From: Owenia fusiformis
Taxonomy: Eukaryota
DNA: 64,000 nucleotides
Reading direction: 5' to 3'
Assembly: GCA_903813345.2 (NCBI GenBank)
Contig: CAIIXF020000001.1
Coordinates: 10,416,001-10,480,000 of the forward strand
In this document: positions 1-64,000 of the stretch, piece after piece
Layout of the letters: every line of letters begins with the position of its first letter
How positions within the stretch are numbered: position 1 is the first letter of the stretch
Program-made: the position numbers and the translations under genes
The notes under the pieces: model-generated
Databases searched by the model: none
Seen by the model: only the letters and a program-made list of their open reading frames with translations
Told to the model about the DNA's origin: nothing

Positions 1-110
1 CATGTTGTGTTTATGTCATTTTGTTTCAAGGAGGTTTGGATAGATGTTTCATTTCATTTTGAACATATGAACAATATAGAGAACAATATAGAGAAAAGTA
101 TATATATCTA

Positions 111-744
111 CAGGGTGTCAAATAAGTCTGTTCTCCCCCCTTAACTTTTTTATCTTTAAATTTATCATACTTTCCCATATATCATTTTGAAGCTCATTGA
201 AAATGCTGATCACCCTCAAAAAATCAAACATAAACTCCTCCTAATAAAATTGCTACAATGTTTCTTGTAAGGTTGTAGTTGACCTTTGATTACGTCAAAA
301 CAAGTAAAATTACCAGGTAATAGTGAATGAAAAGTGAAAAGTTGATACTGCAGTGACAATGCCAACATTGGGTGATTTCGATGTTTCCCAATATCGTTAC
401 AGAGTAAAATTTGTTACATTCAGGGGAGCCTTTGAAGCAGGGGAATCTTTCATCACAAAATAGTTGATAACACCTAGAATCAAACGTTCTGAATGATTTA
501 TACGGGATCTTATCCTCGTAGAACTGAGGCCATCTGGGCTGCTGGGGGAGACATGAAGACTATTAAAAAAGTGAAATATGGACATTACTAAAAATACTCT
601 AAAAAATTTGGAATTTAACCAATCACTCTGAGATTTGGTGTGTGATCAGCAAATTAAATTCCCTTTAAGATGATATATACCAACCCTATGTTATCTCTGA
701 ATTAAAAAAGTTAAGGGGGGAGAACAGACTTATTTGACACCCTG
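111..744. mobile_element. Tc1/mariner-type MITE
   Basis: About 40-bp TIRs CAGGGTGTCAAATAAGTCTGTTCTCCCCCCTTAACTTTTTT; TA at both ends (109-110, 745-746); a homologous empty site with a single TA lies at about 62410 on the - strand. Confidence 0.9.
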
Positions 745-1577
745 TATTTCAAATTATATTGTTACCATTCAAAAGATGGCCATTAAATTGACAATGTGTA
801 AAATTTTCAGAATGTTTTGATGACTGGTTTAAGAGAAACGTGTGTTCAAAAAGTTCGCCATATCGATACCCATCCTTTAAATATTTTTGTAATATATGAA
901 TTTTCACAAAATTATCCAAATACTGAAGTACAAATGAGGTCATTCGAGACCAAAATCAAGCCAATCATATTAGTATTAAGTATTTTCCTAGTTAATCATG
1001 ATAAATATTCAAATGTAAATCATTAGACCCATTAAATTATAAATTGTAGTAACCATAGCAGCTGAACTATGTGAGCTGAAAATAACAGAATTTAAGACAT
1101 ACCGTATTTGCTAATTTTTAGACAGTTTTTTTTCCTTTGACTGAACAATGTGTGCTAAAAAAATTTAAACACAGAAGAACATTCGTAATGTTTTTGAAAA
1201 GCAGCTATACGGTTCAAAGTCAAACATTTTCAAGTACACATTATTTACGAGTTTTGTTAAAAATTAAACCTACACACATTATGCTTAACATGGATGAAAC
1301 CCCCACACAAAATTGGTTGTTGTCCTGTTCGAGGGATATAGAGAACATCTCTGTCCATCCGTCCATTCCGTCAACATTGGCTGCACAAATTAAAATTGCT
1401 ATTCGTATTGAGTCATATTCACAATATTCACATTGATTTTTTTTGTATATCCATTGTGTCTATTTGACCTGTCAATGCCATTTCCAAAGATAGCCCGGTT
1501 TCCAAGAAATTGCCAATTTTGAGTAACTAACTCAGTAACTTAGTACCTACTGAAGTTTAAGTCTGACTAACTTAAGG

Positions 1578-1949
1578 ACTTAGCTTGTATTCGCGAATGC
1601 AAATGACGGCTACCAGCTATCGGGTTGATTGCAATTTGAGGGAAAACTCATTTAAATATGAATAGTACCTGCCTTGCTTCCCGTTAGCTACCATCTCTCA
1701 CTTTACACCCGGTCGCTGGCCTAAATAACGGGTTAATTTGCCTATTTAGCAGCATGTAACAATGACCTGTGTTCTGTTTGCCAATTCGACAGTTTTATTA
1801 TAATCGGTCATTTCATCCACAACATCCGCAACTGACGGGTTGTTTGTAATTACAACTTCAAAATGACGGTTTAATCTTTGAAAATTAATAGGTTACTAGT
1901 AATCCGGTAGCTGCTAGCCGCTATTTGCATTCGCGAATGCAAGCTAAGT
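1578..1949. mobile_element. MITE (TIR element, superfamily unresolved)
   Basis: Inverted termini ACTTAGCTTGTATTCGCGAATGCAAAT / ATTTGCATTCGCGAATGCAAGCTAAGT; no ORF. Confidence 0.7.
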
Positions 1950-2619
1950 AACTAATAGTTTTTTTCTGGATAAAGTTAATCATTTCCAAACATTATCCGG
2001 TTACAATTCACTGTGTGAGCACAGGGCTATGGGTCCTTTATATCAGCATGTATTTGGAATACTAATCTAGTATCATGAAAACTGGTCTATAATTCAATTT
2101 TCATCAATAGTACAGTCACAATGAAGCACCTGTGAAAAATATTAACGTGATCAGGGAATGGCACAGAGGTAGCAATTCGCTTATTCTGAAAAGATTGCCA
2201 GTTTGTATATCCAATTATAGATAATTATAGTGCTCTTTTTCTCATTGTAACAACATTTCGTCCCATTATTTCCACATTGTTACAATTGCATTTTTGCTGA
2301 TATTGAGAAATCAGAGGTTGAAGTTTGGGTCATCATAACTTTTGAGTCAGAATTTTTTAAAAAATTATTTTTTGGTGGTAATCATGTGTATATGTAGGCC
2401 TTGCAGAGCAAAAATCACTGATTAACAATAAATAAAACACATCTTTTTTATGGTTTCTTGTTTTTGAAATATCAAAATAATCCTGAAAACGGAATTTTTA
2501 TTCACTTCCATTTTATTATTGTCTCATATACCATTATTCTGCCCATCTAATTATAAAGAATATGACTTGTGTTCCATTTTGACTGACAGGTACAGGACTG
2601 GATAATCTTGTTTTTTTTT

Positions 2620-2890
2620 GCTTGAATGCTGATTTTCAAAATGGCCGCTCATTTAAAAATGGCGGCCATTTTATTGCCGATTTTACAGTAATTTAGGTGC
2701 AATATGTAAAACTGTATTAGCAATATGCTTTAAATGTAAAAAAATTATTCTGGGTAAATTTTAAGGTGGCCATTTTGGATTTTCCGTCCTCAAATTGTGT
2801 CGGTAAAGTCTTGTCTACTCATTTTCAGGATAACCATTTGACGGGATCACCCATTGGTGGGGACGTTTTGTACACATTTGTGTTCTTGTT
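2620..2890 (+). mobile_element. 3' fragment of the Helentron-associated (HINE-like) family at 4018-5527
   Basis: Near-identical to 5390-5528 (ggtaaattttaaggtggccatttt...cccattggtggggac...catttgtgttcttgt). Confidence 0.75.
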
Positions 2891-3828
2891 TTAACCTTTC
2901 TTTTGAAACAGGGCTTTTATCGGTTAGCCAACGGCAAGGGGTCATCTGCATGATAGAAAAATAGAAAAAAGACATATCGCTGATAAAAAATTGGAGCCCC
3001 ATCTCCCTTTTTCTGTCGCTGGCAAGTGAAATCGGTTTCAAGAGTTTTAGATTTAAAAAGTTATGACAACCTTTATCATTTTTTCACGTTTTTGTAAATG
3101 TAAACAAAGGAGGTTGGGACCCTAAGGCTTTTTCATTATTCTATCGACAGAGATGTGTTTGGTGTCTATAGAGAGTAGAATCAATTCCCTAGAGCATGTG
3201 CTATACAGTATCGCCGTGCGAACTTGCTGTGCCGTAGGACATAGTCACCATTTTTCATGAAATGGTATGATTTATTCCGTATTAATGTCAACAAAACCAT
3301 TAATACGGAACGGTGTAAACAGGACCGTGATATGCACTCTCCATTGGGATCTCCCCAGGAGAAAAAAATAATTCATCTGACCTATATTCAGCACTGTATT
3401 GATGTATAGGCCACTTATTAGGGTCATTATTCAATCATTTTTTTTTATTTTATTTTTTTATCAATTCATTTATTAATTCTTCATACATAACACAGCAAAT
3501 CCTACAAAGAAAAGCTAGACAAGGCAGGAGGATCTTTTGATATGCAATCTATGTAAATAATTATGTTGAATTATATAGAAATAAATAACAATAACCTATA
3601 AAAAAAAAATATGCCTAAAATGAGAATTGTTGAATGAAGTTGATTTGAATCAATTACTCAACACCACTGGATTTCCAGATGATAGAGTCCTATATGATTG
3701 TCACAGTCTCAAAAACCTAGTCATTTAAACAAAAATCATTTGCATCCCTTAATTCATATTGCTTGTTTCTTGTCATGAATTTGAAGTTTTGGCACATATT
3801 GTTTGTTGTTTATTCTAGAATTTTTCCA

Positions 3829-6131
3829 TTATTTGTTCCTCTCCATCACAAAATCATAGGCATCCGAATCATACATATGATCCACTCCCAATCCATCAAT
3901 GAGGCGCAAATATCTTTCCCTACATGTTGCGAGGTTGAAGTTGGTAATCGCTGCTACATCATATGTTGAGATAGAATCAGTGTTTGTGAGTTTGGAATAT
4001 TCTTCATTTTCGCATTGTTATGTCCCCACCACATAGTGTGGGGCCATATTGTCAGCCTAGGCGCGTCCGTCCGTCCGTCCGTCTGTCTGTCTGTTTGTCT
4101 GTCTGTCCGTCTGTACGTCCGGCAGTTTTCTCCTAAACCGCTACAGATATCACCTTCAAATTTTCAGGGATAACTTATGAGTGCATACAGATGTGGACAA
4201 AAAAGTTTCAACTCGATACCTACTTCCTGTCAGCCATTTTGAAGTCAAATGCTAAAATCCTTGTCTGCAAACTTTAAGAAAAATGGCTTCACTGTTGCTT
4301 TTAAAACTTTAATATCCTGTTCAACTCACTTGATTCTAGATCTGATTAGGTTTTGGACCTGTTAGCCCAGTCATGGCAGCCATTTTGAATGTCTTAAGAA
4401 AAGTTAGCGTGCGATAATACTTTGTATCATATTGAATGGTGTTTTTGAGTTTTCATACTTAGACTATTTAGTAGCTTTATAAAAAATTTCAGGTGTACTT
4501 TATTGTAAAAGCCTATGTTATTGTTAACAGTAGTTATATGTGCTAATTTTGTAAAAAGAAATCAGCAAAAACTTATAATCACTTTTTTATTGTCGGCCAT
4601 TTTGGATTTTTCCATCCTAAAATCTTGTCTGTAAAGTCTTGTCTATGCGTTTTCAGGCGAACCATTTGGTAGATCATTTCCAAATTTTCAGGGATGTTTC
4701 TTAGTATGAAAATCTAGATCTGATTAGTTTTTTGGCATTCTGGGTAAATGTAAAGGCAGCCATTTTGGATTTTCCGTCCTAAAATCTTGTCTGTGAAGTC
4801 TTGTCTATGCATTTCCAGGTGAAGCATTTGGTAGATCAATTTCAAATTTTCAGGGATGATTCTTAGTATGAAAATCTAGATCTTATAAGTTTTTTGGCAT
4901 TCTGGGTAAATGTAAAGGCAGCCATTTTGGATTTTCCGTCCTAAAATCTTGTCTGTAAAGTCTTGTCTACGCGTTTTCAGGTGAACCATTTAGTAGATCA
5001 ATTTAAAATTTTCAGGGATTATTCTTAGTATGAAAATCTAGATCTGATTAGTTTTTTGGCATTCTGGGTAAATGTCAAGGCAGCCATTTTGGATTGTCCG
5101 TCCTAAAATCTTGTCTGTAAAGTCTTGTCTACGCGTTTTCAGGTGAAGGGTTTGGTAGATCAATTTCAAATTTTTAGGGATGATTCTTAGTATGAAAATC
5201 TAGATCTGATTAGTTTTTTGGCATTCTGGGTAAATGTCAAGGCAGCCATTTTAGATTTTCCGTGCTAAAATCTTGCCTGTAAAGTCTTGTCTACGTGTTT
5301 TCAGGTGAACTGTTTGGTAGATCAATTTCAAATTTTTAGGGATGATTCTTAGTATGAAAATCTAGAACTGACTAATTTTTTGGGCATTCTTGGTAAATTT
5401 TAAGGTGGCCATTTTGCATTTTCCGTTCCAAAATTGTAGCAGTAAAGTCTTGTCTACTCATTTTCAGGATAACCATTAGATGGGATCACCCATTGGTGGG
5501 GACATATTGTACACATTTGTGTTCTTGTGTTGATTTGTTGTCGGATTGTTTCTTGATGTTGACACTGCAACCTCTGTGTTTTTTATCCAAATTGTTTGTT
5601 TTAGTGGCGACATGTTGCACTTTTATTTCAGTTGCACTTGATCGGTGTCTTTTTTGTTTCACATCTGTTTGCATCCTAACATTCACTTTTTTTTTATTCT
5701 GTCTCTAGGATTCCGCAATTGCAATATTGAAATAAATCTACTGTCGAAGTCACCTTTTTTTGCTCTGTCAGTTTCATTGTTATTGTTTACAATTTCACTG
5801 TTTCCATTAGTTCTGTTTTTAAACAAGTCTCTATTTAGTACAGGCGTAACAGATGTTGACTGTTCATATAATCCTAATTCATTTTGTTCATGGTGTTTAG
5901 GTTCACTCAATAGTTTTTGTTAGAATTGTAATCCCTTATCCTATTAGCATCTCTCATAAGTCTACTTGGTGACTTGGTACTGGTTTGTGACCTTGGGTTG
6001 CCAAAATGGTGTGCTTTATATTCCAATGTAATAGTAGTTCCATTGTTTGTTGAATTTATCTTGTATCCTCCTAGAATGCACCCTTCGTCTTGTAACTCAC
6101 TAATCAGATGCTCAACAATCTTGGGAATCAT
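3829..6131 (-). pseudogene. Disrupted ORF of about 264 aa, unknown function, inside the retroposon
   Basis: MIPKIVEHL...KSPSRLMRD...; two single-base frameshifts in A-runs (about 5915 and 5690); removing 4018-5527 joins ...DNKSTQ|CENEEY... in frame to TAA at 3829. Confidence 0.6.
4018..5527 (+). mobile_element. Helentron-associated non-autonomous element (HINE/DINE-1-like) with internal tandem core repeats
   Basis: Subterminal IR TATGTCCCCACCA / TGGTGGGGACATA, short 5' hairpin, (GTCC/GTCT)n microsatellite at 4065-4120, about 162-bp core repeat in 5-6 copies (4590-5480), no TSD. Confidence 0.8.
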
Positions 6132-6924
6132 TGTTTCTTTTTATTTTCTGCAATGTTCAATATTATGTCACTGATTTTTACCTTTTTTCACAAGCACTTT
6201 TTTCTCCTGTTTCTTTGTTGCTTGACCTTTTCGTAATCATAATTTCGTAATATAATTCAATCATGAAGTGTAGAGGCATAGATTCCAAACCAGGAAGTAT
6301 TTTTATTTAAAATCCATTTGCATCCTACGCATCCCTACATCTTATCCAAATATGTTACTACATTATGAAATAAATTGGTATATTCTTTGGTTTTACAGAG
6401 TTGTATGATTTTTGATAAGTGTAAAAGTTGCTTTTGGAGCATTTTTCTATAGCCATTTTGTAGGGAAAAAATGATGAAAAAATGTACAATCTTTTAATTT
6501 TAAGTATGACCTGAATCGATTGCAAACTTCATAATTGCACATTTGATGAGATAAACCATTTGTGTCATATTGTGAAATTATAAAGTTTGCAATTGATTCA
6601 GGTTAAAGTGTATTTTTGGTATTTTTGTGATAATCAATGGAAACCAATGGCCTCTATTGGGATCTGCTGATATCCTCATGTTAAGTCAATGATGCACAGC
6701 CCATTGTAAGTCAATTCAACCTTACTGAACTAAATGGCCCCTATCTCAGCCAATGTGTGCCAAAGCACTTTAATACTTTTCAAAGAATTTTATGACATTC
6801 TATTCTTCATGCTACACCTAAGAATGATTCATTTTGACCATAGGGGTATTTGCCAAAAAAACACACATCTTCCTTTGAATCAAGCAAATTCATATTTTGT
6901 AAGTACGTATTAACTGTGTTTTAG

Positions 6925-7032
6925 GTGCCCCTGCTCTAACATCAAGAGGTTTCAAGGAGGCAGAGTTTGAGAAGGTGGCTGACTACTTAGACAGGGCTGT
7001 CAAGTTAACACTAGAGGCTCAAAGCAAATCAG
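6925..7032 (+). CDS. SHMT2: Serine hydroxymethyltransferase (SHMT2-like), penultimate exon
   Basis: ttag|..|gtatat; (G)APALTSRGFKEAEFEKVADYLDRAVKLTLEAQSKS; PALTSR is a conserved SHMT motif; upstream exons not found in this window. Confidence 0.9.
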
Positions 7033-7363
7033 GTATATCAGCTGTGAATCAATATTTCAGAATGATATCTACATCCCCCAAAAATGATAGCAACTTACAC
7101 TATCAATGGGAAAATGTTCTTTATTCAATGTTTCAGAAATGTCTTGTAACGTTTGATATTTTTACTTACAGAAATAAAAGTTTGTATTGTCAGCTCAAAC
7201 AGTTCCCAAAATTGTCCCTCTTTAACCATCTTATATTTTTTGTGAATCTTGAAAAATTGAATGGAAACGATAGCCTATTCTAAGAAAATTACTTTTCACA
7301 TTTTGCACTTCATTCGTAGTTATACAAATCACATTTTGTATCGTTATATTTTTTATGTTCCAG

Positions 7364-7491
7364 GAACTTTAAAAGAATTCAAGGCTGTTGTGTTAGAAGA
7401 TGCTGAGTTGAAAGGGAAAATGGCTGAACTCTCAAAAGATGTCTCAGAATTTGCTAGTAAATTCCCCATGCCTGGTTTTGATGAAATATGA
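7364..7491 (+). CDS. SHMT2: Serine hydroxymethyltransferase (SHMT2-like), last exon
   Basis: ttccag| GTLKEFK...FASKFPMPGFDEI*, matching the SHMT2-type C-terminus FPMPGFDE. Confidence 0.9.
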
Positions 7492-8532
7492 ACCACGTCT
7501 GCTTGGATTTGATGATATGTAAAATTCACATTTTAATTTTGGAGCAGTTTAAGGAAAGGGTAGAAAACTGGAATATGAATCTTCAAATGGGATTTTGTGT
7601 AAATTGTGCCTGATACCCATGAATGTGAACATATATTAGTCAGCAATTAATAAACTGCAAATAAAACGATATTAGATGGACTGATCTCCAAACATATCTA
7701 TGAATACATCATGTTGTTCTTTTTCCATTTGGCTAAATAAGGAAGAGGAGCAAAAACCAAAATCATGAACATTTTTGACAAATGCTCAATATGCATACAA
7801 GTATACATGTGTAAATGTATCCATTTGTAAAGAGCAATCAGCATTAGTGACCGATGAAATATGCATTGAATGAATCTCCATATCAAGATAAAAGCATTAT
7901 CGTACAATTGTTATTTTAATGTATATGGGTTATTAAGAAATAAAATTGTCCAACATGTCGCTACTGTCAATACATGTGATATGGACTTCATGTAAGAAAT
8001 GTATAGATTAAGTTGAATGAAATTGTCGACTTCTTCAGTGTTTGAGTATTGATAATGAACAATTGCATAGGAATTTTAATTGTCTATTCTGAATCCTTTT
8101 TGTAAATAATGATAATTGATTGGCCCTTTAATTTTATGATTTGAAAGTAAACTGTTCATACATGTCTAGTTTTCCCAGGGATCCATATTTGGTGCCACAT
8201 TTATGAATCCTTGAAAAGCCATTATAACAACTGCAGAGATGTAAGTTGCAATGATCCTAAAAACAAACAAAACAAACCCCAGAATCAAATTAAAGGCCCA
8301 AAGCAGGTACATTGGCTATTATTTATATGATTTGGACTAGACAGTTAAAATAAAAAAATTCTGGATCCAAGTGATATTTTTATTTTATAATATTTGGTGG
8401 AGGCGGAACCAACGGGAAAGCAAGCTGGAGAGAAGTGTAAGTTCAAAAATCAAAACATATTGATGTATTAATATTTGATTTATTTTTATATAATTCTATT
8501 ATGTATACAGGCTAATGCTTATATAATGTGGT

Positions 8533-8690
8533 ACATAGTCATACACCATAGTGTATAGTCATACACCATAGTGTATAGTCATGCACCATAGTGTATAGTC
8601 ATACACCATAGTGTATAGTCATGCACCATAGTGTATAGTCATGCACCATAGTGTATAGTCCTACACCATAGTGTATAGTCATGCACCATA
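8533..8690. repeat. 20-bp minisatellite
   Basis: (CATAGTGTATAGTCATRCAC) in about 8 copies. Confidence 0.95.
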
Positions 8691-10034
8691 TTTTTTTCTC
8701 CCAGTTTATTTTTATTACATGTTCCAGTAATGGTCAATCAGTAACTGAGACATGCTATGTTGAATCTGTCTGTTGAATCTGTTAATGCAAAATTGTACTA
8801 ACAAATAAATCTATATTATATAGTAAATATTTCATATCAATGTTTTATTTCATTTCTTGAATTATACAATATAGAGTAAGAATAAGAAAACGACAATTAA
8901 ATCCTTCTTAAAATACACCAAGATTGTATTGGTAATTATGCACATTATATATCAAATTGTGCTGTAAATTTTTACAGTAGAATGAAATAATCAAACTACA
9001 TGTTCACAAAATAACCCCATAGCCAATACAATATCAGTACAATATTCATTAATAATCCAACTTGTCTCTCTATCCCTTTTTCTCACAAAAGTGATCTTGT
9101 TAAAATTCACGCACGTTTACTTTCTACATGATGAACAGGATATAAAAATAAACAGTTTTGCTTACCCTCAATTAATGGCAAATAGATGACTCAAAAACTA
9201 TGTTCAACGCATGACACATAGGTATCATGTATGTCATGACACACTTAATTAATCTTCCAGAATATAATTATATCGGAGTATATGAATACCAGTGCGCTAT
9301 AGTCTACTACTGAATTCTAGTTAACAAAAAAATATTTGGTATGTGGTCACAACTCATCCTTGCAAACATGCAATATATAGTTTACTAGTTACAATACATA
9401 AAATATCTCATTTAAATTTTTGAATCAAAATATATTTATTTACATAACCTAAGTTGGTCATGGTATAATAAACTTACAATCCACATGAACTACAGAGGTG
9501 TTGACTACGTAATGTGATGCTACAAATCAATATTAAGTAAAATCACCTCAAGTATCATTAAAATTATGCAAGACATGCCACAGAAAATACAGATATGTAT
9601 ATGAAAGAATGTTTCTCCCTGTATGTTCACTGTCTTCAAATCTGTTGATCTATAGCTAAAGGACAAGGACAATATATCAATATATACACACAAAAGTGAT
9701 TTGTTAAATTTAGGGAGGGGGTAAACCCCATGGCATCATATCACGTAATAAATGCAAATTTTGCCAAAGGGAGACAATACTATCATCTAGTTATTTTTAC
9801 CATGTTATGTAAAAATCAGTGACTTGATAAAATACTGGTATGTTTTGTTCGGTGGAATTTGCTGCTCCGTGGAGTTGCTGTTTTTTTTAGTTAAATTTGG
9901 GGTTGGGTTAAAGTCCATTGCTTTTCTAAAAACGAATAAATTTTTTATGAGAGCAAATTTTAATTTGAAAAGAAATCAGGAAAAGTTCAATCATATTTTG
10001 TGTGAGACAAGGGGGTCAATCTGAAAATTAAGTA

Positions 10035-10495
10035 CTGTAAAACGGGTAATTTTGACACCGGGAAATTTTAGCGATTTTTCAATTTTAGGGGGTTTTAGCG
10101 CAGGAAATTTTAGCGAAATGAAGATTAATCTTTAAAAAACCAAATTAGCGAAATGCATTAGAAATTTTATCATTTATGGCAGAAGAATGAATAACGGACA
10201 TGACAGAGGAATTATCAAAATGTAAGACTTCTAACGCACATGGTATTGGTCCAAACTACTGTAATCTCATCTGACTAATCACAAAATCACGGTAGCATTT
10301 AAAATCGTTGATTTTTCGGTCGAGCACTGAACAAAAAGCTCCTTAAATACTAGATAGTATTCATGTAGTTTCCCGGGAATTTGTAAATTTTAGCACCCGG
10401 TTTATTTATTTTAACCCCGGTTTATTTTAGCGAAACTATAGCGATCGCTAACAATCGCTAACAATTACCCCTCGCTAACAATACCCGTTTTACAG
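10035..10495. mobile_element. MITE with TA TSD
   Basis: TA-CTGTAAAACGGGTA...TACCCGTTTTACAG-TA; repeated TTAGCG subterminal motifs. Confidence 0.8.
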
Positions 10496-10639
10496 TATTC
10501 AATTTAGTTTGTGGGTGTACATTTGATATATTGACCTGATTCCTTTTAGGAATGAGAAAATTGTCTAGATATAACCTTCCCCAAACATTTATAAGTATAC
10601 AAAAATATCCTAGCTGCTAGTACCTAAATATCACATTGG

Positions 10640-10840
10640 TTAACTCTTTTTCTTGGCCTTTCCATAAATTGAATCTAGCCCAAGGCCTATAAAGACCAGC
10701 AAAGTTCCTACCCACTGTCGGCCTAACATTGGATTCCCAAACAGAAACACAGAACCGAGAATTGTGAAGAATTTCCTGGTTGTTGTGACGATAGAGCAAG
10801 TCAATGGACCGAATGATGTCACTGTGATGAAAATGAAGTT
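10640..10840 (-). CDS. SLC35B1: SLC35B1 exon 7 (last)
   Basis: [31 protein letters not shown]...YGKAKKKS*; conserved TTTRKFFT motif and C-terminal dilysine-type ER signal. Confidence 0.95.
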
Positions 10841-11026
10841 CTGGAAATAAAAAATTATTTTCAATATACATAAGTATGTTCAATTCTTATGTTTTAATAT
10901 GGTAGTAGTATATGTAGCAAACTTGTGTAAATTATACAATGCAAGTAATTTCATGAAGATCAGATAACAAAACATGCACAAAATACACAAGTGCATCTTT
11001 AAGATGATGATTATTTCTTTTGAAAA

Positions 11027-11185
11027 ATCTGGAAATCCAGTGGTGTTGAGTTATTAAATGAAATCAACTTCTTTTATTCAATTTGAATTTTAGACATATC
11101 AGATGATCCTCTTGGCTTGTCAAGCTTTTCTTATAAGAATTTGCTGCATACGTATGAAGAATAAATATCAAACCAGAAAAAAAAC
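11027..11185 (+). mobile_element. Short 3'-end copy of the retroposon family at 3439-6254
   Basis: tctggaaatccagtggtgttgagt...gatcctc...tatgaagaataaa followed by an A-run; matches the reverse complement of about 3440-3680. Confidence 0.7.
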
Positions 11186-11538
11186 ATATTTTGAAAAATT
11201 AAATGAATATTGAACCATGGAATATATACATATAATTGCAGTGGGCTACTAAAGCTAATTCAGTGAATCTGCACCAGATTTAATTTGCACTGAATAATAC
11301 AACACATCATTGGTAAATAAATAAATACAGCTGATTCTGTCTGTACAAGAGCTATTTGCTATTTCAATACCTTTGTTTTAATTCCAACATATGAATTGAT
11401 ATCAAACTACCACCACCTCCTAGCAACTGTGTTAATCATTTGTTCGTTGTTGCAAATGCAACATTTAACAACAAATATTGGTGGCTATAACAGGGATGTG
11501 TCACCATACTAAGAATTAATGATGAAGACTTTACTCAC

Positions 11539-11645
11539 CTGACCGAGTGCACTGGCCACACTGAAGCTGACCATGTTGATGAGGACTGTGGGGTGTCTCT
11601 GCACAAACCCTAGGAATGCTATACCCTCACCAGTGAGCACAAGAC
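11539..11645 (-). CDS. SLC35B1: SLC35B1 exon 6
   Basis: cag|..|gtgagt; LVLTGEGIAFLGFVQRHPTVLINMVSFSVASALGQ. Confidence 0.93.
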
Positions 11646-11674
11646 CTGAAAGCAGCATATGAATATACTATTAT

Positions 11675-11846
11675 ACAGTAAAACCTGTCTTAGTGAACAC
11701 CTCTCTCTAGTGAACACCTGTCTCTAGTGGACATCCTCCCTACACACATACTCTACTGGCGTCTGTATAAATTACCCTCTCTGTGGTTATACCTACCAAC
11801 ACTGAACTTTTTCTTTTGGGCAAAAAATGTTCAATTACACAGGTTT
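11675..11846. mobile_element. pogo/Tigger-like MITE, degenerate; relatives at about 37279-37452 and 41820-41968
   Basis: TA-CAGTAAAACCTGTC start; homologous copies elsewhere in the window. Confidence 0.6.
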
Positions 11847-12126
11847 CATATTTTACTATTTAGGGTACACTTTATACTATTCACTTAACAACTATTCACA
11901 ACTAAGCTGCATGCACATCTGCATTTTAAAAAGAAAATTCTTGGACAACTTAATAATAAAACAGAAATTGAGTTAAACGAATAAAGACTGAATGTTTGTT
12001 ATTGAAAGTTAATTTCAATAAGATAAGATTTCAAATGGACATGAGGTTCAATTCAAAAAAATTTGACAAGACTACAAAATAAGCTTTGTGTGAAAGATGT
12101 GATACGAAGGTTAGGAAATGACATAC

Positions 12127-12253
12127 TTGTGCCTAGCCATAGTATGGACCAGGTGTTCATATTGAGCATCATGTGGTGGGCCTTGGTCATATGCTCAGTC
12201 CTCATGCGGTCTTGAGAGGCCCCTGTTAGACCATCTAAGGTGAGAGATATAAT
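12127..12253 (-). CDS. SLC35B1: SLC35B1 exon 5
   Basis: IISLTLDGLTGASQDRMRTEHMTKAHHMMLNMNTWSILWLGT; conserved SLTLDGLTG motif. Confidence 0.95.
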
Positions 12254-12457
12254 CTGAAATAAGAGATATAGTTATGTCAGTTTGTGGGTCTTGAGAGGCC
12301 CCAGTTAGACTATATAAGGTGAGAGACACAATCTACAATGAGAGATACTGTACCCTCACCATTTTTCCCCCACACTATGTGATGAGAGGGCGGGCATAAA
12401 TTTGAGGCCGTTCAACAAATGTGCATGAAAATACAATTGAAAGTGGAGTCAACTTAC

Positions 12458-12649
12458 CAATAAAAGTTCTCCAAAGCCAAACAGAGTATCTGAAGAAGCA
12501 GCTGTAGATTTTTTATCTTTATACATAAATAGGGCCACCCCACTAACAATGAGGAAGACACAGAGGTATTTGGCCAATGGATAGCGCTTTCTTGCTAATA
12601 GGACTCCAAGTATCATCACAGGGATGGGCTTTATAGACTTCCCCAGCAC
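12458..12649 (-). CDS. SLC35B1: SLC35B1 exon 4
   Basis: [31 protein letters not shown]...GELLL; canonical splice sites. Confidence 0.95.
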
Positions 12650-12882
12650 CTACAGAAATAAACATCAATATAACTGCATCTTTAATGACCTGTTAGAAAC
12701 ATACACAGTGATTTACAAGGAAATCTTCTAAAATTCAATTGCAACATTATAATATCAGAGAATAGAAAAATAGAAATGATGCACTGCAGACTCATGCTGT
12801 CATGTATTTGCAGAAATGGAATATTTTTCCATCTGATTTTTGACATCATGGAAAAACTATAAATCTGATGATGCAGACTAAC

Positions 12883-13010
12883 CTGAGTAGGGTATGGGAC
12901 ATGCTGTAGGGAGTGATTACTGGCCAACATGGCACCAAGATAGGTGAGAGAACAACTGATATAGAACCATATTGGAGTCTTATCTTCACCTGGTTTGGTT
13001 ACAGCTATAG
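12883..13010 (-). CDS. SLC35B1: SLC35B1 exon 3
   Basis: ...[23 protein letters not shown]|gttagt. Confidence 0.95.
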
Positions 13011-13301
13011 CTGCAACAAAACAATAAATAAATTACGTATATATATACGAGGGGTGATCAGGAATTTCTGGACCGTTGGCTCTATTTTTGCCATTTTTTA
13101 TCCTTTCTTAGTGATTTTTTCACACAATTTAACCCAAATATAGAAGACCCTGTATATTGTACTTATGTTATTGTCCAGAACAATCAAATCAAATCTTTGT
13201 CACTACAGGTATGTCAAAGTATAAGAGAATAAACAAGTACAGTGTATGTAGGCATTCAAGCTAGCCTTTCACTTGAAAAGGGAACGAAAAATTAAACTTA
13301 C

Positions 13302-13405
13302 TTGCTCTGGCAAATATAGCGTTGATGATACATTGAACAAACACTAATGCTAGTGTGTATGTGAACTTTTCTTGTGTTTCTCCCTCTCCATATTTCCCCT
13401 TTGTA
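13302..13405 (-). CDS. SLC35B1: SLC35B1 exon 2
   Basis: [34 protein letters not shown]|gtaagt. Confidence 0.95.
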
Positions 13406-15648
13406 CTGCAAATACAAAATTATTTTTATGAAAAAAATTAAAAAAAACTACATGATGAAACTACATGTACAATTAAAGCAAGGAAGATTACAGCCCGGTT
13501 ATATGGTTTTCTTGTATATCTTGTTTTATTCATATAATAGATTGTGATTCTAATCTTCAAATAATTTTTTCTTTTATGCATAACAGTTACAGTGTTCTCA
13601 TATGATGGATGATTCAATTTCATGTTGCTCTCAGTACAATCACTGAAATGTATAGTAACATTTTAAGGATATTATTAAACCATTCAGATATTATCAAAAT
13701 TATTTAATAAAGAAAACTTAGTTCAGTTGCCATGTTCCTTCTCTGGTATATTCCTCATTATACAGATTGTTCAATAAGTAAAGCTAATTTTGCTCTAAAA
13801 CTTGTTTATCACTGCCCATCATGCATTCGCATTCTTACAAGCATATGACATTTTCTAACTACAATATCCTGAAAAAATGTTATTGGAAAATAGTGGAAAA
13901 GTGGTTGCAATAGCAACCCGGAAATGGGTTTCGCAAAGCAATGGGTAAAATAGTGCCATTGGATACTTGGCTCATATTGGATGGTATTTTCAATGTAATG
14001 AAAGTGACAGCTGTTTTGAAAAGCAAGAATTCTTGAAATGTGTAGTTAATTTAGCTTCTGGTGGACTAATTGCATTGATTATTTTTTGTAAACAGAATTT
14101 CAAAAGAAAAATCATAATACAATTTCCTAAAAATAAGATCTTATTTAATATATGCTTCCATCTTAATTTTTGAGGGTATATAAGCAATGAAAAATTGTAT
14201 ATTCAAAACAATCCACATGTATATTTGGTTATTAAAGGGGTCAATAATGGCTTAATTCCATGTTATTTAGACTGAGATTTCATAATTTTAGGTACAAAAT
14301 AAAACTGTTTTGCGTTAGTATAGTATTTTCACAAGACATCGTTTCATAAGTCATTTTTTCATGCTAAAAAAGTCTATAATTACTTGAATCATTTTGAAAC
14401 TCATTTATTGAAGTTGTGTTATAGGTTTCAAAATATTAAAGTTAAATTGTTTTTTAATTGAATACAAACTATTTTGAGCATTATTATAAAACTTTAATTC
14501 TGGTTCTGTGAAGAATTCAAGATCAGTACATCTACAATTAATTCTCTTGCACAGTTCAATATTTGATTGACAGCTCTATTTTTGCATCTTCCATATTTGG
14601 GAGTGAAATTGATGGCCTGTATTAAAACTTCAAGGTCAGGCTGATCTGGTCACCCTCTAAGACAATTTAAAATCAGAATATTGCCTGAAATATTGATCAG
14701 TTCTTTCTTTATTTTCTCAGTTATGACATATTTATAGAAAAATTGACCTTTCAAATCATTATTAGTTTTTTAATATCAGTTAATTTGAGAGGTTTTAATC
14801 ACAATCTTTTTTATTTGAAAGGAATTTTTTACAGTATTTTATAGGACTATTTTGTCAAAGAATTTCTGATGGAAATCCCAGTTTCATGATTGTGATGTTA
14901 CAAATGATTAATGTTTCTTAGTACACTCTAACAGCCTGTAGCCAGGAGGGGGATTCGACCCTACCCCCCCCCACACACAAAAAAATCTTTCAAAAACATA
15001 TGTGATTTTGGGCCAATTTGTCAAATTTGAACCCCACCTAGAATTTATTAAAAATTGACCACCCCTTAGAAAAGTTAGCTACAAGACTGGTTTAAACATC
15101 CATATGTTAAACACATTCAATTTTAAGAAATATTGATGTTTAGAATATTAAGTAAAACATTAGGACTACATATATAGAGGTTATTTAATGGGAGGGATGG
15201 AATATGAATTTTATTTCAAGGGAACATATGATATTGACCAAGGAAAATATGATATTGACCGAGGGCGACAGCCCGAATGTTAATATGATATTTTCCTAGG
15301 CCAATATCATATTTTCTCGAAAATTCATATTCTATCATGACCATCAATAACTTATTTATTCCATAATATTTTTCTGAAATTTGTTTTGTTTTGTCATCAC
15401 CCAATGATGGTGGCATTAAATAATATGGATCATAATATACCGTAATAACACAATATTAAGTCTCATGACATTTTCTGATAGTTCTGATACATGATTTTGG
15501 ATGATACGGGATCCAATACGGGATCTGATACGGGATTTTGGCTGACATGGGATCTGATACAGGATTTTTCCTGTTATTTTCCCGAGGAAAACATGTTATT
15601 ATGGAATAAATATGATTATACTATAAACACCCTATCAAAATAACTCAC

Positions 15649-15896
15649 ATCATCTCCTGTATTATCCCATAGTAAAAGTAGCATACCAGAATCCCAGATG
15701 CACAAATGAACAACTTCAATTTACTTTTACTCTCATAATTTTCTCTTTCCAGGGCTTCTTTACTACCAGATACATTAACATCCACTGATACTTGGCCCAT
15801 CTTTTCTTGATCTTTCAAATTGTTAGTTTCCACAGTCTCTTTATCAGAGAAAATGACAGAATCCTTGGTGTTTTTTAATAGCTCCTCATCAGCCAT
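15649..15896 (-). CDS. SLC35B1: SLC35B1 first coding exon
   Basis: MADEELL...LFICASGILVCYFYYGIIQEM|gtgagt; summed exon lengths give 1107 nt in frame. Confidence 0.88.
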
Positions 15897-16097
15897 GATT
15901 ATCCATTTCAGTGTGTAATAAAATCATTTAGTAACTAAGCATATGTAGAGTTATTTCATCAACCTACTACATACATCTGCACCATATGCTGAAATTCTGA
16001 TGCATGTAAATTACTCTATTATTGATTAATGATTAGACACAAGATTTTCTATAATCCTCAAGTTTTAAATATATTTGTTTTGACATTCAGCCTCTAT

Positions 16098-16597
16098 NNN
16101 NNNNNNNNNNNNNNNNNNNNNNNNNNNNNNNNNNNNNNNNNNNNNNNNNNNNNNNNNNNNNNNNNNNNNNNNNNNNNNNNNNNNNNNNNNNNNNNNNNNN
16201 NNNNNNNNNNNNNNNNNNNNNNNNNNNNNNNNNNNNNNNNNNNNNNNNNNNNNNNNNNNNNNNNNNNNNNNNNNNNNNNNNNNNNNNNNNNNNNNNNNNN
16301 NNNNNNNNNNNNNNNNNNNNNNNNNNNNNNNNNNNNNNNNNNNNNNNNNNNNNNNNNNNNNNNNNNNNNNNNNNNNNNNNNNNNNNNNNNNNNNNNNNNN
16401 NNNNNNNNNNNNNNNNNNNNNNNNNNNNNNNNNNNNNNNNNNNNNNNNNNNNNNNNNNNNNNNNNNNNNNNNNNNNNNNNNNNNNNNNNNNNNNNNNNNN
16501 NNNNNNNNNNNNNNNNNNNNNNNNNNNNNNNNNNNNNNNNNNNNNNNNNNNNNNNNNNNNNNNNNNNNNNNNNNNNNNNNNNNNNNNNNNNNNNNNN
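16098..16597. other. Assembly gap (500 N)
   Basis: Exactly 500 N, probably a placeholder length. Confidence 1.
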
Positions 16598-16787
16598 GGT
16601 ACCACCAGACACAAAGCTATCCAAACTAGACACTCTAAGACTAGCTTCTAGTTATATAGCACATTTAAAACAGATTCTCGATGACGATAAGATGGAGGGT
16701 AATGAGAACACTGGACCGGAAAGTCCCGTCATTGACACTGAAAACAACAATAACACAATAAATGGGCACGTTCACCCGCTCAATCTG
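16598..16787 (+). CDS. TCF21: bHLH transcription factor TCF21/musculin (MyoR) family, exon 1 (5' part lost in the gap)
   Basis: [27 protein letters not shown]...HVHPLNL|gtaggt; TCF21/MSC helix 2 and HPxNL motif. Confidence 0.9.
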
Positions 16788-19083
16788 GTAGGTGTGACTC
16801 CTAGCATTTTATTCTCTCTTTGAACAATCTCATGATTTCAATAATTGATATCGAATTACTTCATCGATGTTTGTGTTATTGCTATTACGTTATATATTGA
16901 GTGTATTTTGGACATCTACGGCAAAAAACTCTGAAGTGTTTAAAGTAAAATGTTCTTCAACATAATATGAACTATAGCAGAAGGGAATTCAAGATGCAGA
17001 ATTTTTGTCTCGTTTTAGTTTATAGATTAACAGTAGATGGATATGACAAGTGATGCTGTGAGCAAAAATATTGGAAAATTGTGACAACATGACTGTTTCA
17101 ATGTTATTCTCAACTTGTCTGTCTTTTACTGCCCCTTTAACAGCCATGTGTTTCTTCCATTGTTTACATCAGCAATACACCATTCTTCACTTACTTACTC
17201 GTGCTTAGTGCTCAGTCCGATCCAGGATGAAGATTTTTTCTCAAATTTAGGTCGTTTAGAATTGCACATTTATCGACGTAAGATAAACACTATAACCCGG
17301 CAAAAGACTCCCACCTTACACTTCTAAAGTCCTTTAATTTTAAATTGGTGTTTTTACATAATTGACAAAACATTTTAATAGGCTACCCGTAGCTCTTTGT
17401 TCATCTTGAATCAATAGACTAAGACATAAATATTTTTTAAATCAGAGACATAAAAACATATGTCTTATATATGTCTCTGTTTAAATATGACAAATTCTTT
17501 TATTTGTGAATGTGTTGATTTTACAGGGGTTACATATCTGTAGAATATTCAAAACCGAAGGCAGTTTTTCACCGCTTGCATTATTTAAAATTAATGTTAA
17601 CATAAAAGAATATCTATTATTTTAAAAACATCATTGACATTGGGTTATACAACAATTAAAAATCCATTACATATTCTGAGAGAAACATTAAAGAGCATTT
17701 GCTAGTTGTGTATTAACTCATCTGAGAAAATTAAGGGGAAATAGTGGTTGCTATCACAATAAAAATATGTCTTTATTCAAATTAATTTGTAAAATAAATA
17801 CCATGTAAAGGTTAAATCATGTAAAGTCAAATTCAGGGGGTTTGAAAAACACATAAAATGGAATTAAAAGAATTTCAATGATGTTTACTCATTTATCAAT
17901 GTCGTCATCCACAGATGAGTTCAGAAGACATATAAATGGATGGATTGTCAAGGAACCAGCTGCAAAAATAAACGCAAGCAAGTGATTCAATCACACACCG
18001 CTTGCCTGATAACACCAGTGTGATAAGATACACCGCCCTCCATAAGTTCTGCAACTTGAAAAAGTCCTCTTTTAGATCATTTATCAAAGCCTGATTATGC
18101 ATTTGCGATTTCAAAAATCATCAGATTTGTCATAATTTTCTGAACTATTGAAATACAGGAATAAATAAAATTAAATGAAGATTCAAACATTAACATGCTC
18201 ATCACGCGGGTGTCAAATGATGATTTTCGGTTACCTAACTTATGTAGGGGAGTGTACATCGGTATGTTCTAAGAAGCAACTCCAAATGCAGCATTGTGAC
18301 TTGTTTTACATGAACTTTAGAATCTATTTAGTTTTTCTCGGAGAGAGTTTGGAAACAGGTTCTGGGTGGCTTCCCTCGCTAACAAATACTAATTTTATAG
18401 CAAATAGTACAAATAAGCTGAATTCAACCGATTATAGAGGCAGGATATTACGAAAATTATCTGACAATATCGTCACTTGAATGAGTGTCAAACAGCAAAC
18501 GCGTCAATAAGAATAATTTTTTTGTTAATGAGCTTAATATAACTTTAAAAACTGTATTTTGGCTAGGATGAAGAAAAGATTTGATTCGAGGTTTTGGAAA
18601 GAACTTGGCATTTTTTCTTTCAGACAATATGTGGGTGAACATAACGGAGAGAGAATAGTTTTTCGAAAGGGAATTTGTAAACGTTCCTCTTCAGGGTGGT
18701 GATGTTTTTCAAACTATTATTTCTTCATCCATCCTTCAAATATCATCTTCAAATCATCATCATACTGTTTAATTATAGCAACTCGTGGTGGATGGGTGTT
18801 AAGTAATTAATCTTTCCAGAGCAGTCATTCTACCAAGGCCAGTCCTCCTATCAATTAAACCATATGTAACGACCCATCTTTAACGGCTGTTCAGAATTAA
18901 AGTTATATAATCTTAAAATAATTGTTGTAATAACAACTCTTTGATTGAGACCAGATGATAAATGACACAGTACATCTTTAGCTTTCTGATGCGATAATAG
19001 TTGACGTTCTAAAGATTCCATCTTCACCCTACGCAGACGGTGCTTGCAGATAACGCTTGGTGTGGATGTGGATTTAACGATCA

Positions 19084-20219
19084 TTATCACACCGAAGTTC
19101 GTGGGGGATATAGAGAAGCCGTCAGTTCGTTCATCCGTCCGTTTGTCCCGGCGATATCTCAAATACCGGTAGACGGATTTGATTCAAATTTTGTAGGCTA
19201 ATGCGGTGCCGTATGGGTGTAGGGCCTCTGCCCGGGAAGGAATTTTCAATATGGCCGCTCAATTCAAAATGACCGCCATTTTTCGTATAAAAGGTAATCC
19301 TTTATTTGACGGGTTTGGTTCAAGTTTTATATGCTAATGCCTAGGGACAAAGTAGCTTTGCTCATGAAGAGATTTTCAAGATGACCACTGAATTTCAAAA
19401 TGGCCCCCATTTTATCGTAAAAACTTTTTGATGATTTGGTTCAAATTTTATGTGCCGATGCCTAGGGACACAGTAGCTTTGTTTGAGAAAGTATTTTCAA
19501 GATGGCAGCTGAATTTCAAAATAACCGCAATTTTGATAGTAATCTTTGGATAAGTCAAATACCAGTGAACTGATTTAGTTCAAATTTTATATGCTGATGC
19601 CTAGAGACACAGTAGCTCTGTTCGAGTAAGACTTTTTAAGATGGCGGCTGAATTTCAAAATGGCCCTCATTTTTCGTAAACAACGTCATCTTTAATAACT
19701 CAAGAACCAGAGTGAGCGGATTTGGTTCAAATTTTGTATGCTGATACCTAGGGACACAATCATTTTGTAGCTCTATTCGAGAAAAAATCGGCGTCGGTGA
19801 ATTTCAAAATGAACCCTATTTTTCAAACTCAAATGCCAATTGACGGGTTTGGTTTAAATTTTATATGTTGATGCCTAGGGAAAAATAAATCTGCTCAAGG
19901 TAAAACTTTCAAGATGATGGTTAAATTTCTAAATGGCTGCCATTTTTCTTTAAAAACGTAATCTTTGATAACTCAAATAATACTGGATGGATTTGGTTCA
20001 AAATCTATATGATGATGCCTAGGGACAAAGGAAGTCTGTCCGAGAAGAAATTTTCAAGATGACAGCTGGATTAAAAATAGCCGCGATTTTTAGTAGAAGT
20101 ATGTTTTATTTGATAAATCAAACACCAGAGGATGGATTTGATTCAAATTTTATATGCTGATGCTTAGAAATTTTGTTCGGTGAGATTTGCTACTCCGTGG
20201 AGTTGCTGTTTTTCTAGTT
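19084..20219 (+). mobile_element. Second HINE-like family with about 130-145-bp tandem core repeats
   Basis: TATCACACCGAA / TTCGGTGAGAT subterminal IR, GTCC microsatellite, about 8 repeats of gatttggttcaaattttatatgctgatgcctagggac, 3' hairpin ctactccgtggagttg; the same 3' end occurs at about 9845, 24620 and 50710. Confidence 0.75.
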
Positions 20220-20344
20220 TATTTAGATTCGTGATATTTTATAAACCAAGCCGTGTTATGTTCAATTTTATTCAAATATGTGTAGGTGATACCTAATAGA
20301 ATAAAATAGTTGTATTTATGTTGTTCATTCTATAGCAATGCAAT

Positions 20345-21343
20345 CACGGGGTACCATCGAATAATTTTGGCAACGTACCGGAGAACGACATTTTACTAAG
20401 AAATGGCAATAATTTAGCACAATATATTTTTTAACTAGAGTTCTACTTTGATTTTGACAAAAGTAAGTATTCCATGCAATGGCTATTTCATTCATGAGTT
20501 TGTAGGAATTCTGTTGGAACCCAGTTCTGATCAAGTACGAAGTTATTGAAATCGGCGCAGTCGGACTTTACTCCGAAAGATGGTTTTTCGATTATAACTT
20601 TTTACAACATTTAAGTATAGACTTATGAAAAAAGTACAGAATAGTCCTTATACTATTGAATAATTCTGTTATTTCTGATTCACACGACTCTGATTTGTTT
20701 AATTAAAAAAAAAGTTTTAAAAATATTATTTAGGAACGTAACCGGAGCTGGGAACGTAACCGGAGCAGATCAGTTGAATTATATAATTTAAAAAAATAAA
20801 ACATATGATTTAAAGCATATATATTAATAAATACGCATTCGAACAATCCCGTATGTTTTTAAATTAGTATATGTGCTTTAAATATATTTTAATTTTTTTG
20901 ATTAAATAATTCAACTGATCTGCTCCGGTTACGTTCCCAGCTCCGGTTACGTTCCTAAGTAATATTTTTAAAACTTTTTTTTTAATTAAACAAATCAGAG
21001 TCGTGTGAATCAGAAATAACAGAATTATTCAAAAGATTAAGGACTATTCTGTACTTTTTTCAAAAGTCTATTCTTAAATGTTGTGAAAAGTTATAATCGA
21101 AAAACCATCTTTCGGAGTAAAGTCCGTCTGCGCCGATTTCAATAACTTCTTACTTGATCAGAACTGGGTTCCAACAGAATTCCTACAAACTCATGAATGA
21201 AATAGTTATTGCATGGAATACTTACTTTTGTCAAAATCAAAATAGAACTCTAGTTAAAAAATATATTGTGCTAAATTATTGCCATTTCTTAGTAAAATGT
21301 CGTTCTCCGGTACGTTGCCAAAATTATTCGATGGTACCCCGTG
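20345..21343. mobile_element. Foldback (palindromic) non-autonomous DNA transposon, CAC..GTG ends, 5-bp TSD (Transib-like)
   Basis: About 480-bp inverted arms starting CACGGGGTACCATCG; GCAAT at 20340-20344 and 21344-21348. Confidence 0.85.
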
Positions 21344-21379
21344 GCAATAGGCATTAAATAGGCATTTATCTTTCACTTT

Positions 21380-22736
21380 CAAAAAATGTGAAGAAATAAT
21401 GAAAAGATGGGCAGGTAGATGTTTAACCATGTTTGGTAAAATTACTCTCGTAAAATCACTAATGCTCTCACAATTTGGATACATTATGCAAAGTTTTATT
21501 TTGTCAGAGAAGATTATTAAACGGATAAATTGTTTGTTTTTTAAATACATCTGGTCAGGTAACAAAGGTGTGTATAAAGAAGAAGATGTAAAAGGTGTAG
21601 TAGAATGTATTAAAAGAAATATATTGATACAGGGCAATGCAAAGGGAGGTCTAAATATGATAGATGTGAAACATTTTCAAGATGCTTTTGCAATTAAATG
21701 GATTAAACTTCTACTTGATAGAAACAAAGCAAACTGGAAAAAACTCCCAACCTATCTTATTGACAAAATTTGTCAAGATTTTTCTATTTTACTGTCTAAT
21801 GTTGAATTTAATCAGGTAAAAGGACTAGAAAGAATTAAGTCCTCATTTTGGACAGATGTGTTGAAAACATGGATTATGTATAATTCAGTTAAAAGTAGTC
21901 CATATATATCAAATAACAAAGACTTGTTGTACAAGAACAATCCTTTATATTTTGATAACTGGCATCAAAAAGGTGTGTATAAAATAAATGATGTATGTAA
22001 TGTAAACAATGAACTATTAAGCTATGATCAAATTGGGCAAAAAGTAGGTTTTAATGGCCAGACTTTTCTTCAATACAATTTACTTAAAGGAGTTTTTAAC
22101 AAGTTAGACAGAATCAAGATTGAGACATTAAAAAACAGTGAAAGCAAAATATATTTTAATTGTATTCCTGTACAGAAAATCAATGTGCAATCAATAAGAA
22201 AAGGGTTTGTAAAAAACAGTTTAACAGAATCCAAATCAGAAGAGTATTGGTCTGAGCAGTTTGCTCAAACGGATTTCTCAGATTTTTATAAGATTTTGTT
22301 TAAATGTAACATTAGCAATAATGTTAAAGAATTTATATTTAAATGTTTTAATGGAGCCATATGGACAGAAAAAAAATTACCAAAAATTCAGAAGTCAAAT
22401 GGAATTTGTAAAATATGCAATGTTGAAGCAGAAAGTCATAAACACTTATTTGTCAATTGTACGAATGCAAAGGAATATGTAAATACTCAAAATTTAAAGT
22501 TTTCTGAACAAGAAATTTTATTTTATAGCAATGAAGGAGATTTTGAGAGCAAATGCCATAGAAACCAGCTAGTGTTTAAACACAAGTTTGAAATTTGGAA
22601 AATTAGAAATAGTAAAATCTATAACCAATAAGTTCTGTATTCCTGTATAAGTACCAATGTAACCATTGTATATTATGTAAAAATTGTATAAATGTTGTTT
22701 CAATGTTAATAAATTAATTTAAAAAAAAAAAAAAAA
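21380..22736 (+). mobile_element. 5'-truncated L1/Tx1-clade LINE (ORF2 C-terminal region, ORF 21399-22631)
   Basis: LTMFGKITLVKS, GGLNMID, zf-RVT-like CxxC..ES..HLFxxC; AATAAA and polyA at 22721-22737; 12-bp TSD ATCTTTCACTTT (21368-21379, 22737-22748). Confidence 0.9.
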
Positions 22737-23204
22737 ATCTTTCACTTTTAGACCAAATAACAATTAATGGTGCAAGAATTCGCTTGGTGATACCATTTGC
22801 CATCCAAGTCTAATCATGATACAAAAAAGTGTAATATTTGGTTTCTGTCTGAGCCCTTTTTAAGATACTGCTTTTATAAACATTATTGATACTATAATCA
22901 ATTCATCCACTTTAAAGAATGAAATAAACCATTAAATTAACAATAACAACAAGCGAATATATCACTTATTATCACGTATATTTATAAGGCTGTGTATCTT
23001 TATTTGAAAATCAAAGCCAATTCCAATTATGGCTACCTAAAATGTAATATAGAAGGTCACGTGACAAAAAGGCACCCCTTGTCTATTTCAATTGATTTTT
23101 ATGAATATTTTATACATTTTCGGTAGGACGGTAATATTTTTTATTTCACTTCAAACAATTTCTCTCTAGCTCATTATATCTGTCAATATCAAGAAAATTA
23201 CCGA

Positions 23205-23558
23205 GATGCCAGAAGGTAGTTACCAGATTCACCGTCAGATATCAGATATCATGACAGGTATATTGGAAAGTTCCCTAAACTTGAATATTCATCAGTTCTA
23301 GTGGATCAATTATCATATTACCCTTCTGTCCAGTAAAACAAAATAATCTCTGCCCAATAAAAGAAAATACATTTTACTTTTTGTGATTTTATAACATGGG
23401 GTCTATGGGGAATCTCCCCGACCTAGAAGTCACATTTTCAAAGAACAATGTTTGAACTGTTGAAACTACATTTGAGTTGTACTTTCACATACGTTGATTT
23501 CAAATATGATATCACCTTCACTGAATTTTAAATATTCTTACACGCATCTAGTCTATTG
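23205..23558 (+). repeat. Dispersed repeat; second copy at about 60840-61243
   Basis: gatgccagaaggtagttacc...cgcatctagtctattg shared by both loci. Confidence 0.75.
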
Positions 23559-23559
23559 A

Positions 23560-25169
23560 CAGGGTTCGTACACACCTGGAAATGTCAGGGAAATTGATTT
23601 ATTTTTCCAGGTGCTGGAAATGTCAGGGAATTTTAAAATTGGGTCAAAAAGGGCCAAAAATGTCAGGGAATTTTGAAACAGTAGATGTGTCAGGGAAATG
23701 TCAGGGAATTTTGTATCAATGTTGAAAGAATAATGTTCCAGCAAAATACATTTTAGGGCTATGACAGGATATAAGTGAAATCCAAAATCATCTAGTTGTT
23801 TCCACAAATAGCAAATCTTTTCATTAGGGTTGGTTGAATAACATTAGATCTGGTATTGTCTATTTGTAAGAACAGTGTGAACATTACACTGAAACTGAAC
23901 AATAAAAATAATGTATAGATGATTTAATACAATTATGCTTTTTTGTTATGTAGTAAGCTTAGTCTTAGTTAATTACTGGTATATATTTCATGGTTTGATG
24001 AGGGGTTAATCTGAGGGGGGGGTGGGAGGTGAAAAACAAAAAAAAATCTGGGAGCTCTTTACAATGTAAAATTGTATTTATATTAAGAAGCTGTCTGTTC
24101 GACAGTCCGATCGTACGTCAGTCTTTTCAACTTTCAGGGGCTTTGCCAATTTTGAAAACCTTAGCACATGGAAGTAGGCAACCAAAATGTGTGTGGGGTA
24201 CTATTAACAGTTTTTGAATTTGGTCCAAATTTTTCTTCTTGTAAAGATGAACCCAGCATTTTACTTTGGCTCAAATTTTGTATGATGTAGCCTTAGGGAC
24301 AAAGGACCTGCTCAAGAAGAAATATTCAAGATGGTCTCTGAATTCAAAATTGCCACCATTTTTTAATGAAATTTTTGATAATTTACAGAAACTTGATTCC
24401 TGATAACACAAAATACTGATTATTTGATTTGGTATCATAGGCCTGAGCCTTTTCGTGATCTGGTGATGCTAATTGAGAAGGAACTTCTAATATGGTGTCA
24501 ATTGTTTTGGTGTAATTTTCCCAAAAGGGAGAAGACAATAGTAATGCCAGGTTATTGCTATCATATAATGTTCACAATGATAGTATTCAATAGAAATATG
24601 TTTCATTAGGTGGGAATTGCCCCTCAAGTGAGTTGCTATTTTTCTAGTAGGATTTAGATCAAAATTTTAAAGTTTCAGTTGTCATTTGGATTCATTACAA
24701 AACATTAACAAATTATAGTTTGAAATGCTTAGAATGCACCATATACAATTGTCAATTTTGAAAAATTTCCGGGGGTGAACCCCCGTACCCCCCCCCCCCC
24801 CTTCTGGTTTTCCTTCGCTCGCAGTGATGCAAACCCCAAAAGATGCACCTCCTTGTTGACTATGCCCCTGTACATGTATGTTTACCTTTGGCCTTATGCA
24901 ATGTAAAATATGTAATATTAAAAAATAAAATGTATCAGGAATAAATTGGTGAATAAGACTGCCTGTACAAGTAATTAAGTCATGAGAAATGGTACTGAAG
25001 TAGAAACCCCAAATGTTTCATAATAAGTCTTTTTGTCTTGAATAATACAGTTGTTTGAGACTTTTTAGAGGGCGCGCGAGGAAAATTAGATCTGGAAATT
25101 TCCTTTTTTGCCTGGAAATGTCAGGGAATTGTCAGGGAAATTCATTTTGAAAAAGGTGTACGAACCCTG
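23560..25169. mobile_element. Non-autonomous DNA transposon (hAT-like ends) with 5-bp TSD
   Basis: CAGGGTTCGTACAC / GTGTACGAACCCTG; ATTGA on both sides; repeated TGTCAGGGAA subterminal motifs. Confidence 0.85.
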
Positions 25170-25459
25170 ATTGAGCAGCAACGTTTGAAAATAAATCAGA
25201 TTCAGCATTTAGCTCCGTCATGTCCGTTGTAAATATAGAATTTACAAACTTAAAAACTCGGGCATAAGGAATAAAATTGCATTGTGAGGTTACCGAGGAT
25301 ATGAGCCCTATTCAAACTTTACAGAACTTTATTTCATATCACTTCGATGTCTTGTTATCATTAGGTCTGGTTGCGGTATGATGGTTTACCGCAAGGCATG
25401 GTTCCTACACGTGCTTATGTTTAGAGACATAATCGTGTTGCGCACTTCAGTCTCCTTTG

Positions 25460-25918
25460 GCATTGGGGTCATGTGATGCGTAACAGGGACACGATCGTGT
25501 CGTGCATCGATCTCGAGCCTTCTGGATGCGTTGGGATTATGTAATGGTAATACAGGCTGTAATAGGGACATGATCGTATCGTGTATTAATCTCTCGAGTC
25601 TTCTGGATGCGGCGGGGTCATGGAATGGGTAATAAGGATATGATTTTGTCGTGCATTGATCTCGAGTCTTCTGGATGCGTCGGGATCATGCAATGAGTAA
25701 TGGATATGATCATGTCGTGTACTAGTATTGATCTGAGTCTTGAATGCGTCGGGGTCATGTAATGGGTAATAGGGATCAATGATCGTGTCGTGTATTGATA
25801 TGAGTCTTGGATGCGTCGTGGTCGTGTAATGGGTAAAATGGATCAATGATCGTGTCGTGTATTGATCTCGAGTCTTCTGATTGCGTCGGGGTCATGTGAT
25901 TGGTGATAGGAATCATGT
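25460..25918. repeat. Degenerate tandem repeat of about 60-70 bp
   Basis: gatcgtgtcgtgtattgatctcgagtcttctggatgcgtcggggtcatgtaatggg in about 7 copies. Confidence 0.85.
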
Positions 25919-26070
25919 TAGAGAACTTCAAGTTATGACATAGTACTAATATAATTTGTTTCAAGAGGAATGACAGCATAGAATAAACCAAGAGTACTGT
26001 GTTGTTTTGTTCAATAATTCCTTTCCATTCTTTTCTTTGATTTTAAATTACTGTATCTTTATATTTCCAG

Positions 26071-26187
26071 ACGTGGCCATTCAGTTTCACCACCAAAATG
26101 GCGAGCAGCTTAGATGGAAAACAAACGTTTGCCACAAACAACTCTTTGAAATTGGAAAACATCACACACGAACTAATTGCATCTTGA
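26071..26187 (+). CDS. TCF21: TCF21/musculin family exon 2 (last)
   Basis: ttccag|TWPFSFTTKM...ELIAS*; completes the conserved HPxNL|TWPF motif across a 9.3-kb intron. Confidence 0.88.
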   Translation, partial: TWPFSFTTKMASSLDGKQTFATNNSLKLENITHELIAS

Positions 26188-27895
26188 AACCCATGCGCAC
26201 ATCTTTAGTTTTGTAAATTGTGGGTATGAGTGGGTCGGAGATCAGTGGACTGGTAATCGTTACTGCCACATGGACTGAGATTAGTGATTGTATAGTGACT
26301 CAAATACAGAGAGAAGGAACTGTTTTGGAATTGGTCATTGTAAAAGACAATTGGTGCAACTCGTTTCATGCATTGATCGCCGTTCCGTTACTAGTCATTT
26401 TTTGGGATAAGCTGAAAAATCTCTATCCGAATCCATCCTGAAGCACCTTGAATGTGAAGAAATATATGTGAACGACCGAACGACTAGATTTGTGGTGTAC
26501 GTCAATTTATTCACTTTACAGAGCCAGAGGGGCTAGAAACAAATCATAACAAGCAATTACAATATAATAATAACATTGCATGAAATGGCATTGGCAAGGC
26601 TTTTCAATATTACAGTATGAAATGGCATTGGCAAGGCTTATCAATATAACAGTACGAAATGGCATTGGCATTGGCAAGGCTTATCAATATTACAGTACGA
26701 AATGGCATTGGCAAGTTTATTTGAAACACAATCTAATTTGACTATTTTACATTTGACAACATGAATGCTAACTTAATTGAATGTTTGGCATGTTAACTTA
26801 CAGAACTGGCTCTTGCTTTGAGCTTGAGGGAAATGTGGGAACCAATGGTGGTGAATCTGTGGCCTAACACACTGCCTGAATAAAAATTACAATACATTTC
26901 TAAGTTGACAAAAATACCATAAATGATTGGTAAAATATCAGAAATATGTGTTGTATTTAATCAAGTAATATCTAATAAAGCATATAAAAGTAAAATAAAG
27001 AGTGGATGGCTTACCAATATGAACGATTGTGGATGATTTTGTAGATTTTCTGGAGAGGTAAAAATATATATGTGGCTATTGTAGTGACTGTAAGCAAGAG
27101 GAAGTTGCACATTTATGTGCCAGCTATTTATGTGAATTGAAACATGAAATCTATATAGTGCCATCTATAAATGCAACTATAAACTTTAAAGTGCAGCTGG
27201 TCACATCCACGCGGACAACGTTGACAGACCATCACAGTTAAATATTACTTTGTTTTTATGACCAAAAGTGTACATGGTTATACAATTCTAAAGTTAAATG
27301 TTAATGAATTCTGAGAATTATGCCTTTAAAACATATGCCATTAAAAGTAATGCTTTTTACATAAATGAATGCCAAAATAATGCCTTAATATGCCATTTTA
27401 CATTTTAATACAAAATGTGTTGCCATTTACTGGCTTTTTAGCCCAAAATGTACACCCCAAAATACAAAAATACCTTAACTATGTGCAACTATGTACATAC
27501 CGGCGCGCAAAACACTATTGCTTCAGAATATATTTGTGGTTTTAGGCCACTTATGAAATTGAAATACATTAAGAGCAAGTTGTGTTATCGTAATATGTAA
27601 TTCATACACTTTTTATGTGCATTTTAATTGGTTTATAATATCATACACTTTATATGTGCATTTTTAAGATCATTAATTCAAAAATGGGCTTACATGTATA
27701 AGTGATCCATATTTGTAATTAGTTATATTAGGCAACACAATAATAGTAATATTAATGTAAAAACTCCTACATTACCGACCAATTAAGATAAGTAATTATA
27801 CTGTCTACCGACCAATTAAGGCAAGTAATTTTACTAACATAACCGACCAATTAAGGCAAGTAATTTTACTGATATATCTTCTCATACAATTAATA

Positions 27896-28249
27896 CTATG
27901 TATATGTTAACCTATCAGGCTTTTGTCTTATTCTTGTTGACCTTCGCAGAGCGGATGGGTCCTCCTCCTCCCTCTGATTTTTTGAAAAAAGTAAAATTTC
28001 AAAACTGCCATCAGAACTAGAGTCATCACTGTCACTTTCAGAAGTTGTAGATTCATTTCCACTAGATACTTCATGGTCAACGTCATCAGAATCCGAAGTG
28101 TCATCATTAGATGTAGCATATAACTTCAAGTTTTTTAAATTCACAACCTGAGTATCCAGTCTGAGTATATCCTCATCTTGCTGTTTCTTCTCCTTTTGCA
28201 GCCTCATGTACGCCTCTTTGTATTTGTCCTCACTTGTTGGTGTAGCCAT
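27896..28249 (-). CDS. 117-aa ORF inside the LTR element (coiled-coil N-terminus, acidic tract, Gypsy pol-tail motif)
   Basis: MATPTSEDKY...LRRSTRIRQKPDRLTYT*; LRRSxRxRxxPxRL resembles the post-integrase tail of Gypsy pol proteins. Confidence 0.55.
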   Translation of the reverse strand: MATPTSEDKYKEAYMRLQKEKKQQDEDILRLDTQVVNLKNLKLYATSNDDTSDSDDVDHEVSSGNESTTSESDSDDSSSDGSFEILLFSKNQREEEDPSALRRSTRIRQKPDRLTYT

Positions 28250-28319
28250 CCTTATGTGCGTATTGTACTCAATTTGTATCAATAAAGTATGATAGTAGTA
28301 TATGTACTATTTTTGTAAT

Positions 28320-28925
28320 ACCAGGTATACGTGATGTGTGAAATAATTTGAAACACCCTATAGTTAAAGTATAACTCTATAATTAATAGAGTTAAAAACT
28401 ATTAAAACCAGGTATATGTTTATAGTTGTATGAAATATTTTAAGACACTCTTTAGTAGAAAGATTGTAAGTATAACTCTATATTAACAGAGTTAAAAATC
28501 TATGATACCTGGTATAAGTTTATATTTGTATGAAATAAATTGGGACACCCTGTAGCAATAAATATTGTAAGTGTATCTCTAATATAAACAGAGTTGGAAA
28601 TGTGTAACACCAGGTAAGCTGTATGAAACAAATTGGAACACCCTGTAGCAATAAATATTGTAAGTGTATCTCTAATATAAACTGAGTTGAAAATGTAGGA
28701 CACCAGGTAAACTGTGTGAAATAAATTGGAACACCCTGTAGTAATAAGGATTGTAATACTTCCTCTATATAAACAGAGTTGAAAATGTAGGACACCAGGT
28801 AAACTGTGTGAAATAAATTGGGACACCCTGTAGTTTTAAGAATTGTAAGACTATCTCTATATAAACAGAGTTGAAAATGTAGGACACCAGGTAAACTGTG
28901 TGAAATAAATTGGAACACCCTGTAT
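28320..28925. repeat. About 92-bp tandem array inside the LTR element
   Basis: aaacagagttgaaaatgtaggacaccaggtaaactgtgtgaaataaattggaacaccctgta in about 6 copies. Confidence 0.9.
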
Positions 28926-29397
28926 TTGTAGAGTGGAACCGAATTTGAATAATCTACTACAAGGTTTTTTTATGTTTGGGCAACCTGAGCCTAACTATGA
29001 AACCTAACCTAGCCTAAGTGAAAATTTTTTTGATCACCTTGTGTTACCTTGAAGCTAATATTTAAAAACTACCCTGTACTTGAGATGATTTGATTTTTAC
29101 ACTAATACCGGCATGACACAGTTGCACATGTAAGGTTTACAATAACACTGGGGTACTTCATACACAAATACCTGCTTAAAATATACCTGGTCAGCAGTAC
29201 ATATATGCAAGACGATATAATACCTGTATGTACTTTAATATGAATTCAATAAATGGGGATAAACTGAAGTTCAATTATCAATGCACACTGAATCAGCAAG
29301 AATTCATACAGCTGTGTAGTACAGTGTCAATGTTTCTCAACCTGCAATCAGCTGATTTAGAACTTGGATAACTATCAGTTCAGTTGATCATAATTGT

Positions 29398-29775
29398 CGA
29401 ATATCAAGAGTCAATAATGTACATGTGAATTTTCACCTTTTCAACCTAATTGTTAAATTGCTGAATATCAGAGTTCATGTGAATATCAATGTTCATGTAC
29501 ATTTTCACCTTTTCAACTTTAAAAATTGAATATCAGAGTTCATGTGAATATCAATGTTCATGTACATTTTCACCTTTTCAACTTTAAAAATTGAATATCA
29601 GAGTTCATGTAAATATCAATGTTCAACCTAATTGTTGAATTGCTGAATATCAGATCAGAGTTCATGTGAATATCAATGCTCAACCTAATTGTTGAATTGC
29701 TGAATATCAGAGTTCATGTGGATATCAATGCTCAACCTAATTGTTGAATTGCTGAATATCAGAGTTCATGTGGAT
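29398..29775. repeat. Tandem repeat of about 50-70 bp inside the LTR element
   Basis: gaatatcagagttcatgtgaatatcaatg repeated about 6 times. Confidence 0.85.
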
Positions 29776-29984
29776 TTTCGTGGATCGGGACCACTGTGAC
29801 TTGTATTGTCAATCTGTAGGTTTTGGCTGTTCTAGTGTTCACATTTGAGGGTAACTCTGATATTGAATATCATGATAATCAATTATACATTACATATCTG
29901 TTGTTGACTTCGGGATGCTGCATATACAGTACATCTGTTATCATCTGTAACGTGATTGTCGATCTTAGTTGTCCAATCTTGGTT

Positions 29985-30222
29985 GTCGAATATCGGTTCA
30001 ATCTCGGATATTGAATCTCGGTTGTGGAATCTCGAACCTGGAATCTCGGTTATCGAATCTCGAACCTGGAATCTCGGTTATCGAATCTCGAACCTGGAAT
30101 CTCGGTTATCGAATCCCTGACATGGAATCTCGGTTGTGGAATCTCGGACCTGGAATCTCGGTTATCAAATCTCGGACATGGAGTCTCGGTTGTCTATCCC
30201 AGATATAGAATCTCGGTTGTTG
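29985..30222. repeat. 14/28-bp minisatellite inside the LTR element
   Basis: (GAATCTCGAACCTG GAATCTCGGTTATC)n. Confidence 0.9.
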
Positions 30223-31739
30223 GATTACAGTTCTTCTCTGGCTCTGCACTTTGTTGTTGTTGTTGTTAGCCCGCAGTACCATATGTGAACGACCGAACGA
30301 CTAGATTTGTGGTGTACGTCAATTTATTCACTTTACAGAGCCAGAGGGGCTAGAAACAAATCATAACAAGCAATTACAATATAATAATAACATTGCATGA
30401 AATGGCATTGGCAAGGCTTTTCAATATTACAGTATGAAATGGCATTGGCAAGGCTTATCAATATAACAGTACGAAATGGCATTGGCATTGGCAAGGCTTA
30501 TCAATATTACAGTACGAAATGGCATTGGCAAGTTTATTTGAAACACAATCTAATTTGACTATTTTACATTTGACAACATGAATGCTAACTTAATTGAATG
30601 TTTGGCATGTTAACTTACAGAACTGGCTCTTGCTTTGAGCTTGAGGGAAATGTGGGAACCAATGGTGGTGAATCTGTGGCCTAACACACTGCCTGAATAA
30701 AAATTACAATACATTTCTAAGTTGACAAAAATACCATAAATGATTGGTAAAATATCAGAAATATGTGTTGTATTTAATCAAGTAATATCTAATAAAGCAT
30801 ATAAAAGTAAAATAAAGAGTGGATGGCTTACCAATATGAACGATTGTGGATGATTTTGTAGATTTTCTGGAGAGGTAAAAATATATATGTGGCTATTGTA
30901 GTGACTGTAAGCAAGAGGAAGTTGCACATTTATGTGCCAGCTATTTATGTGAATTGAAACATGAAATCTATATAGTGCCATCTATAAATGCAACTATAAA
31001 CTTTAAAGTGCAGCTGGTCACATATAATTTAATGCGGCATTTCGAACGGATCATGATGAGCATAAATATTGTAATATTGTAAATATTGTAAATTACATGT
31101 AAATAAATTAATCATTGGTTTATGTTATATATAATTTTTGAGGTTTTTTACAATATTAGTAGCATTTTCTTATACATCAAAAAAGCTGTAGGTTGAAACA
31201 TTGTCTTAAAAGGTTGATGTACCTATGTGCCTCTTACCTCTTCTCGAGTCATATTATGGTTACTCTCACAATTTAACTCCAGCTAGTATAAGAGTTTCAC
31301 TTTGGATTTATATTTTTCATTTTCATCTTTGTAGTTGTATCGCTTTCAACGTTTCCAGGGTTTTAACAAGTAAACGTTTTTTATGTCCACTATCATTTAG
31401 CATATCATTTTATCTTTGATTTTTTTCACTGTAATTAATCCACACATAGCTAGGCAAAGTGTGTCCGATTCCAACCCATCCGAACACAGTATTTCATACA
31501 TCTGCACTGTGTTATATAACCAACAAATTACAGTGAAAAAATCAAAGATAAAATGATATGCCTCAACTTCACACTCGATGCTACGCATCTCGAAAAGGTT
31601 GAAATAAACCTTATTTTTGATAAGTCCAGATTGCACGAGTCAAGTTAAGTTATCCAAATGACCAGCGATTGGGCGGGGGGGGGGGGTTGTCCAGAGCTTT
31701 AAAGCAATACAAAGCTACAGTCAGCTGACGATTTCTTAA

Positions 31740-33596
31740 AGGCCCCGTGCAAAGTTTGAAAATTTAGTTAATTATTCAAATATTACTTCTTATTTTTATG
31801 ACTTGTAATGATCTGTTTAAGACTTTTTCAGTAATGATGTGACTTTTGAAGAAAGTTGTTCATCTTATATTAGCCTATAATTTTCAACAAATTATACAAA
31901 ATTATTTCTGCTTGCAAGGACAGCTTCAATCTTTAAGACTGAAATAAGTGATTTTCCATTGAAATTGGATATTTTAGCTTGGTGCTTTCAATTTGAGAAT
32001 ACTTAAATAGCTGCATAATAAACAACCGATATCTTTTATATAGCCTAGCACTTGCTAATAATACCCCATGGTTAATTAATGAACAGATTTAGAGAATTCG
32101 GCTTATCTATTTGTCAAAAAGGTACTTTTTTGGGACCGGGCCTATCAAATTATGGTCCTACTATCCATTGATTTATATGGTGACCTAAATACAACCCTTT
32201 CCTTCATTATCTTATACGCAATAAGGGCCACTAAGGGCCGTTAAGAAAGGGGACCATAATCCCTGGGGGACCATCATTTCTTTCACACCGGTATAAACTT
32301 TTTTAAAACTATTGTGATGACACTCTACTAAGTTGTGATGACATTCAAGTGGCAAATGTTCTGTCATTGGGATCGTCAATTTTTTTCGTTCGGTATTTCC
32401 TAATAGCTAAACTTTTAATACGCAAAACTTTCATAACAAAGCAATATTGTTGGCCTATCTATGTTTTAAATATATATATTTTATATACAATTGGATTCAA
32501 TCCCGGGATTCAATAAACACTAACATTTTACAAATGCTTTATTCTGAATCAGTTTCAAGGTAAGTTTAAGCTTAGTGTGTATGTTAGGAATGTTTTGCAA
32601 TTTTGAAAAGTAGATATAGACCACTGCATATTCTAGTTATTCATACATTCTAAAGAATTATCAACCCATTGCACAAAATTTGTCCAATATTTCACTGCGC
32701 ATGCGCAGAACCATTACTTCCGGTTTTCCAAAGCCTATGGGATTTATAATGGAGACATTTTTCGAACGCTTACTGTGCGAATGATATTGATTTGCCACCT
32801 TAGTCATCTCAGGTTTCTATAACTAGACATCAACCTTTACTGATTTAACATGTTTTAAGCAATGTACACATGCACACTTTTCGGCCAATTTGTTTTGAAA
32901 AAATCATGAGGAATTCATGCATGACTCCATTGAAATCCATTAGAAATGGCGTCAAAATGGTGAAATGAGGATATTCAACGGTCTGGTAGAGGTACTTAAA
33001 ATCATATGGTATCTTAGTCATCTCAGGTTTCTGTAACTTTGAAGGTAGATCTGTTTGATTCCGTTGAGATTAGAATCCTCATACCTTTAACTTTTCGGCC
33101 AATTTCAAACAAAATATGATAACTTTTGGTGATATAACTGGTTCATTACATTGGAATGACGTCAAAATAAAATAAGACAATCTCAGTTTCTATGGCACTG
33201 ACGTCATGACGTCAGATTTATCTTAAGATCTCAAATATGACGTCATGTTTAATCAATGAATGACATCTATCGGCTATTCGACCAATTCTGTGCAATGCCC
33301 CAATTCAATTCTAGGAACACTAACTTCACTGGCGGATCTGGTGGGGGGGGGGCTGGGTTGGGTGGGCCTAGAAAAAAATTTTGGGCCAAAAAGGCCCAAT
33401 GAATAGCAAGTGCCCAAAGGCAGCGATGTCGTTGATCACACGAAAACTGTCATGAACTCTTGAAAGCCCATGGTGACATTTACGATTTTATTTGAAACGA
33501 ATTCATTATATTTGTGAAAACTTTCAAATAGCAAATTTTTAAACATTGGGCAAGACAATACAAAATTAGCCAAAGTGGTAACTTTACATGGGGCCT
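31740..33596. mobile_element. Kolobok-like non-autonomous DNA transposon
   Basis: TTAA-AGGCCCCGTGCAAAGTT...AACTTTACATGGGGCCT-TTAA; 5'-end fragments also at about 37936 and 38046. Confidence 0.75.
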
Positions 33597-34035
33597 TTAA
33601 ATATTATTCCCATGAAGACATATTTTGCGATCTCATTTTTAGTGCAACATAGTCACATGACCAGCAACGGAAAAACGGTGAGTTGAAATTTTCCACTTTG
33701 ACGCTGATTTCTGCTGAGTTTGTGAGATTTAACGAAGCAATGCACTGATATCTAAAATAGCTACATATCCAAAATTGCATATCGATTGTATGAAATATAT
33801 TTAATGGTGCAGTTATTGTGAAATATTAGTTTGAAAATAAATGTTGACAATTTACTCTATTATCGGCCATTTTGAATTTTTCTGATTTATTTTTCTGGTA
33901 GCCTAGTTTTAGAGAATACATTACGAATTAAATGCATGCGAGAGATCCAAAAGCGTAAGTAGGTTACAGCATGTAGAATCCAAAAGATTTAAAAAACAGT
34001 GGTGGATATCATTTGGCTTTATTTTCTGAAGTGTG

Positions 34036-34632
34036 TAGGGCTGCCATCGAACTCAAATGTCAGTGTCGACAGTCGAACTCTGCTGTCGAAAATATTGTCG
34101 ACAATCGAACTTTCCAGGGAGAAAAAATCATCGGGAAAAAAAGAAAAATTATTTCTGTGTTGTTGGTTCGTTTTTTCCAAATCTTTCAACACAAATATCA
34201 CTATCGGGGAAAAGCTTCATATAACTTATATTCATATTGGTATGTAATTGCCTAATATTGTTACTAAATGCCAAGTTAATAGAATATTATAGACGAAAAT
34301 GGGACAAATACCTGCAATGTTTCGACCGGGATTTATTTCGACTGCTCGGGCGAAATCTCGTACAACGTCTCGCAAGAGAGAAGAGAAGTCATGAAGGGAA
34401 CTTCCGGGTGAATTTATTTTTTGAAAATGAAATGAATGTGAACAATATTTCCGCAGAATACGCGCACATAACACGTTGAAATGTGTATTGAAATGTATTG
34501 GGGCCATTTGGATATTTTCAAGTAAGTATTGATATCGTTTGCTGTCGACATGACGGGAATTTTTGTCGACTTCGTTGTCGAACTTGCATTTTGACTGACA
34601 AGTCGACGTTCCGACTAATGATGGCAGCCCTA
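34036..34632. mobile_element. hAT MITE
   Basis: TAGGGCTGCCATC / GATGGCAGCCCTA TIRs; perfect 8-bp TSD GAAGTGTG; TGTCGA subterminal repeats. Confidence 0.92.
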
Positions 34633-34934
34633 GAAGTGTGTGTTGGGAAAAATCTGAAATATAGCCCTACAGTCGGAGACATTAATAAACCTCAACCATC
34701 AGTTGTCAAAAGTTGTCCCAATGAGCTAAATTCTAAGTTTCATGTCTCAAACTCTCCCAAGCGGAAGAAAAATAATTCCCGTCCAATCTGTCTCTAAGTA
34801 GCACAATAAATGAATCCATGGGCTTCAAATAGAGTTGAAAGCCGATGATGAATCCAAAGCTTCATACCTGCAAATGATGGATAAATTCCTACCAAATCAA
34901 ACGAATGTTTTCACGGATCGCTATGTTTGTGATC

Positions 34935-35063
34935 CAAGGAGGATGGACTCCCAGAATGCAACATCAGTAAACCTTTTTTACTCGTGACAGGTTTCAAAAT
35001 GGTGGAACGGCATTTTGAAAGTTGGCACGTGTCATGTTGCATTCTAGGAGTCAATCCTCCTTG
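34935..35063. mobile_element. Small MITE / hairpin
   Basis: CAAGGAGGATGGACTCCCAGAATGCAACAT / ATGTTGCATTCTAGGAGTCAATCCTCCTTG. Confidence 0.7.
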
Positions 35064-35606
35064 CAGTGTAATCAGGCTCCAAAATCACCTCAACATTTGA
35101 AGAGTCTGCATTAACATGTGAATATCACTTCACATTTTCAAGGTCCTATTTGTCATTATGGACACAAATTCCACTATATTTGTACGTTCCAGGACGGAGA
35201 AAATAGAGCACTCAATTCACTGAAGTAGGAATTTATGACATACATGACAGAATGTCTTTTTCATAGTGTTAGTCATTATTTATGTTCACCACTTTAATAA
35301 CAAGGAATCATTTTTGATTACAAAAAATCGAGTCGAGTTCTCTATGCCCCACACATAAGGTACATGTAATAAATCTAGGGTGCCTCTTAATGTATAATAT
35401 TTGGTGTTCATGCAACACACATTGTGATTTATTTCATAAGAATATGAATACAGCTGTACTGTCTTTACATAAAGTGTGTATAAGAGGTTATATCACTATG
35501 ACTTGAAATATGCCTGAGTTCTCCCAATATAGGCCGACCTTGCGAGGCTCTATATTTAGGCAAGAACGAAGAGGCATATATTACGTCTTAGTGACATAAT
35601 TGAATT

Positions 35607-35843
35607 ATTACATACCTTTATTCCAATGCCTACTTTGTATCAGTGACGTCATACTGTACATCTGTGTACGAGTAGAATTTGAACGAAATGAAACATGATG
35701 TTGTGATATTGTCATGTTTATCAAAGAATCTTATATCAAAATGAGGTAAGGGGACTATATCGATGAATCGGGCAATATCGATGGATTTAGCCCGCCAACT
35801 TTCCCATTGACTTCCATACAAATGCTTCGCTAGGTATGTAATA
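35607..35843. mobile_element. MITE with TATTACATACCT TIRs; second copy at 40939-41139
   Basis: Inverted termini and internal homology between the two copies. Confidence 0.7.
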
Positions 35844-36269
35844 CTCGAGATACATGTATTTAGACCAAAGAGCGGCTACTATATCAACAAATAAATACTG
35901 CTGGGCTAGGCATAAACCTTAAGGTATTTACTACTGATCTGAGGTCTATATTACATGAAAACTCACCAAAATTTTTTGAATATTTGTTATGGCCCGCCAT
36001 GACAATGTCCCCCAATTATGACATCACATATTACTCATGTTACCAGATGTTGAAATATTGACTTCGCTCACAGTTTATAGAAGGCGTGAATACAGTCATG
36101 TTTGAATTCTGTTTATGTCACATCTGTTTTAATTCCAGCTCCTTTCAATGTTCAGTTGAATGTAAATGGAAAGCATTACAATTAACATTGAAAAATAAGC
36201 AGGACACATAGATACTAGCTGACACTGCCATTGTATGAAGATGATGAAAATGATGGCATTGTAAACAAG

Positions 36270-36369
36270 ATGGAAATCAGATGTGGAGGGCTACTTTTTT
36301 CTTCCAAGTTTGACTCTGGAAACCTAGCTAGAGTTGAAAAGGTCACAAGAGATGATGACGATTCAGAAG
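36270..36369 (+). CDS. AGBL5: Cytosolic carboxypeptidase 5 (CCP5), coding exon 1
   Basis: [25 protein letters not shown], matching the AGBL5 N-terminus; gtaaca donor. Confidence 0.92.
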
Positions 36370-36600
36370 GTAACAAATCAGCGTTTTTCTAGGGATATTA
36401 CGTCATAGGCCCCTACCCTATTTTGCTTTACTTGAACAGCTAAAATATATACCTCAGAGATACCTAATCCTACATGTTTACTGTACAAATCGGCTGAATC
36501 GATATAATCGAATCGATTCAATTGATACATATTGGTCAAATATTTACAAAGATTGCATTTTTGTTTGCTCCTTTATAATTATTATTGTATCTTATTTAAG

Positions 36601-36703
36601 GTGCTGTAACATTCATCAGTGGTTCAGATGTGAAGTGTGACTATGAATTCAATGCTTGGACAAACCCAGATTGTGGAGGAACACCCTTCGAGAATGGAAA
36701 CAG
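36601..36703 (+). CDS. AGBL5: CCP5 coding exon 2
   Basis: [22 protein letters not shown]. Confidence 0.93.
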
Positions 36704-37061
36704 GTTTGTACATGTATCTGAAAGCCGAAAAAATATTTGAAGAGAGTATTGGGAAATTTACCAAATATTTGGTTCAGGGTGTAATTTCACAGCCCTTTGT
36801 TAGATCGAAAACCTTACTTCCTCTTATGCTGTCCTCTATTATCTATATCCATTTACAGTAAAAAGATATTTATGTACATATAAAAGTAGCCAACATCAGT
36901 TTTAGATTTTGGCCTTGAAAATTACTTCCAATATGTCCAGAATAAGATTTTTAATCTGAGAGCTGATAGCATCAAAACTGTAAAATAACTGTATAATAGT
37001 GAGAGGGTAATGTGGCTGCCTTGTTGTTAACATTCAGTATAATTTTCATTCACTATTTCAG

Positions 37062-37233
37062 GTCCTGGTTCTACTTTGGAGTTAAAGGTGCATCTGGGGG
37101 TAAGGTGATAAAGATCAACATAATGAACATGAACAAACAGGGTAAACTGTACAATCAGGGACATGCCCCTCTAGTGAAGACTGTACCTGGCAAAACAAGA
37201 TGGGAGAGGATACGAGATAAGCCTTCTTGGGAG
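37062..37233 (+). CDS. AGBL5: CCP5 coding exon 3
   Basis: SWFYFGV...[24 protein letters not shown]...WERIRDKP. Confidence 0.95.
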
Positions 37234-37619
37234 GTACAGTAGAGCTCTTATTAAAACATGCATACAAAGAGGCAATTACAGTAAAACCTGTCATAATGAA
37301 AACCTCTCCTTAGTAAACACCTGTCTCTAGTGGACACCCTTCCTACGCACATACTCCACTGACTTCTGTATAAATTTTCCTCTCTGTAGTGAATACATAC
37401 CAACACTGAGCATTTTTTCTCAGCTAAATAATTTCAATATACTCAGGTTTACTTTACATGTAATTTTTACCATATCAAAAATCAAAAGTCAATTTCACAA
37501 GTAGTAATGTTAATCAAAGTTATCACAATCAATTGGTGATAACTGTATGGACCGATAATCTAACATAGCAATTAATACTGTATTTATTCACATAGCTTTC
37601 TTATTTTATTACATTTCAG

Positions 37620-37786
37620 ATGGTTGATGGTCAGTTTATATTGACGTTCACTCATCGTTTTCTTGAGTTCAGAGGTGCTACTACTTACTTTGCCTTCTGT
37701 TTCCCACATTCCTACAATGAGGCACAGGAGAAGATGAATGTCTTGGATTCAAAATTTGATCACTGCAAAAATTTGACTCCAAAAAG
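37620..37786 (+). CDS. AGBL5: CCP5 coding exon 4
   Basis: [27 protein letters not shown]. Confidence 0.95.
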
Positions 37787-38232
37787 GTACTTGATTCAGA
37801 TAGAGGTGTTCTTCCTTAACTTAGTACATGTACATGTAGGTACTTTGAAATTTCTAGTACATGCATTCTTTTGATATTGTGCCTGTACATCTCTACATCC
37901 TAGGACTGGTATTTAACTTAATGATAGATAATAACTTAAAGACCCCATGCAAAGTTTGAAGATATTGTTTTTAATAATGATTCAAATCTCTTATGACTTC
38001 TTGTTGTCATTTATGGTTGTTTTCTAACTTAATAATAGATAATGACTTAAAGGCCCCATGCAAAGTTTGAAAACATATTTTCATTATAATAATGATTCAT
38101 GTATCATTTGTTGTGAATTAAAACCACATACAAACACTGTACGAGGTGAGATGTCATATCATGGTAAAATTATTTTCAGGAATCATTAATGATTTTAACT
38201 TCTCGTACTTGTTGCTTTATCTGTCATTCCAG

Positions 38233-38413
38233 CCCCCCAGACAGTATTTACTACCACAGAGAGCTACTATGTAAATCCCTAGACAATCTCCGTGTAGATC
38301 TGCTCACTATTTCCTCCTGTCATGGTTTGACAGACGAGGAGGAACCAAGATTTGACTCAAAGTTATTTCCAGATACTGATACGCCAAGATGTAAAATATT
38401 CAAGAATAAAAGG
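38233..38413 (+). CDS. AGBL5: CCP5 coding exon 5
   Basis: [38 protein letters not shown]. Confidence 0.95.
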
Positions 38414-39095
38414 GTATGTTGACAAGGACATGTTCCATGCATTATTTTCTGAGATTGACTCAATGTCTTTATAAATCAAAATGATGTCATTGATGTTTAT
38501 CTTAAACTTGATCATTGAATGTGTTTGACTTCCTTTGAAAATTTAAATTGAGGGTACTTAAAAGTAAATGGCAAATACAGTGTACATGTATGTTCAAAAC
38601 GAGGGTATTTTAAAGGCAGAATCTGATCTATATGGGGTGACAAAATTACAAGCAACATGTATAATTGACCTACCAATCTATCCCTTACAATATCAAATAC
38701 AATATCTCCCAAAAGATTCAAAAAGTGCAAAAATGAGTGAAAAAATGTTTAAATTCTTCCATATAATAAGAATGGTAACCATTCTTATAGAAAAATGATA
38801 CATTGTTGTAAAAATCTTTAGTTTTCCTGGAATAAAGTATGCACTTTTGTGATTTTTAGAAAATAGACATGACAAGGAATGACACGAGCCAAGAATATTC
38901 TGAAATTGAAACAATTTTTTGTTTAGCCTGCTCGCTATATCTGATTCTCTCTTTAAAGTAGATGACAAAAGTATCTTGTAGTAACATATATTCCAGATTC
39001 ATTGAATATAAAGGAATTTTTGTTCATTGAGATCTGCTACTTCATGGAGTTTCTATTTTCTATTTTCTATGTTTTCTATGTTAAATGTATTTCAG

Positions 39096-39897
39096 GTATA
39101 CTTCCTTAGCTGTAGAGTTCACCCTGGAGAGACCCCAGGTCAGTTTGTCTACAATGGATTCCTCGACTTCATTCTTAGGGAACACGACCCTAGAGCCATT
39201 CAACTACGGAGACAATTCCTCTTCAAGTTAGTCCCCCTGTTAAATCCAGATGGCGTCTACAGAGGCCATTATAGAACAGATTCCAGAGGGGTAAATCTAA
39301 ACCGGATGTACCTCGATCCAGACTTCAGTATATATCCAACTATTTATGCCGCAAAAAGTATAATGGTTTATCATCATGTGCATAATAGAAAAGATAAATC
39401 GCATAATCCAGTATGTGCCAATAGAAATGTAAACAATTCTGCAGCAGCTAGGAAATCACATTCCAAAAGCGAGAACCAAGAAAGACCAAGCCTGCAGGAC
39501 CCAACACTAACCACACAATCAGATACGATAACTATAGCTCCAACCATGGAATATAGAGACAATGGGACCACAGGAGTGTCCTCGAGGGATAAAACATACA
39601 CATATGTATACAATGATATTTTAAAGAACTCGGAAGAACAAAACAAAGAAATAGATAGAACCAAACAGACTGGTTCAGTAATCCAAAGTGCCAAACTCAA
39701 TGAAACCCAAAGCATTATCAAAAACTTCTCCGATATGGCTATTTCCAATCAGATACCAACTGCTGCTACTGATTTAAAAGAACAAACTAATGCTATTGTA
39801 AGTGAAGATACATTTAGTGATGATGATGATGCTACTGAGCATCTTGGAAATGAGGGATCTGAAGATGACGAAGATAATGCTGCACCAGTGTCAACAG
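39096..39897 (+). CDS. AGBL5: CCP5 coding exon 6 (M14 zinc ligands HxxE, NR motif, low-complexity insert)
   Basis: [20 protein letters not shown]. Confidence 0.95.
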
Positions 39898-40528
39898 GTA
39901 ATTTGGTACCACAGAGCTGTCCTCAAAAGTGCTCATACATTTTCAATTCATTTTCAGTCTTTCTTAATTATCTGCTCTAAATATACTTAAAAGGAAAACC
40001 TCACTTTATATCACTTCTTTAAGATTTCAATACTTGTATTGTGAAATTAATTGAATATTTTTTTGTAGCTTATGGTGCTATACCATGTTGCATCTTTTGT
40101 ATTAAATACATTATGTAAAATAATTAACTTAAAATATGACAAAGGCAATACCCTTTTCATTCGTTTGACTTCGCTTCTCAGAGTAGAGCTTCGTCTTCAC
40201 TCTTTCAGTTTTCCTGGGCTGTCACAGGCACCAATCTTTGGGGCGGGGCTGCTAAACTGTAATATAGTCTATACTAGGCAGAGTGTAGTTCACAACTAGA
40301 TTCTGTGTGCAGGGTACAAAGGCACATGTCCTAGTTCTAGATAATATGATTGCCCTCCCCTTTGTTGGACCATTTGTCTTACCTACAGTATATACAGTAG
40401 CTGCATATAAAGTTCATATTTCTCCAATTTTCTAGGGAATGTGATTGCCTCCTGTTGTTTTAAGACCCCTAGATTTACCCCCAATATATCCAATAACTGG
40501 TTATATACATATTTCTCATATCCTCTAG

Positions 40529-40680
40529 GTAATGTGTTTGCTCCTCACCTCTGTGACCCTAAACTTCTTAAGATACCTCCTGATGAGAGTGGGATTGCAT
40601 TCTATGTAGACCTACATGGACATGCATCTAAGAGGGGCTGCTTCATTTATGGCAACCACTTCACTGATGAGGAATCTCAG
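40529..40680 (+). CDS. AGBL5: CCP5 coding exon 7 (third zinc ligand)
   Basis: [18 protein letters not shown]. Confidence 0.95.
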
Positions 40681-40938
40681 GTCAGTACTAAGAAACAAAC
40701 CATGTTTTTTAGAATCAATGTATTTGAAAATATATGTTGTACCTGTAAAGTTTTGAAGTCAAGATTTGAAGAAACTCTAAATGACCACCACTTTTGTGAC
40801 AATTATGGATTGATTTATCAACAATTTGTTTGTTATTGGAAGAATGTACAATTGTGGATACAATAATAATATTTCCACGTTATTTTTCCACTAGGATGCC
40901 AGTAAAGTAAACCCGACATTGTAAAAACATAACTGATG

Positions 40939-41139
40939 TATTACATACCTTTATTCCCATGGCTACGTTGTTTGTTGGATCAATGATGTCACACATCTGT
41001 GTGCTAGTAGAATTTGATGGAAATGAAACATGACATCATGATATTGCCACGGTTATTAAAGAAAACGGGCAATATTGGTGGATATAGCCCATTTACTTTC
41101 TCATTGACTTCCATACAAATGCTCCCTAGGTATGTAATA
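40939..41139. mobile_element. MITE abutting the acceptor of CCP5 exon 8A
   Basis: TATTACATACCT...AGGTATGTAATA; homologous to 35607-35843. Confidence 0.7.
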
Positions 41140-41155
41140 ATGTTTCACATTGCAG

Positions 41156-41325
41156 ATTGAAAACATGTTATATCCAAAGTTGATCTCCACAAATACAGCA
41201 CACTTTGATTTCACTGGCTGTAACTTCACAGAGAAGAACATGTATACAAAAGATCGCAAATCTGGTACATCAAAAGAAGGAAGTGGGAGGGTCGGCATGT
41301 ACAAATCTATAGGCATTTTACATAG
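41156..41325 (+). CDS. AGBL5: CCP5 exon 8A (mutually exclusive candidate)
   Basis: tgcag|[56 protein letters not shown]|gtttgt; 170 nt, phase 0-2. Confidence 0.9.
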
Positions 41326-41374
41326 GTTTGTAGCATTGCATATTGTTTATGTTTTACATTTTGTGTACTTCTAG

Positions 41375-41544
41375 GTTGAAAATATGCTCTACCCCAAGCT
41401 TGTGTCTATCAATACTGCACATTTTGATTTTACCGGGTCTCTGTTCAGTCAAAAAAATATGTACACAAAGGATAAGAGGGATGGGTTATCCAAGGAAGGG
41501 AGTGGGAGAGTTGGGATGTACAAATCAATAGGAATTTTACACAG
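41375..41544 (+). CDS. AGBL5: CCP5 exon 8B (mutually exclusive candidate)
   Basis: ctag|[56 protein letters not shown]|gtacag; 170 nt, phase 0-2. Confidence 0.9.
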
Positions 41545-41979
41545 GTACAGAACCAGTAAATGACATCGATAGTTAATTTTATTTATGGTAACTAACTATG
41601 ATATCTTATTTAGTGTTTGCCCTTTAAGAATTAAGACTATTGTATTACACTTTAACATTTAACTGTTTCTGAGTTTGTTGTTTAAATGCAGGTTTTGATT
41701 TTTTATTGTATAAATACAGGCTTTATTTCCTTGTATGAATCCAAGCTTCAATTCATTGTAAGAAGTATAAGTTCAGACTTTGATTTATCCTAAAATTGCA
41801 CTTGAAGTCATACAGCTAAACTTGTAAAGTGGAACACCTCTAGAAAAGGAACACCTCTGTTAGTGGAAAACTTTTCAGAGTCCCAAGACCAACTGACTTA
41901 TATGAGCCTCCAAAGTAGAACATTTTATAGAGGTACCAAAGGTGTTCCACAAAGACAGGTTTTACTGTACTTCATTGAA

Positions 41980-43558
41980 GTTACACACATTATTGTACAA
42001 TTTCTTGCAGTACTATAGATGTTCTGTTCCAGTTGCACATTATTTTACAATTTCTTACAGTACTATAGATATTCTGTTCCAGTTGCACATTATTTTACAA
42101 TTTCTTACAGTACTATAGATGTTCTGTTCCAGTTGCACATTATTTTACAATTTCTTACAGTACTATAGATATTCTGTTCCAGTTGCACATTATTTTACAA
42201 TTTCTTACAGTACTATAGATGTTCTGTTCCAGTTGCACATTATTGTACAATTTCTTACAGTACTATAGATGATCTGTTCCAGTTGCACGTTATTGTACAA
42301 TTTCTTACAGTACTATAGATATTCTGTTCCAGTTGCACATTATTTTACAATTTCTTACAGTACTAAAGATGTTCTGTTCCAGTTGCACATTATTTTACAA
42401 TTTCTTACAGTACTATAGATATTCTGTTCCGGTTGCACATTATTTTACAATTTCTTACAGTACTATAGATGTTCTGTTCCAGTTGCACATTATTTTACAA
42501 TTTCTTACAGTACTATAGATATTCTGTTCCAGTTGCACATTATTTTACAATTTCTTACAGTACTATAGATGTTCTGTTCCAGTTGCACATTATTGTACAA
42601 TTTCTTACAGTACTATAGATGTTCTGTTCCAGTTGCACGTTATTTTACAATTTCTTACAGTACTATAGATGTTCTGTTCCAGTTGCACATTATTGTACAA
42701 TTTCTTACAGTACTATAGATGATCTGTTCCAGTTGCACGTTATTGTACAATTTCTTACAGTACTATAGATGTTCTGTTCCAGTTGCACGTTATTTTACAA
42801 TTTCTTACAGTACTATAGATGTTCTGTTCCAGTTGCACGTTATTGTACAATTTCTTACAGTACTATAGATGTTCTGTTCCAGTTGCACATTATTTTACAA
42901 TTTCTTACAGTACTATAGATGTTCTGTTCCAGTTGCACGTTATTGTACAATTTCTTACAGTACTATAGATGTTCTGTTCCAGTTGCACATTATTGTACAA
43001 TTTCTTACAGTACTATAGATGTTCTGTTCCAGTTGCACATTATTTTACAATTTCTTACAGTACTATAGATGTTCTGTTCCAGTTGCACGTTATTGTACAA
43101 TTTCTTACAGTACTATAGATGTTCTGTTCCAGTTGCACATTATTGTACAATTTCTTACAGTACTATAGATGTTCTGTATCAGTTGCACATTATTGTACAA
43201 TTTCTTACAGTACTATAGATGTTCTGTTCCAGTTGCACATTATTTTACAATTTCTTACAGTACTATAGATGTTCTGTTCCAGTTGCACATTATTGTACAA
43301 TTTCTTACAGTACTATAGATGTTCTGTTCCAGTTGCACATTATTGTACAATTTCTTACAGTACTATAGATGTTCTGTTCCAGTTGCACATTATTGTACAA
43401 TTTCTTACAGTACTATAAATGTTCTGTTCCAGTTGCACATTATTGTACAATTTCTTACAGTGCTATAGATGTTCTGTTCCAGTTGCACATTATTGCACAA
43501 TTTCTTACAGTACTATAGATGTTCTGTTCCAGTTGCACATAATTGTACAATTTTTACA
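41980..43558. repeat. 50-bp tandem array, about 31 copies
   Basis: (TTTCTTACAGTACTATAGATGTTCTGTTCCAGTTGCACATTATTKTACAA)n, highly homogeneous. Confidence 0.98.
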
Positions 43559-43669
43559 ATGTTTAATTCAAGTTATATATAAGTGTACAATTTTCAATAT
43601 AGCATTCATAAACATTTTATTCCAGTTAGAGAGTAATTTCAGATTTTAACACAGGAATTTCTCTTTTAG

Positions 43670-43805
43670 TTACACACTAGAGTGCAATTACAACACAGGA
43701 CGTATGGTGAATTCTGTGCCACCTGCTTATGGGGATGATGGGAGAGCAACACCTCCTCCAGTGGCTGGATTCCCTCCTAAATATACAATAGAACATTATG
43801 AAGAG
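43670..43805 (+). CDS. AGBL5: CCP5 exon 9 (catalytic Glu)
   Basis: [15 protein letters not shown]...DGRATPPP...PKYT...EE. Confidence 0.95.
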
Positions 43806-44131
43806 GTAAATTTACAATAGAGCATTGTGAAGATGCAAATATACAATAGAACATTATGAAGAGGTAAATTAACAATAGAGCATTTTGAAGATGCAAATAT
43901 ACAATGAAGGGATAAGTTTACAAGAGAGCATTGTGAAGATCCAAATATACAATAGAACAATATGAAGAAATAATTTACAATAGAGCATTGTGAAGATGCA
44001 ACAGATTATTATAAAGAGGCAAATATACTGAAGATTCCCTCCTAAATGTATTATAGAAAATGTATCATAATCTGAATGCTTTTTATTACTAAATAGTCAT
44101 ATACAGTATATAGACATTCATTCACTGCTAG

Positions 44132-44319
44132 GTTGGAAGGGCTTGTGCAGTTGCTGTATTAGACATGACGGAGACTAACCCCTGGTCTCGCCTTACTCTC
44201 TGTGAGCACAGCTGCCTGCATGGGGTGAGGGAGTGGGTGAGGCGATATATACGTAGCCTCCGAGGTCAACCGAGAAGTCTCCCTAGAAACATGGCAAAGG
44301 CAGCAAAAGCAGCTTCAAG
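44132..44319 (+). CDS. AGBL5: CCP5 exon 10
   Basis: VGRACAVAVLDMTETNPWSRL..EH. Confidence 0.92.
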
Positions 44320-44591
44320 GTATTTTCAAGTTACAAAATTTGTTAACAATGTACAACACATATTTGAAACCTATATTGACACTATAAATCAAATGATCAA
44401 ACGATCAGTGATCTCTTGTATTAATTCACAGCTTTGAAATGAATTAAAATGTTGCAAATATACATATTGACAGAGAAAGTGTTTTGTTACAGCATCTGTG
44501 AATGGTGAGTATATTGTGTATTAGTGTATATGTTAACTTGTATGTTCTGGTCTTGTCCTTTAATAATCACACACAGCTCGCTCACAAAATA

Positions 44592-44775
44592 CAGGGTGTC
44601 CAAAATAGGACTGAAGAAAAGTTGATTAACTGGGCCAATCTTGCATATTCTGTCTTGAAATGACATCCGTTCAACAGATTCAACTGTGCATAGATGGGAC
44701 AGGTGCCCACTTGGAACAGGTTTTGTAACCAAGTTAATCAAAATTTTCTTTGGTCCTGTTTTTTTGGATACCCTG
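44592..44775. mobile_element. Small Tc1-like MITE
   Basis: TA-CAGGGTGTCCAAAA...TTTTGGATACCCTG-TA. Confidence 0.75.
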
Positions 44776-45862
44776 TACGTGTACTTGTAATTTGTTCACT
44801 CATAGTAATATTTACTATCTCACCAATATAATGTGTCTCACCAAGATTGTGTGCAACCTGCAGGCCTATGATAATGGCAAAAGGCAGGTCGTTTTATTGC
44901 AGTCTCAAACACTGTTGATCAATAACCTGTTGAGACCCAGTGAATCATTGAAGTAACTGGATTCTTGTAATTTTGTTTCACCAGAAAGTCACTCCTCCCA
45001 GTTTTCAAATAGTGTTATCTACTGTACATTAAGAATTCTTCCATTTTTGTACCTTAAAATATTGTACTATTTCATGCATGCACATTTCTGGGTAAACTGC
45101 TTGACTTGTCAATTTGTACCTATGTTTTATTGAGGGAAACAATCTTGAAAGATGAATGGATCACTTTGATCAAGATCATAGACACCCTGCCATGCAGGCG
45201 GAACAATTTTGAAAGATTTCTCAAGCTTTGCAAGTACCCACACTAGCTGTATTTTTTTTTTAAAAGTGATTCACACCAAACATTGTAGAAACTTCAGAGA
45301 GTTTCTGCTAACAGTACAGGAATTATTTTGACATTCGGACATAATGAAAACTTTAAGGAGTGACAATTGTAATATCTAATAAGTAATGATTTCTTATGTA
45401 TGCAATGTGTTCATGTTATAATATTGTAGTGAATACTCAAGACTTCTGTTCGCATTTAACATTTCTCTTGTAATAACTCTGGTAGTAATGGAACAATTTT
45501 TTCAATTTTTAGATGTAAATGCATATGTATATATAAGTATGGTGCAATACAAAACATTATCTTTTGACAACAAATCTATTATACATGGCCACTTTGAGTG
45601 AGAAATGATGGCTTGCAGTCTTGTCTGACACTTGATAATTTTTATCCTATAGGATTTGCTTCACCTTGGTGTTAGTAGCCATTGCCTAGTAATGCAAAAA
45701 GTTTCAGGTATTCTAAGGGGCCCATCATGAATCAAACTTCTTGGCTTGCCTGACATCAACACAATCAGGGACGTGTTGTACTCTTTTTAATTCTTTATTA
45801 CATGTATCGTGTATATTAAATCATGATTTATGACGTTGAATGAAAAACTTGTCTAATTGTAG

Positions 45863-46041
45863 TGCTGTTGCTGCCGCAGCTGCTTCCCATAATGCAACAC
45901 GTAATTCTAAAGTAACCAATGATGCTTCTCGGTACTCCAAGTATGGTGATTCTAAATCAATTGATTCAACCAATCAGAGAACAGCGAGTCGCAAGTCAAA
46001 TCTTCCACAAAGTAAAAGGGAGTTAGGCCCTGTTAAAGAAT
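45863..46041 (+). CDS. AGBL5: CCP5 C-terminal tail exon 11
   Basis: Open, phase 2-1 compatible, gtaagt donor; AVAAAAASHN...ELGPVKE. Confidence 0.7.
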
Positions 46042-46296
46042 GTAAGTACACGTAAATTTTGTTCACGTGACTGAGGAATACTGTTTGTTCAAAGAATCTT
46101 ATTCCTAATTATGAGGTATTGATGTACAGTATAAGGAGTAGGGACCAATTGAATATTCCTATGTTGTCTTTAACAAGTTAGATTGAAAGTTTTCTTTTTA
46201 AAAATCAATGTATATTGACAGAACATGTTGTATTTTTCCCCTCAACTGCAACTATTACATTTTATGAATTAAATATCTGTGTATTGATTGATTCAG

Positions 46297-46655
46297 CTCG
46301 GCCATGGGAAAGGAACAGACGCAAAATGGGTGGAACAGTGTCATCAAGTAGCACATCCTCCTCAACTAGCAACAAGTCACCGGTAGCTGCAAAATCCCCA
46401 ATCACCTTGACAATGACTACAGCGACATCTATAGATATGAAAACATTTTTTCCTGACCGTCCCTCACCTAAGCCATTTCTAGTTAACAAGCAGTCTGCAC
46501 ATATAGGTGACACAAACAGTAATGATGTTAACAAAGTATCTGAGAGCCATACTCAGTATAGCCCAAGGTCATTGAACTCTCTAGTAAGAGAGTTGTCTAC
46601 AGATGGCAGTACAGTACTGTCGTTGGAAGAAGAAAAAATTCAACAGTTGAGAAAT
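46297..46655 (+). CDS. AGBL5: CCP5 C-terminal tail exon 12
   Basis: Open Ser/Thr-rich exon, phase 1-0. Confidence 0.72.
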
Positions 46656-47046
46656 GTAGGTTTGAACTACGATTTTGATTTACATGTATATTGTATAGTA
46701 TGTTTACATGAGGGTTATAAGTACTATGTTAAGGCAGGCTTTGATTTATGAGTTCATATATGTTCGTTTTTTGTATCTTTAACGGGTTTGGGATAGATAC
46801 CAAAAGAAGTGGTGATATTATATTCTTCTCCAACTTCCCAGTGACAGATGATGGCATTGAGCATCTGTAGCATTTGTTTGGAATAAATTACCATGATAGT
46901 AAACCTCATAATCACATAAATGTTTACTTTGAATATGTTATGCTTGGGCATCCCCAGGGGGGGGGGTGCTATGTGCTATGGAAATATTGTTTAATTTAAT
47001 ATTGTTTTAACCCAATAATTTATGGATGTTATTTTATATTTTTCAG

Positions 47047-47108
47047 CTCCCCATATTGCACAAGCCACCAGCCCATCTCAATGGTGCCTCCATACTAGAT
47101 ACTCCTAA
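47047..47108 (+). CDS. AGBL5: CCP5 C-terminal tail exon 13
   Basis: tttttcag|LPILHKPPAHLNGASILDTP|gtaagt, phase 0-2. Confidence 0.65.
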
Positions 47109-47855
47109 GTAAGTTCTATGATGTAGCTTTTGATTTATCCAGTCATGAAATATAATGCATATCTAGTATACATAAAGAGTATCCTTTATAGATGAGGTTC
47201 ATGGTATTGGGGTAAATATAAAATATCTGCCTGATGCCTGGTGGTACTGCTTTTTTTATTCCCATATTTTTCCCCCATAATTTAATATATCTGCCCACTT
47301 ACCCAGGATGTTCAGTATAAGCCTGGCATCTTTTTCAGTTTTAGATTTCTTAGAAGTCAGGAATTTTTACTTTACTTACTGAGGTACCATTTTGAAAATG
47401 TTGATTTGCTGATCAAATAGTTCTAGAATGTGTATAAAGACTAAAATACTAGGATACTAAGATACTTCCATAAGAAAAAATAATCCTAAGAAATGCATTT
47501 TGGCAGCTGTTTGTGGGTCAATTAAATTACATGTATGCACAATTTCACTTCAGGTATACCCCAAACTCTCCAGTGTTTCGGTAATTATCCCACTGAACAA
47601 AGTTCAAGTAGGGATAAAGAGAAACTATATACAGGGTGGTCAAAAAGTGAACCCTTGCAACAAGCTATATCTCAGTTATTTCCAGCACTAATGGGCTAAT
47701 CTTTTCACATGTTTTAGAAAAAGGCCTAAAGTTTTAGTTGGTACCATAAAGGTCACTCAGTCTTAAATCTTGTAGAAGTTATAGGACATCAACACACATG
47801 CCTGATTAATGGATGATGTGCTGCTACCTGGTTATTACTATCATCAAAATCTTAA

Positions 47856-50675
47856 TTCAATTTCAATTCAATTCAATTATTTATTTCATAATTCTTATAT
47901 AATATACACTATAAAAACAAGCCGCTAGACACCCTAGTGGGTATATGTTGCGGTTTAACAGAAATCATTAAAATGACAACTAGACTACATATAAAAGAAA
48001 ACACTTATATTATGTTACATGTAGGTATATAAAAATGGTATTAACAATTAATCTAAGGATGTACAATGTAAAAATGTTACAAAAATCGGGTACCAGTATA
48101 AAATCAACAGTATAGTATGATATTGGTATTATACATTATCGATAGATGAGTAGTTTTTTATATGAAGATTTGAAAATATTTAGAGTGGAGCATTTTTTAA
48201 TATCATGTGGTAGAGCATTCCAAAGATTAGGACCCAGATAGCGAAGGGAAAGTTTAGAGCATTTAGGGATATGAAAATAATGCAATTGTCTTGTGTAATG
48301 ATGATGAATATTAATGTTGATATCAAACAAGTCTTGAAATAGATTTTTTGGAAGACTGGGGTGCTTATTAAAGATTTTGTACATGAACTGACCAGTACAA
48401 TATCTGTTGACATCAAAAATACTTAATATTCTAAGATCTTTAAATAGGGGAGCGGAGTGAGAAAGTCTATCCTTATTTAAAGCTAGCCTTAAGAATTGTT
48501 TCTGCAGTTTATGTAGACGATCATAAAATGATTTAAATGTGTTACCCCAGATTATGTTGCAATAATTTAATTGAGAGTGTATCAATGAGTAGTAAATTGT
48601 TTTGAAACTGTCTATTTGAAGTAGATGTTTAATGTGATAAAGAGAACCAATGACTCGAGAAATTTTTGTTTCAATAGATTTTATGTGCTCTTTAAATTTC
48701 AAGTTTTTATCAATAATAATTCCAAGAAAGTCAATTTTTTCCCGGAAATTTATGTTCTCATTGCGTATTTTAAGATTCAGATTTGTTTGATTTTTTTGGG
48801 GTCCAAATAGAATAGCATTGGTTTTGCCAATATTAAGTGAAAGTTTGTTTGCTTTAATCCAGTCATCTATTGAATTCAAGTTTGCATTAGTTCTAGTCAT
48901 AAGTTCATTTAAATCATAATCACTATCAAGAAGATTGGTGTCATCAGCAAACATAATAAATTTTAGATTAGGGGCAACAAAAGGCAGATCATTTATGTAA
49001 AGAATAAATAATAGTGGTCCAAGTACCGAGCCCTGCGGAACACCACAATTTAGAGATGATTGTTTAGATTCATAATTGTTAATGGTGACATATTGTTTGC
49101 GGTCTTTTAAATAACTTTCAAACCAGGACTTAGCTATTCCTCTGATGCCATAATATTCAAGTTTTTGTATCAAAATGTCATAATTAATTGTGTCAAAGGC
49201 CTTGGAAAAATCTAATGTTATGCCAATGCTCGTTTTCCCCAAATCAGTTGATTTTCGAATTTGTTCAATGAAATATAAAATGGCCATGTAGGTAGAGTTG
49301 AATTTCTGAAATCCAAATTGATAAGTAAAAATAATTTCAAAACGTTCTAAAAAACCAGTGAGTTTGGCGTGCATGAGCTTTTCTAACAATTTAGAAAATA
49401 CAGATAAAACTGAAATTGGTCTATAGTTCGAAGGATTTGTAGTGACACCTTTTTTAAATACAGGTGTTACTTTGGCCAATTTGAGGGCGTCTGGGAAAAT
49501 ACCAGATTTAAAAGATAAGTTAAATATATACAAGAGTGGATCAATTAAAAACTGTCTTGCAGACTTAATAAGTGATGGTAGAATCCCATCAGGTCCAGGC
49601 GAGGAAGATTTTAGAAGACATATTTCTAATTCAAGCTCAGTTTTTGAGGTCTTTTTGAGATAAATAGATGATTGAACTTTTCAAGCTCTTGCTAGGTATT
49701 CATTAAAGCATTTTTTGGATTTTGGAATCTCCTTGGCTAGATTTTTACCAATATTGGTAAAAAAATTATTAAATCCATTGGAAATGATTTCATGATCTGT
49801 TGTTTCCTTTCCATTTATAGTGAATTTAGATGGCAATGCAGCTTTTTTGTTTTTTCCAAGTAGTTCATTAATGATAGACCAAGACTTTTTAATGTTACCA
49901 CTTACTTCGGCAAACTTATTTTGATAATGTGTACGTTTTGAGTATTTAATTATGTGCTTAAGTTTATGGTTGAAGGACTTGTAAGCTTTTCCTGTTTTGC
50001 AACAGGGATTTTTCAAATATTTGGTATATAGCTTATTTTTAGTTTTGGCAGAAGTTAAGATGCCAGAAGTCAACCAGGGTCTATTAGGATCATGATTAAC
50101 CTTGATAAATTTGGATTTGAGTGGAAATGAAGAATCATATTGTTCCATTAACAAGTTAATGAAGATATTAAATGCTATGTTTACATCTTGACTTTTATAG
50201 CAAGGGGTCCAGTCGACATTCGAGAGTTTCTCAAGAAATAATTGCTTATTAGAGTCATTGAAATTACGATAACTGCTTAATGTTTTTTTAGATTTGGTAG
50301 TATCATAATGTGAAATGGAATAGATTGGAAAGTGATCAGAAATGTCCTCCATGATGATACCGCATCCATCAATATTAGGGACATTAGTAAAAATATTATC
50401 TATAAGAGTTGCAGTCTTGTCAGTAATTCTTGTCGGCCTATATATTAGTGGGACATGGTTGAATGAATAAAACTGGTTCAGAAAATCATGTGTGGGTTCA
50501 TGAGATTCAACCTTAAGTAAATCAATGTTGAAGTCACCCATGATGTAAGATAATTTACCCTCATCTGCTATTTTATTCATATAATCACCCAAGTCACTAT
50601 TAAAATGTGACACATCAACACCAGGTGGCTTATATATGACAGTAATAATGATATTTTTTGAGTTTTGACTGATTT
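47856..50675 (-). mobile_element. 5'-truncated CR1/L2-group LINE (APE C-terminus plus RT) in an AGBL5 intron
   Basis: GDFNID, SDHFP, YRPISVL, DFSKAFD, GVPQGSVLGP, FADD; ORFs 49681-50613 and 48136-49533 share one frame split by a single TGA; AATAAA plus (ATTGA)n tail; possible TSD AATCTTAA (47848, 50676). Confidence 0.92.
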
Positions 50676-51716
50676 AATCTTAAACTGGAGAGTGATTTGA
50701 TTAAATATGTTTTGTTTGGTGGCATTTGCTACTCCCTGGAGTTGCTGTTTTTCTAGTTTTGTATGTTTTATTACCTAGCATGTTGACAGATTACAAACCT
50801 TTAGGAGACCTGTTAATAGATTTTAACCTTCTAGATCTTCCTTAACCATTGTGAATTTGTTATCATAAAACAATAAAATCGGTTTTGTTATTTTACCCAA
50901 AATTAGATTTCACAAATCACATTCATTTTCAATGTGAAATGTGAATTATATAATTTACCTGAGATATCTCAAAGGTATCTTGATGATGTTCATCCCAGAT
51001 ATTACCAACATGCATTTTTATTTTTTTTTATTTTTAGATGTATTAATCCAAATAAACATAATACTTCAGTCAATTCTATTTGCTCACAGAAAGCTATTTG
51101 GACATATACATGTATGGTTTAGAAAATGCTATATTAGCAGTGTAAATAGCTCTCTGTGCATTTGGTCAAAATATGATATAAAAATTAGACTTTTTATTTA
51201 GATGAGCATTTAACAAAGGCAATTGAAATGATTGATCAAAATCAAATGTGAAAAAACTATGACTTTGTTTAGATTTGTATTTAACATTAAGCAATGTCTC
51301 AGAGTTAATTCAAATTATTGTGTTTCTTTAAACCTTAATAAATTACCAAGATGCTTGTATAGTCTAGTTATTTTACTAGTTCCCCCACTATAGGACAGGT
51401 TTTAACATGATGAAAATAATTGTCAGAGCATACAGGAAGTTCCCCTTGGTATTAATGTTACTGACATCCTTCTATTGTCATGCAGCTTCATAATCATCAT
51501 GTGTCCTGATTAATGAAAACTTGTTATCTTGTTGTAGCAGTCATATATTTCAGTGTTAATACATGAGTGTATGATCAGTTATGAATTTTCTAATACTAGA
51601 GAACAGTAGGAATATGTCTCAAGTTTTAGAATGTTATCAGAGTATTAATTGCTATTTATGTACCCATGCATTACCATTGAAATATTCCTACAGTACTATG
51701 TATTTTTCAAAAAAAG

Positions 51717-51931
51717 GTCAGATCCAGTTAAGAGGAAGCTGAGACGTACATCCCATAGTTCAAGACGGAGAAGTTCCTCCCACAGTCCAAAAACTGTTGG
51801 ACAAAATGGCCGCAAACCAGGAAGTGGAACCTCTGAATCTGATAATGGTGAAAGAACTTGGATAAAAAGCCGGCGTAAAAAATATTTTGGCAATAGATCT
51901 AAAAGTCTCCAGGATCCAGAGCCAGAAAGAG
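51717..51931 (+). CDS. AGBL5: CCP5 C-terminal tail exon 14 (basic, Ser/Arg-rich)
   Basis: SDPVKRKLRRTSHSSRRRSSS...EPER|gtattt, phase 2-1. Confidence 0.65.
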
Positions 51932-52408
51932 GTATTTTCATTTCCAAAATGATTGTTAATGCTGGATTCATCCATTTGCCTTTCCAATTGTAAACAATTT
52001 TTGGGCAAATGGAAACCGGCTATTGTCTGAACTCGGCCTATGTTGTTCATATTCATTTCATGGTAAATTACATTATTGATCTTGGCTCTAAATCCTAAAT
52101 TTTGCAAAAAATTAAGACATTATTTTAGCCGTGTTTTTTGCAATATTACTCGCAGTGATTATATTTTACAATGAGCTTATTCATTATTGATCACATTAAA
52201 ATTTTATTTATTTTTATATGGGTTATACTTATCCACAATATATATTTATTTTGGCATACCTTTACAATTTGACCTTCTTTTACCATTTGACTTACTTTTA
52301 TCACACGACCTGTTTTTTAAAAATGAGCATAAGAAATTACCATGGGAGCCAATTAAATGGAAGTTCATATACAGCAGTTCATTAATGTTTCATCTTTTAT
52401 GTTTATAG

Positions 52409-52463
52409 ACAGTATAGCAGCTGATGGAACACTAGAAGCTACCTCTATCAAGTTTTCTCCAAG
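52409..52463 (+). CDS. AGBL5: CCP5 C-terminal tail exon 15
   Basis: tttatag|DSIAADGTLEATSIKFSP|gtaagg, phase 1-2. Confidence 0.6.
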
Positions 52464-55400
52464 GTAAGGCAAACTGGAATAAAACTGTGTCCCTATAGTG
52501 TAAGAATGATACATAATACATGCACAAAAATGTAATTGGTGATACTTTGGTTTGTACTAGTCTTGCTCCAAGATTGTGTATTCCCCATGCACTTTAGCTT
52601 CCCAACACAACACCCTGTTGGAAAGTACAAGAGGGTGGGGGGGGGGTACGCAGTCTTGAGGCAAGACTAGTTTTGAATGTATTGCACACTGGACCTGATT
52701 TTCTTGTAATACATGTAAGGCCTTGGGCTCTTGAATTAGTCTGATTTATCTTTAGAAATAGATCACGATTGAGAAGCTGTCTCACTGATCACCTTTGTTG
52801 AGAAAAAATTGATAATCTTCCTCAGATTGATAGGCTCATAAGTATTGTTTTGAAGTACCTTTAATAAGGGGCCTTTACATGTAGCTTTAATTCGAGAAAA
52901 TCTTGTACTTTCTTTCCTGAAGCCTTGCAGTTCAAAAACTTCATAAACATAAACATATTATACAAGTATATGTGTTATTTTCCCTTCTACAGTTTTATGA
53001 AGATTTACCAGCCTCATTCTACAGTACCTGCACCTTATACATTTTATATCTGATGTTTAAAGGTAGAATCAGTCTTAGATGGAATACTTATGTCATGTTA
53101 TGGGAGTTGAAAAAAAGTTGTTCCTTTAATAGCTTCTAATCTTAGACTGATTCTCCCTTTGACTAAGAGTGCCGAATACATGTACATTTATGTGATGTCA
53201 TTCAAAATGTATTGAGGATTTTATTGAGTAAATACTGTACTTAATTCTATCAGCCAAAGTCTTAATACATTTTGAGCAACCATGGGCTTTCGATATTCCA
53301 TATCTATTGAAAGCCCATGGAGCAACCAAGCATATAGTTTTTGTAGAATAAGACTACATGTATAAGATCTATCCATCTAAAAGCAAACCTCTTTGTTGAA
53401 ATGATAATAATTAATGTTTGGTATGAAGAATACTGAAACATTGCTTTACATTCTCTATGCCTTTCAAAGGATGATTACTTTATCAATGGTAAGTATACAG
53501 CTTATATTACCCCACACGCATCTTACAGCATGGAGCTCTTCAAATGCTTCTGCTTGTCTGCCATCTTGGATTTTTTTTCAAAAGGAGGCTCTAGATCACT
53601 TATATGCTTTTGACCTAATCAACATTTTGTGCTTCTGTAATGATAAATAATTATATCTGGATGATGTCATGTATTTCGAGAGATTATACTTACTTAGTTG
53701 CATTTTTAGAGATTGTCATGACTGGCATAATCCATGGCCAGGTTATGAATGTATCAATACTTACTCACTTTTTTATATCACTTTACAGCTGTCTTAACCT
53801 TTATTCTCAAAGAGTGAAAAAAACATCCAATTAATCACATTGGACAAAAACAATTTACATCAATATAGTCTACCTACAGTACCATCCTTCCACTTTCATG
53901 TATTATACTCTATGCATGCATGTGACATTTTGTGAGTAGGTAATTCTCTGCAACATAGATTTTTAGTTGGATTTTTGTTTATAAAAAATGTTTAACTTGT
54001 GTATGATTACTTTAACATGGTACATTCACTAATTTTGATACTTAATTATCCCAATGAACAAAGTTCTGATATAGGGATATACTATAGTGAAGCCTTTCTT
54101 CTATCCATCTTTCTGTCTCTCCGTCAGTCAGTCCCTCCGTCCATCCAGAAGTTAACTTGAATACTATATCTAGTTGATGGATTTTCTTGACATTTGGTGG
54201 AAAGATTGGTACGTGGTCCAGCCCACATGATCCGTTAAGCACTTTTGCTAATGAGAAACCACATATTAATTGGGTCTTAAGTTTCTTGTATGAACCCACA
54301 GGATTGAACCTAGTGATTGACTGTTCTGGTAGTCAACTTAATTTCTACAGTTTCAGTTGGAAAAACATCCGAAAAATATATTTTGTTTAAAGCTTTGGTG
54401 AGGAAGCTGCTTTGCCTGCCCCATGCCTGGCTTTGCCAATGTACTCATACAGTACATGTACAGCTATTTAGCTCATCTTATCTGGTACTAACATTGTCCT
54501 ACTTGCAATAGCTTCTGTCTTAAATACTCTATCAATCTTATATTTGAATTATTCATAAAATATAATTTGAACAAGGTAATATAGATTCTTTAAAATGCCT
54601 TCATATTCTTACTGAATAAAGTAAGGCCATATTGTATATCTAAGAATTTTCTCAAATTTAAAAGGTTTCATTTGAGGTTTATTTTTTGCAACTTGTAATA
54701 GATGATCTTATTTCAACCCTGGTGAGCAGTTAGGAACTAGAAATAGAGGTTCTTATATGAGTACCTGTGCAAGATCGTCCATTCTTGATGAGCTTAGATA
54801 ATTCTTCTTTATCGAGTCGAAGACGAGATAAAGAAACATTATCAAAGCGAGTCAAGAATGGACGATATTGCACAGGTACGAGTACAAGAAAGTTTTTCTC
54901 ATATGACTCTGTATTATGCCATATTTTCACCATTTTATCATAAAACTGAGTGAAAAATAGCTTCAAATTAATTGAACTTCATCTTTCAATTGTTATGACG
55001 TCATAACAATATTGAAGAAAATACATAGATACACGTGGCAACAAAGCTCCATTGTTATGACGTCACAACTTAGTTTTGTAGAATTAGCATGGATACGCAT
55101 AGCAACGATCTGTCCGTTGCCATGTTGTTGATGTTTATAGACCAGTGATGTCACAAGTGAATCTCATCTTGCACGTGTGACTTTTTAGGATGAAAGATGG
55201 CAATATCTTGCATGGGGTAAAGATGGCTGTATCTTTGTTAGTCATATGAGAAGCACTTCTCCAGCATGTGCATAACTTTGCTTTACATTTATAAGTGACC
55301 CACGTTATAGTAGATTTATCTGTATTATTGAAAATGGTTGTAATTTTAGCACAGCCTCTATTGCATTTAAAATCCTTTTTCAGTATCTTTAAGTAGATCT

Positions 55401-55693
55401 AAATAATTGTTACTTTTCATGCCTGAATACATGTTTATTTGAAATCTACATAAAATAATCTAATAATTGGATTTGAGAATTGTTAAGCTATCATCAAATT
55501 TTCATTTTCTTTGAAAATGTAATTTCTTGGTCCTGTAAATTTGGCGTATAAAGCCCATTTTTTAAATCATGAAAAATACAATATCTTTTCTTGTATTGGC
55601 TAGGTTATTTTTTACTAAGTAATAATTTCAAACTCCAAAGGGTAAATGATAGTTGGTACATTGAATTCAGTCTTTCTAATTTTCTCATTTCAG

Positions 55694-55775
55694 AGCTACC
55701 ACAAAAGATCCAGAATTGGAAAGCTTAACCAAAAAACACAGTGGCAAGTCTAAGAAAAACAAGAGGATGAATAAG
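55694..55775 (+). CDS. AGBL5: CCP5 C-terminal tail exon 16
   Basis: tttcag|ATTKDPELESLTKKHSGKSKKNKRMNK|gtatgc, phase 2-0. Confidence 0.62.
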
Positions 55776-56098
55776 GTATGCATGAAAAGTGGTATAAAAA
55801 TATGTATTCAATCAAATATTCCATTTCACAATAAATTTCCTTTGGAGGAAACTCCCATGGAACACATTTCACTGTTAAGTTTGTATGACTACTATCTAAT
55901 TATGTCACCAACACAAGTGGTGACATTGTTATAGTCTCCAACTTTTTTGTAGATGGCGTCTGGTGGTCAGTGGTTGGTGTTTGGTGTCTAATGTTTTTAA
56001 CAAATGGCAGGTGGTGACATTTTGCATGGTAATGCCTTGTTTTAGTTTGAGTTAGTTTCCTGTGTGTTTTAATGAATTCAACTATTTTTCTTTTTCAG

Positions 56099-56278
56099 AA
56101 AACCATTCTCAATAATTCTGGAGAAGATACTGTCATTACACAATTAGGGAGACAAGGAATTGAAGATGACAGCAATGATTCGGGACCCAGTGGCATAACA
56201 GTTAGTGACATTATTAGAAAAACTCAACCATTTAAACCAAAACAAAATACTGAAACTAACTTTTGGATTGATTTATGA
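56099..56278 (+). CDS. AGBL5: CCP5 putative last coding exon
   Basis: Strong polypyrimidine acceptor; KTILNNSG...ETNFWIDL*; total CDS 3303 nt in frame. Confidence 0.65.
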   Translation, partial: KTILNNSGEDTVITQLGRQGIEDDSNDSGPSGITVSDIIRKTQPFKPKQNTETNFWIDL

Positions 56279-56309
56279 GCTGATTTAAATGCCGGTAATC
56301 TGGCAAATT

Positions 56310-56915
56310 GTTGAGAACTGAACATTCCGAAGTGAACTTAGAATTAAAGACTTACATGTAGTATATGGTAAAGAACTGTTCGAGACTATACAAATGGTAA
56401 GGAACTATTCAGAACTAAACATGTGGTAAAGAACTGATTTGGCAAAGAACTGTTCAGAACTTAACATTTGGTAAAGAACTGTTCAGAACTGTGGAAGAGA
56501 ACCATTCAGAACTAAACATATGGTAAAGAACTGATCAGAACTAAACATTTGGTAAAGAACTGTTCAGAACTAAACATTTGGTAAAGAACTGTTCAGAACT
56601 GTGGAAACTGTTCAGAACTAAAGATGTTTTAAGAGAACTGTAGTTAAGAACTAGTATTTTGTAAAGAACTGTTTAGTACTAAACATATGGTACAGAACTC
56701 TCTAGAATTTAACAGCTAAATAAGACGTATAAAACTGTTCTGAACAAGACCTGTAGAAGGGAACTGTTCAGAACTAAACATGTGTTAAAGAACTGTTCAG
56801 AACTTACATGTGGAAGAGCATTATTAATTAAGAAAAAGTATATGATAAAGAACTTTCCAGGAGGTAACATGTTGAAAAGAACTGTCCAGAACTAAGTATT
56901 AAAGAACTATTCTTA
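56310..56915. repeat. Degenerate tandem repeat of about 29 bp in the putative AGBL5 3' UTR
   Basis: GGTAAAGAACTGTTCAGAACTAAACATTT and variants, about 20 units. Confidence 0.85.
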
Positions 56916-58367
56916 GAATGACGAATTAGAGTTCACAATTCCATGACTAGACCATTCAGTTAAACGAGTCTGCATAGGACCAGCACCATATTTTAGGCTT
57001 GTGTAAAATATTACAGTTTAGGTTCAGACTGAGCGTTTTCTGCAAGCACTATTTGCATAGGGTGATAATGTAATGGTTCCAAACCACCCATCCTGACATA
57101 CATAAGGTTTTACAGTATTCATAACATTCTGTTTAATGTTTTTCAGATTTCACTTGAAAGGTAATATTGTTAAGATAAAAATGATAATTTACCCAATTTA
57201 ACCTTTGGTGATGAAAGGGTTAATTAGTAAACTTTGCATCCACTGAACTTTAATTATCTAACACTCTCAATGTTCCAATTTTGTATTGAAACCTGGGAAA
57301 ATTGGGTGTCAAATATTTGAAGCTAGTGTAATATAAAGGCTGCTGCAGTAAAGGAAGTCACGTAACAGAAAGCATTTTTAAAGGGTGACGCATATCGTTT
57401 AGCAAATCGAACGCTCGTTTCTGGTGTTGCTCACCGTTTAGTATAAAAGGCCCGATCCCGGAATAATACTCAAGGGTTCACAGGTTCGAGGTCGTTGTGT
57501 CAACACCTCTAACTGTTATATAGCATAAGTCTATTATAGATCGTCACACATTTATAAAAGGGTGATTTTTATTTTGACAAATCAATTCCACATTTATGGG
57601 TGAAGTTTCAGGATCTTCTATTTGTGTATAATAAGGAAAAATTGGCATCTAAATTTCCCCATAACGTAATAGCACACAGCTTGGCATATGAAATATCCTA
57701 CAAATGAAACAAAGCAAGACAAACCGGTTTCTAATACAAGGATTTATATTGGCTGTTGTACATGTATTCTTTGAACGCAATCACTCTTTGGATAACGTTT
57801 TCAAAATCATTATAAACGGATTACTTTATCTCAAAGACAATTTCAATAAACTGGATTTTACAGAACTCCCCTTATTTCTTATAAATGGACTGATCCAGTT
57901 GATTCGCCTGGAGCCGCCATATTGTTTTTATACGGGATGCTAATCGGAACCCTTAAACAGTACATTAATTACAATGCTTTTTCACATCATAATTTGAGGA
58001 ACAAAATAATTGAATTATCTTGACCAATTTAGACTTCCAACATTCCATTGTGCTTCACAAGATTTTTGAATCTCCAAACTTGTGAAATCTGATATATGTA
58101 CATGTCAATCTATTTAATGGTGCGCACAATGTTTGAACTGCTCTCAAAATAGTTCCTCCCTTGTTTGTTAACTGCCTTTTATAACGAAGGCACTTTTCTA
58201 TATTTGTATATTTGCATTTGTTAAAAATGTAGAGTTGTAGAACAACCTAAGTTTACATAGGATTTCTAAAATATCAAAGAATATTTTTATTGTCAACACA
58301 CCAGGTTTCTCTATTTAAAGACCATGTGTATTCATATAAAAATAATTGTATTTACATAAGGCCTGTA

Positions 58368-58867
58368 CAGTAGAACCTTTCTAATGCTAATATCATTGGG
58401 ACTGGCTAAAAGCATTTGGATAAGAAGATGTTCAAATTTCGAGGATTTGTGTCTGTATGGATTTTGAAGAAATATAAATGCATTCTCAAAGAATATTAAT
58501 ATTTCTATTGACCACATAGTTTTATGGCTTACCAAAATCTAATTCAAATGAATTAAGTCAAGTTAGAAAGACCCATTATGATTGAGACCATATGATGTTT
58601 TTTTCTGAAGTTTGTCATACAAATCAGTGTCAAATTGAAAATATTTGAGCAATTTTGTGAGAAAAGTGTGATGTTTTGTGAAAAGTGTTCAGATAAGACA
58701 GGTTAAGTTTTCGAATATGAGTGTTCACTGTTCGAATTAGGAGGTGTTCAGAGCTCAAGGTTTTTTAACATGAAAGTCAATAGGAGGATAAACTGGGACC
58801 GGAAAAAAAGTGTTTGGATTAAAAGATGTTTGAATTAGCCAGATGTTCATATATAGAAGTTTCACTG
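58368..58867. mobile_element. pogo/Tigger-like MITE
   Basis: TA-CAGTAGAACCTTTCTA...TAGAAGTTTCACTG-TA. Confidence 0.65.
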
Positions 58868-61800
58868 TATACGGAAATACCTTTCTTATCTGAAACTTTT
58901 TTGCCATATATGTTGTCAGTCTCTATTTACATAGATGCTGTTATGTATGATATATTTGTGATCAATTTAATCATGCAGATACAAATGTGCATGCAGTGCT
59001 CTACCCAGGATTTTGTTTCTTTTGTTATTTTTTGGCAACATTTTAGAATTTTGTAATTTTGAGTGCAACATTTTAGTTTCTTATTTTCTATTGCAATATT
59101 TCATGAGGCACATTGAATTAATCGAGGAGTATTTTTAGGTCACCGCCACAAGTGGTGACATATTGTTATAGTCTACACCTTTTTTATGTACATTGTAAGG
59201 TATTTGGCAGTTGGCATCTGTAACAAATGGCAGGTAGTGACATTTTGCATGTTAATACCTTGTTTGTTTCACCGTGAGCCTTCAAGAGACTTGAAAGCCC
59301 ATGGTTTCATGAAATACATGGATATTCTACACCTCTGAGAATTCAATGTGAGAGGACACCGACTTGTACACCTTGAATTTGAACTTAACATGGAAATTGC
59401 ACATTTTCCAGTTCATAAACACAAACCCGTAGCATTACATTAACCATTGTGTCAAAAATAAAATGATGCATGTTAAAAACTTCTTATAAAATCTTTTCTA
59501 GTCTAGTCACTGTAGTGTCTAAGAAAGTGTCATATAAGTGTCTGTCTTGCACAGATGTATAGTGTCAACAATAGTCAAGGGTATCTTGATAGAGTTTATA
59601 TATTGTCAAATATTATAAATATATTTATATACTACATCAGCGGTGTCCAATTATCAAAAGTTGTGGAAAACAGAGATAATTTCATTTTGGTTTAATCCCA
59701 CCTTCCTCATTTATGAAATGTTGATTTGTCACTTGAATATTAGAAATAAAAAAACCAAGACTCTTCGCTGACGAAACGATAATTTAACTCCTCCCGCTAA
59801 GGAAACTAGAATCTAATAAGTCCATAACTGTTGAGGATTGGACACTTCCCTTACTATATTATATGTATATCATTGGAATGTTTCTCACTCCCATTGGCTA
59901 ATGAATGGTAACTAGAGTTAGAAAGATGAGCATATATTTACCCAAAGTTTTGTTTTCAAGTAGTACATTCCATATTTTATATTTCACCTGCGTTAATCAG
60001 AGTAAGAAATATTACAATAACAAATATTTTGTCAAATATTCCAGTCGACAATTGACTAATGCTGAAGCCGTTTAATCTATTATCAGTAAATACATGTTTA
60101 TCTTTCTCAAAATGGAGAAAATGAGCAATATCCACATCAATATAGAATGTTTTTGTCGTGTATAATATAGCATTGAAAGACATTACCATGTATCAATGAT
60201 ATCCTTGCGTGCATCTAGTATCAGGTTCTCCCAACCTGAATAAGTTATTTGTGTGTGGGGCGGGGGGGGGGGGGTGAGCTGCAACACAAGGACATGAAGC
60301 AAGAGCACATTCCTGCTATTGGTCTATATATTCCCCATGTATCCCTTGCAGTTACATGTAAACAGTAGATGGGGACGTTAGAACTTGAATCCAGAATATA
60401 AAATGTATTTATTGTTCAAATCTAACAAAAAATGAAAACAAAATGAATTTGAATTATAAAAGGTGTCCATAAAGTCTCTACACAGACTTTGTATCGTAAT
60501 TGTAAAGAGACTTTATGGACAACCTGTATATTGTACTTGTACAATTTTGTGTATATGTTATACAATTATATGAAAATGTAGTGTCATTTTAGTCACATAG
60601 ATATTGTATTATATAGTTTTGTATTGTGCATGTTTTCATATACAATGTATATGTAAATATACTAAATAATGTATGAAATGCTTCAAAAGGAATCCTGTAT
60701 GTAGCATAAGAGTGAAATGTGAATAATATTGTCTTTTGACATAAAATAAATCATAAAACGTTTTTATCTGTTATATGGTATTAGTAATCAAACTATTGTC
60801 ATACATTTATAAACTTAAACAATTCTTTAACAATAATCCAGATGCCAGAAGGTAGTTACCAGTTTCACCACCAGGTGGCTAATTTTGATCAGATAACATG
60901 ACAGATATATACAAAGTTCCCTTAACCTTAAACTTGAATATTCATCAGTTCTACTGGATCAATTTTTAATATTACCCTTCTGTATCTGATAGTTACTGGA
61001 CATTGTAAAACAAAAATAATATTTGTCCAATAAAAGAAATAAATAAAAGAAAATATCACTTTTTGTGATTTCATAACATGGAGTCTATGGGGAAATACCC
61101 TGACCTAGAAGTCTCATTAAAAAAAAAATCAAACTTTATAAACAACGTTGAAACCACATCTACACGAAATTTGATATCACTTTCAGTGAATTTTGAATAT
61201 TTAATGATAATCAAGATTATTTCTACTCGCATCTAGTCTATTGGGAATCATGGGATTTCTTCTTAATCTAATTATAATTACGAACTGGAATTGGGTCATA
61301 GCTACTACAACCTGTAAATATGTTACATTGATTTTAATAAAAAAATCATTCAGTGAATTCTACACTCGTCAACCTTTTTCTTTAGTTGAATAGGGTTTGC
61401 TTGATAAGTATTCTGTTTGTTTACCATTTATTCATAGCATTCATTGACAAAGTGCAAAGGGCACGATGACTTGCAAAGGGACAATTTTCAATTCTATTTT
61501 CAATTCATTTCAATATATAGATGATTCCTTGATCAGCATAATCCTGAGCCTAACAGGCATAATCATTCAATGAAATTGAACAAGTGACACCATTTCTGAT
61601 GTTTATGCTTTACATCTATAAAGTATAACATGAATATTAAGAACTAGTTATGTAAGGCCAATGAATCAGCAAACATGTCAAGATTGAGACGAAATTTGCA
61701 ATTCAAAATTGAAGTACTATTAGCATTTTAGGCAGTGAAGGTAAAGGAGTAGTATTCAAATATTTTCTCTATATTGGTATTGTTCAAACAGTCCATTGAC

Positions 61801-62279
61801 TCATGATTTCACTTATTGTCACACATTTGAAACATGTTTTTTAAATATGTACAGGGTGGGCCAAAAAGATTTTGAACATTTTTTCCATTTATTGTAACTT
61901 TTTTGTTAGTCATGTATTATCTTCAATACTTTAGGAAATTGTTGACAATTCATTTTCAACAGCTTGTGTAAATATGAATATACTAGCTTAACATTTAATT
62001 ATTCAACGCAATGTCTTCCACCCACCACCTGAACAATCAGTCTGAGCTGTATTTAACAGGCATACATGATTTTAAATGGTTTTGTGACATATTGTGCCAG
62101 TTTTGAGATAAACTGAGTTTAGGTAGTCTATATTATCCAAGGGAGACGTGTCTTGCTTCTAGAGATAACTCTATATGTTTTAATTGATGGAAAGTGTTGA
62201 GACCATTTGAAGGGTACATATTGTATGGTTTGAAAGACACTGTAATTTTCAGCAGCAATATATGTCTCAAGCAGAGAAA

Positions 62280-62545
62280 AGAATGGGTATCGATATGGCG
62301 AACTTTTTGAACACACGTTTCTCTTAAACCAGTCATCAGACATTTCTGAAAATCTCACAAATTGTCAATTTAATGGCCATCTTTTGAATGGAACAATATA
62401 ATTTGAAATAGATATACATACTTTCATCTATATTGTTTTAAAAAACACATCAAACACTTGTTTTGTTCTTGGTATCATGTTTCCAGAATGAAATGAAACA
62501 TCTTTCCGAACCTCATTGGAACAAAACGACATAAACACAACATGT
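62280..62545 (-). repeat. Dispersed repeat homologous to 1-110 plus 747-875, lacking the MITE
   Basis: Shared sequence, visible as the duplicated MTGLRETCVQKVRHIDTH translation. Confidence 0.85.
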
Positions 62546-64000
62546 TTAGGTCTCTCAATATTCTTGTTAATGAAATAAAAGGTTTTTGTTGATTTTTATT
62601 TATTTTGGGGGGATTTTGTTAAATACTTTTTTAAAACCAAAAATTCCTTTGTATAACTTTAATATTGAGAGGTCTAAAAACATGTTCTATATGCTATTTT
62701 GTTCCTACAAGGTTCGGAAAGACATTTTATTTCATTCTCAAGAATGGGTAGAGAGGAGCAAAAACAATTGCGCTAAAAAAACAAAAAATGTTAACAAAAA
62801 CAGTAATATAAAATATTTCTAAATAATTTTCGCATTAAATTGTTGTCAATCAGTCAACATTACATTAAATACCATGTTTTTTACAGAATGTTTTCAAAGA
62901 TTGGTTTAAGAGAAAAACATTGTTGAATCCAGTTCTCCATATCGATACCTATCCTTTGTACATTTTTCACGACACACGATGGTATACAGATCATCAGATA
63001 ATCAAATCTGGTAGCAAAATCATACATTTTAATATAACACTTGTTTAATTGTTCAATGAAATCCAAATCAAGGGTTGGCATACTTTGAGCCATTTTTTGT
63101 TAAGGGCAAATTATAACATATCTGCAGGGAACATATTTTTTAACGAGCTACCATTGAAAAATCACCATTCCCAATTCATTCTTTAGAGTTCATTCAAGGG
63201 TATGTCAATTCCTGACACATCCTATTCACACACTTCTAGATGATTTTTGAAAAAAATCCAAATCAAAAGAATTTTATTTGCTATTTCATTTTGTATCAAA
63301 TAGAGGAGTTCATAATGACCTTATGAAGTTACAGTTAGTCACTGAAAACTAGTAAATTCAATATCAAATATTTTTGAAGAATGTAATTAAGAAATATAAA
63401 CCAAAGAGCATGGGCGTATTCGACGATATTATCCCTGCTCTGAGGTCTATATTACGATTCGAACATGAAAACTCACCAAAATGTTTCGAACATTCCGTAT
63501 GGTCCGCCATTACTACGACCCGCCGTTATGACGTCACACATTACACGTATTACCAGGGGTATTCTTCGCGAATATACCCCGGGTGAAATGTTGACTTAGT
63601 TCACAGTTTATAGAAGGTGCGAATACAGTCATGTTCGAATACTTATTTAATCATGGCGCACAATAAAAGTCGTAATGACTGCATGAATATTCTCAATTTG
63701 TACTGACGATAGAAGTGACAGATGACAAATATTGTATTAATGGAATGAAAAATAGGCTGAAATTCCAAAATGACCAAATTGAAATAGCAATATATCCACT
63801 GTGCTCTGTAGGCTCTAACATTAAACATCTCTTTTAAATGTTAATGCCTTGCAACAAAGAACAACTAATGCTGAAAAACCTATTTGTTCTTTCTTTGAAT
63901 TGAAAATAAAAACTTTGAAAACATTCCATTTTCTATCACGGTTCCGCTGTTTTTATCATTAATGAGAATCATAAACGTTTTGAGAAATGAGAAATGAAAA

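Follow-up and report, generated by a model that had tools for sequence, protein, structure and literature searches.

Cytosolic carboxypeptidase 5 (CCP5, encoded by AGBL5) removes branch-point glutamates from tubulin, and how the surroundings of its active site set its specificity is an active question. The gene of the annelid Owenia fusiformis lies in a stretch of 64,000 nucleotides of contig CAIIXF020000001.1 (referred to below as the window), an AT-rich animal sequence with a GC content of 0.24-0.38 per 2 kb that is interrupted by an assembly gap of 500 N at 16098-16597. Within the catalytic domain of this gene, two homologous exons of identical length, here named 8A and 8B, stand next to each other, of which 8A is the annotated version and 8B is unannotated. 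This arrangement raises the question whether 8B is a working alternative to 8A, so that one gene specifies two deglutamylases, or a copy with some lesser role. The exon pair is real, and it probably functions as a mutually exclusive pair, judging from the sequence features, the selection record and the RNA reads considered in the following sections.

Identity of the gene

Searching with the peptide of exon 8A gave 439 of 441 candidates at E <= 0.001 (the best 120 listed), the top match being P0001, a 1100-aa Owenia fusiformis protein named cytosolic carboxypeptidase-like protein 5, with 100% identity. By tblastn of P0001, the gene was placed on the forward strand at 36270-56275 in about 18 coding exon blocks, the borders of which may be off by a few bases, save for those of exons 7, 8A, 8B and 9. 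The Owenia protein carries the precomputed domains PF00246 and PF18027 and matched the crystal and cryo-EM chains of human CCP5 (8V3M and others) with an E-value of 1.7e-238, the exon-8 segment falling without gaps onto human residues 456-511. A Pfam scan of four single-exon peptides returned 0 families for each because the single-exon pieces are too short, and the family was called from the matches to P0001 and human CCP5 instead. In an alignment of 30 sequences, H250, E253, H538, H540 and E620 are invariant; HxxE and a later His are taken as the zinc ligands, and the last of these residues as the catalytic Glu, on the pattern of the M14 family and PMC3940198.

Anatomy of the exon pair

Exon 7 (40528-40680, plus strand) contains the third zinc ligand motif DLHGH and ends at the donor CAG/GTCAGT, and exon 9 (43670-43805, plus strand) follows the acceptor TTTTAG and supplies the last base of a Ser codon and then YTLE, which includes the catalytic Glu. 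Between them lie exon 8A (41156-41325) and exon 8B (41375-41544), both on the plus strand, each of 170 nt and open in frame 0, separated by an intron of 49 nt (41326-41374). The two copies agree in length and in phase (0 to 2) and have canonical AG/GT borders, with the acceptors TTGCAG (8A) and TTCTAG (8B) and the donors GTTTGT (8A) and GTACAG (8B). Joined to the two spare bases of either copy, exon 9 reads S-YTLECNYN, and DLHGH and YTLE stay in frame whichever copy sits between them.

The encoded peptides are identical at 45 of 56 residues (80%), with 25 of these 45 residues specified by differing codons, and the nucleotide identity is 121/170 (71%). Eight of the 11 replacements are located within exon residues 21-38. 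Outside the exons, the flanks of the two copies are no more alike than random sequence (23/60 before, 14/49 after).

Repeats are found farther along, in the intron after exon 8B and around exon 9. A minisatellite with a 50-nt unit (31.5 copies, 96% matches) occupies 41986-43558, 3' of exon 8B, and was excluded from the stretch used for read mapping. Another tandem repeat of 58 nt (43779-44001, 4 copies, 81% matches) begins inside exon 9, where 43779-43811, comprising the final 27 nt of the exon and GTAAAT, has an exact copy at 43837-43869; this copy places another, identical donor 58 nt farther on, the use of which would be out of frame.

Reading frames and mutual exclusion

The messages 7+8A+9 and 7+8B+9 both remain open on into exon 9. 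Joining both copies (7+8A+8B+9) leads to a TAG stop at 41529-41531 with nine more exons downstream, and omission of both (7+9) leads to a TGA stop at 43736-43738 in exon 9. Of the 17 introns in the gene, the one separating 8A from 8B is much the shortest, the remaining 16 spanning 228-4605 nt, and its only two yUnAy branch-point candidates are located at distances of 23 and 30 nt from its donor.

An earlier note on this DNA, made from the letters alone, had recognized the gene as CCP5/AGBL5, sited the pair between DLHGH and YTLE, and given its coordinates, phase, AG/GT borders and 49-nt spacing, the counts of 45/56 identical residues and 25/45 differing codons, and the clustering of 8 of 11 substitutions in one segment; the gene assignment was borne out by the protein and structure matches, and the remainder was reproduced by direct reading and recomputation. 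Its further statements, that inclusion of both or neither copy shifts the frame and that the 49-nt spacer favours a steric reading, agree with the two stops found and with the rank of this intron among the 17.

From these features we infer that 8B is spliced in alone, and the way in which exclusion would be enforced. In the CCP5 gene of the Owenia lineage, exon 8 would have been duplicated in tandem long ago, giving a mutually exclusive pair, the productive mRNA carrying 8A or 8B, one per message, and we regard this as the likely reading of the locus; Owenia fusiformis would then probably make two versions of the CCP5 enzyme. Exclusion would act at two levels. As 170 is not a multiple of three, messages with both copies or neither would meet an early stop, and with many exon junctions 3' of that stop they would be expected to be removed by nonsense-mediated decay (NMD). 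The other level would probably be steric hindrance within the 49-nt intron, in which the branch-point candidates stand 23-30 nt from the donor, a distance that, according to work on tropomyosin, is reportedly too tight for the spliceosome. Short introns and NMD are both described as enforcers of two-exon clusters of mutually exclusive exons (MXEs) in the part of PMC6071210 that deals with such clusters.

Two other devices were considered and rejected. Competing RNA structure gave no signal, as folds of 41100-41345 and 41100-41600 were no stabler than shuffled sequences (z -0.65 and +0.44, respectively). Incompatibility of U2 and U12 splice sites was dismissed for want of any donor of the ATATCC/GTATCC type, the U12-type donor consensus.

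Several short elements around 8A may be recorded alongside. Among 25 inverted-repeat pairs in 1310 nt, one flanks 8A (41118-41137 with 41318-41337, 75% complementary over 20 nt); this pairing, with the 8A donor region as a partner, could loop out 8A, and the folds show no signal of it. Seventeen nucleotides upstream of the 8A acceptor, in 41118-41139, an acceptor-like motif touches a donor-like motif (CCCTAG/GTATGT). Just past the exon 7 donor, a 21-nt stretch (40701-40721) is 71% complementary to 41147-41167, which comprises the 8A acceptor and the start of the exon; the exon-side arm reaches a TTGAAAA...ATG run common to 8A and 8B and could in principle dock on either.

Age of the duplication and selection on both copies

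Differences between 8A and 8B number 9, 8 and 32 of 56 at codon positions 1, 2 and 3, respectively (position 3 against positions 1 and 2, Fisher p = 5.6e-8). By the method of Nei and Gojobori, pS is 0.877 (29.8 of 34.0 synonymous sites), too high to be corrected, and pN is 0.143 (19.2 of 134.0 sites). Under a model in which one copy has been neutral since the duplication, the divergence of 32/56 at position 3 predicts differences at about 38% of positions 1 and 2; 17 of 112 were observed (binomial p = 6.5e-8), and of 20000 neutral simulations, with a mean identity of 18, 0 were still open with at least 45/56 identity. Neutrality of one copy over this time is ruled out on both counts. Both copies have been kept by purifying selection and the duplication is old, since the synonymous sites are saturated and the flanks unalike with the coding sense preserved.

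The copies were further compared with a consensus of 71 distinct versions of the segment, derived from the 229 of 264 non-Owenia proteins that aligned over its full length without gaps, the other 35 being excluded. Exon 8B matches this consensus at 45/56 residues and 8A at 44/56, which indicates that the two are about equally derived and that neither looks decayed. Moreover, the conserved frame of 8B can be read only in messages without 8A, so the selection signal is itself evidence for 8B-only messages. A recent loss of 8B use may be compatible with the substitution counts.

Differences between the encoded segments

Across the 71 close versions, four residues of the exon are near-invariant, namely Cys22 (71/71), Asn23 (70/71), Glu26 (70/71) and Asp36 (70/71). 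Exon 8B has GSLFSQ for GCNFTE, with Ser-Leu at residues 22-23 and Gln at 26, and keeps the canonical KDKRDGL with Lys-Arg-Asp at 34-36. Exon 8A keeps the canonical GCNFTE (Cys-Asn-Glu) and has KDRKSGT where relatives have KDKRDG, with Arg-Lys-Ser at 34-36 and Thr at 38. Each predicted isoform combines one canonical and one altered patch, and these two patches hold 8 of the 11 changes. At several changed codons, two or three bases have been replaced (AAC/CTG, CGC/AAG), indicating that the changes are not recent. The loss of the near-invariant Cys and Asn from 8B could also mean loosened constraint.

A wider though biased sample of 60 distinct versions came from 80 metagenome loci that had been retrieved with patterns derived from 8B. 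At the spot in question, 52 of the 60 carry Cys-Asn, the remaining 8 showing Cys-Val, Cys-Leu, Cys-Ile, Ser-Leu, Ser-Val, Ser-Cys or Ser-Asn. Because each of these eight is the sole version found, Ser-Leu is a rare but natural state; states with Ser or Cys followed by Leu, Val or Ile are known from this metagenome sample as the sole version in other, more distant eukaryotic CCP5-like genes. One locus (L012, 1586-1744) has Ser-Leu at this spot (SASLFSEK), as in exon 8B, and a protein (P0179) has Cys-Leu there and DLHAH in place of DLHGH. At exon residues 33-38, DRKEGL is seen in loci L013-L038 and others (18 distinct versions) and is nearer to DRKSGT of 8A than to the usual DKRDG; if these metagenome versions are from annelids, the Arg-Lys state could predate Owenia.

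The catalytic Glu follows the two patches at a distance of 23 to 39 residues. According to section 3.4 of PMC3940198, the stretch before this Glu carries, in M14 enzymes, the mobile Tyr248 loop, which caps the S1' pocket, as well as residues lining that pocket. When the Protein Data Bank was searched by phmmer at E up to 10, the exon-8 segment gave no alignment to bacterial CCP structures by which an equivalent of the Tyr248 loop might be placed. An AlphaFold2 model of P0001 built with 30 sequences has a mean pLDDT of 51, with values below 50 over residues 582-610, which contain both variable patches, and is unreliable in that part. It is reasonable to infer from their position that the variable loops would be proximal to the substrate. 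A difference between the isoforms in substrate handling is speculative, and we are doubtful that the switch yields two CCP5 enzymes that would treat their substrates differently, one with canonical GCNF and the other with Ser-Leu and canonical KRDG. If true, it would be a natural loop swap exposing two specificity classes of a tubulin-code eraser.

Distribution among species

On a FastTree phylogeny with 73 tips, 8A and 8B are sisters with a support of 0.81, and they have in common several states that are rare among the 71 versions: Gly47 (1/71), Met48 (6/71), Ser51 (6/71) and Leu55 (7/71). The Mytilus segment is identical to 8A at 47/56 and to 8B at 46/56 residues, compared with 45/56 between 8A and 8B. 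Among the listed isoforms (99 sequences, three of them without the segment), Mytilus, Dreissena, Ruditapes, Ptychodera, Lingula, Branchiostoma, Strongylocentrotus, Liolophura and Antedon each have one exon version; two Mytilus versions one residue apart belong to a cluster of several Mytilus species. A second exon copy was found at 0 of the 80 metagenome loci, 69 of which extend at least 300 nt on either side, and the same procedure returned two copies in the Owenia control. When the 80 loci were searched against themselves at a permissive threshold (E up to 5), 305 short matches came up, the best two at E 0.010 (L004, 6638-6712) and 0.012 (L007), which were treated as noise.

The limits of the exon recur in short open reading frames (P0167-P0178) and metagenome contigs (L001-L038) of other animals. 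The reading frames begin with Gln, where the CAG acceptor is read through, and extend to GIIH-Arg, and AG and GT stand exactly at the extrapolated borders in 24 of the 80 metagenome loci. The shared limits imply that the 170-nt exon is an old unit.

The pair seems to have arisen by an old duplication on the Owenia branch and, as far as the sequences compared suggest, to be specific to this lineage; one annelid represents it so far. The earlier note had read the locus as an old duplication with both copies under purifying selection and had proposed a synonymous/non-synonymous comparison of the copies and an exon tree; the values of pS and pN, the rejection of a neutral copy and the sister grouping of 8A and 8B uphold that reading. 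An ancient pair, which the note had named as a possibility, or a widely shared one is not supported, given the single version in each of the nine other taxa, the 80 metagenome loci without a second copy and the same sister grouping.

Annotation and RNA reads

All four annotated Owenia isoforms (4/4) contain 8A. Exon 8B is present in no protein among the matches listed, which comprise 225 of 232 candidates of 99-2000 aa (the best 120 listed) and 13 of 13 candidates of 30-98 aa, the best protein match to 8B among those listed having 82% identity.

Three raw-read RNA runs labelled Owenia fusiformis (X12, X13 and X14) were mapped, each contributing about 1.7-1.9 billion letters. In X12, the depth was 1.2-2x on exon 7, 1.8, 2, 2 and 0.24x in the bins of 8A, and 0.04 and 0.88x in the last two bins of 8B. 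In X14, it was 1.2-4x on exon 7, 2.0 and 1.88x in the first two bins of 8A, and 0.66, 0.72, 0.36 and 0.88x in the four bins of 8B, and in X13 zero reads fell on exons 7, 8A and 8B. The non-repeat intron bins 40706-40905 and 41556-41755 had a depth of 0 in all three runs, as did the inter-exon bin 41306-41355 save for the last bases of 8A in X12. In the reads of X12 and X14 on both copies, the first mate maps to the minus strand, the same as on exon 7. At a depth of at most 2x on 8A and 8B, no splice junction reached the listing threshold of 3 reads in the three runs. These data, a handful of reads, fit the presence of 8B in spliced RNA at a level comparable to that of 8A.

Other intron pieces, at 40906-41155 and 41806-41955, were covered at very high depth in all runs (RNA up to about 80x, summed contig depth of the public run X1 up to 24000), and loose ends and back-joints abound in their mappings. 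Both pieces probably belong to a high-copy interspersed repeat that is transcribed and has inverted repeats within it at 41829-41950.

Alternative explanations

The most serious competitor of a mutually exclusive pair is that 8A is effectively constitutive and 8B a relic or very rarely used exon, long functional and now silent or on its way out. The annotation leans this way, with 8A in 4 of 4 isoforms and 8B in 0 and absent from database proteins among the listed matches, as does the loss from 8B of a Cys-Asn pair kept in 70-71 of 71 close homologue versions. However, 8B is open, has kept both splice sites and matches the consensus as well as 8A does (45 vs 44 of 56), it received RNA reads in 2 of 3 runs in which the unique intron bins were empty, and states like its Ser-Leu are natural, being the sole version in 8 of 60 metagenome versions. 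Weighed together, these points leave a silent or fading 8B an unlikely explanation. Alternatively, 8B might be a poison exon which, when joined with 8A, introduces a stop codon and lowers the output of CCP5, no second protein being made. The TAG at 41529-41531, with nine more exons beyond it, is what such a device would use, but a poison exon needs no coding constraint, and 8B is conserved in a frame that is read only when 8A is left out; the 49-nt intron also makes joint inclusion less likely. We consider this role quite improbable.

An error of assembly, or two alleles collapsed side by side, would produce a tandem layout as well, and here it is hardly credible. The copies are just 71% identical in DNA and their flanks unalike, and a contig of 583 nt from a public run (record 5 of X1) covers 41094-41658 unbroken and with zero base differences, so the layout is not peculiar to the present assembly, with the reservation that the run may be from the same material. 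The reads of X1 behave as DNA, giving an unspliced contig of flat depth, and carry no information on splicing. A mutually exclusive pair is the reading that we prefer to each of these explanations.

Significance and comparison with known systems

Productive use of 8B would correct the Owenia annotation, from which one class of CCP5 isoforms is absent. A maintained exon pair marks 11 residues varied by nature with the rest of the catalytic domain fixed, and the 8A and 8B isoforms are ready-made constructs for comparison. The locus is also a further case in which exclusivity appears to be enforced jointly by reading frame and intron length.

The splicing device itself is well known and of textbook standing; the CCP5 instance is new and unannotated. 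A literature search, which covered zebrafish and Owenia fusiformis splicing, found no paper describing a mutually exclusive pair in AGBL5/CCP5, and the passages of PMC10953240 consulted mention mouse splice variants with no MXEs among them. Human CCP5 (8V3M-8V3S, 8V4K-8V4M) is the orthologous enzyme and has GCNFSE and RDRRDG in this segment. Humans and every other species examined show a single exon version, in contrast to Owenia with GSLFSQ in 8B and DRKSGT in 8A.

Among the MXEs treated in the sections of PMC6071210 consulted, the exons IIIb and IIIc of FGFR2 are enforced by NMD and exon 17 of Dscam by steric hindrance. The Owenia pair resembles the tandem-duplicated pairs described there, its two homologous exons standing side by side and agreeing in length and phase, with a length that is not a multiple of 3 and a very short intron between them. 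Unlike those pairs, it is unannotated, read from sequence in one annelid, and without sign of competing RNA structures. The exons 7a/7b of Ate1 and 4a/4b of OGDH are described as MXE pairs that likewise alter a functional region of an enzyme and switch its properties; those two have been the subject of experiments and are conserved among vertebrates, whereas the CCP5 pair comes from a single annelid genome.
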